Assembly: GCA_035388025.1 (NCBI GenBank) | Contig: DAOOPA010000001.1 | Span: 1-48,620, forward strand | DNA from: a bacterium | Lineage (GTDB): Bacteria; Patescibacteriota; Patescibacteriia; UBA2196; GWA2-42-15 | DNA length: 48,620 bases | Direction of reading: 5' to 3' | Shown here: positions 1 through 48,620 of the stretch, one piece after another | How the letters are laid out: each line of letters begins with the position of its first letter | Numbering within the stretch: the first letter of the stretch is position 1 | Program-made: the position numbers and the translations under genes | Notes under the pieces: generated by a model | Told to the model about the DNA's origin: nothing | The model's database searches: none | What the model saw: only the letters and a program-made list of their open reading frames with translations

Positions 1-110
1 TCTGGTGCTTCAAGAGAAGGGGCTACACCTGTTCCCATCCCGAACACAGAAGTTAAGCCCTTCATCGCCGATGATAGTCTTTATTGGCGAAAGTAGGCCA
101 GCGCCAGAAC
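1..110 (+). rRNA. rrf: 5S ribosomal RNA (5' end at or just before the window start)
   Basis: Contains the conserved 5S string CCCATCCCGAACACAGAAGTTAAGCCC. The 5' TCTGGTGCT pairs with AGCGCCAGA (100-108) to close helix I, with one G-U pair. Confidence 0.85.
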
Positions 111-237
111 AATGCCACTCTTTTTTGATATCTACAAATTACGAATCAGTTACGAATATACAAATATAGGTTTAAATCTATTTGACCAAAATAGCCGAGT
201 GATTTAGAATTAGGGCATATTAATTAAAGTAAAAAAT

Positions 238-528
238 ATGAGCGATTTTGAGAAACCATCTAGAGAAGAATTGGTTAGAGAGCAAATAATAAAATTTGTA
301 AAAGAAGATGGCGGAATAGGGGCAAATTTACAACTAGAGGGTGTTGATTTAGATACATTAGGATTAGTGGCAGGGGTGGGCGTGAATATTGGACAAGATT
401 CAAAATGTAAGGTTATTTTTAGAATGATGAGTGAGTTACCGGACGGATTGAAGAATAAAATAGAAGAGGCTGTGCAAACTGAATTAAAGCAGAAGGAAAA
501 TTTGGTGGCAGAAGTAACGTTTGAGTAA
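238..528 (+). CDS. hypothetical small protein (96 aa)
   Basis: ORF in the track, followed directly by a hairpin terminator at 541-570. I recognise no family. Confidence 0.5.
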   Translation: MSDFEKPSREELVREQIIKFVKEDGGIGANLQLEGVDLDTLGLVAGVGVNIGQDSKCKVIFRMMSELPDGLKNKIEEAVQTELKQKENLVAEVTFE

Positions 529-540
529 AAGCAATAATCA

Positions 541-570
541 AAAAACTCGGCTGAAGGGTCGAGTTTTTTG
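541..570. terminator. bidirectional intrinsic terminator
   Basis: AAAAACTCG (541-549) pairs with CGAGTTTTT (560-568). An A-run and a T-run flank the hairpin, which lies between convergent ORFs. Confidence 0.7.
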
Positions 571-626
571 GGTGGGAGCAAATAAATATTCAGATTCAAC
601 CCAGAGGGTTGAATCAATATCGGGAA

Positions 627-1109
627 TTAGATTTCTCCGCCGGAAAGGGTAAAGATAAAGAGGACAAGGCCAACTAAAATTATGGCATAATAATAGAGCC
701 ACGATTGTTTGGCGCGATAAAGATAATATAGAGCGCAAAGACAAAGCAGGCCGCCGAGGATATAACTGATTAGCGGCCAGCGATATAAAAATAGGCCCAG
801 CGTCACTAGGGTAGTGGCGGTTGGCACGGTCAGATAGGTGGCTTTGAAGAGAGGCCGGAGTTTGGACCTTAAAACAAACCAAGAAATAATGAGAATAACA
901 ACGGCAAAGGAAGCGTGCATCGATGGTGGTAGCCAGCGCAGATTTAGTTCGGGATTGAGGGGAATAAAACGGCTGATAATAAATCTTAAAACCCCTTGGT
1001 AAACGGCATCAAAAAGGAAGGTGAGATTTAAGAGGATAAAACCAAAAACGGCCACGGATAGGGCGGAGAGGATATTTTTTATGAGAGGGTTTTGGAGGAG
1101 ATTCTTCAT
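627..1109 (-). CDS. hypothetical integral membrane protein (160 aa)
   Basis: Several hydrophobic helices run through the translation. It is preferred over the overlapping 538..882 ORF. Confidence 0.55.
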   Translation of the reverse strand: MKNLLQNPLIKNILSALSVAVFGFILLNLTFLFDAVYQGVLRFIISRFIPLNPELNLRWLPPSMHASFAVVILIISWFVLRSKLRPLFKATYLTVPTATTLVTLGLFLYRWPLISYILGGLLCLCALYYLYRAKQSWLYYYAIILVGLVLFIFTLSGGEI

Positions 1110-1206
1110 AAATTTTTTGGGATTGTTGGAGGACCGAGTTTTTTGATGGAAGTTATGGGCGTGGGAGTCTTCTGGTGGGAGACTTCGACGGGTGTTAGAT
1201 GCTGTT

Positions 1207-1701
1207 TTAATTTTTTATCTGATCAACCGTCCATTTTATACATTTAAATGCCAATTTATTTGTGGGGATGTTATTTATTTTAAACCAGTGAAAATCTTCC
1301 GCATCATCATTTGCTTTGACTTGGGCGTTTCTAACCTGTGTTTTATAAGCTAGAACGACGGTAGGATATTTATCACCCTTGTAGGGATAGACGTCGGTTG
1401 TCGAACCAAGATATTTTATATTATGGACCTTCAAGTTTGTTTCTTCATACAATTCTCTCATAGCAGCTTTTTCACAGTTCTCATACAGTTCCATAAAACC
1501 ACCCGGTAGATCCCATTTGCCTTTAGCGGGACTAATTTTTCTTTTTACAAAAAGTATCTCATCGGTTTCGTTTTGGACGATAATCATATTGCACGGTCGT
1601 GGATTAAGCCAGAATTCATAGGAACATTTTGCGCAAATATATAGATTTTCTTTTTGACGTTTTAATCGGCCACCACACTTGGGGCAGAATCTGTAAGGCA
1701 T
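1207..1701 (-). CDS. NUDIX hydrolase with N-terminal zinc ribbon
   Basis: N-terminal CPKCGG...CAKC zinc ribbon. Nudix box GGFMELYENCEKAAMRELYEETNL. Confidence 0.85.
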   Translation of the reverse strand: MPYRFCPKCGGRLKRQKENLYICAKCSYEFWLNPRPCNMIIVQNETDEILFVKRKISPAKGKWDLPGGFMELYENCEKAAMRELYEETNLKVHNIKYLGSTTDVYPYKGDKYPTVVLAYKTQVRNAQVKANDDAEDFHWFKINNIPTNKLAFKCIKWTVDQIKN

Positions 1702-1719
1702 AATTTATTTTTAGAATTA

Positions 1720-3312
1720 TTATTTGAGTTGATTCTCTTCAAATACTTGTGCTTCAAAGGTGTAGATGTCGGTAGAATCGTTGAGCCAACAATCTTTGGG
1801 AAGACCGGCTTTGTCGGTACAGAGATGAGACATGAATTCTTCCAGTCTCCAGCTGGTTTCCTCGGCGACTTGGGGGAGAAAGACACCAGAGCGGGAACCT
1901 TGTTTGACGATGACACCGTGGTGGCCAAGCTGGATTTCTTTTTGGGGGTCGGAGATTTTTTGCGGAGGAGTCAGAACAGAAATTTCAATAGCGATATCTT
2001 TTAGCTCGCTTTTCTCTAAAGAAAGAAAACGCGGATCTTCAAAGGCGGCGGCTTCGGACATTTCTATAATGCCTTCACCTAATTCTTTGATTGGTTCAAT
2101 TAAGCCAATACAACCACGAAGCTCTTCGCCTTTTCTCAAAGTGACAAAGATGCCACGCTTTTCGGAAAAAATAGAGTATTTTTTATAATCTTCGTTTTTG
2201 TTTTTGGTGAGGTTAAAAGCAAGTTCTAGGGTGTTGCGGGCAAGGGCAAGGGCGGAGGTTTGCTCAATCTCGGTTAGAAAAATACCACGATACCCCTCTG
2301 TCCCGCTCGAGCGGGACACCTCCCCTAAATTAGGGGAGGACAAAGAAGCGAAGACAATAGCGCCGTAGCCGACAACTTTATTTTTATCACCATAATTGGG
2401 AGTGTCACCGGAATTGGAATAGTGAAGTTTTTGGCCAGTGAGATTGAGTTGATTGGCAACGATGAGGCCGACTTTGATAGCCGATGAACCACAGGCACAG
2501 GTATCCAGGCTTGATCTATTTTCGTCAAGAATAGAATCAAAAGTATTATCAAAATTATTAATATCTTTGGTTAGAATAGAATCAATGATTTTGGTGTCGG
2601 AGTAAATAGCGTCAGCGTAACTCGGATAGTGAGAAAGATCAGAGCTGATCACCAGTAATATTTTTTGAGCAGGGAAAAGTTTGGCGAGAGCGGTAGCAAT
2701 TGATTTAAGAATTTCATTGTTGTCACTATTAATTAACCCCAAGACTATTTGCCAGCCAGGAGCGAGAGTCTGCTGAAGAAAAGGAATTTGGACTTCTAGC
2801 GAGTGTTCCGGCTCGTGGATTTTATTATCAATTGAAATATTTTTATTATGAGCAACCAGTTCGGCGACAAGATTTTTATTAACAGGCACTCTACCGAGGG
2901 GAGTAGAGACAGCATCGCCGTCGTAAAGAGCCAGGCCAGTAACCGGATAGTTATGGCTAGAGCCAAGAATGATGACCGTGTCGTAAGATTTACCATCAAC
3001 GGTTTTAAAAGCGTAAGCGGCAGTTGGCCCAGAAAAAACATAGCCGGCATGGGGGACAATTAAGATTTGGGGTTCGCCGGGAATCGTGGTCGTAGCATTG
3101 GTGAGAAATTCTTCAACTATCGAGGACAATTCATTTTTATCAGCAGGGTAGAATTGTCCGACGACGGCCGGCTGGCGAATGATTTTTTGGGGATTATTCA
3201 TATTGGTGGTAGTTAGCGAGGAATAATTTGAGGGCTGTTTGGGGAAGACCAAAATTAGGGTGATGGTAGTAAGAGTAAGAAAAATGGCGAATAGAGTTAG
3301 TGGCTTTTTCAT
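1720..3312 (-). CDS. fused Memo-like (AmmeMemoRadiSam protein B) / AMMECR1 (protein A) protein with N-terminal membrane anchor
   Basis: N-terminal hydrophobic helix. The Memo part has QPAVVGQFYP...ILIVPHAGYVFSGPTAAYAF...SSDLSHY. The C-terminal AMMECR1 part has RGIFVTLRKGEELRGCIGLIEP...HGVIVKQGSRSGVFLPQV. Confidence 0.8.
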   Translation of the reverse strand: MKKPLTLFAIFLTLTTITLILVFPKQPSNYSSLTTTNMNNPQKIIRQPAVVGQFYPADKNELSSIVEEFLTNATTTIPGEPQILIVPHAGYVFSGPTAAYAFKTVDGKSYDTVIILGSSHNYPVTGLALYDGDAVSTPLGRVPVNKNLVAELVAHNKNISIDNKIHEPEHSLEVQIPFLQQTLAPGWQIVLGLINSDNNEILKSIATALAKLFPAQKILLVISSDLSHYPSYADAIYSDTKIIDSILTKDINNFDNTFDSILDENRSSLDTCACGSSAIKVGLIVANQLNLTGQKLHYSNSGDTPNYGDKNKVVGYGAIVFASLSSPNLGEVSRSSGTEGYRGIFLTEIEQTSALALARNTLELAFNLTKNKNEDYKKYSIFSEKRGIFVTLRKGEELRGCIGLIEPIKELGEGIIEMSEAAAFEDPRFLSLEKSELKDIAIEISVLTPPQKISDPQKEIQLGHHGVIVKQGSRSGVFLPQVAEETSWRLEEFMSHLCTDKAGLPKDCWLNDSTDIYTFEAQVFEENQLK

Positions 3313-3377
3313 AAGGATATTTTAGCACTTAAAACCTGATTTGTTTATTTTTTTTAGCGTGGTAAACTAAAGATATT

Positions 3378-4685
3378 ATGAGAATAATTGCGGATCTACA
3401 TATTCATTCTAGGTTTTCGCGAGCTTGTTCGCGGGATTTGGTTTTGGAAAAAATTGATGAGACGTGCCGAGCAAAGGGTGTGAACGTGATCGGGACGGGA
3501 GATTTTACTCATCCAGAATGGTTTAAAGAGATGAAAGAGAGGTTGGTGGAGAAGAAAAGGGGGCTTTATGTTATTAAATCACAAGTTCCAAATCCAAAAT
3601 TCAAAATAAATTCCAAATTACAAATTTCAAACTTAGAACAAACAAGATTTATTTGCTCGGCGGAGATAGCGTGCATTTATTCTAAAGGCGGGAAATGTCG
3701 GCGGTTGCATGTGGTGATTTTGGCACCTGGTTTGGAAGCGGTGGAAAAGATAAATAAGGAATTAGGCAAGATAGGAAATTTAAAAGCTGATGGCCGACCG
3801 ATTTTGGGTTTGGATGTGGAGAGATTAGCGGAAATTGTTTTCGGCGTGGATGAGCGGTGCGCGGTGATACCGGCGCATATTTGGACGCCGTGGTTTGCAA
3901 TGTTTGGTTCAAAATCTGGTTTTGATAGTGTGGAGGAATGCTGGGGCAAGATGGCTGACAAAATTTTTGCCATTGAAACAGGGCTATCTAGTGACCCGGA
4001 GATGAATTGGCGGGTGAAAAATTTGGATCGGATGAGCATTATTTCCAATTCTGACGCGCACTCGTTGCCCAATATTGGGCGTGAGGCAAATGTATTTGAA
4101 ATCGAGAAAAATAAGTTGAGTTACGACGAGATAATTGAGGTGATAAAAAATAAAGATCCAAAAAATTTTTTGTACGCAATTGAGTTTTATCCAGAAGAGG
4201 GGATGTATCATTTTGATGGACATCGGACGTGCGGTATCAGCATGACACCGAAAGAATCACAATATAATAAAAATATTTGTCCTAAGTGCAAAAAGAATTT
4301 AACAATTGGGGTTTTGAATCGCGTGGAAGAATTGGCTGAGCGTGATCGCAAAGAGGGGTATGTGGATAAATCAAGAATTCCATTTATAAAATTGGTGGAG
4401 CTAGATAAAGTAATCGCCGAAAGTTTGGGGGTGAAATCTCGGAGTGCAAAACAGGTACAGAGCGAATATGATCGTTTGATAAAAAGTTTTGGCAGCGAGT
4501 TTGATATTTTATTAAAAATAAAAACAGAGAAGATCGCGGAAAGTGGTTGGCTGAAGATCGCAGAAGGAATTCAAAGAGTCAGAGAGGGAAGAGTAAATAT
4601 TCAGCCAGGATTTGACGGGCAATATGGAGAGATAAAAATTTTTAATGAGCAAAAAAACTTAAAGCAACAACTAAATTTATTTTAG
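3378..4685 (+). CDS. PHP-domain protein of the endonuclease Q / TIGR00375 type
   Basis: N-terminus MRIIADLHIHSRFSRACS is a PHP metal site. Also present are SNSDAHS and a CPKCKKNLTIGVLNRVEELA zinc-finger segment. It carries a low-complexity insert at 3581-3635. Confidence 0.6.
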   Translation: MRIIADLHIHSRFSRACSRDLVLEKIDETCRAKGVNVIGTGDFTHPEWFKEMKERLVEKKRGLYVIKSQVPNPKFKINSKLQISNLEQTRFICSAEIACIYSKGGKCRRLHVVILAPGLEAVEKINKELGKIGNLKADGRPILGLDVERLAEIVFGVDERCAVIPAHIWTPWFAMFGSKSGFDSVEECWGKMADKIFAIETGLSSDPEMNWRVKNLDRMSIISNSDAHSLPNIGREANVFEIEKNKLSYDEIIEVIKNKDPKNFLYAIEFYPEEGMYHFDGHRTCGISMTPKESQYNKNICPKCKKNLTIGVLNRVEELAERDRKEGYVDKSRIPFIKLVELDKVIAESLGVKSRSAKQVQSEYDRLIKSFGSEFDILLKIKTEKIAESGWLKIAEGIQRVREGRVNIQPGFDGQYGEIKIFNEQKNLKQQLNLF

Positions 4686-4705
4686 AAAAATGGTTTTTAA
4701 ATGTC

Positions 4706-4736
4706 AAAAAAATCCCTAATGTTAGGGATTTTTTTG
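4706..4736. terminator. bidirectional intrinsic terminator
   Basis: AATCCCTA (4711-4718) pairs with TAGGGATT (4723-4730), with A- and T-runs on either side. Confidence 0.7.
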
Positions 4737-4767
4737 TCTCTAGAAAATCTTTCAAAAGATTTTTAGA

Positions 4768-4848
4768 TTATCTCTTTTTGCTCTTCTTGGCTGGTTTCTT
4801 TTTTGCAACTTTCTTGACTGTCTTTTTGGCTTTCTTCTTGGCTGCCAT
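4768..4848 (-). CDS. candidate micro-ORF: 26-aa lysine-rich peptide MAAKKKAKKTVKKVAKKKPAKKSKKR
   Basis: Hand translation of the minus strand. The ATG at 4848 is preceded by AAAGGGGGTGATCACC (SD-like), the TAA is at 4768-4770, and terminator hairpins lie downstream. It is too short for the ORF track. Confidence 0.35.
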   Translation of the reverse strand: MAAKKKAKKTVKKVAKKKPAKKSKKR

Positions 4849-5381
4849 GGTGATCACCCCCTTTCTTTTGTAGAATAACCTTTCGCATGTGACGATTGAG
4901 AAAACTCAATCAACGACGAGCATGGGAAAGGAGTCTAATTTATAAAATTTACAAAAATATATTTTCAGCGAGATAAAAAATATTTTTTTGTAAATTTTTT
5001 GAGAGAAAAAGTTATCCACAATGATCTTGATATATTAATTATAAAATTATTTTGTCAAAATGTAAATAGATAAAGAGATAAAAATAAAAAATATTTGCGA
5101 TTTAACATCGGGATGATAATTTTTTAACTGTACTTGAAGGTGAGAAAATAAAAATATATTTTTGGCACCATAGATTGATAAAAATAAAAATATCGGTTGG
5201 TGTCGATATTGAAATAATAAGATATCTGTAGCAACTCTGAATTTTTTAATGGTCTCAAGATAATATTGTTGTCTTAAGGTATTTTATTTTGTGACCGATG
5301 GGTGGTGTGAGATTCAAACTGTTTAAAAAATAATGCCGTTATTTTCTTACTATTGTGTTTGGTTCCGCCTGCCATCGCCAT

Positions 5382-5454
5382 TGGACCGTACCGGATTCGA
5401 ACCGGTCACCCCTGCCTTGCAAAGGCAGTGCTCTACCAAATGAGCTAACGGCCC
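5382..5454 (-). tRNA. tRNA-Ala (anticodon UGC)
   Basis: Cloverleaf GGGCCGTTAGCTCATTTGGTAGAGC...CTGCC-TTTGCAA-GGCAG...GGTTCGAATCC. The G3:U70 alanine identity pair is present and no CCA is encoded. Confidence 0.9.
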
Positions 5455-5506
5455 GATGGCTATGGCGGGCGGGTCTAATCAATTGAGTTGACGGTCTATG
5501 AAATTA

Positions 5507-5755
5507 TTATTTCAAACCACCGGCCATGCGGCCGAAGATGGAGATGAGAAGTACTTCACCAATGCCGCTAATAGTCAAAAAAGAAATTATAATAATAGTA
5601 ATACCAATTAGTTTCCACATCAGGCGGGTGCCACCATAAGTGCCTAGGTAATGCTCGGCTGTTTCGTTACTACCGAAATTTTCCATCAGATAATTACTGT
5701 AGCGAACGAGTAAGAAGCCGACGATGATGGCTAGAAAGCTAAAGAAGTATTTCAT
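5507..5755 (-). CDS. hypothetical small membrane protein (82 aa)
   Basis: Two hydrophobic helices. It is an isolated ORF between tRNA genes. Confidence 0.45.
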   Translation of the reverse strand: MKYFFSFLAIIVGFLLVRYSNYLMENFGSNETAEHYLGTYGGTRLMWKLIGITIIIISFLTISGIGEVLLISIFGRMAGGLK

Positions 5756-5930
5756 AGAGGTATTTTAAAATATTTTTATTTAAGCCGGACTTGGTTTTTT
5801 GATAGATTGGTTATTGCGGTGGTGGCTGGTAAAAAATTTGAAAGTTTAATCAGTATATGACTCGCGCGGTGATGAACCCTGGATAAAAATCGATTGGTGG
5901 ATATGCGGGGTTCGAACCCCCCGCTTCATA

Positions 5931-6004
5931 TGGGTTTGACAGGTCTCGAACCTGTGACCTCCTCGGTGTAAACGAGGCGCTCTAACCAACTGAGCTACAA
6001 ACCC
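5931..6004 (-). tRNA. tRNA-Val (anticodon UAC)
   Basis: GGGTTTGTAGCTCAGTTGGTTAGAGC, then anticodon arm CCTCG-TTTACAC-CGAGG, then T arm ACAGGTTCGAGACCTGT. Confidence 0.9.
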
Positions 6005-6191
6005 ATATGGGGCGGGGCAGGCCTACTGACCTGTCCGATGTGCTCCCCGCTAGTCACTCAATGATAGCTTGCTGGCGTTGCGGGCAGGCAACCAAATGAC
6101 ATTGTATTAATATTGGTAGTTGCTGTTGTCATTCAATTATAATGCATGATTAATTATTAGGACAAAAAGTGTATAGTATTAATTGATTGAT

Positions 6192-6266
6192 TGGTAGTCC
6201 CTAGGGGAATCGAACCCCTGTTTTCAGGATGAAAACCTGATGTCCTAACCGTTAGACGAAGGGACC
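6192..6266 (-). tRNA. tRNA-Glu (anticodon UUC), CCA encoded
   Basis: GTCCCTTCGTCTAACGGTTAGGAC, then anticodon arm TCAGG-TTTTCAT-CCTGA, then GGGGTTCGATTCCCC and ACCA. Confidence 0.85.
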
Positions 6267-6426
6267 GAAACAAGGCAAAAGGCAAAATTCAAAAGGCAAA
6301 AGTAAGGTTTTATTTTTAAAAAATACCCCCTTGGTTTTGGGTGAATACAGAAATATGGTATCATTATCTGGACAATTTGGCAAGGTTATTTAATAATAGA
6401 TAAAATAGATTAAGATTTTGTAAAGT

Positions 6427-7572
6427 ATGAAAATTTTGGGATTAGAGACATCTTGTGATGAAACAGCCGCCGCGGTTCTAGACTTTAGAAATGGCGGTTT
6501 TTGGATACTCACAAGCGTGATAGCTTCATCTGTAGAACTGCAGGCCAAATATGGTGGAATTGTGCCGGAGGTAGCGGCGAGGAAACAGATAGAATTTATA
6601 ATGCCGGTTTTGGAACAGGGATTAAGCAAAACGCTCTTCAATGCGGCGGGCAGGCAAGAGGCAAAAATATTTGATGATATTGATTATATCGCGGTGACGA
6701 ATGGGCCGGGGTTGATCACAAGCTTGAGGGTGGGAGTGGAGGCGGCTAGAACTTTAAGTTATGTTTGGAATAAACCTTTAATCGCAGTGAATCATTTGGA
6801 GGGGCACATATATTCTGCTTTGTTGGCAGAACAGAATAAAATCCAAAATCAAAAATTTCAAAAAATGCAGGCTGTTAGGTTTCCGGCGATGGCTTTGGTG
6901 GTGTCGGGTGGACATACGGAGTTGGTTTTGATGAAGGATTATTTAGATTATAAAATAATCGGCGAGACACTGGATGACGCGATGGGCGAGGCCTTTGATA
7001 AAGTGGGCAAGATTTTGAATTTGGGCTATCCGGGCGGGCCGATAATTTCTAAGATGGCTACCGAGGGCGATAAGACAGCTTTTAATTTTCCGCGGCCGAT
7101 GCTCAAGAGTGGAGATTATAATTTTTCTTTTTCCGGACTAAAGACAGCGGTGTTATATAAACTCAAAACTCAAAACTCAAAACTCAAAATTAAGGAGAGG
7201 AAAGATTTGTGCGCGAGTTTTCAGGAAGCGTGCGTCGAAGTTTTGGTGAAAAAAATAATTAGGGCGGCGGAAGAATATAAAGTAAAGACAATATTGATCG
7301 GGGGCGGGGTGGCGGCGAATGAAAGTTTGAGGGGGAGACTGGAAATGGAAGTTGATAAAGTTAATTCAGTTAAAAAAGTTGATAAAGGGGAAAAGAAGAT
7401 ACAATTGTTAATGCCAGAACTAAAATATACCGGTGATAATGCGGTAATGATCGCTCTGGCCGGTTATTTTAAAATTAAAAATATAAAAAGACAGGAAGGT
7501 AAAAGAGGGAAGAGGCGTTTTGGTTGGCAGCAGACTAAAGCAGACCCGAATTTAGGCTTGAGACAGGATTAG
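6427..7572 (+). CDS. tsaD: tRNA N6-adenosine threonylcarbamoyltransferase TsaD (Kae1/Gcp family)
   Basis: MKILGLETSCDETAAAV, NHLEGHIYS, VSGGHTELV and GGGVAANESLR. It contains two low-complexity inserts. Confidence 0.9.
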   Translation: MKILGLETSCDETAAAVLDFRNGGFWILTSVIASSVELQAKYGGIVPEVAARKQIEFIMPVLEQGLSKTLFNAAGRQEAKIFDDIDYIAVTNGPGLITSLRVGVEAARTLSYVWNKPLIAVNHLEGHIYSALLAEQNKIQNQKFQKMQAVRFPAMALVVSGGHTELVLMKDYLDYKIIGETLDDAMGEAFDKVGKILNLGYPGGPIISKMATEGDKTAFNFPRPMLKSGDYNFSFSGLKTAVLYKLKTQNSKLKIKERKDLCASFQEACVEVLVKKIIRAAEEYKVKTILIGGGVAANESLRGRLEMEVDKVNSVKKVDKGEKKIQLLMPELKYTGDNAVMIALAGYFKIKNIKRQEGKRGKRRFGWQQTKADPNLGLRQD

Positions 7573-7706
7573 CTTTATAATATCTATATACTAGTGGTTA
7601 AGACAGATAACAACTTGGGTTAATATAAATAGTTTAGAATGGCCGAGGTTTATTTTTTGTGGTATATTAAAATAGTAAGAACCGCATCATATAAGTTAAT
7701 TTATAT

Positions 7707-8135
7707 ATGTTAGACAGTGATTCAACTTCATTTTGGGTTTTAGTTGAAATGATGAGAATCTTATTACCTTTAATTTTTATAGGTTTAGGTTTTTTGTTGG
7801 TTATTTTTTTAATAAAGAGAGGCCAACTATTTAGCAAAAAGAAGTTGAAGGTAGTTGCTTGGTTGCTGTTTTTCGTGTCATTTTTGGTGATATTATTTAT
7901 ACCTTGCGATAAAGAGTTAGAAGCAAAGATAGTTATTGCGTGGATGATAATTGTTGTGGTTATGTTGAGTATTTTTTTGTCTTTACTTTTAAGAAGCGAT
8001 AAATATAGAAATAGAGACAAGGAGGGGAGATTGTTGAGTGTTTTGGGTTTTGTGGCGACTTGGTTTGTGGTGATTTGGTTGTGTGCCTTGATCGCAGGGG
8101 CGGTTAGCTTTGGGCGTTGCGGTTTGAGGTTTTAG
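7707..8135 (+). CDS. hypothetical membrane protein (142 aa)
   Basis: About 4 hydrophobic helices, followed by a terminator at about 8154-8186. It is preferred over the antisense 7667..8020 ORF. Confidence 0.5.
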   Translation: MLDSDSTSFWVLVEMMRILLPLIFIGLGFLLVIFLIKRGQLFSKKKLKVVAWLLFFVSFLVILFIPCDKELEAKIVIAWMIIVVVMLSIFLSLLLRSDKYRNRDKEGRLLSVLGFVATWFVVIWLCALIAGAVSFGRCGLRF

Positions 8136-8203
8136 GTGTTTGGGGAGTTTAATAAAACAACCGGAGATTATCCGGTTTTTGTTTTATAATTCAGATATTG
8201 GTC

Positions 8204-8767
8204 CTAAATTTTATCACGAAGCTTTAGGTCGTAGATAATAGACTCAATTTTGTGAAGGTTGTGGCCGATGATTTCTAATTTGGTACGAGTAGCGCTGTTT
8301 CTGGTGATACTCAAGGGGATGGTCAGATTGTAGATGCCGGCGATATAGTCATGGATGGCTTTAACTTGTTTTTCATTTTGGTGGGCGAGACGCACGAGCT
8401 CGCCGGTTAGATCCGAGAGACCGCCAAGATAGGTATCGGGCGTGACTTGGAGGGAAACGGCACTTGGCAGGGGTTTGTTTTTTATATAATTATATAGAAG
8501 GATAGCTTCAACGTATTCTTCAAAGCCGATGCCAATGGCCGGATTGGCATAAAGATAGGGAAATTTTTTGAGTTTATTTTGCAAGGCAGAGAAAAGCTTA
8601 TTCATTTCGGGCAGGTTTTTGGCGACAGCTTCGGCGTGATCTTTGATCAAAAAACTGATAGTGCTTTTGGAAAGAATGCGTAAGCGATCAGAAAGATCCA
8701 TACAAGCGCTCCGTTCGCGATTATGTTCACTATAAAGTTTGTAGGGGATGGTCGGAAGTTTGGGCAT
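8204..8767 (-). CDS. translin-family protein (putative)
   Basis: The C-terminal half (TYLGGLSDLTGELVRLA...KIESIIYDLKLR) resembles the translin motifs DYLSGV...ELSRL...KVEEVVYDLSIR, recalled from memory. Confidence 0.5.
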   Translation of the reverse strand: MPKLPTIPYKLYSEHNRERSACMDLSDRLRILSKSTISFLIKDHAEAVAKNLPEMNKLFSALQNKLKKFPYLYANPAIGIGFEEYVEAILLYNYIKNKPLPSAVSLQVTPDTYLGGLSDLTGELVRLAHQNEKQVKAIHDYIAGIYNLTIPLSITRNSATRTKLEIIGHNLHKIESIIYDLKLRDKI

Positions 8768-8826
8768 ATAATTAAAATCAAAATTATGGTAGCCTGTTTC
8801 GCGGGATGAATTTATTAAAAATTTCT

Positions 8827-8902
8827 GGTGGGCATGCTGGGACTTGAACCCAGGACCCCCACTTTATAAGAGTGGTGCTCTAACCAGCTGAGCTACATGC
8901 CC
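8827..8902 (-). tRNA. tRNA-Ile (anticodon UAU), CCA encoded
   Basis: GGGCATGTAGCTCAGCTGGTTAGAGC, then anticodon arm CCACT-CTTATAA-AGTGG (anticodon TAT), then T arm CTGGGTTCAAGTCCCAG and ACCA. Confidence 0.85.
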
Positions 8903-8964
8903 GCAAATTAAGTCAAAATTAAAAGTTCAAAACTCAAAAGTAAAATAAGGAAAAATGTTTATTA

Positions 8965-9041
8965 TGGTGGGTCCGAGAGGAGTTGAACCTCTGACCTCTT
9001 GCGTGTCATGCAAGCGCTCTAACCAACTGAGCTACGAACCC
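8965..9041 (-). tRNA. tRNA-Val (anticodon GAC), CCA encoded
   Basis: GGGTTCGTAGCTCAGTTGGTTAGAGC, then anticodon arm CTTGC-ATGACAC-GCAAG, then CAGAGGTTCAACTCCTCT and ACCA. Confidence 0.9.
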
Positions 9042-9076
9042 AATTATTGACATTATAAAGGATTATTTTTTTATTT

Positions 9077-10216
9077 TCAATGGGCAGGACGAATCAATTC
9101 ACGCAATTGATTGATAACAAGTTGTTCGGCGAGAATTAATTGGCGTTCACTGAGCGTGAAAGAAGCTTGATTTTTGTGGCCAGAACCCTGCCAAGGGGCG
9201 GCTAAATCCAGGGCGTTATAGTTGGCAGAGGTATAAATTTGCCCAGCAATTGCGCCATCTGGTTGTTCGTAAAGTAAGACGGTTATATTAACCAGTGGAG
9301 AGCGGGAGATCAGTTCGGAGACTACACCGTGTAGGTCATCAATAGAACCGCCAGATTTTTGAAAGTCAGTTTGGCTAATGAGCGACCAGGCGAGTTTGTA
9401 GTGAGTATCTTGTTTGAGCCGAGCCAGAACCCGACCCCAGAGGTTGAGAGCGGAGATGGTTTTGTTTTTATTCAGGTTATTAATAATGAAAGATTGATCG
9501 GCGCCAGCGCGTAGCAGAGAGGAGGCAGTATGAAGAGTTTCCGGTGTGATGGAAGGGAGACGAAAGTTATCGGTTTTGGCGATCAAACCAGCAAGCAGGT
9601 TGGTGGCCATGGGAGCATCCAATAGTTCTTGGTGTTCGTCAGCGATAAGAGCGAGAATCAACTCAGAACAAGAAGAGATATTTAGGTCAATATAATTAAT
9701 TTGGCCATAGCGTTCGTTGGCTGGGTTGGTATCAAGATTGATGATGGTGGTTTGGAAGAAGAAGTCGGCGTGGTGGTGGTAAAGAGCGCCAAGGGAGTCC
9801 AAGTCAGGACAACCGGCGATAATAATCAAATCGTATTTGTAATTACTGTCCCCAAAGTTAATGGCCTCTTTGGCGAAACTATCTTTTTCCGGGGTGATAT
9901 AGATTTTTAGTTGTTCATCGCGAATGTCGTAGTTGAATTCTTTGATATTATTATCTTTGATATTGAGGGTGATAACTAGTTTTTTGAGAGGGTCGGCAGA
10001 GGAACGTATTTCTTCGGCGCCGGGCAGAAAAGAAAAACGTTGTAAGAGCGAGGGATCAACGACAAGGTCGGCCGGTTTGTTTATTTTTTTTAAAAAAAGT
10101 TTTAAGCTTAAAAGCGCGGCCAGGCCATCGCCTTGGTCATTTTTACTGGTCGTTAGGAGGATATGACTGGCATGGTCAATCAACTCGGAGATTTGTTGCT
10201 GTGGGCGGAGGGCCAT
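9077..10216 (-). CDS. DHH/DHHA1-family phosphoesterase paralog with degenerate catalytic motifs
   Basis: NrnA-like layout with GDGLAALLSL and C-terminal GSGHKNQASF (compare GGGGHTKAAGF in 12816..13814). The DHH position reads IINLDTNPAN. Confidence 0.55.
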   Translation of the reverse strand: MALRPQQQISELIDHASHILLTTSKNDQGDGLAALLSLKLFLKKINKPADLVVDPSLLQRFSFLPGAEEIRSSADPLKKLVITLNIKDNNIKEFNYDIRDEQLKIYITPEKDSFAKEAINFGDSNYKYDLIIIAGCPDLDSLGALYHHHADFFFQTTIINLDTNPANERYGQINYIDLNISSCSELILALIADEHQELLDAPMATNLLAGLIAKTDNFRLPSITPETLHTASSLLRAGADQSFIINNLNKNKTISALNLWGRVLARLKQDTHYKLAWSLISQTDFQKSGGSIDDLHGVVSELISRSPLVNITVLLYEQPDGAIAGQIYTSANYNALDLAAPWQGSGHKNQASFTLSERQLILAEQLVINQLRELIRPAH

Positions 10217-10332
10217 AAAAGGAGCTTAAAAAATATTAAGTTAATATATAGGAGGAGCGGTTGGGTGTCAAGGGCCTTTGAGCGAACTGAGGGCAAGGAC
10301 ACTAAAGTTAGATATTTGAGTGCTATCTTTAT

Positions 10333-10361
10333 TTGACTTAAGCCTGATTTTAACGTAAGAT
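10333..10361 (+). promoter_or_regulatory. sigma70-like promoter of infB (TTGACT-N17-TAAGAT), with the ATG 8 nt after the -10
   Basis: TTGACT at 10333-10338, a 17-nt spacer, and TAAGAT at 10356-10361. The ATG is at 10370 and no SD is present. Confidence 0.55.
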
Positions 10362-10369
10362 TGATTAAT

Positions 10370-12367
10370 ATGAACGTTACTGAATTGGCCAGAAAATTGA
10401 GAATTACCCCGAATAAGCTCAAAGAAATAATGCCTTTGATCGGTTTTGATATTGGTTCGAGAGCTATCAAGGTTGATCCCAAAATGGCGCAGGCAATTTT
10501 GGAAAAATTATCTGATCCGGCGGTAAGGGAAAAATATTTAAACGACACGGCGGCGGAAACAAAAAAAGAGTCAAGTCAGGAAAAAAGGGAAGGAGTTCCC
10601 GGACAGTCTCACCAGGTGGAAATACCGGAAAGAATTATAGTTAAGGAGCTGGCGAGAAGAATGAATGTCTCTCCGGCAAATTTAATTTTGGAGCTGATGA
10701 AAAACGGAGTGATGGCGCCGTTGAACCAGTATATTGATTTTGAAACAGCCTCGATTATTGCCGAAGATATGGGATACGTCGTGATTAAGACAGAAGAAGA
10801 AACAGAGAGAGAAGCGGAAACAGACCTAAAAAGCATTTTGGGGATAAAGCAAGAAACAGCTGGCGAGCGGCCCCCAATCATTGTAGTCATGGGCCACGTA
10901 GACCATGGGAAGACAAAACTATTAGATGCCATTCGTCAGACAAATATTATGGAAGGAGAGGCAGGGGGAATTACCCAGCATATTGGCGCTTATCAAGTGG
11001 AGAAAGATGGGCGAATATTGACTTTTATTGATACGCCCGGCCACGAGGCTTTTTCGGCGATGAGATCGCGCGGAGCCAAAGTGGCCGATATCGCCATACT
11101 TTTGGTGGCGGCTGACGATGGAGTCCAACCGCAGACAATAGAAGCCTTGGCGCATATTCGAAAAGCAGAACTGCCCTTTATTGTGGCGATTAATAAGATT
11201 GATAAACCAGGGGCAAACGTGGACAAGGTGAAAACCGATCTGGCCAATATTGGTTTAACACCGGAAGAGTGGGGCGGCAAGACAATTTGCGTGGAGGTAT
11301 CCGCCAAAGAAAAAATTAATATACCATTGCTTTTGGAAAATTTGTTTTTAATCGCGGATTTGAACAAAGACAAGATTGTGGCCAACATTGACGCGCCGGC
11401 AGCGGGTACCATTATTGAAACGCATATTGATAAGGGCGAAGGTCCGGTGGCAACTGTTTTGATTCAAAATGGAGTTTTGCGTAGAAATGATTTGGTAAAG
11501 ATTGGCAAGGTGCCAGGGAAAATAAGATTAATGAGGAGCTGGAAAGGGGAATTGGTAGAAGAGGCAAAGCCATCAATGCCAGTAAAAATTTTGGGAATGA
11601 AGGCCGTGCCCGGAGTGGGTGATATTTTACAAGCCATAGATGATCAAAGAGAGATGCGACGGCTGGTTAAGACCAAGGTGAAAGATTTTTCCAAAGCAAC
11701 CAAGGTTGGTTTCGACATGTCGGCAGACAATAAAGAGAGCGAGGAGGAGCAGCAAAAGCCAAGAATTAAAATAATTTTAAAGTCAGACGTGTTGGGTTCG
11801 GTGGAAGCGATTTTGGAGTCTTTGGACAAGATTGAAAAGAGGGACGTGGGAGTGGAAATAATCAAACAGGGACTTGGCAACATAACAGAAAAAGATATTG
11901 AACAGGCCTTTGGTTTGTCAGCAGTGGTTTTGGGTTTTAATGTCAAGATAACGCCAGAGGCCAAACGTCTGGCGGCGGACAAAAATGTAGAGACGGAAGT
12001 TTTTAGGGTGATTTATGATTTGTTGGATTTTATAGAAAAGAAAGTAGTTGAGTTGGCGGGAGTAGAAATAGTAGAAAAGGAAATAGGCAGGTTGAGAATA
12101 TTGGTAATATTTAGAACAGAAAAAAAAGAACAAATTGTTGGCGGTCGGGTTGAGTCCGGTAAGGCTGTCGGAGGAGTGAAGGGTCGGGTAGAGCGCAGAG
12201 GAGAGATCGTCGGTGAAGTAGAGATAAAAGAGGTGGAAGCTGGGCGAACAAAAGTAAAAGAGGTGGCTGAAGGGCAGGAGTGCGGAATGAGGGTGGCAGG
12301 CAGACTGATCTTGGAAAAAAACGATCAGGTGCGGATATTTATTGCAGAAGAAAAAAAACATGAATGA
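10370..12367 (+). CDS. infB: translation initiation factor IF-2
   Basis: GTPase motifs VMGHVDHGKTKLLD, DTPGHEAF and NKID, plus C-terminal IF-2 domains. The start is moved to the first ATG (MNVTELARKL), because the track start at 10361 is a TTG. Confidence 0.9.
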   Translation: MNVTELARKLRITPNKLKEIMPLIGFDIGSRAIKVDPKMAQAILEKLSDPAVREKYLNDTAAETKKESSQEKREGVPGQSHQVEIPERIIVKELARRMNVSPANLILELMKNGVMAPLNQYIDFETASIIAEDMGYVVIKTEEETEREAETDLKSILGIKQETAGERPPIIVVMGHVDHGKTKLLDAIRQTNIMEGEAGGITQHIGAYQVEKDGRILTFIDTPGHEAFSAMRSRGAKVADIAILLVAADDGVQPQTIEALAHIRKAELPFIVAINKIDKPGANVDKVKTDLANIGLTPEEWGGKTICVEVSAKEKINIPLLLENLFLIADLNKDKIVANIDAPAAGTIIETHIDKGEGPVATVLIQNGVLRRNDLVKIGKVPGKIRLMRSWKGELVEEAKPSMPVKILGMKAVPGVGDILQAIDDQREMRRLVKTKVKDFSKATKVGFDMSADNKESEEEQQKPRIKIILKSDVLGSVEAILESLDKIEKRDVGVEIIKQGLGNITEKDIEQAFGLSAVVLGFNVKITPEAKRLAADKNVETEVFRVIYDLLDFIEKKVVELAGVEIVEKEIGRLRILVIFRTEKKEQIVGGRVESGKAVGGVKGRVERRGEIVGEVEIKEVEAGRTKVKEVAEGQECGMRVAGRLILEKNDQVRIFIAEEKKHE

Positions 12368-12722
12368 TAATTATAAAAAAGAAAAATTGAACAATTTTAT
12401 ACATCAAGAATTGGCCGAGGTAATACGTCAGGAGGTGGAATTTGGCCAGGGGGTTTTGGTAAGTATTGGGGAAGTTGTGTGCACTTCAGATTTGGGCGTG
12501 GCCAAGGTGTGGTTGAGTGTTTGGCCAGAGGCGGCGGCAGTTAAGGCGCTGGCGCTTTTGGATAAACAAAAGGTTTTATTGAGAAGCCAGTTGGCAAAAA
12601 AGATAGAAATGAGAAGGGTGCCCAAGCTAAGATTTATAATTGATAAAGATGAGATAGAAGATGAACGCCAGAGGAATAAAGTAGAGGAGATATTAAAGAA
12701 GATCAAAAGAGAGGAAAAATAA
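12360..12722 (+). CDS. rbfA: ribosome-binding factor A
   Basis: NNFIHQELAEVIRQEV...VSIGEVVCTSDLGVAKVWLSVW. The ATG at 12360 overlaps the infB stop by 8 nt. Confidence 0.8.
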   Translation: MNDNYKKEKLNNFIHQELAEVIRQEVEFGQGVLVSIGEVVCTSDLGVAKVWLSVWPEAAAVKALALLDKQKVLLRSQLAKKIEMRRVPKLRFIIDKDEIEDERQRNKVEEILKKIKREEK

Positions 12723-12778
12723 AACAAGTTGAATCCCGGATGGCCGGGATTTATTATTTGATGAGGTTTTTTGTATTC

Positions 12779-12807
12779 TTGACGTCGGAGTGATTTATTG
12801 ATAGACT
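12779..12807 (+). promoter_or_regulatory. sigma70-like promoter (TTGACG-N17-TAGACT), with the ATG 8 nt after the -10
   Basis: TTGACG at 12779-12784 and TAGACT at 12802-12807, with the ATG at 12816. Confidence 0.5.
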
Positions 12808-12815
12808 GTTTTGAT

Positions 12816-13814
12816 ATGCAACAAATTTTTGATAATCAAGTAAATTTAGATAGTCAGTGGGATAAAGAGGCCTTGGGAAGGGTTAAAGAAAAGCTGAGCA
12901 GAGCGAATAATATTTTAATTTTTACTCATAAGAATCCGGACACTGACGCGATTGGCTCAGTGATGACTTTGGCTAGATATTTGAAACAGATTGGCAAAGA
13001 ACCGAAAATTTTTTTATCCAAGCCATTGGCGGGTAATTTTTTTTATCTCAAAGAACCGGTCAAGGTAATTGAAGAGAAAGAGCTGGGGAAGGACGAATAT
13101 GAGTTGATTATTGGATTGGATTGTTCCAATCTAGATTGGAGCGGGGCGGAGAATATTTTTCGACAAAAAAAAGACGCCGGCGTTTTTTTTATTAATATCG
13201 ATCATCATCCAAACAGCAATTATGCAGATATTAATATCGTGGATAGTAAAAGCGCTTCAACTTCTTTGGTTTTGTATAAAATTTTTAAGATTTGGGGGGT
13301 GAAAATAGAAGCAAGTCTAGCAACAAAGATTTTGGCCGGCATTGTCGCTGATACCAATAGCTTTTCCAACGGCGCGACGAGCGTAGAGGCTTATAGCGTG
13401 GCCGGAGAGCTTTTGGCAATGGGGGCGCAATATAATTATGTTATTAATAAAATTCAGAAAAACGAGCATAATGGCTGGTTTGGCTCGTGGGCGAGACTAT
13501 TATCAAGATTGACTAAAAATGATAAGATTAAATTGGCTTACTCGGTGGTTTTGCCCGAAGATGAGCAGTTGGGAGAGGGCGGTGTTTTGGACGGAGCGAC
13601 TAATTTTTTGAGCAACCTTGAGGGCATGCGCCTAGCGATGGTTTTGAAAGAAAACGATGAGGGTGAAATAAAGGTGAGCCTGCGCGCTATCGAGAGAAAT
13701 GTCGATGTCTTACGGATAGCCCAGTATTTCGGCGGCGGCGGACACACAAAAGCGGCGGGTTTTTCGGTCAGGGGGCGATTGGAAAGAGAAGGAAATTATT
13801 GGCAAGTAGTATAG
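12816..13814 (+). CDS. nrnA: DHH-family oligoribonuclease / pAp phosphatase NrnA
   Basis: THKNPDTDAIGS, INIDHHPN and GGGGHTKAAGF. The position after rbfA is the usual synteny. Confidence 0.8.
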   Translation: MQQIFDNQVNLDSQWDKEALGRVKEKLSRANNILIFTHKNPDTDAIGSVMTLARYLKQIGKEPKIFLSKPLAGNFFYLKEPVKVIEEKELGKDEYELIIGLDCSNLDWSGAENIFRQKKDAGVFFINIDHHPNSNYADINIVDSKSASTSLVLYKIFKIWGVKIEASLATKILAGIVADTNSFSNGATSVEAYSVAGELLAMGAQYNYVINKIQKNEHNGWFGSWARLLSRLTKNDKIKLAYSVVLPEDEQLGEGGVLDGATNFLSNLEGMRLAMVLKENDEGEIKVSLRAIERNVDVLRIAQYFGGGGHTKAAGFSVRGRLEREGNYWQVV

Positions 13815-13827
13815 ATAGACAGAAGTC

Positions 13828-13873
13828 TATCCCGAACTCTGCATGAGGTTTTGCGGAATGAGGGATCCCGACT
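13828..13873 (-). repeat. CGGGATCCCTC...TCGGGATA element, copy C (inverted orientation)
   Basis: The reverse complement reads GTCGGGATCCCTCATTCCGCAAAACCTCATGCAGAGTTCGGGATA. It aligns by eye with copies at 13913-13964 and 15443-15483. Confidence 0.45.
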
Positions 13874-13912
13874 AAATTCATACTAAATATATTTTTTATA
13901 ATTTCGTTGCGG

Positions 13913-13964
13913 CACGGGTGCCCTCGGCCCATCCGTGGAAATTCAGGCGGGGTCGCTCGGGACA
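13913..13964 (+). repeat. CACGGG..CCCTC...GCGGGGTCG..GGGA element, copy B (upstream of clpP)
   Basis: CACGGGTGCCCTCGGCCCATCCGTGGAAATTCAGGCGGGGTCGCTCGGGACA aligns with copy A. Confidence 0.45.
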
Positions 13965-13990
13965 GGTTTAATAAAGTAAAATATAAATAT

Positions 13991-14575
13991 ATGTTTTTAA
14001 TACCAACAGTAATTGAAAAGTCACAAATGGGCGAGCGGGCTTACGATATTTATTCGCGTCTTTTGAAGGACCGGATAATTTTTTTGGGCGATACAATCAG
14101 CGATCCTCTGGCCAATACAGTGATCGCCCAATTTTTGCTTTTGGATTCACAAAACAAAGACAAGGATATTAAATTGTATATAAATTCGCCGGGCGGTTCG
14201 GTAACGGCCGGGTTGGCGATTTATGATACGATGCAATATATCAAAGCGCCGGTTCAGACGATTTGTATCGGTATGGCGGCCAGCATGGCGGCAGTGCTTT
14301 TGGCGGCTGGCACCAAAAACAAAAGATTTGCTTTGCCAAACGCAGAAATAATGTTGCACCAGGTAATGGGCGGGGCTGAGGGACAGGCAAGCGATGTAAA
14401 AATCAGAGCAGAGCATATTTTAAAGATAAAAGACAAATTAAATAAAATAATCGCGGTGCACACAGGCCAAAACATGAATAAAATAGAAAGCGACACAGAT
14501 CGAGATTATTTTATGAGCGCGGAGGAGGCCAAAAAATATGGAATTATTGACAAGATAATTCAAGCCGGTTCGTGA
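13991..14575 (+). CDS. clpP: ATP-dependent Clp protease proteolytic subunit
   Basis: [38 protein letters not shown] and MLHQ. The start is moved to the ATG at 13991 because the track start at 13907 is a TTG lying inside a repeat. Confidence 0.9.
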
Positions 14576-14631
14576 TTTGCCAAAAGGGCAGAAAAATTAT
14601 AAGATAACAATAAATTAATTGAGACAAAATT

Positions 14632-14856
14632 ATGTCAACACCAACTCAAAAGCACACCAGATCGAGAAAAAATATTAGACGCGGAGCGTTGAAACTAAAA
14701 TCAACCTCTTTGGCAGAGTGTTCCAAGTGCAAGAGGCCAATCAGGCCACATACCGCTTGCGCCTTTTGCGGGAGTTATAAAGGCAAAGCGGCCGTTAAGG
14801 TAAGGGTGCCGAAGTCTTTGAGAAAAGCGAAAAAACAGGAAAAGCCTAAAAAGTAA
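14632..14856 (+). CDS. rpmF: 50S ribosomal protein bL32
   Basis: PTQKHTRSRKNIRR plus the zinc ribbon CSKCKRPIRPHTACAFCGSY. Confidence 0.85.
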   Translation: MSTPTQKHTRSRKNIRRGALKLKSTSLAECSKCKRPIRPHTACAFCGSYKGKAAVKVRVPKSLRKAKKQEKPKK

Positions 14857-14907
14857 TTTGTATATAGCAACTAGCGGCTAGAAATATATAAAATTAAAAA
14901 TAAAAAT

Positions 14908-15381
14908 ATGTCCAATCGTCATTTAGCCAGAACCGTGGCAATGCAAATTTTATTTGAATGGGATTTTAATAATCGTTCAGAGAAATTGAGCGAGGTTATA
15001 AATTATAACGTGAATGAGTTTGCGGTTGGATTGGACGAAGAAAGAGACTTTATTGAAAAATTGGTAAGGGGGGTGGTAAAGAACATGGCGGAGATTGACG
15101 AGACGATTGTCAAATACGCTCCAGAGTGGCCAATCGAGAAGATAACCATTATTGATCGGAGTGTTTTACGTTTGGGGATTTATGAGTTGATGATTGACAG
15201 AGAGGTGCCACCCAAGGTAGCGATCAACGAATCAATAGAAGTGGCCAAGGCTTATGGCGGAGAATCATCTGGTCGCTTTGTGAATGGAGTTCTGGGGTCG
15301 GTATATCGAGAGATAGAGGACAAGGATAGCGGGGTGATCACACCAGAGAGCCTGAAGAAACAGAAAACAGAGAAGATATAA
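14908..15381 (+). CDS. nusB: transcription antitermination factor NusB
   Basis: RHLARTVAMQILFEWDF and NESIEVAKAYGGESSGRFVNGVLG. Confidence 0.85.
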   Translation: MSNRHLARTVAMQILFEWDFNNRSEKLSEVINYNVNEFAVGLDEERDFIEKLVRGVVKNMAEIDETIVKYAPEWPIEKITIIDRSVLRLGIYELMIDREVPPKVAINESIEVAKAYGGESSGRFVNGVLGSVYREIEDKDSGVITPESLKKQKTEKI

Positions 15382-15442
15382 GATTTATGATTTAAGATTT
15401 AGGAATATTTATATAAATTAATCAAAACAAAGAGTATCTTGA

Positions 15443-15483
15443 CACGGGATCCCTCCTCGCAGAACTCAAGCGGGGTCGGGATA
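15443..15483 (+). repeat. CACGGGATCCCTC...GCGGGGTCGGGATA element, copy A (upstream of rnc)
   Basis: CACGGGATCCCTCCTCGCAGAACTCAAGCGGGGTCGGGATA. GATCCC can pair with GGGGTC through one U-G pair. Confidence 0.45.
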
Positions 15484-15498
15484 AATTAAAAATAATTT

Positions 15499-16209
15499 AT
15501 GGAAAAAAGAGAGCAGTTGCAAGAGCTGGAAACAGCGATTGAGATCGTTTTTAAGGATAAAAATTTTTTAAAAGAAGCCTTGGTGCATCGTTCTTATATA
15601 AATGAACATCCGAGTTTTGCTCTGGGTCACAATGAACGGTTGGAATTTTTGGGTGATGCGGTTTTGGAGTTGGTGGTGACTGAATATTTGTTTAAAAATT
15701 ATCCAAATCCCGAGGGCGAGTTGACCAACTGGCGGGCGGCTCTGGTCAACGCCAAGATGCTGGCCGAAGTTGGAAGTACTTTTGATTTATATAGCTATCT
15801 TTATTTATCACGAGGTGAGTCAAAAGACAATAATGCCAAAGCCAAGAATTATATTTTGGCCAATGCGGTAGAAGCTCTAATCGGAGCTATTTATCTGGAT
15901 CAGGGTTTTGGGGTAGCCAAGCAATTCATTAGCAGGGTTTTATTGATCAGATTGGACTATATTTTGGAACATAAGTTGTATATGGATGCCAAGTCACATT
16001 TTCAAGAGATTACCCAAGAAAAGATGGGTATTACGCCGAATTATAAAGTGGTGGAAGAGAGCGGGCCAGACCATAATAAGAAATTTGTAGTCGGGGTTTA
16101 TCTGGGAGAAGAATCAATTGCTCTTGGCGAAGGTACGAGCAAGCAGGAAGCCCAGATGGCGGCGGCGGAAAACGCACTAATACAGTGGGAGAACGAGGGG
16201 AAGATATAG
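15499..16209 (+). CDS. rnc: ribonuclease III
   Basis: The signature NERLEFLGDAVLELVVTEYLF, plus a C-terminal dsRBD (GPDHNKKFVVGV...GTSKQEAQMAAAENAL). Confidence 0.9.
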   Translation: MEKREQLQELETAIEIVFKDKNFLKEALVHRSYINEHPSFALGHNERLEFLGDAVLELVVTEYLFKNYPNPEGELTNWRAALVNAKMLAEVGSTFDLYSYLYLSRGESKDNNAKAKNYILANAVEALIGAIYLDQGFGVAKQFISRVLLIRLDYILEHKLYMDAKSHFQEITQEKMGITPNYKVVEESGPDHNKKFVVGVYLGEESIALGEGTSKQEAQMAAAENALIQWENEGKI

Positions 16210-16441
16210 GCCGGTAGGCGAGTGGGTTGGTAGGGATGTAGGATCGCAGGAATTGATAAAATCCAAAATCCTAAATCCAAAATAAGCACCAAGCTCAAAA
16301 TCCAAAATAATACATTAAGAATAATAGGGCGTTCAAGAGGCGCTCTTTTTTGGTATGATGTATAAAGTATTATGTATAAAGGGTAGGGATGTCTGGCCGG
16401 GAATTTTTGCCTCCCTGAAAAAGGGAGGGGAGATGAGGGGT

Positions 16442-16470
16442 TTGACTAATTTTGGGGAAATGATACTGTT
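16442..16470 (+). promoter_or_regulatory. candidate promoter (TTGACT, 16-nt spacer, extended -10 TGATACTGT)
   Basis: TTGACT at 16442-16447 and TG-A-TACTGT at 16462-16470. It would give a leader of about 265 nt before the ATG at 16743. Confidence 0.35.
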
Positions 16471-16742
16471 AAAGTACAATTCACTGTGGTAAAACAAAGA
16501 TACAAAAAAGCAACTACAAATAAAACCGGGTGTTGAGCGTCGAAAACCCGGAGAAAGGAGGGAAAGAGTTCCAAATGATGGATGACAGGGGGAATGAGAA
16601 GCGGGATTAATCTCGCTTAATGGCAGATTGACTGCCGTGGTTTTGGAATAGCACTACTCCAATTGGGAGTATCTATTTCCGCGACCAACATTTTTAGTAA
16701 GGCTGTTTTTTTAACTCACGTGAGCTGAAAGGAGGAATCCTT

Positions 16743-17201
16743 ATGAAAAAGCTCATCCTGCTTACTTGCATCCTGGTCCTGGCGGCGATGTCGCCACCCC
16801 AATCCTTGGCGATGAGCGCCCAGACCATGGATGAAGCGATCACGTCGACCGGCCCGAGTGTGTCGCCGCCGGTTAGCAACAACAGCGTGTTACAAAACGC
16901 CAACATGACCCAAGGGCAAACAGTGGCCAACGTGGCGAATCTGGAACAGATGACGGTGCTGATGGTGATCAGCCCGCCAGTCGTGAGCAATGACGCAAAC
17001 TACATCGTGGAAAACGCCAATGAGGCCCAAAATCAACAATCGGCCAATAATGTGGCGAAAAGCGAAATGATGACGGCCAGTGCTGACCTCTCACCGACGA
17101 TAGGTATGGTGATGAAATTTACTATCGTGGCGATTGCTGACGAATTCTGCAATACCACCAATCCGGTAGCCATCGATCGTATGGTCTGTCTGCGCGTCTG
17201 A
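16743..17201 (+). CDS. secreted protein with two tandem repeats of about 38 aa (152 aa), unknown function
   Basis: Strong SD (GAAAGGAGGAATCCTT-ATG). Signal peptide MKKLILLTCILVLAAMSPPQSLA. The repeats are SPPVSNNSVLQNANMTQGQTVANVANLEQMTV and SPPVVSNDANYIVENANEAQNQQSANNVAKSEMMT. GC is high (about 60% in 16801-16860 by hand count). Confidence 0.65.
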   Translation: MKKLILLTCILVLAAMSPPQSLAMSAQTMDEAITSTGPSVSPPVSNNSVLQNANMTQGQTVANVANLEQMTVLMVISPPVVSNDANYIVENANEAQNQQSANNVAKSEMMTASADLSPTIGMVMKFTIVAIADEFCNTTNPVAIDRMVCLRV

Positions 17202-17262
17202 CTGAAGGATGTACGTCTGCTACGTGATACTTGGGAACCCTGAAATTGAATAAATGTTCCAA

Positions 17263-17300
17263 AGGGGTGATGCGCTATGCGTGTCACCCCCAATTTTTTT
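17263..17300 (+). terminator. intrinsic terminator after the secreted-protein gene
   Basis: GGGGTGA...TCACCCC hairpin followed by CAATTTTTTTG. Confidence 0.65.
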
Positions 17301-17355
17301 GTTTTGGACCTCACCCTCAGCCCCTCTCCTAAATAGGAGAGGGGGGCTAGTTGGT

Positions 17356-17384
17356 TTGACTTGGGTTAAAAGTTGTGCTATACT
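17356..17384 (+). promoter_or_regulatory. near-consensus promoter TTGACT-N17-TATACT
   Basis: TTGACT at 17356-17361, a 17-nt spacer, and TATACT at 17379-17384. Confidence 0.6.
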
Positions 17385-17390
17385 AATAAT

Positions 17391-17624
17391 AGATTAAGAA
17401 CTATCAGGTGAGCAATGATAGTTTTTAATTTGGCAAAAGAAGCAAGATAAAAATGATAATCAACGGGGCAGAAATATTTTTTTAAATATCAACCGCAAAA
17501 ATATGGAGCCCAAAATAATAAAATAGATTATCAAAAAATCAGTAGTGGTGAATGGCCAAGAGTAGAACCTTGAAAATTAATAAATTAAAACAAAAATCAA
17601 AAATCCCCAGAAGGGATTTTTTGT
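17391..17624 (+). ncRNA. candidate orphan transcript (about 230 nt) with no ORF longer than 11 codons
   Basis: Bounded by the promoter at 17356-17384 and the hairpin plus T-run at 17597-17624 (AAATCCC/GGGATTT). It has an 8-bp hairpin at 17399-17423 and a long-range TGATAATC/GATTATCA pairing. Confidence 0.3.
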
Positions 17625-17626
17625 TT

Positions 17627-17655
17627 TTGACATAAGAAAATAGTTCTGCTAAGAT
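17627..17655 (+). promoter_or_regulatory. promoter of tRNA-Gly(GCC): TTGACA-N17-TAAGAT
   Basis: TTGACA at 17627-17632 and TAAGAT at 17650-17655. The tRNA starts at 17672. Confidence 0.55.
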
Positions 17656-17671
17656 ATTATAAGAATAGTTC

Positions 17672-17746
17672 GCGGGTATCGTATAATAGCTATTATGCGT
17701 CCTTGCCAAGGACGAGAAACGGGTGCGATTCCCGTTACCCGCTCCA
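17672..17746 (+). tRNA. tRNA-Gly (anticodon GCC), atypical D- and T-loops, CCA encoded
   Basis: Acceptor GCGGGTA/TACCCGC and anticodon arm CGTCC-TTGCCAA-GGACG. The T-loop reads TGCGATT (G at position 55) and the D-loop reads ATAATAGCTA, where the UCC paralog has ATAATGGTTA. Its own terminator lies at 17753-17776. Confidence 0.75.
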
Positions 17747-17752
17747 AAAAAT

Positions 17753-17776
17753 CACCTAAGGGTTAGGTGGTTTTTT
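17753..17776 (+). terminator. intrinsic terminator after tRNA-Gly(GCC)
   Basis: CACCTAA (17753-17759) pairs with TTAGGTG (17763-17769), followed by TTTTTT. Confidence 0.7.
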
Positions 17777-17787
17777 GTTTGGGGAAA

Positions 17788-17826
17788 ATAAAAAAGCCCT
17801 GCTGTATTTGGTTTGGTGGCAGGGCT
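17788..17826 (-). terminator. intrinsic terminator of the rSAM-peptide operon
   Basis: On the minus strand, AGCCCTGC...GCAGGGCT (17795-17802 with 17819-17826) is followed by a T-run (the A-run at 17788-17795 on plus). Confidence 0.7.
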
Positions 17827-17848
17827 TACGAACCGAGGCGATCACGGT

Positions 17849-18001
17849 TTAGTTGTGTGGTTGGTCATCGTGGCGAGAGCAGGCACAGCTGGTTGGCTCT
17901 TGGGTTTTTTTGATACCCTCGATTCCCTTAAAGAGCCGATCCTCTTGTTCCTTTTGTTTGATAAGGAATAAGAGGATGAGAGGACTTATTAGAGGGGTCA
18001 T
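17849..18001 (-). CDS. unannotated 50-aa peptide, candidate RiPP precursor: MTPLISPLILLFLIKQKEQEDRLFKGIEGIKKTQEPTSCACSRHDDQPHN
   Basis: Hand translation. The ATG at 18001-17999 is preceded by TAAGGAGACGAAC (SD AAGGAG) and starts 10 nt after the rSAM stop. The TAA is at 17851-17849 and the terminator follows. Confidence 0.55.
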   Translation of the reverse strand: MTPLISPLILLFLIKQKEQEDRLFKGIEGIKKTQEPTSCACSRHDDQPHN

Positions 18002-18011
18002 GTTCGTCTCC

Positions 18012-19133
18012 TTACGAATTAGAACACCCTTTTGGTTTGAGTCCGGCTTGAAAATATAAAAGCCGGAGTGGATTGCATATCGAACAGATACAGCTTGCGC
18101 ATTGGACTAGGGGTTTATTTATTGATTTGGTTTGTTTTTTTAGTTTATACTTTATGAAGAAAGAAAATATATTAAAACCTCTACACATAACCCTGGCGGT
18201 TTGGCACGGGAGCACTTGGCCGGAGCTGGTGATATGAATGAAATATTTTCCGGCTTGGCAGGTTTGCTCAGGCGTTTTATCCGCTGGGGGATTGATGGAT
18301 TGTACCACGTCTGGGCAGTCTACCGCGTAATGAAGTGGTGTTGGGCTCCCAGAGAATGTCGGGGTAATACTACCGCTGACAAACCAACTAAAACCAAATT
18401 GTTGGCACAGGTTGATCATCTCATCAATCTCACGCTCATTTTTTTGGGTGATGATAATATTGATATGAGTGTTTATTCCAGAAGATTTTAATATTTTTAG
18501 GCCGGCTAGAAAGCAAGCATATGATCCACTAATGCCAGTATAACAGTTGTATGTTCTGGCGCTGGCTCCATACATACTTAGAGTAATTTGATAAGGTGGC
18601 TTTTCTTGGATAAGTTGCTTGAGTCGAGTATTTAATGAGAAATAAAATCCGTTGGTTTGGATTTTAATTAAAAAGCCTAGATCATAAGCTTCTTCGTATA
18701 AGTTACAGAAGTCTGGCGAACTGGTGGGTTCGCCACCTGTAAGCTGGAGCCAGGTGCAACCAAGTTTTTCCAGTTTTTTGAGGACCTTAATTTTTTGTTG
18801 ACAAGGTAGCTCTTGTTCTTTAATGCCTTTCATAACGCAGATAGCACAGTGGTATGGGCAATAATTGGTGACGGCCCAGCTGGCTTTGAGGATATTCATG
18901 CTCCCTTTTGGCCGGAGGATAAAAATATCCCTGGCGGTTTTTCCTTGGGTGTTTGTTCCCATACGAGCCAGAACTTTAGTCAGAGAATCACCGACCGGTC
19001 CGTCAAAAAGATAAACGGTCCTAATATATTCGTATTGATCAGCAGTTAAAACATACTCTAGATAAGCAGGGCGGCTGACCATCACCCACGCTTGTCTTGT
19101 TGAATCAAAGAAGACAACGACGTCGGGCTTCAT
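18012..19133 (-). CDS. radical SAM enzyme with C-terminal SPASM/twitch-like Cys cluster and an N-terminal extension of about 95 aa (putative peptide maturase)
   Basis: CPYHCAIC is a CX3CX2C cluster. GGEPT is a SAM-binding motif. CQAGKYFIHITSSGQVLPC fits C-x12-G-x4-C, followed by CASCICSIC. The SD is GAAAGGGAGGCTAT-ATG. Confidence 0.8.
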   Translation of the reverse strand: MKPDVVVFFDSTRQAWVMVSRPAYLEYVLTADQYEYIRTVYLFDGPVGDSLTKVLARMGTNTQGKTARDIFILRPKGSMNILKASWAVTNYCPYHCAICVMKGIKEQELPCQQKIKVLKKLEKLGCTWLQLTGGEPTSSPDFCNLYEEAYDLGFLIKIQTNGFYFSLNTRLKQLIQEKPPYQITLSMYGASARTYNCYTGISGSYACFLAGLKILKSSGINTHINIIITQKNEREIDEMINLCQQFGFSWFVSGSITPTFSGSPTPLHYAVDCPDVVQSINPPADKTPEQTCQAGKYFIHITSSGQVLPCQTARVMCRGFNIFSFFIKYKLKKQTKSINKPLVQCASCICSICNPLRLLYFQAGLKPKGCSNS

Positions 19134-19188
19134 ATAGCCTCCCTTTCTGTGGTTTTTAAGGTTGTTTGATTAATTTTATTTACCTTAT

Positions 19189-19217
19189 AGTTTAAGTCTT
19201 TATTCGGGAATAGTCAA
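19189..19217 (-). promoter_or_regulatory. promoter of the rSAM-peptide operon (TTGACT-N17-TAAACT on the minus strand)
   Basis: The reverse complement of 19212-19217 is TTGACT and that of 19189-19194 is TAAACT. This leaves a leader of about 50 nt carrying the SD. Confidence 0.5.
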
Positions 19218-19249
19218 GGGAAACAAACAAATTACATGAAGGGTGAAAT

Positions 19250-19468
19250 TTATTTTATTTCTATCAGCTTTTGTCTGGCAGTTTCACCTTTGACGATGGT
19301 GAGGCGGGATTTGGGGATTTTGAGGTGGGCGGAGAGGAGTTTTATTGTAGCTTCATTGGCTTTGCTTTTGTCCGGAGCGGCGGTGGTATGGATGACAAAA
19401 TGAGAGTCGTCTAGCTGGGTGACTTGGTTGAGTTTGGATTTGGGAGAAACTTTGACGTATAAAAGCAT
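19250..19468 (-). CDS. DUF167 (YggU-like) family protein
   Basis: A 72-aa protein with KVSPKSK...KANEATIKLLSAHLKIPKSRLTIVKGETARQK, the typical DUF167 pattern. Confidence 0.65.
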   Translation of the reverse strand: MLLYVKVSPKSKLNQVTQLDDSHFVIHTTAAPDKSKANEATIKLLSAHLKIPKSRLTIVKGETARQKLIEIK

Positions 19469-19476
19469 ATTAGAAA

Positions 19477-20088
19477 TTAGATATTGAGGGATTTTTCATA
19501 TTGATTTAAATAACGTTCGATTTTTTTGATTTCATTTTTTAAGTCCTTTTTGCAGAAAGGTAAAGTGAGGTTGGTTACTTTTTCGTTGAATTTAAACTTT
19601 ACAAATTTAAGGGCATCGGTTGGGCTCATACCTTCCCTAAGTAAAGTTTTTAGAAACAGTGTGGTATTTTTTAAGGATAAAAATTTATAGCTATCCGCGT
19701 TGGCGATTATTTTGGCTCCCAGACTAGTGAATCCTGTATTTTCGTGGTGTCGCAAGACACCCTCTAATATTTTTTGTTTGTCCTCAGCTGGCAGGTTAAA
19801 TTTGTTTAAAAAATTTTTGGCGTCTTCATAGCACATCTTGGAGTGGTCCTCCATTTTGCCGATGGCCCTGGCTTTCCCTAGGCTTATATCTTCAAGGATG
19901 GTTCCCAGAAGAATTAATTTTTTGTTTACTTTGTAATAATTGGCGATTTTTTGTCCGCCAGCATTGGAACTATTGTAAGCCCAGGTTGAGGGGGCATCAT
20001 ATTTGTTTATTTCTTTTTTAGCCCAAATGTCAGCGGCTTCTATGGCGCGTTTATATTCGGCGATAGTTTGTTTGCTTTTTATTATCAT
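19477..20088 (-). CDS. hypothetical protein, possibly HD-superfamily
   Basis: Helical protein with LRHHENTG and NADSYKF. The assignment is weak. Confidence 0.35.
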   Translation of the reverse strand: MIIKSKQTIAEYKRAIEAADIWAKKEINKYDAPSTWAYNSSNAGGQKIANYYKVNKKLILLGTILEDISLGKARAIGKMEDHSKMCYEDAKNFLNKFNLPAEDKQKILEGVLRHHENTGFTSLGAKIIANADSYKFLSLKNTTLFLKTLLREGMSPTDALKFVKFKFNEKVTNLTLPFCKKDLKNEIKKIERYLNQYEKSLNI

Positions 20089-20576
20089 ATTAATTCCAAA
20101 ATTTTTAATTCTAACTTATTGGTGGTTGTGTCCCAAACGGCAAAGGTGGCTTTGGTGAACATGCCGGCAAGGGTACCGGGGTTGGCGAGAATGGTTTTAT
20201 TGATTTGCTCGATCCAGGGCTTGTGGTTGTGACCGTAGAAGATAAAATTATATTGATTGGTGGCGGCAAGGTTTTTAGCGTCTTTGGGGTGGTGAGTAAG
20301 CACAATTTTTTTGTGAGCAATATTTAGTTTGGCTAGGTTATGATAAATTTTGAGATGGGTAAATTTTTTGAGCAGGTTGACGTTGGGATAATCAGCGTTG
20401 CCTAGAATAAGAAAGATTGGCCTAGTAAAATTGGCGGCGATTACTTTTATTGTTGCGGTAGAACCAGTGTCGCCGAGAATAAGAAGTTTTTTCACTTGAT
20501 GGTTTTTAGCCCAGGAGAGAAATTTTTCCAGATTAGTAAGATTGTCGTGAAGGTCGGAGATGATAGCGACTCTCAT
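20085..20576 (-). CDS. metallophosphoesterase (YfcE/MJ0936 family)
   Basis: VAIISDLHDN, ILGDTGS, LGNAD and GHNHKP. The start is moved to MRVAIISD. Confidence 0.75.
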   Translation of the reverse strand: MRVAIISDLHDNLTNLEKFLSWAKNHQVKKLLILGDTGSTATIKVIAANFTRPIFLILGNADYPNVNLLKKFTHLKIYHNLAKLNIAHKKIVLTHHPKDAKNLAATNQYNFIFYGHNHKPWIEQINKTILANPGTLAGMFTKATFAVWDTTTNKLELKILELI

Positions 20577-20613
20577 ATAAGCATTTAAACATTTAAGCAT
20601 TTAAACATAGCAA

Positions 20614-21465
20614 CTATTGAGAGTTGCGTAGCGATTTGAGGATGGCAATATCTTTTTTACGGCGGGAGTCAGTGGGGGTTTCGAGAATCAGATCAACTTC
20701 TAGTTTATTTTTTTGCAAATATTTTATTAAGGCTGAAAACCCAGCAAGTCCGATTTGGCCAGAACCCAAGTTTTCGTGGCGGTCAGAGTGGGAGCCGAGA
20801 GCGACTTTGGAATCATTGAGGTGGATGAGTTTTAATTTTTTCAAGCCGATAGTTTTGTCAAATTGACTAAAAGTTTTTTGAACAGATTTTTCATCACGGA
20901 GGTCATAGCCGGAGGCAAAGGCGTGGGCGGAGTCAAAACAAACACCAAGACTTTTTTGTATAATGGGGTGTGTATTATGTATTATGGCGTTGATTTCCTC
21001 AAAGGTATCGCCGATGATTTGTCCAGAACCGGCAGACATTTCAATTAAAAATTTGGTAGAACCATGATAATCAGTAAGAACTTTTTCCAGGCCGATGACG
21101 ACTTTTTTGAGCGATGCTTTTTCACCCAGGTCTTTGGCGGAACCAAGATGGGTCATTAAATATTTAACACCGAGCAGAGAGCCGCGTTCCAATTCTTCAC
21201 GCAAGACAGAGATGGAGCCATAGTAGATGCGATTATTCGAAGAGGCAAGATTGATAAAATATGGAGCATGGAGATAAAAATTTTCAAACCCCAATTTTCG
21301 GTTGGCCGTCTTAAATTTTTTTAGGTCAGTGGGGGTGAGCTTTCTGGCTGGGCCGCCTTGAGGCGAACGTGAAAAAAACTGGTAGCATTCGCAACCTTGT
21401 TTTTTGGCGTTGGCTGGGGCATTTTCGAGACCGCCAGCGGCGGAGATGTGGGCGCCGATGAGCAT
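20614..21465 (-). CDS. nfo: endonuclease IV (deoxyribonuclease IV)
   Basis: MLIGAHISAAGG, YLMTHLGS, CFDSAHAFASGYD and HLNDSK. Confidence 0.9.
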   Translation of the reverse strand: MLIGAHISAAGGLENAPANAKKQGCECYQFFSRSPQGGPARKLTPTDLKKFKTANRKLGFENFYLHAPYFINLASSNNRIYYGSISVLREELERGSLLGVKYLMTHLGSAKDLGEKASLKKVVIGLEKVLTDYHGSTKFLIEMSAGSGQIIGDTFEEINAIIHNTHPIIQKSLGVCFDSAHAFASGYDLRDEKSVQKTFSQFDKTIGLKKLKLIHLNDSKVALGSHSDRHENLGSGQIGLAGFSALIKYLQKNKLEVDLILETPTDSRRKKDIAILKSLRNSQ

Positions 21466-21540
21466 AAGGAAGGACGATAAGTTGATATAATATAGGTTAT
21501 TGTAGCAAGATTGTTAGGATGAAACAATGGTATTAAATTT

Positions 21541-21650
21541 AAAATTAAAAACTCAAAAATCAAAATTGTGGTATTCCGCTAGCGCGGGATGGATTCATTT
21601 TTAACTTTAAATTGTCATTTTGCATTTTGATTTTTGATATTTGAATTTAA
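21541..21650 (+). repeat. intergenic repeat of about 110 nt, copy 1
   Basis: AAAATTAAAAACTCAAAAATCAAAATTGTGGTATTCCGCTAGCGCGGGATGGA...TTGTCATTTTGCATTTTGATTTTTGATATTTG. About 80% identical by eye to 40371-40480. Confidence 0.6.
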
Positions 21651-21679
21651 AAAACCGCCGGCTTGGCGGTTCTTGAGGG

Positions 21680-22963
21680 TTATTTGACGATTTTTCCTTT
21701 GAGCCAGTCAATGACTTTTTTGTTGGCAATTGATTGGGCGAGATATCCGCGGTAGTCTTTCGATTTGACTTGAGAGAGAAGTTCATCATTATCCGAATAA
21801 AGATCAGTTATTTTTTTAAGCTCAAGATCAATTTCTTGCTCTTCGGCCTTAATTTTTTCCGCCTGGATGATGGCGCGCGTGGTCAGAATGCTTTTGGCGC
21901 GCAGTTCGGCCTGGGGGCGCAGATCTTTTTTGAATTCATCTTCGGTTTTGTTCATATTGGTGAGCCAAGTAGCAAGGGAGAGACCTTTGCCAGCGAGATC
22001 ATCTTCCAGCTCGTGCATCATGAGGTGGAGCTCGTTTTCAATAAGTTTTTCCGGTAACTCGGGAAAAGTTATTTTTTCAATGACTAATTTGAGCAGATCG
22101 TTTTCCAATTTACGATCAGCCTTGTTTTGTTTTTCCAGAGTCAGATTATTAGTGATTTGTTTTTTTAATTCAGCCAAATTTTGGAAGCGGCCGAGACTCT
22201 TGGCGAAAGCGTCATTAATTTCAGGAACATCTAGTCGATAGACACCTTTGACGGTGATAGTAAAGTCACAAGTTTTGCCGGCAAAGTTTTTTTGAAAATA
22301 ATCTTTAGGGAAGGGAAGAGAAAAGCTTTTTTGTTTACCAGCCGAGAGCCCGATAATTTGTTCTTCAAAACCGGGGACCATATGATGTTCACCCAGAAAG
22401 ACAGCAAAGTCTTTTTGGGTGGCATTTTCTTGGGGGACGCCAGCTAGAGATATTTGATAGTCTAATTTTACCAAATCATCGTTTTTGGCTGGACGGGCTT
22501 CTAGGATTTCTGTAGCCCGAGATTTGGCCAGTTGTTCCAAAAAGGTAGTGACTTCTTGGTCATCAACGGAAACATCAGGTCTGGGCAAAGAGAGATCGTT
22601 TAAATCTGGCAGGGTAATGGCGGGGAGAATAGTAACCTTGGCAGTATAAATAAGATCATTGTCGGGAGCCATTTTTTGAACATTGATTTCTGGCTGGCCA
22701 AGGGTGTTGAGTTCTTTTTGGTTGACAGCCTCGATAAAAGTGTGGGTAATTATTTCCGAGAGGGCGTGCTCCAAGATGGCCGTTGCTCCAATTTTTTGCC
22801 TGACAATGTCGTAAGGCGCATGGCCGGGACGAAAACCCTCCAGTTTGAGGGTCTCGGAAAGCTGGCGGGCGGCCGAGAGCATAAATTTTTCATATTCTTT
22901 GGGCAAGACAATAATAGTTATTTCCATTTCTGATAAGGGGAGATTTTTGAGGCTGATATTCAT
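21680..22963 (-). CDS. tig: trigger factor
   Basis: N-terminal ribosome-binding motif GFRPGHAP, FKBP-like middle domain, and typical length of 427 aa. Confidence 0.85.
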   Translation of the reverse strand: MNISLKNLPLSEMEITIIVLPKEYEKFMLSAARQLSETLKLEGFRPGHAPYDIVRQKIGATAILEHALSEIITHTFIEAVNQKELNTLGQPEINVQKMAPDNDLIYTAKVTILPAITLPDLNDLSLPRPDVSVDDQEVTTFLEQLAKSRATEILEARPAKNDDLVKLDYQISLAGVPQENATQKDFAVFLGEHHMVPGFEEQIIGLSAGKQKSFSLPFPKDYFQKNFAGKTCDFTITVKGVYRLDVPEINDAFAKSLGRFQNLAELKKQITNNLTLEKQNKADRKLENDLLKLVIEKITFPELPEKLIENELHLMMHELEDDLAGKGLSLATWLTNMNKTEDEFKKDLRPQAELRAKSILTTRAIIQAEKIKAEEQEIDLELKKITDLYSDNDELLSQVKSKDYRGYLAQSIANKKVIDWLKGKIVK

Positions 22964-23094
22964 AAAAGAAGATTAATTAGTTAAATATCATCTTAGCATT
23001 TTATAGAGATAAGACAAGGGGGCTGGGTTAAAAAGGTTGACCAAGAGCGTCATTATTGGTAATATCCAGACAGTAAAAACAAAGAAGTAAAAAG

Positions 23095-24525
23095 ATGAAA
23101 AAAGAAGGATTAAAATTTTTTATTTTTGTTTCAGCGCTTGCTTTAATATTGACAGCGGCTGTTTTGGTTTTGACGAAAGATGGGGAACAAGGAAGTCGTT
23201 TGTGGCGTTATGTGCCAGAAGGGACGACAGTATTTTTGGAGCTTGATCTAACGGAGAGTAAATTAAAAAATTATTTAATAGAAAACGAGAAGGCAAAAGA
23301 GGCGTTGGAAAATTTTTTAATGGATCAAGGGCTACCTGCGGAAATTTGGGATGCTGGTGTCCAGATTCAAAGAGTGGCTTGGTTTGTGGCGCCGACCGGG
23401 GAAGCCAAAAAAGCAGAGGGTTGGGTGATTCAAGGCAAAAATGATATCGGCCAGTTGAGTGCTTTTCTAAAAAATTTTTATTTTAAATTTATTGACGATA
23501 AGGTGGCGGTGATTGCTTCTTCTAAAGATGTTTTGGCACAAGCCATGAAAGATTCAAATTTTAATAATTTGGAGGTGCAAATGACTAACCAGTCACAAGA
23601 TAATTTTGCTTATGGTTTTTGGAAGGCTGATGATTTTTTTAAAGAACCAGAATGGAATGATATTTTTAAGGAAATTTTTGACCAAGATGAAGGGGGATTG
23701 TTTTATGGGCAAGCAAGAGTAGACAATGATGGAAGGGTGGTTTTTTCTCTTAAGACGCCATTGAGGCTAAGGGACAAGGTGACAGACTCATTGATAGAAG
23801 CAGGGGGGCAAAAAAAATATTTTAGCAAGGCAGTGACATTTAATGTGGGGGGGTTAAAAAATTTTTGGCAACAGATATTGAGAGTCAGCGGAGAGGATGG
23901 GGCGTCATTTGAGGCAGTAGAGAATTATTTAAATGATAAATATAAAATAGAGGCAAAGGAGCTGTATACAATTTTTGAACTACCATTTAATTTAGTGGTT
24001 CGGCCCAGGGAAAAAATTGAAAGCATAGATAATTTGTGGCAATGGAACAAGAATGATTACGCCGTGGTAACGGAAATAGATGAGGGTGCGAAGAGAGAGT
24101 CGGTGGTGCGTAACTGGGAGACCTTGTTGATTAATTATTTAGCTTTTAAATTTCCAGAGCGGCGAGAAAAAATATTGCCAGACAAAACTCGGGGAGAAGA
24201 AATTGTGGTGGCTCCGGAAAAATTTAAATTAGAGAGCGAGGCTGTGCTGGGTGGAGAAATCAGATCGGTCAAGGTAGGCGATTTTGAGTTGGGTTATGCC
24301 TTGGCTGATAAGATGCTGGTTATTTTTAATTCGGCTGACTTGGCAAAAAAAATTATAACAGAGAGCGCTGAGCAAAAAGACAATTCAAATGAAAAGATAA
24401 AAAGCCAGGGGGTTGGGGATACGGAAATTTTGCCGCTCTCTTACTTCCTCTTCGCTGATTGGTTTGGCTGGACAGTGAGAGCTGATAATAATTATTTGGC
24501 GATTGATGGTTTTTTGGCAGATTAG
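23095..24525 (+). CDS. hypothetical protein with N-terminal membrane anchor (476 aa)
   Basis: An N-terminal hydrophobic helix (FFIFVSALALILTAAVLVL). I recognise no catalytic motif. Confidence 0.6.
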   Translation: MKKEGLKFFIFVSALALILTAAVLVLTKDGEQGSRLWRYVPEGTTVFLELDLTESKLKNYLIENEKAKEALENFLMDQGLPAEIWDAGVQIQRVAWFVAPTGEAKKAEGWVIQGKNDIGQLSAFLKNFYFKFIDDKVAVIASSKDVLAQAMKDSNFNNLEVQMTNQSQDNFAYGFWKADDFFKEPEWNDIFKEIFDQDEGGLFYGQARVDNDGRVVFSLKTPLRLRDKVTDSLIEAGGQKKYFSKAVTFNVGGLKNFWQQILRVSGEDGASFEAVENYLNDKYKIEAKELYTIFELPFNLVVRPREKIESIDNLWQWNKNDYAVVTEIDEGAKRESVVRNWETLLINYLAFKFPERREKILPDKTRGEEIVVAPEKFKLESEAVLGGEIRSVKVGDFELGYALADKMLVIFNSADLAKKIITESAEQKDNSNEKIKSQGVGDTEILPLSYFLFADWFGWTVRADNNYLAIDGFLAD

Positions 24526-24664
24526 AAGAGTATAAGCGATGGTGGAGTAGAAAAAATTTATGGTGATACTATCAAGGGAATGGGAAAGCCGAAAATTGTG
24601 GATAAGTTGATTGAGAAAATAAAAATTAATAAAAAATGTTGGAAAAATTTAGGATTCGTCAGCG

Positions 24665-24693
24665 TTGACGGAAGATTTAAAACATGCTATACT
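24665..24693 (+). promoter_or_regulatory. near-consensus promoter TTGACG-N17-TATACT
   Basis: TTGACG at 24665-24670, a 17-nt spacer, and TATACT at 24688-24693. Confidence 0.6.
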
Positions 24694-24699
24694 TATAGT

Positions 24700-25100
24700 G
24701 TAAGTGTTTTTTGGACATTTATTTCACGGCAAAGAATAATTGTTCCAAAATAAAATAAAAAGCAAAAACAAAATTTGGAATAGTTATTCTTTACTGTTCG
24801 TAAAAGGTTCCTGGAGCCACGAGAACCTGTACGACAAAAATAAAACAAAAATAAAAAGGTAACTTTTTATCCCATAAGGATAGAGGGATTACCACAAGAA
24901 CGGTAAAGAATAAATAGCTTTTTGACAAATCGGCCCAAAAAGCACTTCATCCCTAATCAGGAAAATCTTGGCCGCGCACCACCATTTGTATTTTTGAGAA
25001 AGAGAATATAGATGCCGGTGCGCTCCAAGTCCCACTAGGGATTTGGGGGCGTGTAACCTCATTTATCAATTTTTAATTGGGGGCTTACCGCCCCCTTTTT
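24700..25100 (+). ncRNA. candidate structured orphan RNA of about 400 nt, unknown class
   Basis: No ORF of 60 aa or more. A 19-bp stem (24731-24749 with 24774-24792) has two G-U pairs that are valid only on the plus strand. Further helices are GCGCACC/GGTGCGC (24974-24980 with 25017-25023) and CAAGTCCC/GGGATTTG. The terminator GGGGGC-TTACC-GCCCCC plus T-run is at 25079-25100. Confidence 0.5.
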
Positions 25101-25105
25101 GTTTC

Positions 25106-25134
25106 TTGAAAAAAGATAGATAAAGGTTTAGGAT
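25106..25134 (+). promoter_or_regulatory. promoter of cca (TTGAAA-N17-TAGGAT), with the ATG 6 nt after the -10
   Basis: TTGAAA at 25106-25111 and TAGGAT at 25129-25134. The ATG is at 25141 and no SD is present. Confidence 0.45.
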
Positions 25135-25140
25135 GATAAT

Positions 25141-26691
25141 ATGAAACAGGAAAACTTGAAAAAAATAATAAGACAATTAAAATGTGACGGTTTTTTGTCG
25201 TGGCAAGAGAAGGTGGAAAAAAATGGTGGAGAGATTTTTTTGGTGGGTGGAGCGGTAAGAGATGCATTACTTGGAAACAAGAAAGTCAAAGATTATGATT
25301 TTGTGGTGAGGGGAGTGGAAATTGAGAAGTTGGAAAAAATATTGGCGAGCTTGGGGCGAGTGGAGTTGGTGGGAAAAAATTTCGGTGTTTATAAATTTAT
25401 GCCCACTGGCAAAAAAATGAAAATTGCTTTTGACATTGCTTTGCCGCGGACAGAGATTTCTTTGGCAACCGGCGGTTACAAAGATTTTAAAATCAGCTAT
25501 GACCATCGTTTGAAAATAGAAGATGATTTGGGCCGGCGCGATTTCACGATTAACGCGTTGGCTTGGAATTTGAAAAGAGAAGAATTAATTGATGAGTTTG
25601 GAGGGGGCAAAGATTTGAAGCAAGGATTCATTCGGACAGTCGGCAACGCCCAGGAAAGATTTCAAGAAGATTATTCTCGGATGTTTCGGGGTATTCGTTT
25701 TGCTTGCCAGCTGGATTTCAGGATAGAGGATAAGACTTGGACGGCAATTAAAAAAATGATTAAAAAGATAAATGAAGAGCGAGACGGAGAAAGAATCGTG
25801 CCCTACGAGGTTGTAGGCGAGGAAATTTTAAAAGCGTTTGTTTATAATCCCACAGAGGCATTTGATTTGATGGATAAATCGGGGGTGATAAAAGAGACCA
25901 TGCCGGAACTTTTGGAAATGAAAAACTGTCCACAGCCAAAAAATTGGCATAGCGAAGGAGATGTGTGGACGCATACCAGATTATGTTTAAAAAACTTAAA
26001 TAGTGAGGCGTTTCGAGAAAGGTTTAGTCAAGAAATTATATTTGGGGAACAAGACAAAAGACAAAAGGCAAAAGGCAAAAGTAAGGAAGGATTGTATGGG
26101 GCGGAATTGGTGATGGCAGTATTATTTCACGATGTCGGAAAGCCATTAACAATAACAACGCCGGAAAAGGATGGCGCGGACAGAATCAGATTTAGCGGGC
26201 ATGATGAGCTGGGGGCGAAGATGGCAGAAGAGATTTTTAAGAAATTGAAATTATCAGCAGGGCCAGATTTTGATTTTGAGCCGGAGCGGGCGAGTTGGCT
26301 CATACGCAAACACCTTTTGTTTGGAGTAGAGAGAATAAAGGAAATGAAAGTCTCAACCATAGAAAAATATTTTTTTAGTGAGAAATATAGCGGAGAAGAC
26401 CTACTAAAATTGGGGTTTGTTGATAGCTTGTCTTCGATTCGTGATAGCGGGGGGCCATTTTTAGAGAGTTTTGATTTGATGGTGGAAAGAATTAATGAAT
26501 TGAAAAAGTTGGGCAAAGGTAGACAATTACCAAAACCGTTTTTGGATGGGAATGAAGTAATGAAGATTTTAAAGATAAAACCTGGGAAAAAGGTGGGTAA
26601 GATTTTGGAAGAGTTGAGGGAAAAGCAGTTGGCGGGGAAGATTAGAAATAAAAAAGAGGCGGAGAGGGAAATTAGGAAGGTAGGCAGGTAG
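25141..26691 (+). CDS. cca: CCA-adding tRNA nucleotidyltransferase (class II, with HD domain)
   Basis: LVGGAVRDALLG..DYDF, RRDFTINALA and HDVGKP. It carries a low-complexity insert at 26052-26087. Confidence 0.75.
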   Translation: MKQENLKKIIRQLKCDGFLSWQEKVEKNGGEIFLVGGAVRDALLGNKKVKDYDFVVRGVEIEKLEKILASLGRVELVGKNFGVYKFMPTGKKMKIAFDIALPRTEISLATGGYKDFKISYDHRLKIEDDLGRRDFTINALAWNLKREELIDEFGGGKDLKQGFIRTVGNAQERFQEDYSRMFRGIRFACQLDFRIEDKTWTAIKKMIKKINEERDGERIVPYEVVGEEILKAFVYNPTEAFDLMDKSGVIKETMPELLEMKNCPQPKNWHSEGDVWTHTRLCLKNLNSEAFRERFSQEIIFGEQDKRQKAKGKSKEGLYGAELVMAVLFHDVGKPLTITTPEKDGADRIRFSGHDELGAKMAEEIFKKLKLSAGPDFDFEPERASWLIRKHLLFGVERIKEMKVSTIEKYFFSEKYSGEDLLKLGFVDSLSSIRDSGGPFLESFDLMVERINELKKLGKGRQLPKPFLDGNEVMKILKIKPGKKVGKILEELREKQLAGKIRNKKEAEREIRKVGR

Positions 26692-26831
26692 GGCGGTAGA
26701 TAAGTAGACGGGTAGGGAAATAGAATAGAAACAAATTGAAATAAATGGAAATAGGTGGAAATAAATTGTTAGATTGTTTCATTGCTTCATTGCTATATTG
26801 TTAAATTATTAAATTGTTAATCGGCGATATT

Positions 26832-27785
26832 ATGAAATTTGTAGTTAGACAAGAAAATAGCGGGCAGAGGTTAGACCGTTTTTTACAAGGTAAGTTGGCC
26901 GATTTGTCGCGGGCGCAGATACAGAAAATGATTAAGGGCGGAGAGATCATGGTGAATGGAGAGACGGTGGCGGCGCATTATTTTTTGAAAGAAGGGGATT
27001 TGGTGCAAGGCAAAAGGCAAAAGGCCACCGCAGATGCGGGGCAGGCAAAAGGTAAAAATGAAGGTCAAAATCCAAAAGTTGATGGATTAAGAGTTAGGAT
27101 AGAAATTGTGGCAGAAGAGAGGGATTATATAATTGTTAATAAGCCGGCGGGGATGGTAGTACACCACGACAACCAACACAAGAGCGGAATATTGGTGGAT
27201 TGGTTAGTCAAAAAATATCCGGAGATAAAAAAAGTGGGCGATGATGAAAAGCGGCCAGGAATAGTTCATCGTCTAGACAAGGATGTTTCTGGACTGATGG
27301 TTGTGGCCAGAAATCAAGAAATGTTTGAATATCTAAAAAAACAATTTCAGGAGAGAAGGGTGGAAAAGGAATATCAGGGTTTGGTGCACGGGGTGGTGGT
27401 CAAAGATGAAGAATTGATAGATCGGCCGCTCGGTCGGACGGCCAGCGGAGTGATGGGGGTGGGATTTAAAAGTAAAAAAAGCCGGGAAGCAGGAACTCAA
27501 TATAGAGTGACGGAAAGATTTAAGAATTTTACGTTGTTAAAAATAAAAATTTTGACCGGTCGGACGCACCAGATCAGGGCACACATGAAATCAATCGGGC
27601 ACAGTTTGGTTGGTGATACAATATATGTGACGCGTGATGTGAAGAGGAAAAAACAACAGGTGCCTTTGGGGCGCGTATGGCTCTATGCCGTTCGGCTCGG
27701 ATTTAAAGACTTGGAAGGAAACTGGAAAGAATATAAAGTGAAGAGGCCAAAAGAATTGGAAGAGTTTTTGGGGGCATGCAAATAA
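26832..27785 (+). CDS. RluA-family 23S rRNA pseudouridine synthase (RluD-like, with S4 domain)
   Basis: RLDRFL is in the S4 domain. HRLDKDVSGLMVVAR and GRTHQIRAH are present. The start is moved to the ATG at 26832. It carries a low-complexity insert at 27007-27078. Confidence 0.8.
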   Translation: MKFVVRQENSGQRLDRFLQGKLADLSRAQIQKMIKGGEIMVNGETVAAHYFLKEGDLVQGKRQKATADAGQAKGKNEGQNPKVDGLRVRIEIVAEERDYIIVNKPAGMVVHHDNQHKSGILVDWLVKKYPEIKKVGDDEKRPGIVHRLDKDVSGLMVVARNQEMFEYLKKQFQERRVEKEYQGLVHGVVVKDEELIDRPLGRTASGVMGVGFKSKKSREAGTQYRVTERFKNFTLLKIKILTGRTHQIRAHMKSIGHSLVGDTIYVTRDVKRKKQQVPLGRVWLYAVRLGFKDLEGNWKEYKVKRPKELEEFLGACK

Positions 27786-27888
27786 CGATGCGAATAAGCG
27801 CAAATATCATGCGAATATTAAAATTAAGCAGTGAGTGATAAAAAATAGCGAGGCAAGTATTTGGTATAGAGTATTTATTTTTATAATT

Positions 27889-28458
27889 ATGAAAAAAACT
27901 TTTAAAATAATTGTTATTTTTGGGACATCTGGTTCGGGGCAGGACGCGGTGATTGAGGGGCTGATGGATAAGGGGTTAAAAGCAGTCAGAGTGATCACTA
28001 CCGTGACCAGAGAAAAAAGACCGGGAGAGAGATGGGGTAAACCATATTATTTTATTTCCAAAAAACAGTTTGAGAAAAAGCTCAAGGAGAATAAGTTTAT
28101 AGAATGGGACGAACATTATGGGGCTTATTATGGATTGTCTTATAGCGAGTTAGAGAGGGTGAAGAAAACCGGTAAAATAGTTTTATTAAAAACAGAGATG
28201 AGAGGAGCCTTAACTATTAAGAAAAAGATTCCTTCCGCAATTACTATTTTTATCAAGCCGCCGTCTTTGGGGGCGGCTCTGGGTAGACTCAAGAAGAGGG
28301 GGGAAAGCGCGGAGATAATCAAGAAGAGAACAGCAGAGATAAAGAATTATTTAAAGGCAGGGAATGATGATAAATTTGATTTCGTGGTAATAAATAAAGA
28401 AGGGAAGCTGGAAGAGACGATAGAAAAGGTGAAAAAGATAATTGGGGGTAGTATATAG
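27889..28458 (+). CDS. gmk: guanylate kinase-like protein
   Basis: P-loop FGTSGSGQD, TTVTREKRPGERWGKPYYFIS and YGAYYGLS. The start is moved to the ATG at 27889. Confidence 0.6.
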   Translation: MKKTFKIIVIFGTSGSGQDAVIEGLMDKGLKAVRVITTVTREKRPGERWGKPYYFISKKQFEKKLKENKFIEWDEHYGAYYGLSYSELERVKKTGKIVLLKTEMRGALTIKKKIPSAITIFIKPPSLGAALGRLKKRGESAEIIKKRTAEIKNYLKAGNDDKFDFVVINKEGKLEETIEKVKKIIGGSI

Positions 28459-28546
28459 AGAAAAATACGGTTGGCTGAAGCCGTATTTTTTTAATATTTT
28501 TTCTTTTGCCACTTTTTTAGAAAAAGTGGCGCAAAAATCGCCGCTG

Positions 28547-28678
28547 TATAAAAAGGCAGTAAATTCTGCACTGCGCTCGGGCGAAAGGCAAAACTCCCCC
28601 GCTCTTCGCGAAGGGCGGGGTCAAACAGTTGCCTTTCGTTTTCCCTCGCTCCGTTTGAATTTAATCTGCCTTTTTATA
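28547..28678. repeat. long imperfect hairpin element (about 132 nt)
   Basis: TATAAAAAGGCAG (28547-28559) pairs with CTGCCTTTTTATA (28666-28678). TAAATTC pairs with GAATTTA, CGAAAGGCAA with TTGCCTTTCG, and CCCCGC with GCGGGG, around the central CTTCGCGAAG. Confidence 0.6.
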
Positions 28679-28808
28679 ATGCGGCCTTATTTATATAATT
28701 ATTTTAAATACTCATGGGAGTATTGACTCGGATAGAATTAGCAATTGGGTTTTGAGCTTGGCAATATCTTTGCTATAATAAGGTTAGTAAAATATTAATA
28801 TAAGTTTA

Positions 28809-30551
28809 ATGGAGAATAAGATAGAAAAAAAAGAAGTGGCAATAAAAATTGGTGGGGAAGCCGGTTTTGGGATCAAGGCGGCGGGTTTGATTTTGGGCCG
28901 GGCGTTTTTTGGTGCTGGAGCGTATGTTTTTGGTTATAGCGAATATCCCTCTTTAATTCGCGGTGGGCATAATACCTATCAGCTGAATATTGGCGAGCAG
29001 CCGATCAACTCGGCGACCAAAATGATTGATGTCTTGGTGGCTTTGGACAGAAAAACAGCGGAGTCGCACAAAGAAGAAATAAAAGACGGAGGATTTATTA
29101 TTTTTGATGGATTGAATTTAGAGAGTAAAGATTGGGCGGGCATAAATTTGATTGATCTGCCCTTGGGCCAACTGGCGGAAGATAGTGGAGGGCTGGTGAT
29201 GCGTAATACAGTCGCCCTTGGGGCATTGATTTATATAATGAATTTTGAAACACGGTTGATAGAAGCGGAGATTGAGAAAAATTTTAAAAATAAAGGCCAA
29301 GGGGTGATTGAATCGAACAAGAAAGCGTTGGCGGCCGGCTATAATTATTTATTAAAAAATTATAAAGACAAAAGGGCGATCGAGGGGTGGAATTTTGAGA
29401 AAATAAAAAATAATAATAACTTTTTTTTGACCGGTAATGAAGCCACGGCTGAGGGTATGATACAAATCGGGTGTAATTTTTACGCCGCTTATCCGATGAC
29501 GCCGGCGACCTCCATTTTGCACGTTTTGATTGAGAAGCAAAAAGAGACGGTGATAGTGGTGCACCAGGCCGAGGATGAAATATCAGCCATTGGAGTAGCA
29601 CTTGGGGCGGCTCTCGCCGGAGCTAGGGCAGGGACTGGGACTTCAGGTGGTGGCTTTTCTTTGATGACAGAGAGCTTGGGACTCTCAGCAATAACCGAGA
29701 CGCCGGTCGTGGTGATAAATTCTCAGCGGCCGGCACCAGCAACGGGTTTACCAACTTGGACAGAGCAGGCGGATTTGAATTTTATGATCAATGCCTCGCA
29801 TGGGGAATTCCCCAGAATCGTGGTGGCGCCGGGTGATGCTGAAGAGGCCTTTTATTTAATACAAGAATCTTTTAATTGGGCGGAGAAGTGGCAGTTGCCG
29901 GTGATTGTGCTTTTGGATAAAATGTTATCAGAGTCAGACTTCACTTTGACTGGTTTAATTCGAGACAGAATTAAAATAAAAAGAGAGGGATTTTTGAGCG
30001 ACGGAGAATTACAAAGAATAGGACAGTATAAAAGATATGAAGTGACACTAAGCGGAGTGTCAAAAAGATCATTGCCGGGTCAGCCTGGCGGCGTGCATTT
30101 GGCTAACTCGGATGAGCATGACGAGGAGGGCTTTTCCAGTGAGGAGGCAGAGGTGCGGCGAAGTATGGCAGATAAGCGATTTGCTAAAATAAAATTAATT
30201 AATGGTGAATTGAAGGATCCGGAACTTTATGGCAAGAGAGAGGCGGAGTTGACTGTTGTGGGCTGGGGGTCGGTCAAGGGGGCGGTTTTGGACGCGATAA
30301 AAGAAGCTAAGAATAAAGAGATTAATTTTTTACACTTTAATTATTTATGGCCGTTTCCAGCAGAAAGGGTTAAAGCGGTTTTGAGTAAAGCTAAAAAGAT
30401 TTTATTGGTGGAGAATAATAAGACCGGGCAACTGGGCGATTTGATCCGGCAACAAACAGGAATAGAAATAAAAAATAGGTTTTTGAAATATGATGGCCGG
30501 CCGTTTTTTCGGGAGGAAATTGTTGATAGAATTAATGAATTAACGAATTAA
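28809..30551 (+). CDS. 2-oxoacid:ferredoxin oxidoreductase, fused gamma/alpha subunit
   Basis: An N-terminal gamma-like domain (GGEAGFGIKAAG), then an alpha domain (GNEATAEG..YAAYPMTPAT). Confidence 0.8.
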   Translation: MENKIEKKEVAIKIGGEAGFGIKAAGLILGRAFFGAGAYVFGYSEYPSLIRGGHNTYQLNIGEQPINSATKMIDVLVALDRKTAESHKEEIKDGGFIIFDGLNLESKDWAGINLIDLPLGQLAEDSGGLVMRNTVALGALIYIMNFETRLIEAEIEKNFKNKGQGVIESNKKALAAGYNYLLKNYKDKRAIEGWNFEKIKNNNNFFLTGNEATAEGMIQIGCNFYAAYPMTPATSILHVLIEKQKETVIVVHQAEDEISAIGVALGAALAGARAGTGTSGGGFSLMTESLGLSAITETPVVVINSQRPAPATGLPTWTEQADLNFMINASHGEFPRIVVAPGDAEEAFYLIQESFNWAEKWQLPVIVLLDKMLSESDFTLTGLIRDRIKIKREGFLSDGELQRIGQYKRYEVTLSGVSKRSLPGQPGGVHLANSDEHDEEGFSSEEAEVRRSMADKRFAKIKLINGELKDPELYGKREAELTVVGWGSVKGAVLDAIKEAKNKEINFLHFNYLWPFPAERVKAVLSKAKKILLVENNKTGQLGDLIRQQTGIEIKNRFLKYDGRPFFREEIVDRINELTN

Positions 30552-30564
30552 AGAATTGCGAATT

Positions 30565-31374
30565 ATGCAGCAGGGACAGGAAAAATTTAATACCAAAGTA
30601 ATGCCAACCTGGTGTCCGGGGTGCGGTAATTTTGGTATTTGGGGCGCGATTAAGAAGGCGTTGTTGGATTTGGAATTGGAGCCACACCAGGTTTTGATAT
30701 CTTACGATATTGGTTGCTTTGGCAACGGGGCTAATTTTTTGAAGACTTATGGTTTTCATTCATTGCATGGCCGATCATTGCCGCCGGCCTTGGGGGCCAA
30801 AATTTTTAATAGAGAGTTAATGGTGATCGCTTTAGCCGGTGATGGCGGAGCGTATGGCGAGGGTCTGCAACATTTTATTCACGCGGCCAGATACAACGTG
30901 GATGTGACTTTTTTAGTGGCCAATAACCAAAGATTCAGTTTGACCACCGGTCAGGCCTCGCCAACAACCAAAAAAGGAGTCGTCACTAAGACAACACCGT
31001 GGGGAGAAACAAAGACACCATTGAATCCCATGGCCTTGGCCATAGAGAGCGGGGCGAGTCTGGTAGCGAGAGGGTTTGCCGGAGACATAGTTCAGTTGGC
31101 GGGGATAATCAAGGCGGCTATTTCACACAAGGGATTTTCTCATGTGGATATTTTGCAGCCGTGCGTGTCTTTCAATCCGGAACAGAGCTATGAGTGGTAT
31201 CGGAGCGTGATTTATAAATTGGAGGAACATAAATACAGACCAGATGATAAAAAGAAGGCTTTGGAAAAAGCTTGGGAGTTTGAGCAAGAGGGCAAGATGC
31301 CGACAGGAATTTTTTATCAGGAAGAAAAGGAAAGTTATGAGGAAGGGTTGTGGCGGATGAAAGAGGAAAAATGA
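30565..31374 (+). CDS. 2-oxoacid:ferredoxin oxidoreductase, beta (TPP-binding) subunit
   Basis: WCPGCGNFGI and GDGGAYGEG. The start is moved to the ATG at 30565. Confidence 0.8.
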   Translation: MQQGQEKFNTKVMPTWCPGCGNFGIWGAIKKALLDLELEPHQVLISYDIGCFGNGANFLKTYGFHSLHGRSLPPALGAKIFNRELMVIALAGDGGAYGEGLQHFIHAARYNVDVTFLVANNQRFSLTTGQASPTTKKGVVTKTTPWGETKTPLNPMALAIESGASLVARGFAGDIVQLAGIIKAAISHKGFSHVDILQPCVSFNPEQSYEWYRSVIYKLEEHKYRPDDKKKALEKAWEFEQEGKMPTGIFYQEEKESYEEGLWRMKEEK

Positions 31375-31441
31375 TTTAAGATTTGTGATTTAAGATTTAT
31401 GAAAGATTCAAAAACTCCCAAGACGATTGGGAGTTTTTGAG

Positions 31442-31526
31442 TGGTGCCCAGGGCGGGAATCGAACCCGCATGACCGAAGTCGCAGGATTTTAAGTCCTGT
31501 GCGTCTACCAGTTCCGCCACCTGGGC
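31442..31526 (-). tRNA. tRNA-Leu (anticodon UAA), CCA encoded
   Basis: GCCCAGGTGGCGGAACTGGTAGACGC, then anticodon arm CAGGA-CTTAAAA-TCCTG, a long variable arm, and GCGGGTTCGATTCCCGC. Confidence 0.9.
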
Positions 31527-31607
31527 AAGATAAGAGAAATTAAGAAATTAGAAACTGAGAAATTAAGGGTAGAATAACAAAGTAAGAGATGAAGTTTTTG
31601 TGGGAAA

Positions 31608-31679
<72 letters not shown>

Positions 31680-31777
31680 GAGATTAATTTTAAATTTCCA
31701 ATTTTCAATAATTTAATTTTTAAACTATTAAAATTACACGGTTATACTAACAAAGATATTATCTTTAGTAAAGAAAA

Positions 31778-31859
31778 TGCCGAAGGGGAGACTCGAACTC
31801 CCAAGGGTTGCCCCACATGCTCCTAAGGCATGCGCGTATACCAATTCCGCCACTTCGGC
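31778..31859 (-). tRNA. tRNA-Leu (anticodon UAG)
   Basis: GCCGAAGTGGCGGAATTGGTATACGC, then anticodon arm CATGC-CTTAGGA-GCATG, a long variable arm, and GGGAGTTCGAGTCTCCC. Confidence 0.9.
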
Positions 31860-31970
31860 ATAGCTCAGATTTATCTTAACCCAGCGGGAGGATAATTTCA
31901 AGGTTGGTGGTTTGGGATCTGTCAATTTTAATGATATAATAGGGACAGGCGGGAAAATTTTAATAGGGCT

Positions 31971-34610
31971 ATGGTAAAAAATACAGGAACAAAAAAGAAT
32001 TATTGGGTGATTTTGACGCTTGTTTTGGTAGGCGTTTTTTTGTTGGCGAGCGTCGGTTGGGGGGCGGACAATAAAATAAATATTAATACGGCGAGCTTGG
32101 AGGAGCTGGATAGTTTGCCGGATATCGGTCCGACCAAGGCGCAGGCGATTATTGATTATCGAACCCAGAGTGGATTATTCGCCAAAGTAGAGGACATCAT
32201 GAACGTGCCGGGAATTGGCGAATCAACCTTTAATGAAATTAAGGATTTAATCACCGTTGACGAGGGCAATATTGAAAATCAAGAGACGGAAGAAACTGGC
32301 GAGGGAGACTATTCTAAAGATATATTAATTAATGAATTATTACCGAATCCGAGCGAGAGCGATGATTATGAGTGGATTGAATTATATAATCAGGGGTCAA
32401 CAACCGTTGATTTGGATTCGTGGCAATTGGCGGATAATAGCAAGTCATTTATATTGAAAGCGATTGGGAATTTTAAAACCATAATAGAAGCACAGGGTTT
32501 TTTGGTTATACCCAAAGCGGTGTCAGGCATTTCTCTCAATAATACCGGAGGCGAAGGAATAACCTTAAAAAATCCCGACGGGATGATAGCTGGCCAGACA
32601 AATTATAGCGAGAGTGCTGGAGATAATCATGGTTGGGCTAGAAACGAGAGTGGCGGCTATGAATGGACAACGACGGTGACTGAGGGGACAACAAATATTA
32701 TTACTCAACCCATAGTGGCTACCACAGGTGGCGGTGGAGGAGGTGGCAGTTCTTCTAGTGGGGGATCAAGTTTGAGTTTGGCCGATAAGAAAGAAAACGC
32801 GACGAGTAGTTTTCAAGATAAAATATTAATTACTGAAATATTATCTAATCCCTTGGGGCTAGATGGTGATGAAAATGAATGGTTGGAAATTTACAACACG
32901 TCAACGGCGGCGGTTATTTTGGATGGTTGGAAACTGAAAGATAATTTTGGAGTATATGCTTTGGTGGATACCAAGATTGAGTCTAAAAGTTTTTTGATTT
33001 TAAAAAGAGCCCAGACACAGTTAATTTTAAATAATGAAGGCGGAGACTCTTTGGAACTGAGCGACCGGGAGGGGAAATCTGTGGCTAAGGTAAGTTATAA
33101 AACAAAAGCGCCAGAAGGGCAAAGTTATAATTGGTGCGGCCGGAGTTGGCAGTGGCTGGTAGAATTAACACCGGGAGCAGAAAATAAATGTCCGCCGGAA
33201 AACGACGAGCCGGCGGCTTATTTTGAGGTGGAAAACAGGAAACCAAAAGTGGGTGAGGTTATAATGATTAACGCGGAAGAAAGCTATGATACTGACGGTA
33301 ATATAATCAAATACATTTGGCAGTTTGACAATGAGGTAGTAGCCGGGCAGGAAAAGAATAAGATTTTTGAAACTCAGTCACCGCTGATTGGGGTGAGGTT
33401 TTTAAAGCCGGGCATCAGCAAGATAGTTTTGAAAGTGATGGATAATCTGGGGGGTGATGATAGTTATAGTGAAGAATTAGAAATACAGCCGGATGGCCAG
33501 GGAATAGGTAATTGGGAAAATATTTTTATTAATGAAATAATGCCCAATCCCAAAGGTGTGGATGCTGGCCAAGAATGGTTGGAGGTGTATAATGGCGGAG
33601 AGGGCGAGGTAAATTTAAAGGGTTTGAGTTTGTTGGTGGATAAAGGCAAGACCTATAAAATTAACAATGACTTGATGATAGCTAAGGGTGGTTATTTAGT
33701 TTTGTCTGACAAAACAACAAAATTAGTTTTATTTAATGCAGGGGGAATTGTGAGATTGGTTGACGCGGGCGGTAGGGTTTTACGGGAGATTAATTATAGT
33801 CAGGCGAGTGAGGGTTGGAGTTACGCGCGCGATGAAGAAAATGGCATCAGTTGGGCGTGGACGAGCAGTATGACGTCAGGCGCGGAAAATGTTTTTACTG
33901 TTAGTCAGACTAAAGTTTCGACTAGCGGCTCGGCGGTCACGGTGGCTAGCGGGGGAATGATAAAGTTTGTAGGCAGAGTGACGGTGGAGCCAGGGCTTTT
34001 GGGCAAAACCATATTTTATGCTGAAGAAGATAATGGCCGCGGGGCGCAGATTTATTCCTATTATAAAGATTTTCCAAATTTGGCAATGAGTGATAAAGTA
34101 GAGATAGTGGGGACAGAGAGTGATTATCAAGGCGAGAGACGGATCAAGATTAAGAGTAAAAATGACATAAAAGTAATCAGTGTTGGGGAACCACTGGCGC
34201 CGCGCAAGATTCAGGTAGAGGATATCGGAGAGGAAATTGAAGGTGCTTTGGTGGAAATTGCGGGGACATTGGTAGAAAAAAAAGGAGCCACCTGGTGGGT
34301 GGATGATGGAACAGAAGAGGTAAAAGTTTATCTCAAAGAAAACACGGGAATTAAAGGCGAGGAGTTAGAAACGGGTGATGAAGTGAAAATAGTCGGTATT
34401 GTGTCACAATATCAAGAGGAATATCGTTTGTTGCCAAGATTTCAAGATGATATCGCAGTGGTTGGTAAAAAAGTTTTGGGGGTGACGGCCACCGATGAAC
34501 AATCAGCCAAGCAAAACAAGGATGGCGGAGAAGTAATCAAATATCTATTGGCAATCGCAGTGGCGGTGATTTTGGGGCTTTTGACATATATTATTAAAAA
34601 AGGAAGGTAG
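31971..34610 (+). CDS. large surface protein: ComEA-like helix-hairpin-helix domain, multiple lamin-tail domains, a PKD-like segment, OB-fold-like repeats and a C-terminal membrane anchor
   Basis: NINTASLEELDSLPDIGPTKAQAIIDYR is ComEA-like HhH. The repeated motif NE(L/I)(L/M)PNP...EW(I/L)E(L/I/V)YN occurs three times with a fourth degenerate copy (lamin-tail domain). There is a Gly/Ser linker and a C-terminal hydrophobic helix followed by KKGR. Confidence 0.75.
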   Translation: MVKNTGTKKNYWVILTLVLVGVFLLASVGWGADNKININTASLEELDSLPDIGPTKAQAIIDYRTQSGLFAKVEDIMNVPGIGESTFNEIKDLITVDEGNIENQETEETGEGDYSKDILINELLPNPSESDDYEWIELYNQGSTTVDLDSWQLADNSKSFILKAIGNFKTIIEAQGFLVIPKAVSGISLNNTGGEGITLKNPDGMIAGQTNYSESAGDNHGWARNESGGYEWTTTVTEGTTNIITQPIVATTGGGGGGGSSSSGGSSLSLADKKENATSSFQDKILITEILSNPLGLDGDENEWLEIYNTSTAAVILDGWKLKDNFGVYALVDTKIESKSFLILKRAQTQLILNNEGGDSLELSDREGKSVAKVSYKTKAPEGQSYNWCGRSWQWLVELTPGAENKCPPENDEPAAYFEVENRKPKVGEVIMINAEESYDTDGNIIKYIWQFDNEVVAGQEKNKIFETQSPLIGVRFLKPGISKIVLKVMDNLGGDDSYSEELEIQPDGQGIGNWENIFINEIMPNPKGVDAGQEWLEVYNGGEGEVNLKGLSLLVDKGKTYKINNDLMIAKGGYLVLSDKTTKLVLFNAGGIVRLVDAGGRVLREINYSQASEGWSYARDEENGISWAWTSSMTSGAENVFTVSQTKVSTSGSAVTVASGGMIKFVGRVTVEPGLLGKTIFYAEEDNGRGAQIYSYYKDFPNLAMSDKVEIVGTESDYQGERRIKIKSKNDIKVISVGEPLAPRKIQVEDIGEEIEGALVEIAGTLVEKKGATWWVDDGTEEVKVYLKENTGIKGEELETGDEVKIVGIVSQYQEEYRLLPRFQDDIAVVGKKVLGVTATDEQSAKQNKDGGEVIKYLLAIAVAVILGLLTYIIKKGR

Positions 34611-34680
34611 GGTTATAGGAAAGTAGAGTGAGGGTTGGTAGGGTAGTAAGAGATAATAAAATATAAGTTCCAAGTTTAAA

Positions 34681-34790
34681 TTTCCAAATCACAAATAAAT
34701 TTCAAATTACAAATTCCAAATATTTGAAGGTTAGTATTTGAACATTGTTTTGTGTTTGTGATTTGGAATTTGGTGCTTATTTGGAAATTG
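34681..34790. repeat. intergenic word-repeat hairpin (CCAAAT/CACAAA words in inverted arms)
   Basis: TTCCAAATCACAAA on the left arm is matched by TTTGTGATTTGGAA on the right arm. The left arm is paralogous to the in-frame insert at 3581-3635. Confidence 0.55.
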
Positions 34791-34833
34791 TATTTTGTTT
34801 CTTGGAGATTATTTTTTGTTTTATTCGTAGATT

Positions 34834-35769
34834 ATGAATAATAAACCAAAAATATTAGTATCAGGTTCTTTGGCCTATGACAAGATTTTGGATTTTCGGG
34901 GACGGTTTGCCGAGCAGATCATGCCGGAGAAGATTCATAAATTGTCAGTGTCTTTTGCGGTGGAAAGAGAAAAGATAAATTTTGGCGGGACGGCTGGCAA
35001 TATCGCTTATAATTTAAAATTGCTCGGCGAGGAGCCGGTCATCTTGTCACAAGCGGGGAAAGATTTTGATTATTACCAAAAATGGCTGGTAAAGAACAAG
35101 TTGGAGATGGAAGGGATAAAAATAATCAAAAATAAAAATACAGCATCGGCGCAGATTATTACGGATTTGGACGATAATCAGATTACCGCTTTGCATCTGG
35201 AGACAATGGGCATAGCGCGAGGAATTAATCAGATTTTAGTTAAAAATTTCGGGTCAGTGGCTATGGCGATTATTTCTCCGGGTAATATTGCCGATATGTT
35301 GCAGGCGGCTATGATTTATAAGAAATTAAAAATTGAATATATCGCTGATCCGGGTCAGCAGATACCGGCGTTGTCTGTTGAGCAATTAAGTGAGCTAATC
35401 GTGGGATCAAAGGCGCTGTTTTGTAATGATTATGAAGCAGAATTGATCACAAAAAAACTGAAACACAAAAACATTGAAACACTAAAGCAAATGGTAGAAA
35501 TATTGGTAATAACTTATGGCGCAGAGGGCTCAGTAATTCATACTGGCGGTAAAGAAATTAAAATAAAAGCGGTTAAACCGAAAAAAGTGGTAGATCCGAC
35601 CGGGGCAGGCGATGCTTATCGGGCTGGATTTATCAAGGGTTTGGTTAGCGGTTGGGAGCTGAGAAAGTGCGGGGAATTGGCGGCTTGGGTGGCTAGGTGG
35701 CCAGTGGAATATTATGGGACACAGGAACACTATTTCCAATTCACTAATTTTCAATTCACTAATTCCTAA
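34834..35769 (+). CDS. PfkB-family carbohydrate/nucleoside kinase
   Basis: GGTAGNIAYNL and DPTGAGDAYRAGFIKG. The C-terminal FQFTNFQFTNS is encoded by a word repeat. Confidence 0.75.
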   Translation: MNNKPKILVSGSLAYDKILDFRGRFAEQIMPEKIHKLSVSFAVEREKINFGGTAGNIAYNLKLLGEEPVILSQAGKDFDYYQKWLVKNKLEMEGIKIIKNKNTASAQIITDLDDNQITALHLETMGIARGINQILVKNFGSVAMAIISPGNIADMLQAAMIYKKLKIEYIADPGQQIPALSVEQLSELIVGSKALFCNDYEAELITKKLKHKNIETLKQMVEILVITYGAEGSVIHTGGKEIKIKAVKPKKVVDPTGAGDAYRAGFIKGLVSGWELRKCGELAAWVARWPVEYYGTQEHYFQFTNFQFTNS

Positions 35770-35843
35770 TAAAATTCTCAATTTTTAATTTTTAATTTTC
35801 AAATTTTTAAATTCTAATTTTTAAACACTAAAAATTAATTCAT

Positions 35844-36773
35844 ATGAGAAAAAAAGGAAAATTAATTCAGTCAGAAGTGCGAGAAGATAAAATACATGAT
35901 CGGTTTGTGATTATCGCGCCAGGGAGAAGCAAGCGGCCGCATAGTCGGGACAAAAAGAAAAAAGATACCTGCGTATTTTGTTCAAAAGAAGTGCAGGATA
36001 AAGTACCAGCCTTGTATCCGACAGCTAAAGGTAAAGAATGGTTGGTCAAAGTAATAAAAAATATCTATCCAGTGGTGAGTATAAGTAATCCCAAAGCCTA
36101 TGGTTATCACGAAGTGGTGATAGAAACCAGAGAGCATGGTAAAGAGATGAGCGATTTGCCGCTTGATCATTTGATCGCTGTGTTGGAAGCATATATTGAG
36201 AGAACGAAGGAATTGGCCAAAGATAAAAAGATAAAATATGTTTTGATTTTCAAAAATCAAGGCGGAAGCGCGGGTGCGTCATTGGCGCATGCTCATTCAC
36301 AGATTTTTGCTTCCAGCTTTGTGCCACCGCATATTATTGATAAATTAACCAAGGCGCAGGAATACCGGATAGAGCATGGCAATTGTTATTATTGCGATTT
36401 GATTAAAAAAGAGACAAGAGGTCCAAGATTTATCGCCGGTGATGAGCAGGCCGTGGCTTTTACGCCTTATGCTTCCATTTATGCTTATGAAGCTTGGATT
36501 ATGCCCCAAAAGCATGTGGATAATGTCACGGTTTTGGGTCGGGACGAGATTGCTTCAATAGCTATTTTAATTAAACAGATGATTACGAAACTAGACAAAG
36601 AGGGAATCCCTTATAATATGTTTTTACACCAATCAATCACGGACAAAGACGAACATTTTTATATCCGGATTTGCCCCAGGCGCGATATTTGGGCGGGATT
36701 GGAGACGGGCTCAAGGTTGATTGTGAATCCGGTAGCGCCGGAAGAGGCAGCGGCATTTTATAGAAAAAAGTAA
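35844..36773 (+). CDS. GalT-family (HIT superfamily) nucleotidyl transferase / sugar-phosphate uridylyltransferase-like
   Basis: CVFCSKE zinc site and the HxHxQ active site (LAHAHSQIFAS). Confidence 0.7.
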   Translation: MRKKGKLIQSEVREDKIHDRFVIIAPGRSKRPHSRDKKKKDTCVFCSKEVQDKVPALYPTAKGKEWLVKVIKNIYPVVSISNPKAYGYHEVVIETREHGKEMSDLPLDHLIAVLEAYIERTKELAKDKKIKYVLIFKNQGGSAGASLAHAHSQIFASSFVPPHIIDKLTKAQEYRIEHGNCYYCDLIKKETRGPRFIAGDEQAVAFTPYASIYAYEAWIMPQKHVDNVTVLGRDEIASIAILIKQMITKLDKEGIPYNMFLHQSITDKDEHFYIRICPRRDIWAGLETGSRLIVNPVAPEEAAAFYRKK

Positions 36774-36805
36774 CTAGTAATTCGTAACTAGTAAAAGGAA
36801 AAAAT

Positions 36806-37378
36806 ATGAATAGAGTCGGCCTAAGGGCAATAAGGATAACAATGTTATTTTGTTTAACGGCGGTGATGTTGACGCCGGTTTTGGCCAAGGAGATTGACGA
36901 AAGAAAATATAAGATAGAGGATTTTGCCGAGGTAATAAATATTTTGCCACTAAGCGAAGAAGTGTTATGGACGGAGAGTTTACCAAAGAATGATGAGGTG
37001 ATTAAAAGTAAAATAATTGAAGTAGATTTATCAGAACAAAAAATGCGATTATATGAGAATGATAAGATGATAAAAGAATCTTTGGTATCGACTGGCCAGC
37101 CAGGCATGGAAACGCCAGTGGGGAATTTTCAGATTTATAATAAATTTCCAAGAGCGTGGTCAAAGATGGCGAGCTTATGGATGCCCTATTGGATGGCGTT
37201 TTTACCGACTGGACAGATGGGCATACATGAATTACCCGAGTGGCCAAATGGTCATAAAGAAGGCGAGAGCAGTTTGGGTCATCCGGCTTCGCACGGTTGT
37301 ATTCGGCTCGGAGTGGGGGATGCAGAGTTTGTTTATAATTGGGCGGAGATAGGAACGCCGGTCAAGATCCAAAAGTAA
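36806..37378 (+). CDS. L,D-transpeptidase (YkuD domain)
   Basis: A signal-anchor N-terminus, plus GHPASHGCIRL, the catalytic Cys motif. Confidence 0.8.
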   Translation: MNRVGLRAIRITMLFCLTAVMLTPVLAKEIDERKYKIEDFAEVINILPLSEEVLWTESLPKNDEVIKSKIIEVDLSEQKMRLYENDKMIKESLVSTGQPGMETPVGNFQIYNKFPRAWSKMASLWMPYWMAFLPTGQMGIHELPEWPNGHKEGESSLGHPASHGCIRLGVGDAEFVYNWAEIGTPVKIQK

Positions 37379-37510
37379 AAAATCAAAATAGGGCTGGTCG
37401 CAGATTTTAACTCATACTCAGTTCTATCTCTAGACCGCGTCTACTTATCTAAACGTTTTGGTGTATTCTTTACTTTTCTTTTGTAAAAGAAAAGTTAACA
37501 AAAGAAAACT

Positions 37511-37650
37511 AGCTCGCTTGGAGCAATCAGGAAAATTTTAGTCTCGCTTGCGTGTAAATTTGCGGGTCCCGGCTCACTGGCGTTGCGCTCCCACGAATTT
37601 ACTACGCCTCACTCGCCTAAATTTTCTACTGCTCGCTCCAAATACTCGCA
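37511..37650. repeat. long imperfect hairpin element (about 140 nt)
   Basis: TTGGAGC (37518-37524) pairs with GCTCCAA (37635-37641). AGGAAAATTTTAG pairs roughly with CTAAATTTTCT, and GTGTAAATTTGCGGG roughly with CCCACGAATTTAC. It shares a GTAAATT core with 28547-28678. Confidence 0.5.
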
Positions 37651-37705
37651 GGGACGCTGACTGGGAGTAGCTAGGGCTTTTTTTATGCTCTTGTAATTTT
37701 ATATT

Positions 37706-38347
37706 ATGATTTTAAAAGTAGATAATAAATTAGACCAGAAGAAGGTAAAAATAGCAGTCGATATTTTAAAAGCCGGCGGAGTTTTGGTTTTTCCGACTGA
37801 GACGGCGTATGGGTTGGCGGCAGATGCGGAAAATAAAAAAGCGATTGAGAAGATTTATAAAATAAAAGGTAGGATGGAGAGTAAGTTTTTGCCATTGATT
37901 GTAGGTGATTTAAAACAGATGGAGGAGTTTTTTGAGTTGAATGATAAAGAGTTGGAATTGGCGAAGAAATATAAGGGGCTGACAATTGTGCTTAAAGTCA
38001 AAACTCGAAAGTCAAAACTAAAAAGTGAAACCCAAAATTTAAAAGTTAAGAAACTTTATTTATTAAAAGGGCAAAAGGATTGTGCGGTGAGAATCTCTAA
38101 ATATAAATTGGCGAGAGAATTGGCTTTGGGCTTGGGGCGGCCGATTACGGCGACGAGCGCCAATGTGAGTGGGGAAGAGAATTGTTATAGCGTGGAAGAA
38201 GTAATGAAGCAGTTAAAAAATAGAAAGGTCCAGCCAGATTTGATTGTTGATGGAGGAAAATTGAAGGAAAGAAAACCCTCAACGATTGTGAGGGTTGAGG
38301 GCGAGAAAGTGGAAGTGCTGAGACAGGGGGAGATAAGAATAAAATAA
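37706..38347 (+). CDS. tsaC: L-threonylcarbamoyladenylate synthase (TsaC/YrdC/Sua5 family)
   Basis: GGVLVFPTETAYGLAADA and ITATSANVSGE. It carries a low-complexity insert at 37995-38050. Confidence 0.8.
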   Translation: MILKVDNKLDQKKVKIAVDILKAGGVLVFPTETAYGLAADAENKKAIEKIYKIKGRMESKFLPLIVGDLKQMEEFFELNDKELELAKKYKGLTIVLKVKTRKSKLKSETQNLKVKKLYLLKGQKDCAVRISKYKLARELALGLGRPITATSANVSGEENCYSVEEVMKQLKNRKVQPDLIVDGGKLKERKPSTIVRVEGEKVEVLRQGEIRIK

Positions 38348-38363
38348 TAATATAGAATTAGGA

Positions 38364-38645
38364 TTATTTTTGGCTCGTGATAAGCTGGCATTGATTTTGT
38401 TGGCAGATAGTTTTGGCATTTGGGCAGTATATAGCGCAATTTGGTATTCGCCACTTTTCTGGTCGACAATCGAAAGGCTGAGAATTAAATTTATTTTTAA
38501 TACGATGGCACTCACAATCTTCGCAGGGATTATTATATATTTGGCAGTCAGCATCTAGGAGGCAGTAGAGTGGGTCGGCTTGATATTTTTTTATTAAATG
38601 GCCGCGGAAGTTAAAAGTTAATATTGATATTAATACAATAACCAT
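38364..38645 (-). CDS. hypothetical secreted cysteine-rich small protein (93 aa, 10 Cys)
   Basis: An N-terminal hydrophobic segment followed by a Cys-rich body. It lies directly downstream of ychF on the same strand and is preferred over the antisense 38370..38558 ORF. Confidence 0.45.
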   Translation of the reverse strand: MVIVLISILTFNFRGHLIKKYQADPLYCLLDADCQIYNNPCEDCECHRIKNKFNSQPFDCRPEKWRIPNCAIYCPNAKTICQQNQCQLITSQK

Positions 38646-38703
38646 TATCAGGATAAAAATGATTAGTAATAATTTTTTAATATATTATTTATTAAATATA
38701 TAA

Positions 38704-39759
38704 TTATTTATTGAAATGAAAATAGACAGTATCGCCATCTTGCATGATATAGTCTTTGCCTTCTAGATGCATCAGACCCTTTTCTTTGGCTTTGGCTTCG
38801 GAACCACAGGTGAGTAGATCTTGCCAATTGATGATTTCAGCGCGAATAAATCCGGCTTCAAAGTCGGTATGAATCTCGCCGGCAGCAGCTGGGGCCTTGG
38901 TCCCTTTTTTGATAGGCCAAGCATGGGCTTCTTTTGGCCCGGCGGTAAAGAAGGTGATCAGATCCAATAGTTTGTAGCTAGCGGTAATGAGTTGTTCTAG
39001 TCCGGTCTGGGGTAGGCCGAGTTCGGTCAAATATTTTTTGGCTTCAGCGTCATCCAGTTCCGCCAGCTCGGATTCTAGTTTGGCGCAGATAGGCAGAGAA
39101 TTGGGGATAGAGGGGGTAAAATTTTTCAGATGCTCTTCGTCAATATTTTCAATATATAGTTCCGGTTTGAGGGTCAAAAGAGAGAAGCTTTTGATCAACT
39201 TCAGATCATCAGAGGAAAGATCAGAGATGTCAGGTTTTTGACCTTGATAAAGAAATTTTTTGATAGATAATAAAATTTGTTCAGTTTTGGCCGCTTCTTT
39301 GTCGCCGGCTTTGATTTTTTCTTTGAGGCGATGAAGGGCGTTTTCAGTCACAGTCAGATCAGCCATAGCAAGCTCGATGGCGATGGTGGAGAGATCTTCA
39401 GTCGGGTTGACACGACCTTCGACATGAATAATATTGCTATCTTCAAAATTTCGGATGACATGGGCGATGGCATCCACCTCGCGGATGTGAGAAAGAAATT
39501 TATTACCAAGGCCCTGGCCCTGATGGGCGTCTTTTACTAGGCCGGCAATATCCACAAATTCAATGGTGGCGGGGACGAATTTTTCTGAGTGGAATAGTTC
39601 GTTGAGGGTGTCTAACCGTTTGTCAGGCACGGCAACCACGCCAACGTTGGGATCGATGGTACAGAAAGGATAGTTGGCGGCATCAACTTGTTTTTTGGTG
39701 AGAGCTTTAAATAGGGTTGATTTACCGACGTTGGGGAGGCCGACGATACCGATTTTCAT
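38704..39759 (-). CDS. ychF: redox-regulated ribosome-binding ATPase YchF
   Basis: MKIGIVGLPNVGKSTLFKALT, DIAGLV, and a TGS-like C-terminus. Confidence 0.9.
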   Translation of the reverse strand: MKIGIVGLPNVGKSTLFKALTKKQVDAANYPFCTIDPNVGVVAVPDKRLDTLNELFHSEKFVPATIEFVDIAGLVKDAHQGQGLGNKFLSHIREVDAIAHVIRNFEDSNIIHVEGRVNPTEDLSTIAIELAMADLTVTENALHRLKEKIKAGDKEAAKTEQILLSIKKFLYQGQKPDISDLSSDDLKLIKSFSLLTLKPELYIENIDEEHLKNFTPSIPNSLPICAKLESELAELDDAEAKKYLTELGLPQTGLEQLITASYKLLDLITFFTAGPKEAHAWPIKKGTKAPAAAGEIHTDFEAGFIRAEIINWQDLLTCGSEAKAKEKGLMHLEGKDYIMQDGDTVYFHFNK

Positions 39760-39914
39760 AGACCTACGAATTTACGAATAAGTTACGAATATACAAATAA
39801 TACAATACTTATATAATCGAGTTGATTTTAGATTAGCATTTATGATATAGTAAAGCAAGTAAATTAAGTAATTAGTAACTTGCAACTAGTAACTAGTAAA
39901 AGGAGTTTATTTTT

Positions 39915-40370
39915 ATGAAGATCGTGGTAGATACAAATATTTTGATGGATGCCTGGAGCGATGATTTTAATTATGCCAGAAAAATTGTGGATGCGGTGAT
40001 TTCGGGTGAAATTCAGGCGGTAGCGTCGCATAAAATTTGGCGGGAATATCAGTTAATTTTGGAGCGGCTGGTGAATGATGAAAAACATTATGAATTGGCC
40101 AATAGATTTTTTCAGGCAGTAGAGATGGTGGAAGTGAGGCGACGGGTGAGCGTGGTAAAATATGACCGCGATGATAATAAATTTTTTGCCTGCGCGGAAG
40201 AAGCAGGAGCCAAATATATTATTTCCAATGATATGCACCTGATAGAGGTGGGGGAGTATAAAGGAATAAGGGCAATGAAGCCAAAGGATTTTTGGTTGGA
40301 ATATGAGAAGGAGGGGAAAGATGATGGAGATGATTGGAAAAGTTTGATGAAAGGGATATTGGGAAAATAA
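39915..40370 (+). CDS. PIN-domain protein (putative toxin-type nuclease, TIGR00305-like)
   Basis: MKIVVDTNILMDA and ...ISNDMHL. I found no adjacent antitoxin ORF. Confidence 0.65.
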   Translation: MKIVVDTNILMDAWSDDFNYARKIVDAVISGEIQAVASHKIWREYQLILERLVNDEKHYELANRFFQAVEMVEVRRRVSVVKYDRDDNKFFACAEEAGAKYIISNDMHLIEVGEYKGIRAMKPKDFWLEYEKEGKDDGDDWKSLMKGILGK

Positions 40371-40480
40371 AAAATTAAAAATTAAAAATTAAAATTTTGG
40401 TATTCCGCTTCGCGGGATGGACTTATATAATTTTACATTTTGAATTGTCATTTTGATTTTTGAGATTTACATTTTTAATT
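40371..40480 (+). repeat. intergenic repeat of about 110 nt, copy 2
   Basis: AAAATTAAAAATTAAAAATTAAAATTTTGGTATTCCGCTTCGCGGGATGGA...TTGTCATTTTGATTTTTGAGATTT. The ATTCCGC/GCGGGAT hairpin (one U-G pair) is present in both copies. Confidence 0.6.
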
Positions 40481-40549
40481 ATAAAACCGTCTTAATAGAT
40501 GTTAGGACGGTTTTTGGTTGGCATATTGGATTGGCGTGAATTTGCAGTA

Positions 40550-42322
40550 TTATTTCAATTCGCCGACAGACTGGAGGTGAAGGAGTTCGGTGTAAATACC
40601 ATCTTTATTTTTAAGCAGTTCTTCATGCGAGCCGGCTTCGGCGATGCGGCCGTCTTTGATGACAAAAATTTTGTCAGCGTTAATGACAGTAGAGAGCCGG
40701 TGGGCGATGATAATCATGGTTTGTTTTCTGGAAATTTGTTCGATGGATTTCTGGATCAGGCGTTCAGAGTGGGTGTCTAAGTTACTAGTAGCTTCATCAA
40801 AAATGAGAATATCCGGAGCGGAGAGAATGGCCCGGGCGATGCCAACGCGTTGTTTCTGCCCGCCGGAAAGTTTGATGCCGCGTTCGCCGACCAGCGTTTC
40901 ATAGCCGTTATCTAAAATATTCACAAAATCAACATTGGCAGTTTTGGCCGCCGCGGCGATCTCTTGGTCGGTGGCATGGGGTTTGCCATAGGCGATATTT
41001 TCTTTGAGAGAGGTATTAAAAACCTCCACATCTTGGGGCACGATGGCCAAGTGGGCGCGATATCGGTAGAGATCATAGTCGCGAATATTTTGGCCGTCGA
41101 CCAAAATAGCGCCTTCGGTCGGGTCATAGTGACGATAGAGCAGTTTGACTATAGTTGACTTGCCGCCGCCAGAAGGACCGACGAGGGCGACAGTTTCACC
41201 GGGATTGATTTTGAAGTTGATATTTTTTAAGGCTTGGAATTTGCTGTCTTGATGATAAGAAAAAGAGATATCATGAAATTCTATTTGGCCTTTTAGTCGT
41301 GGGAGATCTTTGTTTTTTGGCTGATTGACCAGAGAGGGTTGTTCTTGAAGCAGTCCGGTAATGCGTTCAACGCCGGTGGAATTTTCAATCAGGCGATCGT
41401 AGGTACGCGAAAGTCGGAAGAGCGCGTGATAAGCGGTTTCAGAAAGAGTGATGAAAAAAACCAAACTACCGACAGTGATGGCACCTTGCCAAGCAAAATA
41501 GGCGCTCAAAAGGATGACGCTAACACGCCCAAGGTCGACAATAACACTACGGAGGAGATTATAGTTTAAAACAATCGGCCACTCAATATTTTCCAGGGAG
41601 GCGATATTATTCCTGATATTTTTATATTTTTTGGTTTCATTTTTTTCCTGAACAAAAGATTGAACGGTATAAATATTAATAATCGATTGACCCAAGATGC
41701 CAGCGGCGTTTTCATATTCTTCGTGGCGATGGGTGCGCAGGGGGTTGGTGATTTTGTTCATTTTTAGAGTGACGATAATAAAGATTGGAATAAAGACGAT
41801 GAAAACAAGAGAAACCTGCCAGCTGAAATAGAGCATGGAGAAAAAAGTAAAAAGAATTTGAGTGACAGTCGGAAAGAACTCCCAGGAAGCATTGCTCATG
41901 AGCTCAGAGAGTCGGTCCACGCCGCGCTGGACTTTCATGATTTTATTGCCGGTATTTTCTTTTTCGTGATAACCGAGTGAGAGGGAAACCAATTTTTTTT
42001 GGAGGTCAATCGGCAGTTGATATTCAATTAAGATAAGAAAGTCAAAGATTTTTTTGTCTTTAAAATAATGAACTAAAGTGACAAAAACATCAGTGGCGAG
42101 CATGAGACAAATGAGAGATAAAAGTTTTAAAAATTCAATGTTTTTACCGTTGGTTAAAAGGTCAATAATTAGTTTCATGAAGTAGGGACTAATGAGGCGC
42201 AGTAATTCAAACACACTAATCATAGCAGAAAGCCAGATTATTTTTTTCTGGAACGGCTGGAGGATGGACCAGAGTCGAAGCCAGAATTCTTTGGTGATGA
42301 CGTTTTTAGTGAAGTTGTTCAT
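40550..42322 (-). CDS. ABC exporter, fused permease/ATPase (MsbA-like)
   Basis: Six N-terminal TM helices, Walker A GPSGGGKST, signature LSGGQKQRVGIARA, and Walker B ILIFDEATS. Confidence 0.9.
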   Translation of the reverse strand: MNNFTKNVITKEFWLRLWSILQPFQKKIIWLSAMISVFELLRLISPYFMKLIIDLLTNGKNIEFLKLLSLICLMLATDVFVTLVHYFKDKKIFDFLILIEYQLPIDLQKKLVSLSLGYHEKENTGNKIMKVQRGVDRLSELMSNASWEFFPTVTQILFTFFSMLYFSWQVSLVFIVFIPIFIIVTLKMNKITNPLRTHRHEEYENAAGILGQSIINIYTVQSFVQEKNETKKYKNIRNNIASLENIEWPIVLNYNLLRSVIVDLGRVSVILLSAYFAWQGAITVGSLVFFITLSETAYHALFRLSRTYDRLIENSTGVERITGLLQEQPSLVNQPKNKDLPRLKGQIEFHDISFSYHQDSKFQALKNINFKINPGETVALVGPSGGGKSTIVKLLYRHYDPTEGAILVDGQNIRDYDLYRYRAHLAIVPQDVEVFNTSLKENIAYGKPHATDQEIAAAAKTANVDFVNILDNGYETLVGERGIKLSGGQKQRVGIARAILSAPDILIFDEATSNLDTHSERLIQKSIEQISRKQTMIIIAHRLSTVINADKIFVIKDGRIAEAGSHEELLKNKDGIYTELLHLQSVGELK

Positions 42323-42398
42323 AAAAGCATTAAATCATTAAAACACAGAAACAGGAACGAAATAAACAGAAATAAAATAGAAATTTATTGTTTCATTG

Positions 42399-43253
42399 TT
42401 AAATTGTTCCATTGTTAAATTGTTGGTGAAGTTTTAGCGTATTTTGAAGCAGGATCGCGATGGTGATCGGGCCGACGCCGCCGGGAACGGGGGTAATGGC
42501 GGAGCAAAGACCTTTAACTTGGTGAAAATCAACATCGCCGACGGTTTTGTTATTGAGTTTATTGATGCCGATATCAATGACAATGGCCCCGGGTTTAAGA
42601 TATTTTTGAGTGATAAATTTTGGTTGGCCGATGGCGACGATGACAATATCAGCTTGGTTGGTTTTAGCGGCTAGGTTTTTGGTGGCGCGGTCATAGATAG
42701 CAATTTGTCGGCATTTATTTTTCAGATAGTAGTAAATTGGCAAGCCGGCGATTTGACTTTTACCGATGACCGCGACGGATTTATTTTTTAGATTTGTTTT
42801 CAGAGAGTTGAGGATGGTGGCCGCGGCGCAGGCAGTAGCGGGGAGGACAACTGGTTTTTGACCGGCCGACAGCAGGGACAAGTTTTCTGGGTGGATACCG
42901 TCGGCGTCTTTTCTGGGGTCAATGGTAGAGATAATTTTGTCAGTATTAAATTTTTTGGGTAGAGGAAGCTGGACTAAAATAGCCGAGACGGAAGGGTCTT
43001 GGTTGAGTTTTTTGATAAGATCCAAAATTTTTGTTTGACTAGCAGAAGCGGGAAAAAGATACTTTTGGAAGTTAATACCAACATCTTTGGCGCGTTTTTC
43101 TTTGAGGGAAACATAGAGGCGGGAGGCTGGGTTATTACCAATTAGAATTACAGCCAAGACTGGCTTCTGATTTTTGGGGAGCTTGGAAATTTGTTTTTTA
43201 AGACCGGCGAGAATTGTGCCGGCGATTTTTTTACCATCTATTATTTTGGTCAT
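42399..43253 (-). CDS. folD: bifunctional methylenetetrahydrofolate dehydrogenase/cyclohydrolase
   Basis: IIDGKKIA, ILVQLPLP, and PVPGGVGPITIAILL. Confidence 0.9.
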   Translation of the reverse strand: MTKIIDGKKIAGTILAGLKKQISKLPKNQKPVLAVILIGNNPASRLYVSLKEKRAKDVGINFQKYLFPASASQTKILDLIKKLNQDPSVSAILVQLPLPKKFNTDKIISTIDPRKDADGIHPENLSLLSAGQKPVVLPATACAAATILNSLKTNLKNKSVAVIGKSQIAGLPIYYYLKNKCRQIAIYDRATKNLAAKTNQADIVIVAIGQPKFITQKYLKPGAIVIDIGINKLNNKTVGDVDFHQVKGLCSAITPVPGGVGPITIAILLQNTLKLHQQFNNGTI

Positions 43254-43341
43254 GAAACTAATTATAGCGATTTTTTAGGGAAAAGCAAGGAAAAAGAGAG
43301 AGTAACTAGTAAATTGTAACTAGTAACTAGTAAATTGGGGC

Positions 43342-43370
43342 TTGATTTTTTTGAGGGGGGGGGGTAGAAT
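43342..43370 (+). promoter_or_regulatory. candidate promoter TTGATT-N17-TAGAAT with a G10 homopolymer in the spacer
   Basis: TTGATT at 43342-43347, spacer 43348-43364 containing GGGGGGGGGG (43355-43364), and TAGAAT at 43365-43370. Confidence 0.45.
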
Positions 43371-43399
43371 TAAAGTATGATTAATTAATAAAATTTTTT

Positions 43400-43657
43400 A
43401 TGGGAAATAGATTGGGCGGTAGGGTGTCAGAGGGCTTTCTTTGGGATACAGAAGAAATACCAGCTGGGAATACTGGGTTGACTGCACCTGATGGGCGGTT
43501 TTATCCGTTTAAAGACGGAGAACTTTTAGTTCTTGAAAAGATAGGACAGGGGCCAGATCGAAAACCATATATAGTTTTGAAGGATGGGATAAAAGTGCCA
43601 GCAGAAGTTTGGATTGAAAAGTATAATAAAGAGCAAGAAAAAGAGAGAGAAGAATAA
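43400..43657 (+). CDS. hypothetical protein (85 aa)
   Basis: ORF in the track, followed by a terminator-like hairpin (GGGCTCC...GGAGCTC plus a T-run). Confidence 0.45.
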   Translation: MGNRLGGRVSEGFLWDTEEIPAGNTGLTAPDGRFYPFKDGELLVLEKIGQGPDRKPYIVLKDGIKVPAEVWIEKYNKEQEKEREE

Positions 43658-43802
43658 TGCGTTTTGTTGAAAAGGGCTCCCTGTGGAGCTCTTTTTTGTA
43701 TTATTGATAATAAAAAAAGACGACACGTCGACGTGTCACCTTCAGTTTGATATTGGGTGAGGAATTAATCATCGGGCTCCAAGTCAAACTTGGAGCCAAC
43801 CA

Positions 43803-45068
43803 CTAGATTCCTGGTACTGGGAATTTGGAACACATAGCCTCAACTTCAGATTTGATTTGGGCGAGCTTTTGCTCGTCGCTATGGTTTTGGAACGCGGCGA
43901 TAATCCAATGGGCGATTTTTTGCATTTCTTCTTCTTTCATGCCACGGGTGGTAGCGGCTGGAGTGCCGAGACGAATACCAGAGGGGCGGAGTGGGGGATT
44001 GGGATCATCAGGAATGATTTGTTTATTGACGGTGATAGAAATTTTGTCCAAAGTTTTTTCCGCTTCAGTACCGTCAAGATTAAAGCTCTTAACGGTGTTA
44101 ATGACGAGCATATGATTGTCGGTGCCGTTGGTGATGAGTTTGATATGATTATCCAAAAATACTTGGGCGAGGGTTTTGGCGTTAATTAAAATTTGTTGGG
44201 CATATTTTTTGAATTCCGGTTGAAGGGCTTTGCCCAAAGCGACGGCGATAGCGGCGATGGTGTGCATGTGCGGACCGCCCTGGAGGCCGGGGAAAACAGA
44301 TTTATCAATTTGCTTGGCGTATTTTTCTTTGCATAAAATCAGGCCGGCGCGTGGACCGCGGAGGGATTTGTGGGTGGTGGTGGTCATAATATCAAAACCA
44401 AAATCCAGAGGATTTTTCATCGCATCACCGGCAATCAAACCACCAATGTGGGACATATCAGCCATAGTCAGGGCGCCAACTTCGTCAGCGATTTTTTTGA
44501 ATTCGGCGTAATCGAGATCACGGGGATAGGAAGTATAGCCGCAGAGAATTATTTTTGGCTTATATTCTAAGGCTAGGCGACGTAACTCTTCGAAATCAAT
44601 ACGGCCGTTTTCTTCGGGGATGGTTTTATAGCGGATGAAATTAAAAATAGCACCCATGTGCGAAACCGGGGCGCCATGAGTGAGATGGCCGCCGTGTGAC
44701 AGATCCATGCCGAGAATCGTGCCGCCAGGTTGGCAGAAAGCCAGATAAACTGCTTGGTTCATGGGTGAACCGGACAGGGCTTGGACATTGGCGTGCTCGG
44801 CGCGAAAAAGTTTCTTGGCGCGCTCAATGGCCAAAGTTTCCACGATGTCAGTAAATTCCTGACCGCCATAGTAGCGGCGGCCGGGATAGCCTTCGGAATA
44901 TTTATTGGTGAGAATGGAGCCATTAGCGGCAAAGACTTCTGGCCAGGTGTAGTTTTCAGAAGGGATGAGCTCAATACCTTTGTGTTCACGCTTTTCTTCG
45001 CCTTGAATGGCGGCGTAAATTTCTGGGTCGTTGGATTGAAGTTGGGAGAGGTTGCTTTGAAAATTCAT
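43803..45068 (-). CDS. glyA: serine hydroxymethyltransferase
   Basis: ELIPSENY, GYPGRRYYGG and TTTTHKSLRGPR. Confidence 0.95.
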   Translation of the reverse strand: MNFQSNLSQLQSNDPEIYAAIQGEEKREHKGIELIPSENYTWPEVFAANGSILTNKYSEGYPGRRYYGGQEFTDIVETLAIERAKKLFRAEHANVQALSGSPMNQAVYLAFCQPGGTILGMDLSHGGHLTHGAPVSHMGAIFNFIRYKTIPEENGRIDFEELRRLALEYKPKIILCGYTSYPRDLDYAEFKKIADEVGALTMADMSHIGGLIAGDAMKNPLDFGFDIMTTTTHKSLRGPRAGLILCKEKYAKQIDKSVFPGLQGGPHMHTIAAIAVALGKALQPEFKKYAQQILINAKTLAQVFLDNHIKLITNGTDNHMLVINTVKSFNLDGTEAEKTLDKISITVNKQIIPDDPNPPLRPSGIRLGTPAATTRGMKEEEMQKIAHWIIAAFQNHSDEQKLAQIKSEVEAMCSKFPVPGI

Positions 45069-45101
45069 GAATTTAGAATTATGAATAATGAATTATGGAA
45101 A

Positions 45102-45587
45102 TTAGTGATAGAGTTTTTTATAGGCGGCAATGGTGGGTTTGATATTTGGGGAACAATCTTTGGGTAGATGGTTAATATCAAACCATTGCATAGCCAGTAT
45201 CTCTTTGCCAGGTCGGAGTTTTTGGTTGATGGTAGCAAGATAGTGAATAAGTAAAATTAACTCTGGTTGTTCTTGACCGGTTTCTGGTTTTTCTTGCCAG
45301 AGAGCCAGTGTTGGCAATTCTCCGATGATTTTTACCTTGACTCCGATTTCTTCTTTGGCCTCGCGGAGGGCATTTTCTTTTAAGTTCCAGCCTTTGAGAA
45401 GTTTGCCACCACAAAATTTCCATCTTAGTTTTTTGAGTGGCTTATCGCCATGTTTAACCAAAAGGGTTTGGAGTTTGCCAGCATTCTTTTGAATAATAAC
45501 CGCCCCGGAAGCAATCATGGTTTTAAAAATTCCAATTTCACTGGCTTTGGTCAAATTAATATTTTGCGGATTGTGGAGTTTTTTCAT
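45102..45587 (-). CDS. NUDIX hydrolase
   Basis: Nudix box GGKLLKGWNLKENALREAKEEIGV. Confidence 0.8.
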   Translation of the reverse strand: MKKLHNPQNINLTKASEIGIFKTMIASGAVIIQKNAGKLQTLLVKHGDKPLKKLRWKFCGGKLLKGWNLKENALREAKEEIGVKVKIIGELPTLALWQEKPETGQEQPELILLIHYLATINQKLRPGKEILAMQWFDINHLPKDCSPNIKPTIAAYKKLYH

Positions 45588-45605
45588 GGAGTTATAGTAG
45601 CAAAT

Positions 45606-47210
45606 TTAGAGGGTTTTGACCATGTAGGTATTGTCTAGATGATAGCCGAGTTTTTTGTAATAGCCACGGACGCCGATGCCCGAGATGACGGAAATTTTTT
45701 GATAATGTTTTTGTCGAGCGACTTTTTCCGCTTGGGCAAGAAGTTTTTTACCAAGACCAGCGTGTTGGATTTTACCTTTTTGATCGAGAGGAACCATTTC
45801 GCCGTAGGTGTGAAGTTCGCGGAGAAGGCAGGCATGTAGGTTGGTAGGGTTGTAGGTTGGCAGGAAGAGGCGACAAAAAGCGTAAAGGATTTTTTGGTCA
45901 GGGGATTCGTAACTCAAGAAATATTCGGTACCACTAGTAACAGAGTAGGTTCGGATAAATAGTTTTTGTTTTTTTATATTTTTATATTCTTGTGTTCTTG
46001 CGGAATGTCCCGCTTCGCGACAACGAATACATTGACAGGTAAGACCTTGTTTATCCATGATAAATTTTATTTCCTGACGGAGATTGGTGATTTTGTTGCC
46101 GGCAATGATGGATTCTTCGGGAATATCGCGGATAATGCGAATGAGACGCACCCAGGGCGGGGTGATTAATTTGATTTTAATAATCAAGTCGGTTAAAGTT
46201 TTTTTTGAATAGGCACGCCAGCGGCCAGCCCGCCACCACTTGTAAAGTAAAGAACCTTCGGCGACAACGCAAGGATAAATTTTGAGTTGATCCGGTTGGA
46301 AACGTGGATCAGAATAGATTTTTTTAAACATTGCCAGATCTTTGGCCGGAGTAGAACCAGGGAGATTCAACATCAGGTGATAGGTGATTTTGAAACCAAA
46401 CTGACGGAGCAGGGCAGTGGCGTGAATAGTTTCGACTATTAGGTGGCCGCGCTTATTTAATTTCAAAATTTGATCATCAAGATGCTGGACACCGATTTCC
46501 ACGCGCGTGCAACCGAGGAGGCGCATAGTTTGTAATTCCTCTTTAGTAATATAGTCGGGACGGGTTTCCAGGGTGAGACCAATAATACGGTTGGCAACGG
46601 ATTCATTTTTGGTTTGTTCGCGAATCAATTTTTTTTGCAATAAGACAATATTTTTGGGCACAAGATTTTGTGCCCCTACCGATTTTTTGTTTTTAGGAAA
46701 ATCATTGGCGGCGCGGAAACATTCTTTAATAAACCAGAGTTGATAATTCTTTGGATAATATGACCAAGTGCCACCGAGCACAATCAATTCTAATTTGTCA
46801 GTGGTGTGGCCATTGTTTTGGAGGGCGCGCAAACGCATTTGGACTTGTTCGTAGGGGTTGAATTTACAAAGAACAGCGCGCATCACCGCCGGTTCGTTTT
46901 TGAGGTAGCTGACCGGCATTTGGTCCTGATGGGGACAATAGGCGCAAGTGCCGGGACAGGGGTGGGGTTTGGTCAAAACAGTGACCGCGGCAATGCCGGA
47001 AAGGGTGCGAATTTTGCGTTTGCGAAGAATTTTTTCCAGAGAGGCATTAGTCTTTTTTTGCGCCCGATATGCTAAAAGTAATTCACTATTGGTGGGTGGC
47101 TCAGCAAGATTAAATTGTTTGGCAAACCTTCTTTTAATCACGGATAAATCATCGCCTGGCGCGGGTGGGTTTTTGAGGAGATATTTAATTAGTTCGTGGG
47201 AAATGGACAT
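45606..47210 (-). CDS. Elp3-type tRNA uridine(34) acetyltransferase homolog (radical SAM plus GNAT)
   Basis: Radical SAM cluster CPGTCAYCP, an Elp3-like core, and a C-terminal GNAT (HAGLGKKLLAQAE). The start is moved to MSISHEL at 47210 because the track TTG start lies inside the -10 box. Confidence 0.8.
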   Translation of the reverse strand: MSISHELIKYLLKNPPAPGDDLSVIKRRFAKQFNLAEPPTNSELLLAYRAQKKTNASLEKILRKRKIRTLSGIAAVTVLTKPHPCPGTCAYCPHQDQMPVSYLKNEPAVMRAVLCKFNPYEQVQMRLRALQNNGHTTDKLELIVLGGTWSYYPKNYQLWFIKECFRAANDFPKNKKSVGAQNLVPKNIVLLQKKLIREQTKNESVANRIIGLTLETRPDYITKEELQTMRLLGCTRVEIGVQHLDDQILKLNKRGHLIVETIHATALLRQFGFKITYHLMLNLPGSTPAKDLAMFKKIYSDPRFQPDQLKIYPCVVAEGSLLYKWWRAGRWRAYSKKTLTDLIIKIKLITPPWVRLIRIIRDIPEESIIAGNKITNLRQEIKFIMDKQGLTCQCIRCREAGHSARTQEYKNIKKQKLFIRTYSVTSGTEYFLSYESPDQKILYAFCRLFLPTYNPTNLHACLLRELHTYGEMVPLDQKGKIQHAGLGKKLLAQAEKVARQKHYQKISVISGIGVRGYYKKLGYHLDNTYMVKTL

Positions 47211-47219
47211 AGTGAGGTA

Positions 47220-47247
47220 ATTATACAAGGGAGGGGCGGGAAGTCAA
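47220..47247 (-). promoter_or_regulatory. promoter of the Elp3 homolog (TTGACT-N16-TATAAT on minus), with the ATG 9 nt after the -10
   Basis: The reverse complement of 47242-47247 is TTGACT and that of 47220-47225 is TATAAT. The ATG is at 47210. Confidence 0.55.
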
Positions 47248-47359
47248 TTATAAAATTAGTAACTGGTAACTAAAAAATTGTTAAATTATTTCATTGTTAA
47301 ATTGTTGTATTGTTGATTGAGTTTTGAGTTTTGGGATGATTGTGTTAGATTGAAAATAT

Positions 47360-48112
47360 ATGAACAATGAACAAGCCAAAAGAATAATGGAAATTAGCAA
47401 AAATACCTATGAGATGATCTCAGAGGATTTTTCGGCGACGAGAAATAGAGTCTGGCCGGAGATGGAAATTTTGGTGAAAAAATATGTTCGGTCAGGCATG
47501 AAGGTGTTGGATTTGGGATGCGGAAATGGGAGATTGGCGGGGATTTTGCCGGAGGTACGATATATTGGGGTTGATGGTTGCGAGATGCTGGCAGAAAAAG
47601 CAAAGAAGATTTATGATTTAAGATTTAAGAATTATGAATTTAAGATTTTGGATATGTTGGAGTTGGAGAAGTTGGGAGAAAAAGATTTTGATGTAGTGTT
47701 TATGTTTGCCAGTCTCAACCATGTTGCCAGTGAGAAAAATAGGCGGAAAGTTTTGGAAGATGTAAAAAATATTTTGAAGCCGGGAGGGATATTAATTATG
47801 ACGAATTGGAATATGTGGCGTATTGGTGCAGGGAAGGGTGTCTGGAGGTATAAGTTAAAAATTCCAAGCACCAAATCCAAAATTAAAAATTATGGTTTAG
47901 GGTTTCGGGATGTGATGACGGTGTGGCAGAGTGGAGATAAAAAAAAACAGGGAGAACTTTATTATCGGGCGTTTGGATTGAAGGAGCTGAAAGGATTATT
48001 AGATAAGACAGGATTTGTGATGATGGAGAATTATTATTCGCTAGAGGGAGAGAAAGCACAGTGGTGGAAGGGGAAAAATATTGTGACGGTGGGGAGGTCG
48101 GTAGGCGAGTAG
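47360..48112 (+). CDS. class I SAM-dependent methyltransferase, Trm9-like
   Basis: YEMISEDFSATRNRVWPEM...MKVLDLGCGNGRL matches the Trm9/ALKBH8-MT pattern (Y..IA..FS.TR...WP......D.GCGNGK), recalled from memory. LYYRAFGLKEL resembles RYYHLYREGEL. Confidence 0.6.
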   Translation: MNNEQAKRIMEISKNTYEMISEDFSATRNRVWPEMEILVKKYVRSGMKVLDLGCGNGRLAGILPEVRYIGVDGCEMLAEKAKKIYDLRFKNYEFKILDMLELEKLGEKDFDVVFMFASLNHVASEKNRRKVLEDVKNILKPGGILIMTNWNMWRIGAGKGVWRYKLKIPSTKSKIKNYGLGFRDVMTVWQSGDKKKQGELYYRAFGLKELKGLLDKTGFVMMENYYSLEGEKAQWWKGKNIVTVGRSVGE

Positions 48113-48231
48113 GAATAAGATTTATGATTTAGGATTTATGAATAATGCAAATTAGATTTTAGAAATTAGAATATTGAATATTGGGATATTAGAAAACGAG
48201 CGGGGTGGCTCGTTTTTTAAAATAATTATTT

Positions 48232-48620
48232 TTACTTTACTTTAGCTTCTAGGATAGAGCTCAAATTATTAAAATGATTCTTTTGGTAAAAATTAATACC
48301 TTTTTCATTTTTGGTATAAGCGTGGACAATAATTCTTTTAACTTTATTTTTTTTACACCAGTTATAGAATTTTTTATATAATGCACTACCAAGGCCAAGG
48401 GATCTGTATTCTGGTAGTATAAAAGTGTTTTCTAGTTCAGCGCTGGGCAGTGACCCCCGACAAATATTGGGTTTGATAAGTCCACCACATAGGTAGCCGA
48501 TAATTTTATTTTTTGATAAAGCTACAAAGACACAGCTATCTTTTTGGGTAATTCTATTTTTAAAATAGGTGCTTGTCTAGAACAGACAAATAATTAGTAA
48601 TATTTTTTGATAATTTTTTT
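48232..48620 (-). pseudogene. GNAT N-acetyltransferase, 3' portion, with an in-frame TAG at 48577-48579. It is either disrupted or its N-terminus lies outside the window.
   Basis: Hand translation gives ...KNYQKILLIICLF*TSTYFKNRITQKDSCVFVALSKNKIIGYLCGG...EYRSLGLGSALYKKF...INFYQKNHF..., which includes GNAT motif A. There is no start codon after the TAG. Confidence 0.4.

Follow-up and report, generated by a model that had tools for sequence, protein, structure and literature searches.

The question raised by this locus is whether a radical-SAM (rSAM) gene and the 50-codon open reading frame directly behind it on the minus strand make a modified peptide and, if so, by what chemistry. The locus lies in the window, ie the whole 48,620-nt stretch of patescibacterial DNA that was analysed. 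We consider it very probable that the two genes encode a precursor and its maturase, as a two-gene RiPP-type cassette under its own promoter. The chance that the peptide modification is a Cys thioether is put at about even. The overall reading that we favour, with somewhat better than an even chance of being right, is that of a RiPP-type precursor/maturase cassette most likely making Cys-to-Asp thioethers.

The features of the unit are collected in Table 1. The sequence-only reading had described a promoter, a leader of about 50 nt, two Shine-Dalgarno sites, a short gap between the genes and a hairpin with a T-run, and all of these elements were found in place. The promoter is weak when taken alone; it matches the consensus at 9 of 12 positions, and a scan of the region gave 9 such matches against 6.8 +/- 2.6 expected. 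However, the pattern TTGACT-17-TAAA[C/G/A]T is kept in all six orthologous loci, and because the upstream gene is a different one in three of them, so that two upstream contexts are covered, the promoter is taken to be more than a chance match. The ATG of the peptide gene follows the rSAM stop codon after 10 nt, and that spacing, together with the Shine-Dalgarno sites, is consistent with translational coupling. In the orthologs L004-L009 there is no gap: the start codon of the peptide gene and the stop codon of the enzyme gene overlap as ATGA, behind GGAGG. The terminator hairpin folds with a dG of -19.5 kcal/mol (z = -3.64), and was absent from the consensus scanner output because of the length of its loop; in the orthologs, the peptide gene is likewise followed by a comparable hairpin and T-run. 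The unit had been described as having no gene for a protease, a transporter or immunity, and none was found there or in the approximately 5 kb scanned on each side. The cassette is surrounded by housekeeping genes in a small-genome MAG.

Table 1. Features of the cassette, with their positions in the window.
Feature	Position	Strand	Evidence
Promoter: -35 TTGACT (19217-19212), 17-nt spacer, -10 TAAACT (19194-19189)	19189..19217	-	Consensus scan and conservation
Shine-Dalgarno GGGAGG of the rSAM gene, leader ~50 nt	19138..19143	-	Sequence; GGAGG/GGGGG at the same position in orthologs
Radical-SAM/SPASM peptide maturase gene (candidate), 373 aa + stop	18012..19133	-	ORF; PF04055; AF2; Foldseek
N-terminal domain (residues 1-80), putative leader-peptide-binding	18894..19133	-	AF2; kept across wider family
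CX3CX2C radical-SAM cluster motif CPYHCAIC (C92, C96, C99)	18837..18860	-	Sequence; invariant in orthologs and wider family
SPASM-like C-terminal domain (residues 273-373)	18015..18317	-	Alignments; hhalign
Peptide-gene Shine-Dalgarno AAGGAG, overlapping the stop codon of the rSAM gene	18008..18013	-	Sequence
Precursor peptide gene (candidate), 50 aa + stop: MTPLISPLILLFLIKQKEQEDRLFKGIEGIKKTQEPTSCACSRHDDQPHN	17849..18001	-	Present after every ortholog; dN/dS; in-frame indels
Hydrophobic N-terminal segment of precursor, residues 3-14, PLISPLILLFLI	17960..17995	-	Kyte-Doolittle; lineage-specific
Predicted core C39-A-C41-S-R-H-D45-D46-Q-P-H-N	17852..17887	-	Family motif C-x-C-x3-[DE]-D-[NQ]-P-x
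Intrinsic terminator: 9-bp G+C stem AAGCCCUGC/GCAGGGCUU, 16-nt loop, U-run	17785..17827	-	Folding

The translation of the small reading frame is exactly that given in the sequence-only reading. The frame had been taken to be unannotated, which is incorrect for the public records, where NCBI has it as hypothetical protein PLR18_00135. It is kept 3' of the rSAM gene in all the orthologs and carries a coding signature, with a dN/dS of 0.21-0.28, indels that are all in frame, synonymous sites that are saturated elsewhere and a core that is constant. The ortholog peptides all have E35, P36, C39, C41, H44 and D46. A lack of conservation behind the rSAM orthologs, or of a coding signature, had been set beforehand as grounds for refutation, and the outcome thus favours the sequence-only reading. 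A chance ORF is ruled out by this conservation, by the purifying selection and by the co-occurrence with the enzyme. NCBIfam and Pfam searches with the peptides gave no match. The Kyte-Doolittle maximum over 11 residues was 2.2-3.0 in five members of the lineage, compared to 0.0-1.35 in two other family precursors.

The larger gene encodes the enzyme, named merely "radical SAM protein" in public records. The motifs CPYHCAIC, GGEPT, C-x12-G-x4-C and CASCICSIC had been picked out in its 373 residues, and each is at the place assigned to it. PF04055 (radical SAM superfamily) matched with 50.1 bits against a gathering cut-off of 29.5, which places the enzyme in the superfamily. The SAM-binding motif GGEPT occupies residues 133-137 and is as invariant as the three cysteines of the cluster motif. 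The AF2 model of the whole protein had a pLDDT of 92.5.

A SPASM domain is defined by the pattern CX9-15GX4C ... CX2CX5CX3C ... C, with seven cysteines for two auxiliary [4Fe-4S] clusters. Alignments of the orthologs and the wider family showed seven invariant auxiliary cysteines in the enzyme. Two of these, C292 and C310, belong to the segment C292-x12-G305-x4-C310, four (C345, C348, C350 and C353) to CASCICSIC, and the last is C370. The spacing within the second group is atypical, being CX2CX1CX2C in the enzyme as against CX2CX5CX2C in its relatives. PF13186 (SPASM) had no direct match to the enzyme even at E <= 1, and the precomputed Pfam assignment for P0001-P0006 was PF04055 alone. When the C-terminus was compared by hhalign with the C-termini of PF13186-bearing proteins, a probability of 96.5% and an E value of 1e-9 were obtained, with all seven cysteines aligned. 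The enzyme is accordingly placed in the SPASM subfamily. C273 and C317, in the same domain, are lineage-specific.

The N-terminal part of the enzyme had been suggested to be a peptide-recognition domain. In the AF2 models its elements run in the order beta5-10, beta15-20, beta26-29, alpha31-42, alpha49-57 and alpha67-70, and the same beta3-alpha3 fold was modelled whether the whole protein or the isolated domain was used (domain pLDDT 88). This predicted topology is RRE-like, and the domain is a putative leader binder. However, three routes gave no significant similarity to RREs. With the domain alone, Foldseek returned the N-terminus of SkfB at E 1.2 and the TbiB1 RRE at E 2.8-3.4, neither of them significant. 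A profile search with the domain against PDB sequences gave no match, and hhalign against three PqqD-type RREs gave a probability of 1.4%. PF05402 (PqqD-like) had no match in the enzyme in a Pfam search.

In comparisons with NCBIfam, where the score of the enzyme was set against the curated cut-off of each family, no cut-off was reached. The matches fell within residues 85-250 (up to 318 for MoaA), and the scores against named families were all far below what those families demand. They were 80 bits of 500 for AhbD, 75 of 381 for PqqE, 64 of 265 for MftC, 58 of 325 for MoaA, 56 of 515 for NirJ and 36 of 180 for viperin, and the recurrent match ScmF gave 55 of 400. Clustering with a non-peptide rSAM family had been named beforehand as an outcome that would count against a peptide maturase, and the enzyme clusters with no such family. 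StsB (NF045574, cut-off 625) scored 52 bits over profile positions 96-257 only, the comparisons with this model spanning 52-87 bits. PapB (NF047865, cut-off 340) scored under 36 bits, being outside the best 25 families of the enzyme, the lowest of which scored 36 bits; a family relative, P0061, scored 46 bits with the PapB model. The pVip models of PADLOC gave 44-55 bits on the enzyme, and a reading as a prokaryotic viperin or defence gene was rejected, as the rSAM core alone matches.

Among structures, the top Foldseek matches of the AF2 model were SkfB (E 1.6e-15), SuiB (E 2.1e-14), BlsE, MoaA, PqqE and CteB, with anSME and viperin also present. The enzyme shares with SkfB and SuiB a build in three parts, namely an N-terminal domain, the rSAM barrel and a C-terminal Fe-S domain. 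SkfB, whose twitch domain has one cluster, forms a Cys-Met thioether, and SuiB forms a Lys-Trp C-C link. The sequence identity to these two is, however, 14-18%, and their precursors are unrelated to the peptide of the window.

The co-conservation of the two genes supports a candidate RiPP cassette, as had been proposed from the letters alone. The peptide gene follows the enzyme gene in 6/6 orthologous loci. Of 80 distant loci (Patescibacteria, Streptomyces, Catellatospora), 79 have the C-terminal motif immediately 3' of a homologous enzyme gene, while all other neighbours of the pair change across phyla. Across the family the leaders of the precursors diverge and the C-terminal cores are conserved. 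A variable leader, a conserved core and an adjacent enzyme conserved with them are the general mark of a RiPP cassette, and all three are found here. The distant enzymes, referred to as the DDNP family, are homologous to that of the window over the full length, with 26-33% identity and the same seven auxiliary cysteines, and their precursors occupy the same position and have the same end, C-x-C-x3-D-D-N-P-x. Either Asp of the DD pair is absent in some members. The position at C41-x3 is D, E, G or N; the more constant Asp sits at Cys-x4 in precursors of the CxC type and at Cys-x2 in those with a single Cys. The residue after Pro is Y, H, W, F, N or Q.

In species-representative genomes the family counts 429 relatives, and a single cluster of Streptomyces enzymes comprises 439 member sequences. 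The window lineage turned up on just a handful of contigs, a patchy distribution, and a metagenome scan for this tight lineage gave one further locus only, identical in type to L001. No NCBIfam model exists for the DDNP family, all its public names are generic, and no description of it was found in the literature searched by motif strings and by topic (rSAM RiPPs, ranthipeptides, Patescibacteria, Streptomyces). The earlier statement that the peptide could be placed in no named family is therefore correct as to the name, but the peptide does belong to a large, unnamed and uncharacterised modified-peptide family common to Streptomyces and tiny-genome Patescibacteria.

Most of the relatives have a third gene; relatives of the CxC type have one for a GNAT fusion, and those with a single Cys one for an APH-like kinase. 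The lineage of the window, in contrast, has two genes alone, together with its shortened cysteine spacing. The unit is thus a minimal cassette, as had been said, for this lineage; for the relatives, with their conserved third gene, the term does not hold. A tblastn search of the whole 48.6-kb window for the GNAT-fusion partner gave nothing better than E 0.13, and since the partner is not in the window, the product made here may be incomplete or different. The precursors differ as well. DDNP relatives have acidic [IV]xDLDxLxE leaders with no hydrophobic N-terminus, whereas the N-terminus of the window precursor is hydrophobic.

On the reading that we favour, the 50-aa product would be the precursor peptide. 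Its leader (about residues 15-36, ...FKGIEGIKKTQEP) would be held by the enzyme, probably via the beta3-alpha3 domain, and the core would thread into the radical-SAM active site. There the [4Fe-4S] cluster of the CX3CX2C motif is expected to cleave SAM to the 5'-deoxyadenosyl radical, which would abstract a hydrogen atom from the core, and the two SPASM auxiliary clusters may position the substrate cysteine and accept an electron. The likeliest outcome would be one thioether per Cys, joining its sulphur to a carbon of Asp45 or Asp46, as in sacti- and ranthipeptides. With two such links the product would have a pair of small nested rings and be 2 Da lighter for each link. The constant core residues across the family precursors are Cys and one or more Asp downstream of it, and an aromatic acceptor is not required, given the variation in the residue after Pro. 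Weighing against this reading are the scores under every curated maturase cut-off, the RRE comparisons without a significant match, the surroundings free of protease, transporter and immunity genes, the missing GNAT-fusion partner and the shortened SPASM spacing.

The closest chemical parallel is PapB, which forms thioethers from Cys S to Asp or Glu, takes Cys-Xn-Asp with n = 0-6 and also makes nested links (PMC9413430, PMC12373016). The sequence-only reading had given Cys-x3-Asp as the spacing cross-linked in the PapB/freyrasin type. This holds for PapB (PMC9413430); the enzyme of the window, however, does not belong to the PapB family, and the likeness is one of resemblance only. Both systems pair an rSAM-SPASM maturase with a Cys that precedes Asp or Glu, and the core of the window offers C41-x3-D45 and C41-x4-D46. 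PapA, however, has six repeated CX3D motifs, whereas the window peptide does not show the repeated Cys-X3-Asp/Glu by which PapB precursors are recognised and has one C-terminal motif ending in D-x-P-x. Unlike PapB, the DDNP enzymes have their own fused N-terminal domain, of unproven homology to RREs. In Streptomyces sparsogenes the CxC-type cores of StsA and BlaA become nested sactionine hairpins (PMC10288494). Their maturases StsB and BlaB are likewise actinobacterial rSAM-SPASM enzymes acting on CxC(xC) cores, cross-linked a few positions downstream, and StsB is among the better core matches. The StsA system nevertheless has Gly acceptors (CxCxC...GxGxG), which the window peptide lacks, its enzymes are about 466 aa long, and its RRE is a protein of its own, StsC.

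The same pair of genes could serve a different chemistry, such as a C-C or C-O cross-link at the D-x-P-[aromatic] end, epimerisation, or an SbtM-like thiooxazole-type heterocycle, with the cysteines as cluster or metal ligands. Indeed, the conserved cysteines need not be modified, and could instead be ligands to an auxiliary cluster or to a metal in the product. We regard another chemistry as possible, at well under an even chance. The rSAM-SPASM enzymes carry out many peptide chemistries and overall similarity does not tell function (PMC10288494); the top core matches include PqqE and MftC, partial SbtM-model matches of about 50 bits occur in some family members, and the residue after Pro was aromatic in 38/38 of the precursors first tabulated. 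That position is, however, N or Q at several loci (L019, L027, L033 and others), and some precursors end at the aromatic residue, so that an aromatic-X-X cyclophane is ruled out. The peptide has neither the E-x3-Y of PqqA nor the C-terminal GVY of MftA, and the scores against the named families are far under their cut-offs. That the small ORF is not a substrate at all, being merely co-transcribed with an enzyme for a heme or other cofactor, a nucleotide or a lipid, is in our view highly unlikely. The highest NCBIfam scores do belong to AhbD-, PqqE- and MoaA-type models, the pVip models match over the core, and BlsE, MoaA and viperin are in the Foldseek list. But those matches cover the shared rSAM core only, at 4- to 10-fold under the cut-offs, viperins and MoaA have no seven-Cys SPASM domain, and peptide maturases are the best structural matches. 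Moreover, the peptide stays with the enzyme across phyla as the other neighbours change.

It is also unlikely that the modified peptide gives rise to a cofactor or metal-binding factor inside the cell, like PQQ or mycofactocin and for the cell's own metabolism, and not to a secreted product. Actinomycetota and Patescibacteria share an almost identical core, which is unusual for antibiotics, as these tend to diversify; its Cys, Asp and His suit metal binding, and both the housekeeping surroundings and the missing exporter and immunity genes would fit. Against this, no counterpart was found for the partner oxidoreductases and trimming enzymes of pqq and mft clusters, the patchy distribution is unexpected for an essential cofactor, and the hydrophobic N-terminus of the lineage points to the membrane or to export. 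A bolder proposal, which we hold to be rather unlikely, is a new RiPP class whose rSAM-made product has a conserved cellular role, as a metal or redox factor or a signal, and is not an antibiotic; that role would be why the core is near-constant from Streptomyces to Patescibacteria. In the lineage of the window the system would then have been reduced to enzyme and peptide by loss of the GNAT partner, and would have acquired a membrane-directing hydrophobic N-terminus, which would send the modified peptide to, or anchor it in, the membrane of a bacterium with an episymbiotic life and a small genome.

Peptides modified by rSAM enzymes are already well known as a kind; the DDNP family is without a curated model or a specific public name. 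This abundant family links the lifestyles of Streptomyces and Patescibacteria through a near-identical peptide core, and the cassette belongs to the small number of concrete cases in which bacteria of the candidate phyla radiation may make a modified peptide. With short substrates, a minimal version of two genes and close analogues in culturable Streptomyces (S. albidoflavus and S. microflavus are among the carriers), the family is a well-defined and testable target for new enzyme chemistry, and the lineage of the window offers the smallest natural version of the system for heterologous work. The SynChlorMet system (ScmE/ScmF) differs in that the window has neither an ScmC nor a PqqD gene, and in its precursor. 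The next-nearest sequence relatives of the enzyme after the DDNP family, P0017 and P0020, do lie in peptide cassettes of this type, beside ScmC and PqqD genes, and have a small ORF downstream.

Five close relatives of the 373-aa radical-SAM/SPASM enzyme, 52-69% identical to it, were found on metagenomic or MAG contigs, and a small ORF lies 3' of each, starting at an ATGA overlap with the enzyme stop codon or no more than 10 nt away behind a Shine-Dalgarno sequence. The products align with indels solely in frame and, throughout the window lineage (the enzyme and its close orthologs), share an invariant E-P-x2-C-x-C-x2-H-x-D. Where synonymous sites are unsaturated, dN/dS between pairs is 0.21-0.28; in the remaining pairs these sites are saturated and the core is unchanged. 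The conservation 3' of orthologous rSAM genes on which the sequence-only reading depended is thus present after each of them, and the comparisons identify the small ORF as a gene. It had been called unannotated, which is incorrect for the public record because NCBI lists it as hypothetical protein PLR18_00135.

When the sequence was read directly, every motif quoted earlier was found in its place, and the two genes form a complete expression unit (see table). Promoter-type matches number nine in 3 kb, where chance alone would give 6.8 +/- 2.6, and the promoter match on its own means little. Its hexamers and 17-nt spacing are, however, kept in six of six orthologous loci, three of which have a different upstream gene on the opposite strand, so the unit is predicted to have its own promoter.

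Features of the window and of loci with related enzymes (L numbers)
Feature	Locus	Position	Strand	Basis
Complete expression unit	window	19217-17785	-	read from sequence
Promoter TTGACT-17-TAAACT	window	19217-19189	-	consensus match
Leader of ~50 nt with terminal GGGAGG	window	GGGAGG 19143-19138	-	
Enzyme ORF, 373 codons	window	19133-18012	-	
AAGGAG overlapping enzyme stop codon	window	18013-18008	-	
Peptide ORF, 50 codons, start 10 nt past enzyme stop	window	18001-17849	-	
9-bp G+C stem and U-run	window	17827-17785	-	folding: dG -19.5 kcal/mol, z = -3.64
tRNA-Gly(GCC), convergent to cassette	window	17672-17746	+	
Same tRNA	L001; L005	~3440-3530; 3' end		
152-aa ORF	window	16743-17201	+	
Strong terminator-like hairpin 3' of 152-aa ORF	window	17264-17290		
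203-aa ORF	window	19477-20088	-	
5S rRNA gene, very start of window	window	1-109	+	
tRNA clusters	window	5382-9041; 31442-31860	-	
GNAT-fusion gene, CxC-type cassettes	L015; L016; L017; L018	2654-3580; 4298-5248; 4179-5198; 1355-2416		
GNAT-fusion gene, CxC-type cassettes	L020; L022; L031; L048	4035-5003; 1062-1991; 1141-2088; 4183-5163		
APH-like phosphotransferase-fold gene, Streptomyces GCNDDNPYR-type cassettes	L024; L010	4215-5021; 1772-2551		
Regulator genes flanking Streptomyces cassettes	L024; L048; L048	605-1729; 730-2076; 5529-6329	-; -; +	
SynChlorMet-like cassettes	L011; L012	3685-5314; 4001-6135		
53-aa ORF just 3' of rSAM gene	L011	5153-5314		

A Pfam search of the enzyme matched the radical-SAM core alone. 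NCBIfam gave 44 partial matches, all within residues ~85-250 and all far under their cut-offs (AhbD 80 bits against 500, PqqE 75 against 381, MftC 64 against 265, ScmF 55 against 400, StsB 52 against 625). Tests for membership of PapB, StsB, PqqE, MftC and Scm failed, as did those for non-peptide rSAM families. The AlphaFold2 model, made from a 32-sequence input, is confident (pLDDT 92.5, pTM 0.91). It divides into a beta3-alpha3 domain at the N-terminus (residues 1-75), the rSAM barrel and a C-terminal domain. In the PDB it most resembles two peptide maturases, SkfB (E 1.6e-15) and SuiB (2e-14), followed by BlsE, MoaA, PqqE, CteB and anSME.

The C-terminal domain is predicted to be of SPASM type, because seven cysteines invariant in the wider family fall in SPASM order (C292-x12-G-x4-C310, C345, C348, C350, C353, C370) and all seven align with the C-termini of PF13186-bearing proteins in a profile-profile comparison (probability 96.5%, E 1e-9). 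In the window lineage, the stretch with four cysteines has the shorter form CX2CX1CX2C, whereas relatives have CX2CX5CX2C, and this lineage has two additional invariant cysteines of its own, C273 and C317. Predicted alone, the N-terminal domain adopts the same fold (pLDDT 88). Its best Foldseek scores were not significant (SkfB N-terminus, E 1.2; TbiB1 RRE, E 2.8-3.4), a profile search of PDB sequences gave no match, and hhalign against three PqqD-type RREs gave a probability of 1.4%. From topology and position it is a putative peptide-recognition domain.

With matches limited to E < 1e-30, an exhaustive profile search gave 72 cluster representatives. A good number of these match over their full length, N-terminal domain included; none of them reached an NCBIfam cut-off. 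Scanning species-representative genomes gave 429 relatives. The nearest (29-33% identity) come from Patescibacteria MAGs (Falkowbacteria, Parcubacteria, Kuenenbacteria, Saccharibacteria), and lower ranks hold very many Streptomyces as well as Catellatospora, Streptacidiphilus and Pseudonocardia. At 79 of the 80 loci retained, a small ORF with the window peptide's terminal motif lies directly 3' of the enzyme. The precursors end ...SCACSRHDDQPHN in the window, ...IDLDELExxxCxCxxxDDNP[HYW] in Patescibacteria, ...DLDxVVESAECSCDAGDDNPH in Streptomyces and ...PGCNDDNPYR in a single-Cys Streptomyces subtype. Leaders vary and the core is kept, an arrangement that reads as RiPP architecture. Cys, at least one Asp and Pro are constant; either member of the Asp pair may be absent (GD in locus L020, DS in L084), and Pro is followed by Y, H, W, F, N or Q.

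Public names in the family are 'radical SAM protein' and 'hypothetical protein' only, although one Streptomyces enzyme cluster has 439 member sequences and one peptide occurs on more than 146 contigs. Nothing in the literature searched describes the motif or this set of genes. Among the many rSAM-RiPP families that are uncharacterised, this one is notable for its abundance, its sharp definition, its occurrence in both Streptomyces and Patescibacteria and its immediate testability.

The family that includes the cassette is unnamed, and its other members carry a third gene. In CxC-type relatives this follows the peptide and encodes ~310-350 aa with a GNAT acetyltransferase domain at the C-terminus; the Patescibacteria and Streptomyces versions are homologous over their full length (28% identity over 278 aa, E 6e-38). 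An uncharacterised N-terminal region of ~200 aa precedes the GNAT domain, and no NCBIfam model covers the protein. The single-Cys subtype has an APH-like kinase-fold protein instead (45% mutual identity between L024 and L010). No GNAT-fusion homologue was found in the window's 48.6 kb or seen on orthologous contigs. The earlier description as a minimal cassette therefore suits the window lineage, but not its relatives, and is best taken to mean a reduction particular to this lineage. In window-lineage precursors an N-terminal stretch is also hydrophobic (PLISPLILLFLI), scoring 2.2-3.0 on the Kyte-Doolittle scale over 11 residues, against 0.0-1.35 for two other family precursors tested alike. 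The lineage is rare, being on a handful of contigs with one further locus from a metagenome scan.

The enzyme and peptide are very probably a maturase/precursor pair, since the genes are co-conserved and predicted to be co-transcribed, the SAM-cleaving site is intact, the SPASM domain is of the two-cluster type, the fold is nearest to peptide maturases, and the precursor joins a variable leader to a fixed C-terminal core. Co-conservation, SPASM homology and the maturase-like fold support the sequence-only reading of a candidate RiPP system. The cassette would work much as sacti- and ranthipeptide systems do. An enzyme acting on a non-peptide substrate is a minor alternative.

As to the chemistry, each Cys might form one thioether to the Asp pair, with a loss of 2 Da apiece. 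Cys and a downstream Asp are constant family-wide, and an aromatic residue is not required at the position after Pro; PapB makes Cys-Asp/Glu links of variable spacing, nested ones included (PMC9413430, PMC12373016), and CxC cores become nested sactionine hairpins in StsA/BlaA (PMC10288494). On these grounds thioethers are favoured, at what we judge to be even chances. The main rival, some other radical modification of this same core, is less likely; a product with a cofactor-like role is a minor alternative. The PapB link proposed earlier holds as a resemblance, Cys followed by Asp, but not as membership, and should be treated as analogy only.

Window neighbours are housekeeping genes (ClpP, L32, NusB, RNase III, DUF167, metallophosphoesterase, endonuclease IV, trigger factor). 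As noted before, no protease, transporter or immunity gene is present in the unit, nor among the genes scanned ~5 kb either side. The same tRNA-Gly(GCC) lies beyond the cassette in L001/L002/L003/L095 and in L005, whose neighbours otherwise differ, and the L001 tRNA is directly followed by a gene for a large serine recombinase (538 aa; Resolvase, Recombinase and Zn_ribbon_recom), which together suggest an integration hot spot adjoining the cassette. The N-terminus of the 152-aa ORF resembles a signal peptide (MKKLILLTCILVLAAMSPPQSLA), and the product belongs to no Pfam family. The 203-aa ORF, between the metallophosphoesterase and DUF167 genes, has no Pfam match, and L001-L004 have an inositol-monophosphatase-family gene in its place. 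The window has nine tRNAs in total. Regulator genes of the HTH_31/DUF5753 (WhiJ-like) and HTH_17 types flank the Streptomyces cassettes. Some members of a Streptomyces rSAM 90%-identity cluster are source-named tyrosine recombinase/integrase, which may be a clustering artefact. The next-nearest rSAM relatives, proteins P0020 and P0017, are encoded within SynChlorMet-like cassettes that also contain PqqD or ScmC genes, and Peptidase_C25 genes are nearby.

Follow-up and report, generated by a model that had tools for sequence, protein, structure and literature searches.

What lies in the 615-nt gap (24526-25140) between an open reading frame (23095..24525) and cca (25141..26691; identified by its Pfam PolyA_pol and HD domains) in this member of the Patescibacteria? 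A first-pass annotation of the window (the whole 48,620-nt stretch of DNA that was analysed) had proposed a structured orphan RNA with its own promoter and terminator. The answer offered here is that positions 24700-25100 of the forward strand constitute a stand-alone gene for a compactly folded non-coding RNA, with an extended -10 promoter close to the consensus at one end and an intrinsic terminator at the other, and that this RNA is one of an uncatalogued family (350-520 nt) found as a single copy in the genomes of many Patescibacteria. Confidence is high that the gene is real and independent, that its RNA is structured and that the family is new. The occurrence of related versions once per genome in many Patescibacteria makes this probably an undescribed housekeeping RNA, and the balance of the sequence evidence tips modestly towards an RNA that acts in trans and is coupled to DnaA.

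The ultra-small Patescibacteria, with their ~1-Mb genomes, account for much of bacterial diversity and have resisted cultivation on their own. An RNA of 400 nt kept in single copy under one of the best promoters of such genomes almost certainly serves a central task. New large and widely conserved bacterial RNAs are rare; OLE, ROOL, GOLLD and raiA opened new lines of research.

A stand-alone RNA gene and its conserved fold

The gap had been described as devoid of a credible reading frame, and so it is: on the RNA strand the longest ATG-initiated frame in the gap has only 8 codons' worth of protein (8 aa), and no frame is common to 13 homologues; a gene for a small protein was rejected for want of a conserved ORF. 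The promoter that had been claimed at 24665-24693 (TTGACG-N17-TATACT, with TG preceding the -10) scores 10 of 12 in a consensus scan, and the pattern TTGAC-N17-TATAMT, mostly TG-preceded, recurs in 10/10 Kuenenbacteria orthologues and in nearly all of 40 homologues from the class. A terminator scan likewise returns the hairpin proposed at 25079-25100, which is kept in 10/10 family genomes with 78% of cells paired. The separate cca promoter, claimed at 25106-25134, was located 3' of the RNA gene (TTGAAA at 25106, N17, TAGGAT at 25134); its position puts the start of transcription on the ATG, so that the cca mRNA would be leaderless. The proposal of an independent transcript is thus borne out by a conserved promoter and terminator, by the separate promoter of cca, and by retention of the RNA while its downstream gene changes (see below).

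Table 1. Features of the RNA locus, in window coordinates
Feature	Position	Strand	Remarks
DnaA-box-like element TGTGGATAA (reverse complement of TTATCCACA)	24597..24605	+	60 nt 5' of the -35
Promoter	24665..24693	+	-35 TTGACG (24665-24670), N17, TG-extended -10 TGCTATACT (24685-24693)
RNA gene, ~400 nt	24700..25100	+	predicted 5' end ~7 nt past the -10; predicted 3' end in the U tract
P1 hairpin, 19 bp, A-rich loop	24731..24792	+	24731-24749 with 24774-24792; 87% of cells paired, 10 orthologues
P2 5' strand UCUUUACUGUUC, long-range helix	24788..24799	+	partner 24898-24909
P2a hairpin AGGUUC-CUGGAGCCACGA-GAACCU	24805..24828	+	6/6 pairs with compensatory changes, 40 sequences
A-rich single-stranded linker ACAAAAAUAAAACAAAAAUAAAAA	24834..24857	+	leads into GGU of P2b; best conserved stretch of the family
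P2b hairpin GGUAA/UUACC and UUUUUAUCC/GGAUAGAGG	24858..24893	+	88-89% of cells paired; 11/14 pairs compensatory, 40 sequences
P2 3' strand GAACGGUAAAGA	24898..24909	+	partner 24788-24799
P3 hairpin GCUUUUUG-ACAAAUCGGCC-CAAAAAGC	24917..24943	+	95% of cells paired; 8/8 pairs with compensatory changes
P4 small hairpin UCC-CUAAUCA-GGA	24950..24962	+	90% of cells paired in family, little variation
P5 long irregular hairpin CUUGG/CCAAG, GCGCACC/GGUGCGC, CAUUUGUAUU/AAUAUAGAUG	24967..25029	+	93% of cells paired; 8/18 pairs compensatory, family
P6 hairpin UCCC-ACUA-GGGA	25030..25041	+	95% of cells paired; longer version in first-pass annotation, 25026-25045
Terminator module	25045..25100	+	outer helix GGGGGCG-GUAA (25045-25056) with UUACCGCCCCC (25085-25095); inner hairpin 25079-25095; U tract 25096-25100

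The forward transcript folds with a minimum free energy of -141.2 kcal/mol (z = -10.4 relative to shuffles, against -5.2 for the reverse strand), and an invariant U.G pair and many other G.U pairs are compatible with the forward strand only. In an alignment of 40 sequences, 91.8% of the cells are paired, as compared with 42-52% when the partners are slid, and 35 of the 40 core pairs show compensatory changes: values that none of 500 shuffles reached. The consensus fold (405-520 nt) is a branched one, in which a three-way junction is accompanied by five or more other hairpins. Its conserved core consists of P2, closing the junction that also contains P2a and P2b, of an invariant A-rich strand within the junction, and of the neighbouring P3. 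The core would be the functional surface of the molecule, the variable 5' and 3' hairpins lending it stability.

The helices that had been listed from the single sequence co-vary, with one exception: TCGTA/TACGA, paired in only 55-63% of cells among 10 orthologues, is unsupported and gives way to the long-range P2 (98% of cells paired in the family and 96% in the 40 sequences; compensatory changes at 10 of 12 pairs), whose central C-G and U.G pairs are invariant (40/40). Among the same 10 orthologues, the 19-bp stem, here P1, survives at the frequency given in Table 1, as do GGTTC/GAACC of P2a (100% of cells), GGTAA/TTACC (92%) and TATCC/GGATA (97%) of P2b, GCGCACC/GGTGCGC (100%) and CAAGTCCC/GGGATTTG (90%). 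The P5 sequence is not conserved beyond the family, while a long hairpin stands at its position throughout; an extension of P6 co-varies (AAGUCCC/GGGAUUU becoming AGUUCCC/GGGUACU) and competes with the closing pairs of P5. At the other end, the basal 5 bp of P1 have UCUUU in common with P2, and AAAGAAUAA, which follows GGU in the P2 3' strand, repeats the 5' strand of P1; in one homologue (G042) both copies of the repeat read GUGAGAU and the common strand reads AUUUCAC. Of 53 homologues, 19 have a 5' helix of at least 8 bp abutting the ACU of P2, where the null gives a mean of 5-8 and a maximum of 14.

The loops of P2a (which contains CGA/CCGA) and P3 (motif YCGG) are complementary over at least 4 Watson-Crick bp in 28 of 40 sequences (null 10-13) and over at least 5 bp in 17 of 40 (null 3-5), through more than a dozen different sequence pairs. 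Judged from these sequences, the two loops co-vary as a predicted kissing pair, which in the source genome comprises only 3 bp (CGA/UCG). Do the loops kiss within one molecule or between two? An RNA that self-assembles in the manner of ROOL, GOLLD and OLE, with the P2a loop of one molecule paired to the P3 loop of another, would account for the co-varying complementarity, and several palindromic loop pairs (CUAG/CUAG, GGCC/GGCC, CCGG cores) could pair in trans; size and ornate fold are also reminiscent of those RNAs. Covariation does not distinguish intramolecular from intermolecular pairing, however; the proximity of the two loops in the secondary structure favours a contact within the molecule, and there is no Rfam match to ROOL, GOLLD, OLE or raiA. 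Self-assembly is accordingly judged improbable. The core model, kissing loop included, gives structure probing and cryo-EM a place to begin.

The A-rich linker, whose pattern AAAA-AA---AAAA-GG recurs in 90% or more of the 40 sequences, invites another proposal: that the RNA regulates by base pairing, or is a sponge titrating an RNA-binding protein by means of its A-rich tracts. That would be in keeping with the invariant A-rich single strands, which are long, with the strong promoter and with the presence of one copy in each genome. Against it, motif searches of the source genome yield no candidates for Hfq or CsrA, and GGA motifs are not enriched (7, against ~5 expected); on these grounds an Hfq/CsrA sponge was rejected. 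Conservation, moreover, centres on a structured junction rather than on any seed-like loop. The proposal in its general form is given little credence.

Distribution, neighbours and the 3' end

The RNA is better conserved than its surroundings: nucleotide identity to relatives in the genus is 86-91% for the RNA, as against 72-74% for cca and 67-73% for the upstream gene of the same genomes. Relatives carry it widely. It was found in 9/9 other sampled genomes of Candidatus Kuenenbacteria and, with covariance models, in 42/151 genomes of the class and 10/150 genomes of other classes, the model matches being confined to the forward strand and always single in a genome. (A technical note: model R1 gives the source window 177 bits and R2 gives it 154 bits, figures that are partly circular since the seed includes the window; independent homologues reach 44-100 bits and co-vary. 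When 185,579 species genomes were scanned with a degenerate pattern, which is no census, only 26 stretches came back, of which 14 are true members.) The source window has the whole family core, that is P2 with its invariant ACU/GGU, P2a, the A-rich linker running into GGU, P2b and P3, and the locus has the family's other traits: its own consensus promoter, a putative DnaA box upstream, an intrinsic terminator and a single copy in the genome.

The gene on the 3' side is less constant. It is cca in most Kuenenbacteria and dksA-lspA in the genomes G006, G007 and G010, as it is in most of the homologues seen across the rest of the class. With cca here and dksA in family members G006 and G007, the position in front of dksA-lspA is common in the family but does not define it. 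A functional link to cca was rejected, since cca adjoins the RNA only in Kuenenbacteria. In the source genome dksA-lspA is found on another contig (C7), behind another gene, with no such RNA in front.

Could the RNA nevertheless be a cis-acting leader, riboswitch-like or an attenuator, that controls its downstream gene (dksA-lspA ancestrally, cca here) through termination or read-through? Most lineages have it immediately 5' of dksA-lspA and in the same orientation, its terminator has two alternative 5' strands, P1 and P2 compete for one strand, and the compact junction with its kissing loop has the look of an aptamer. The two GGGGGC copies had indeed been suggested to compete for one GCCCCC as a possible switch. 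The competition is real, the duplicated 5' strand being kept across the class, and the alternative pairings stand; antiterminator action does not, both pairings being compatible with termination. Because in either pairing a GC stem immediately precedes the U tract, neither is an antiterminator. Covariation favours the outer, longer helix (compensatory changes at 7 of its 11 pairs). The downstream genes, moreover, have promoters of their own (that of cca putting the start on the ATG); the RNA is retained while the downstream gene changes, and dksA-lspA of the source genome does without such an element; finally, 350-520 nt far exceeds known aptamer sizes. A riboswitch or attenuator would be marked by a terminator and an antiterminator that exclude each other and by a regulated downstream gene that stays the same; neither feature was found, and a cis-acting leader is rated very improbable.

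Known families, DnaA and possible roles

Is it a known RNA in an unfamiliar setting? As the first-pass annotation had surmised, it matches none that is catalogued. None of the 4227 families of Rfam 15 matches the source RNA at threshold (permissive searches gave noise only, best E = 0.52), and none matches 10 diverse homologues; the covariance models of OLE, ROOL, GOLLD, raiA and HEARO find nothing in the source RNA or in those 10. RNase P RNA and tmRNA, which had been dismissed by eye, are encoded elsewhere in the genome (contig C36, 114.7 bits, and contig C16, 73.3 bits, respectively), and ARAGORN detects no tmRNA anywhere in the window and nothing tRNA-like in the gap. No description of the RNA was found in the literature on 6S, SRP or structured RNAs in CPR/Patescibacteria.

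There is still the thought that a universal RNA, 6S or SRP RNA, might be present as a true but highly diverged homologue, for canonical versions of neither were detected in the source genome or in the class. SRP RNA came under consideration because none was detectable, and was dropped because the SRP proteins are undetectable too and the domain-IV motif is missing. The evidence for rejecting it is as follows: 1) The SRP RNA models (RF00169, RF01854) give no match, and a fuzzy search did not turn up the domain-IV motif. 2) Ffh/SRP54 was not found in the source genome, 26 relatives or 151 genomes of the phylum: the Ffh M domain (PF02978) occurs in 0/26 genomes, and the SRP54-type GTPase domain (PF00448) is absent from the source genome, with only weak P-loop matches in the 151. 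No DTAGR motif is present. 3) The missing Ffh agrees with a published statement that many CPR lack two of the SRP subunits (PMC8080830).

As for 6S RNA, which binds the RNA polymerase holoenzyme and serves as template for product RNAs, its model (RF00013) finds nothing in the window at the gathering threshold, nor at E < 10 in 24450-25200, nothing in the whole source genome, and nothing in 151 genomes of the class. The present RNA is not canonical 6S RNA. Divergence from 6S is further opposed by the branched fold, by twice the 6S length and by a different gene context; RNase P RNA and tmRNA, as noted, have loci of their own elsewhere in the genome. A diverged homologue is held to be highly improbable.

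The 9-mer upstream of the promoter is a candidate DnaA box, assigned from the consensus sequence alone. The exact 9-mer recurs in the same orientation, 49-110 nt 5' of the -35, at 22 of 40 homologous loci, and most of the remaining loci have versions with one mismatch. Chance occurrence is estimated from composition at ~0.002 per locus, and the whole 945-kb genome has 24 exact copies. Sequence, orientation and rough distance are thus conserved; some lineages have several boxes, the source locus one. That one or several boxes should be conserved directly 5' of the RNA gene might suggest that the RNA marks or serves a replication origin, as an origin transcript or a primer RNA, but the box is single here, its fixed orientation and distance from the promoter are those of a transcription-factor site, and dnaA lies 95-170 kb from the RNA gene in four near-complete genomes, a distance on which an origin role was rejected as scarcely conceivable.

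The preferred reading, a trans-acting housekeeping RNA coupled to DnaA, may then be spelled out. Synthesis of the RNA would be coupled to the state of the replication initiator through the conserved predicted box 5' of the promoter, and the product would be abundant, stable and protein-binding. The conserved candidate box makes this a testable tie between replication control and a non-coding RNA. Speculation about what such an RNA does is on less firm ground. If one role must be named, regulation of RNA polymerase in place of 6S RNA would be the likeliest, while being unlikely in itself. RF00013 is found in 20/151 genomes of a phylum sample, all of other classes, and none of these 20 has the present RNA; three 6S-bearing genomes have no RNA gap before dksA. 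The complementary distribution of the two RNAs is weak evidence, the 6S model having responded to no more than 5 of the 14 control genomes, the sets being small, the expected overlap ~1.3 genomes and related genomes not independent; it does, all the same, amount to a concrete functional hypothesis. In its fullest form the idea would add to RNase P RNA and tmRNA a third large housekeeping RNA in Patescibacteria. DnaA would set the level of this RNA, and the RNA would have taken over the global RNA-polymerase-regulating role of 6S in lineages lacking canonical 6S, in partnership with the DksA-like factor whose gene is usually adjacent: a composite to be regarded as doubtful.

Comparison with known systems

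Purine and lysine riboswitch aptamers offer a structural likeness, a helical junction that a single helix closes and a co-varying loop-loop kiss holds together. Here, however, the kiss links one hairpin of the junction to another that lies outside it, and the RNA is 3-5 times larger, has no antiterminator and is not bound to one downstream gene.

With OLE (RF01071), ROOL, GOLLD and raiA motif RNA it has in common a stand-alone gene of several hundred nucleotides, many co-varying helices, a tertiary loop-loop contact and the standing of a lineage-restricted orphan. It differs from them in that it matches none in sequence or structure, is restricted to Patescibacteria, occurs as a single copy in a syntenic housekeeping position, and has a putative DnaA box upstream and an A-rich junction strand as its hallmark.

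Promoters regulated by DnaA are known: those of dnaA and nrdAB in E. coli, and of dnaA and sda in B. subtilis. The likeness lies in a consensus DnaA box placed in fixed orientation near a σ70-type promoter and away from the origin; the differences are that the product is a non-coding RNA and that the putative box, 49-110 nt 5' of the -35, does not overlap the promoter.

The comparison with 6S RNA bears most directly on the proposed role. The present RNA is ~400 nt long, against ~185 nt (160-200 nt) for 6S, and branched, whereas 6S is a rod with a closing stem, a large two-stranded central bubble and a terminal stem; the canonical 6S RNAs of other Patescibacteria are encoded in another gene context and without DnaA boxes. 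Yet the present RNA, like 6S, appears to be a single-copy, strongly promoted, non-coding RNA of housekeeping type; it is found only where no canonical 6S is detected; and it is often encoded beside the gene for a protein of the DksA/TraR kind, proteins that bind RNA polymerase.

The RNA gene and its fold

The 615-nt gap (24526-25140) between a 476-aa ORF and cca, the gene of a CCA-adding enzyme with PolyA_pol and HD domains (Pfam), was read in the first-pass annotation as free of any credible ORF and occupied by an independent structured RNA with its own promoter and terminator. That reading has held: no ATG ORF on the RNA strand exceeds 8 codons, and none is common to 13 homologues; promoter and terminator both emerge from a consensus scan, the former among the best promoters of the window, and both recur (as TTGAC-N17-TATAMT and as a GC hairpin with a T run) in 10/10 Candidatus Kuenenbacteria copies. 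The separate promoter proposed for cca likewise lies downstream of the terminator and is conserved in the genus; judged by its spacing, transcription would start at the A of the ATG (25141), which makes a leaderless cca mRNA probable.

The RNA is present and its fold is far from chance: 24695-25105 (+) has a minimum free energy of -141.2 kcal/mol vs -86.0 +/- 5.3 for dinucleotide shuffles (z = -10.4; opposite strand, z = -5.2). Scored as the percentage of cells paired over the ten orthologues of the family, all but one of the helices listed at first pass stand: GGTTC/GAACC and GCGCACC/GGTGCGC (100% each), TATCC/GGATA (97%), GGTAA/TTACC (92%), CAAGTCCC/GGGATTTG (90%), the 19-bp stem (87%) and the inner terminator (78%). 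TCGTA/TACGA fails (55-63%); in its place RNAalifold and the curated model put the long-range helix P2, which closes a three-way junction of P2a, an A-rich linker and P2b (Table).

Table. Features of the RNA gene and its flanks (window numbering)
Feature	Sequence	Position	Strand	Remark
Predicted DnaA box	TGTGGATAA	24597-24605	+	reverse complement of consensus TTATCCACA; 60 nt before the -35
Promoter	TTGACG-N17-TATACT	24665-24693	+	TG before the -10; 10/12 matches
P2, long-range helix	UCUUUACUGUUC with GAACGGUAAAGA	24788-24799 with 24898-24909	+	98% of cells paired in the family
P2a hairpin		24805-24828	+	junction arm
A-rich linker		24834-24857	+	single-stranded, in junction
P2b hairpin		24858-24893	+	junction arm
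P3 hairpin		24917-24943	+	first after junction
P4 small hairpin		between P3 and P5	+	
P5 long irregular hairpin		24967-25029	+	
P6 hairpin		25030-25041	+	followed by terminator module
Terminator		25079-25100	+	hairpin of six GC pairs and T run
cca promoter	TTGAAA-N17-TAGGAT	TTGAAA at 25106; TAGGAT ending at 25134	+	ends 7 nt before the ATG

The covariation called for at first pass is there. In an alignment of 40 sequences, which was fitted to the model and so favours structure, standard pairs occupy 91.8% of cells, vs 42-52% once partners are shifted by 1-3 columns; 35/40 core pairs show compensatory changes, and 0/500 shuffles reach the observed values. Positions show up to five pair types, a variety that model fitting alone cannot give. 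Without exception, the 40 sequences have the same central C-G and U.G pairs in P2, and the best-conserved unpaired stretch is the A-rich linker into GGU. Three more distant genomes have, by eye, the same order of elements; in one, G042, UUCACAC/GUGUGAG replaces UCUUUAC/GUAAAGA.

Distribution and identity

The region was found by DNA search in 9/9 other Candidatus Kuenenbacteria genomes, at the same place after a membrane protein gene and, in most, before cca. In the closest four genomes the RNA is 86-91% identical in nucleotide sequence, compared with 72-74% for cca and 67-73% for the upstream gene. The latter is retained at this position throughout the class and evolves very fast (23-62% amino-acid identity within the family); its product (23095-24525), like its equivalents at L032, L039, L043 and L048, is an N-terminally anchored protein of ~430-480 aa for which no Pfam match was found. 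Homologues in relatives, another first-pass expectation, extend into the wider phylum: a covariance model of the core built from 13 sequences (R1) gives exactly one match per genome in at least 42 of 151 class genomes, and a second, built from 40 sequences (R2), one match per genome in at least 10 of 150 genomes sampled elsewhere in the phylum; both counts are lower bounds, 19 candidates per genome having been scored. The family is thus widespread in Patescibacteria, far beyond Kuenenbacteria. (Four further loci, L070, L071, L073 and L090, match the RNA with 86-122 bits in records bearing the title 'uncultured Gammaproteobacteria bacterium'; these are apparently loci already represented among the Patescibacteria relatives in the sample, and the titles look like mislabels.)

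The absence of known RNA hallmarks reported at first pass extends to the Rfam 15 catalogue (4227 families): at gathering thresholds the whole window yields only 5S rRNA and tRNAs, a permissive scan of 24450-25200 gives a best E of 0.52, and ten diverse homologues have no match over the RNA. The RNA gene is very probably real, independent and structured, and a member of an uncatalogued family.

Individual identities were also considered. RNase P RNA and tmRNA are encoded elsewhere in the source genome (945 kb, 82 contigs, 88% complete), on contigs C36 and C16, respectively; ARAGORN found no tmRNA in the window. SRP RNA came into question because two SRP RNA models find nothing in the source genome or in 41 class genomes. 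It is rejected on two counts: the RNA is devoid of the domain-IV motif, and the SRP proteins are undetectable as well. The Ffh M domain is seen in 0/26 genomes; the SRP54 GTPase domain (Ffh, FtsY) is absent from the source genome, with only weak, P-loop-level matches in 151 phylum genomes; and six-frame translation of the source genome yields no DTAGR motif. SRP loss in CPR is already known, two SRP subunits being absent in many of these bacteria [PMC8080830]. Canonical 6S RNA, finally, was detected neither in the source genome nor in 151 class genomes, whereas 20 of the 151 phylum-sample genomes carry it, none of which belongs to that class. Its model does not match the RNA, the fold is not 6S-like and the 6S genes lie in another context: four of them (L098-L101, in G301, G215, G189 and G216; 58-73 bits) are just downstream of a gene for an M50-like (HExxH) membrane protease.

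Loop contacts and alternative pairings

The P2a loop is complementary to the P3 loop, and the two co-vary: UGCCGA/UCGGCA, UCCGGC/GCCGGA, UGCUGAC/GUCAGCA, GUUGGU/ACCAAC, UUUCGA/UCGAAA and CUAG/CUAG all occur. At least 4 Watson-Crick pairs can form in 28/40 sequences (mean 10-13, maximum 20, with loops shuffled or exchanged between sequences) and at least 5 in 17/40 (null 3-5, maximum 10); the window's own contact is CGA/UCG only. The covariation is compatible with contact within one molecule or between two.

A second alternative concerns the five to nine bases before the P2 ACU. For these, the 5' strand of P1 (the 19-bp stem) and the 3' strand of P2 are alternative partners that carry the same word (AAAGAAUAA in the window, GUGAGAU in G042). 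Among 53 homologues, 19 have a 5' helix that abuts the ACU and is at least 8 bp long (null mean 5-8, maximum 14), a count inflated by related sequences. With this moderate support, the P1/P2 competition may reflect an intermediate of folding or a genuine junction with two states.

At the 3' end, the duplication that suggested a regulatory switch at first pass is real, but the switch is not borne out. Both GGGGGC copies are conserved across the class. The outer helix draws on the inner hairpin's loop, and 7/11 outer-helix pairs carry compensatory changes. In both alternatives the U tract is preceded by a GC stem, which rules out a terminator/antiterminator switch.

A predicted DnaA box and the possible roles of the RNA

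TGTGGATAA is seen in every Kuenenbacteria copy that reaches that far upstream; in the class, an exact box in the same orientation lies 49-110 nt upstream of the -35 in 22/40 homologues, most of the remaining homologues carry a box with one mismatch, and the number of copies is two to four in some lineages. Counting both strands, the source genome has 24 exact copies vs ~11 expected from composition, and the chance of an exact box at the RNA locus is ~0.002 per locus. Because dnaA lies 95-170 kb from the RNA in four genomes that are closed or nearly so, a dnaA-linked origin at this locus is rejected; the box is a promoter-associated site, which DnaA would bind to judge from the consensus. Canonical 6S genes of other Patescibacteria classes have no DnaA boxes. 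Two further occurrences may be recorded: 1) on contig C32 (~8820-8870) of the source genome, a second exact TGTGGATAA directly precedes a near-consensus promoter, TTGACA-N17-TATACT with TG; 2) in L012, an order-level homologue (G010, ~1620-1720), UGUGGAUAAG and CUUAUCCAC are the two strands of a hairpin in the RNA 3' domain, and the DnaA-box sequence is therefore inside the transcript.

What might the RNA do? Outside Kuenenbacteria most homologues come after a ~430-aa gene without Pfam match and precede, on the same strand, a DksA/TraR zinc-finger gene (115-135 aa), with lspA next. Within Kuenenbacteria a DksA-like gene is downstream in two genomes (G006, G007) and cca in the others. In the source genome RNA and dksA-lspA are separated: the latter sits 87 nt behind a 481-aa gene, glycogen-synthase-like by its sequence, in the region 5841-8221 of contig C7, with a promoter only and no RNA in front.

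DksA/TraR family proteins bind RNA polymerase, and the usual neighbour thus points, weakly, to the transcription machinery. Could the RNA replace 6S as a regulator of RNA polymerase? The 10 RNA-bearing and 20 6S-bearing genomes of the phylum sample do not overlap, the class of the source genome has the RNA and no detectable 6S, and three 6S-bearing genomes lack an RNA gene ahead of dksA-lspA. Yet the fold is unlike that of 6S, the 6S model is insensitive (matching in only 5/14 control genomes), the two sets would be expected to share only ~1.3 genomes and the lineages are not independent; replacement is unlikely, though likelier than the other specific roles considered. Self-assembly through the kissing loops and a sponge or base-pairing role are each distinctly improbable. 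A cis leader for the downstream gene is more improbable still: both 3' alternatives are terminator-compatible, and the changing downstream gene (cca or dksA-lspA) means that the RNA is kept whatever comes after it.

The preferred reading is of an abundant RNA that would act in trans with a protein or RNA partner, because it has a strong promoter, its own terminator, a single copy, a compact junction with a tertiary contact and an invariant single strand. Given the predicted upstream box, the RNA level may track the state of DnaA. In manner, such an RNA would resemble 6S RNA, RNase P RNA and the orphan ornate RNAs: abundant and trans-acting.
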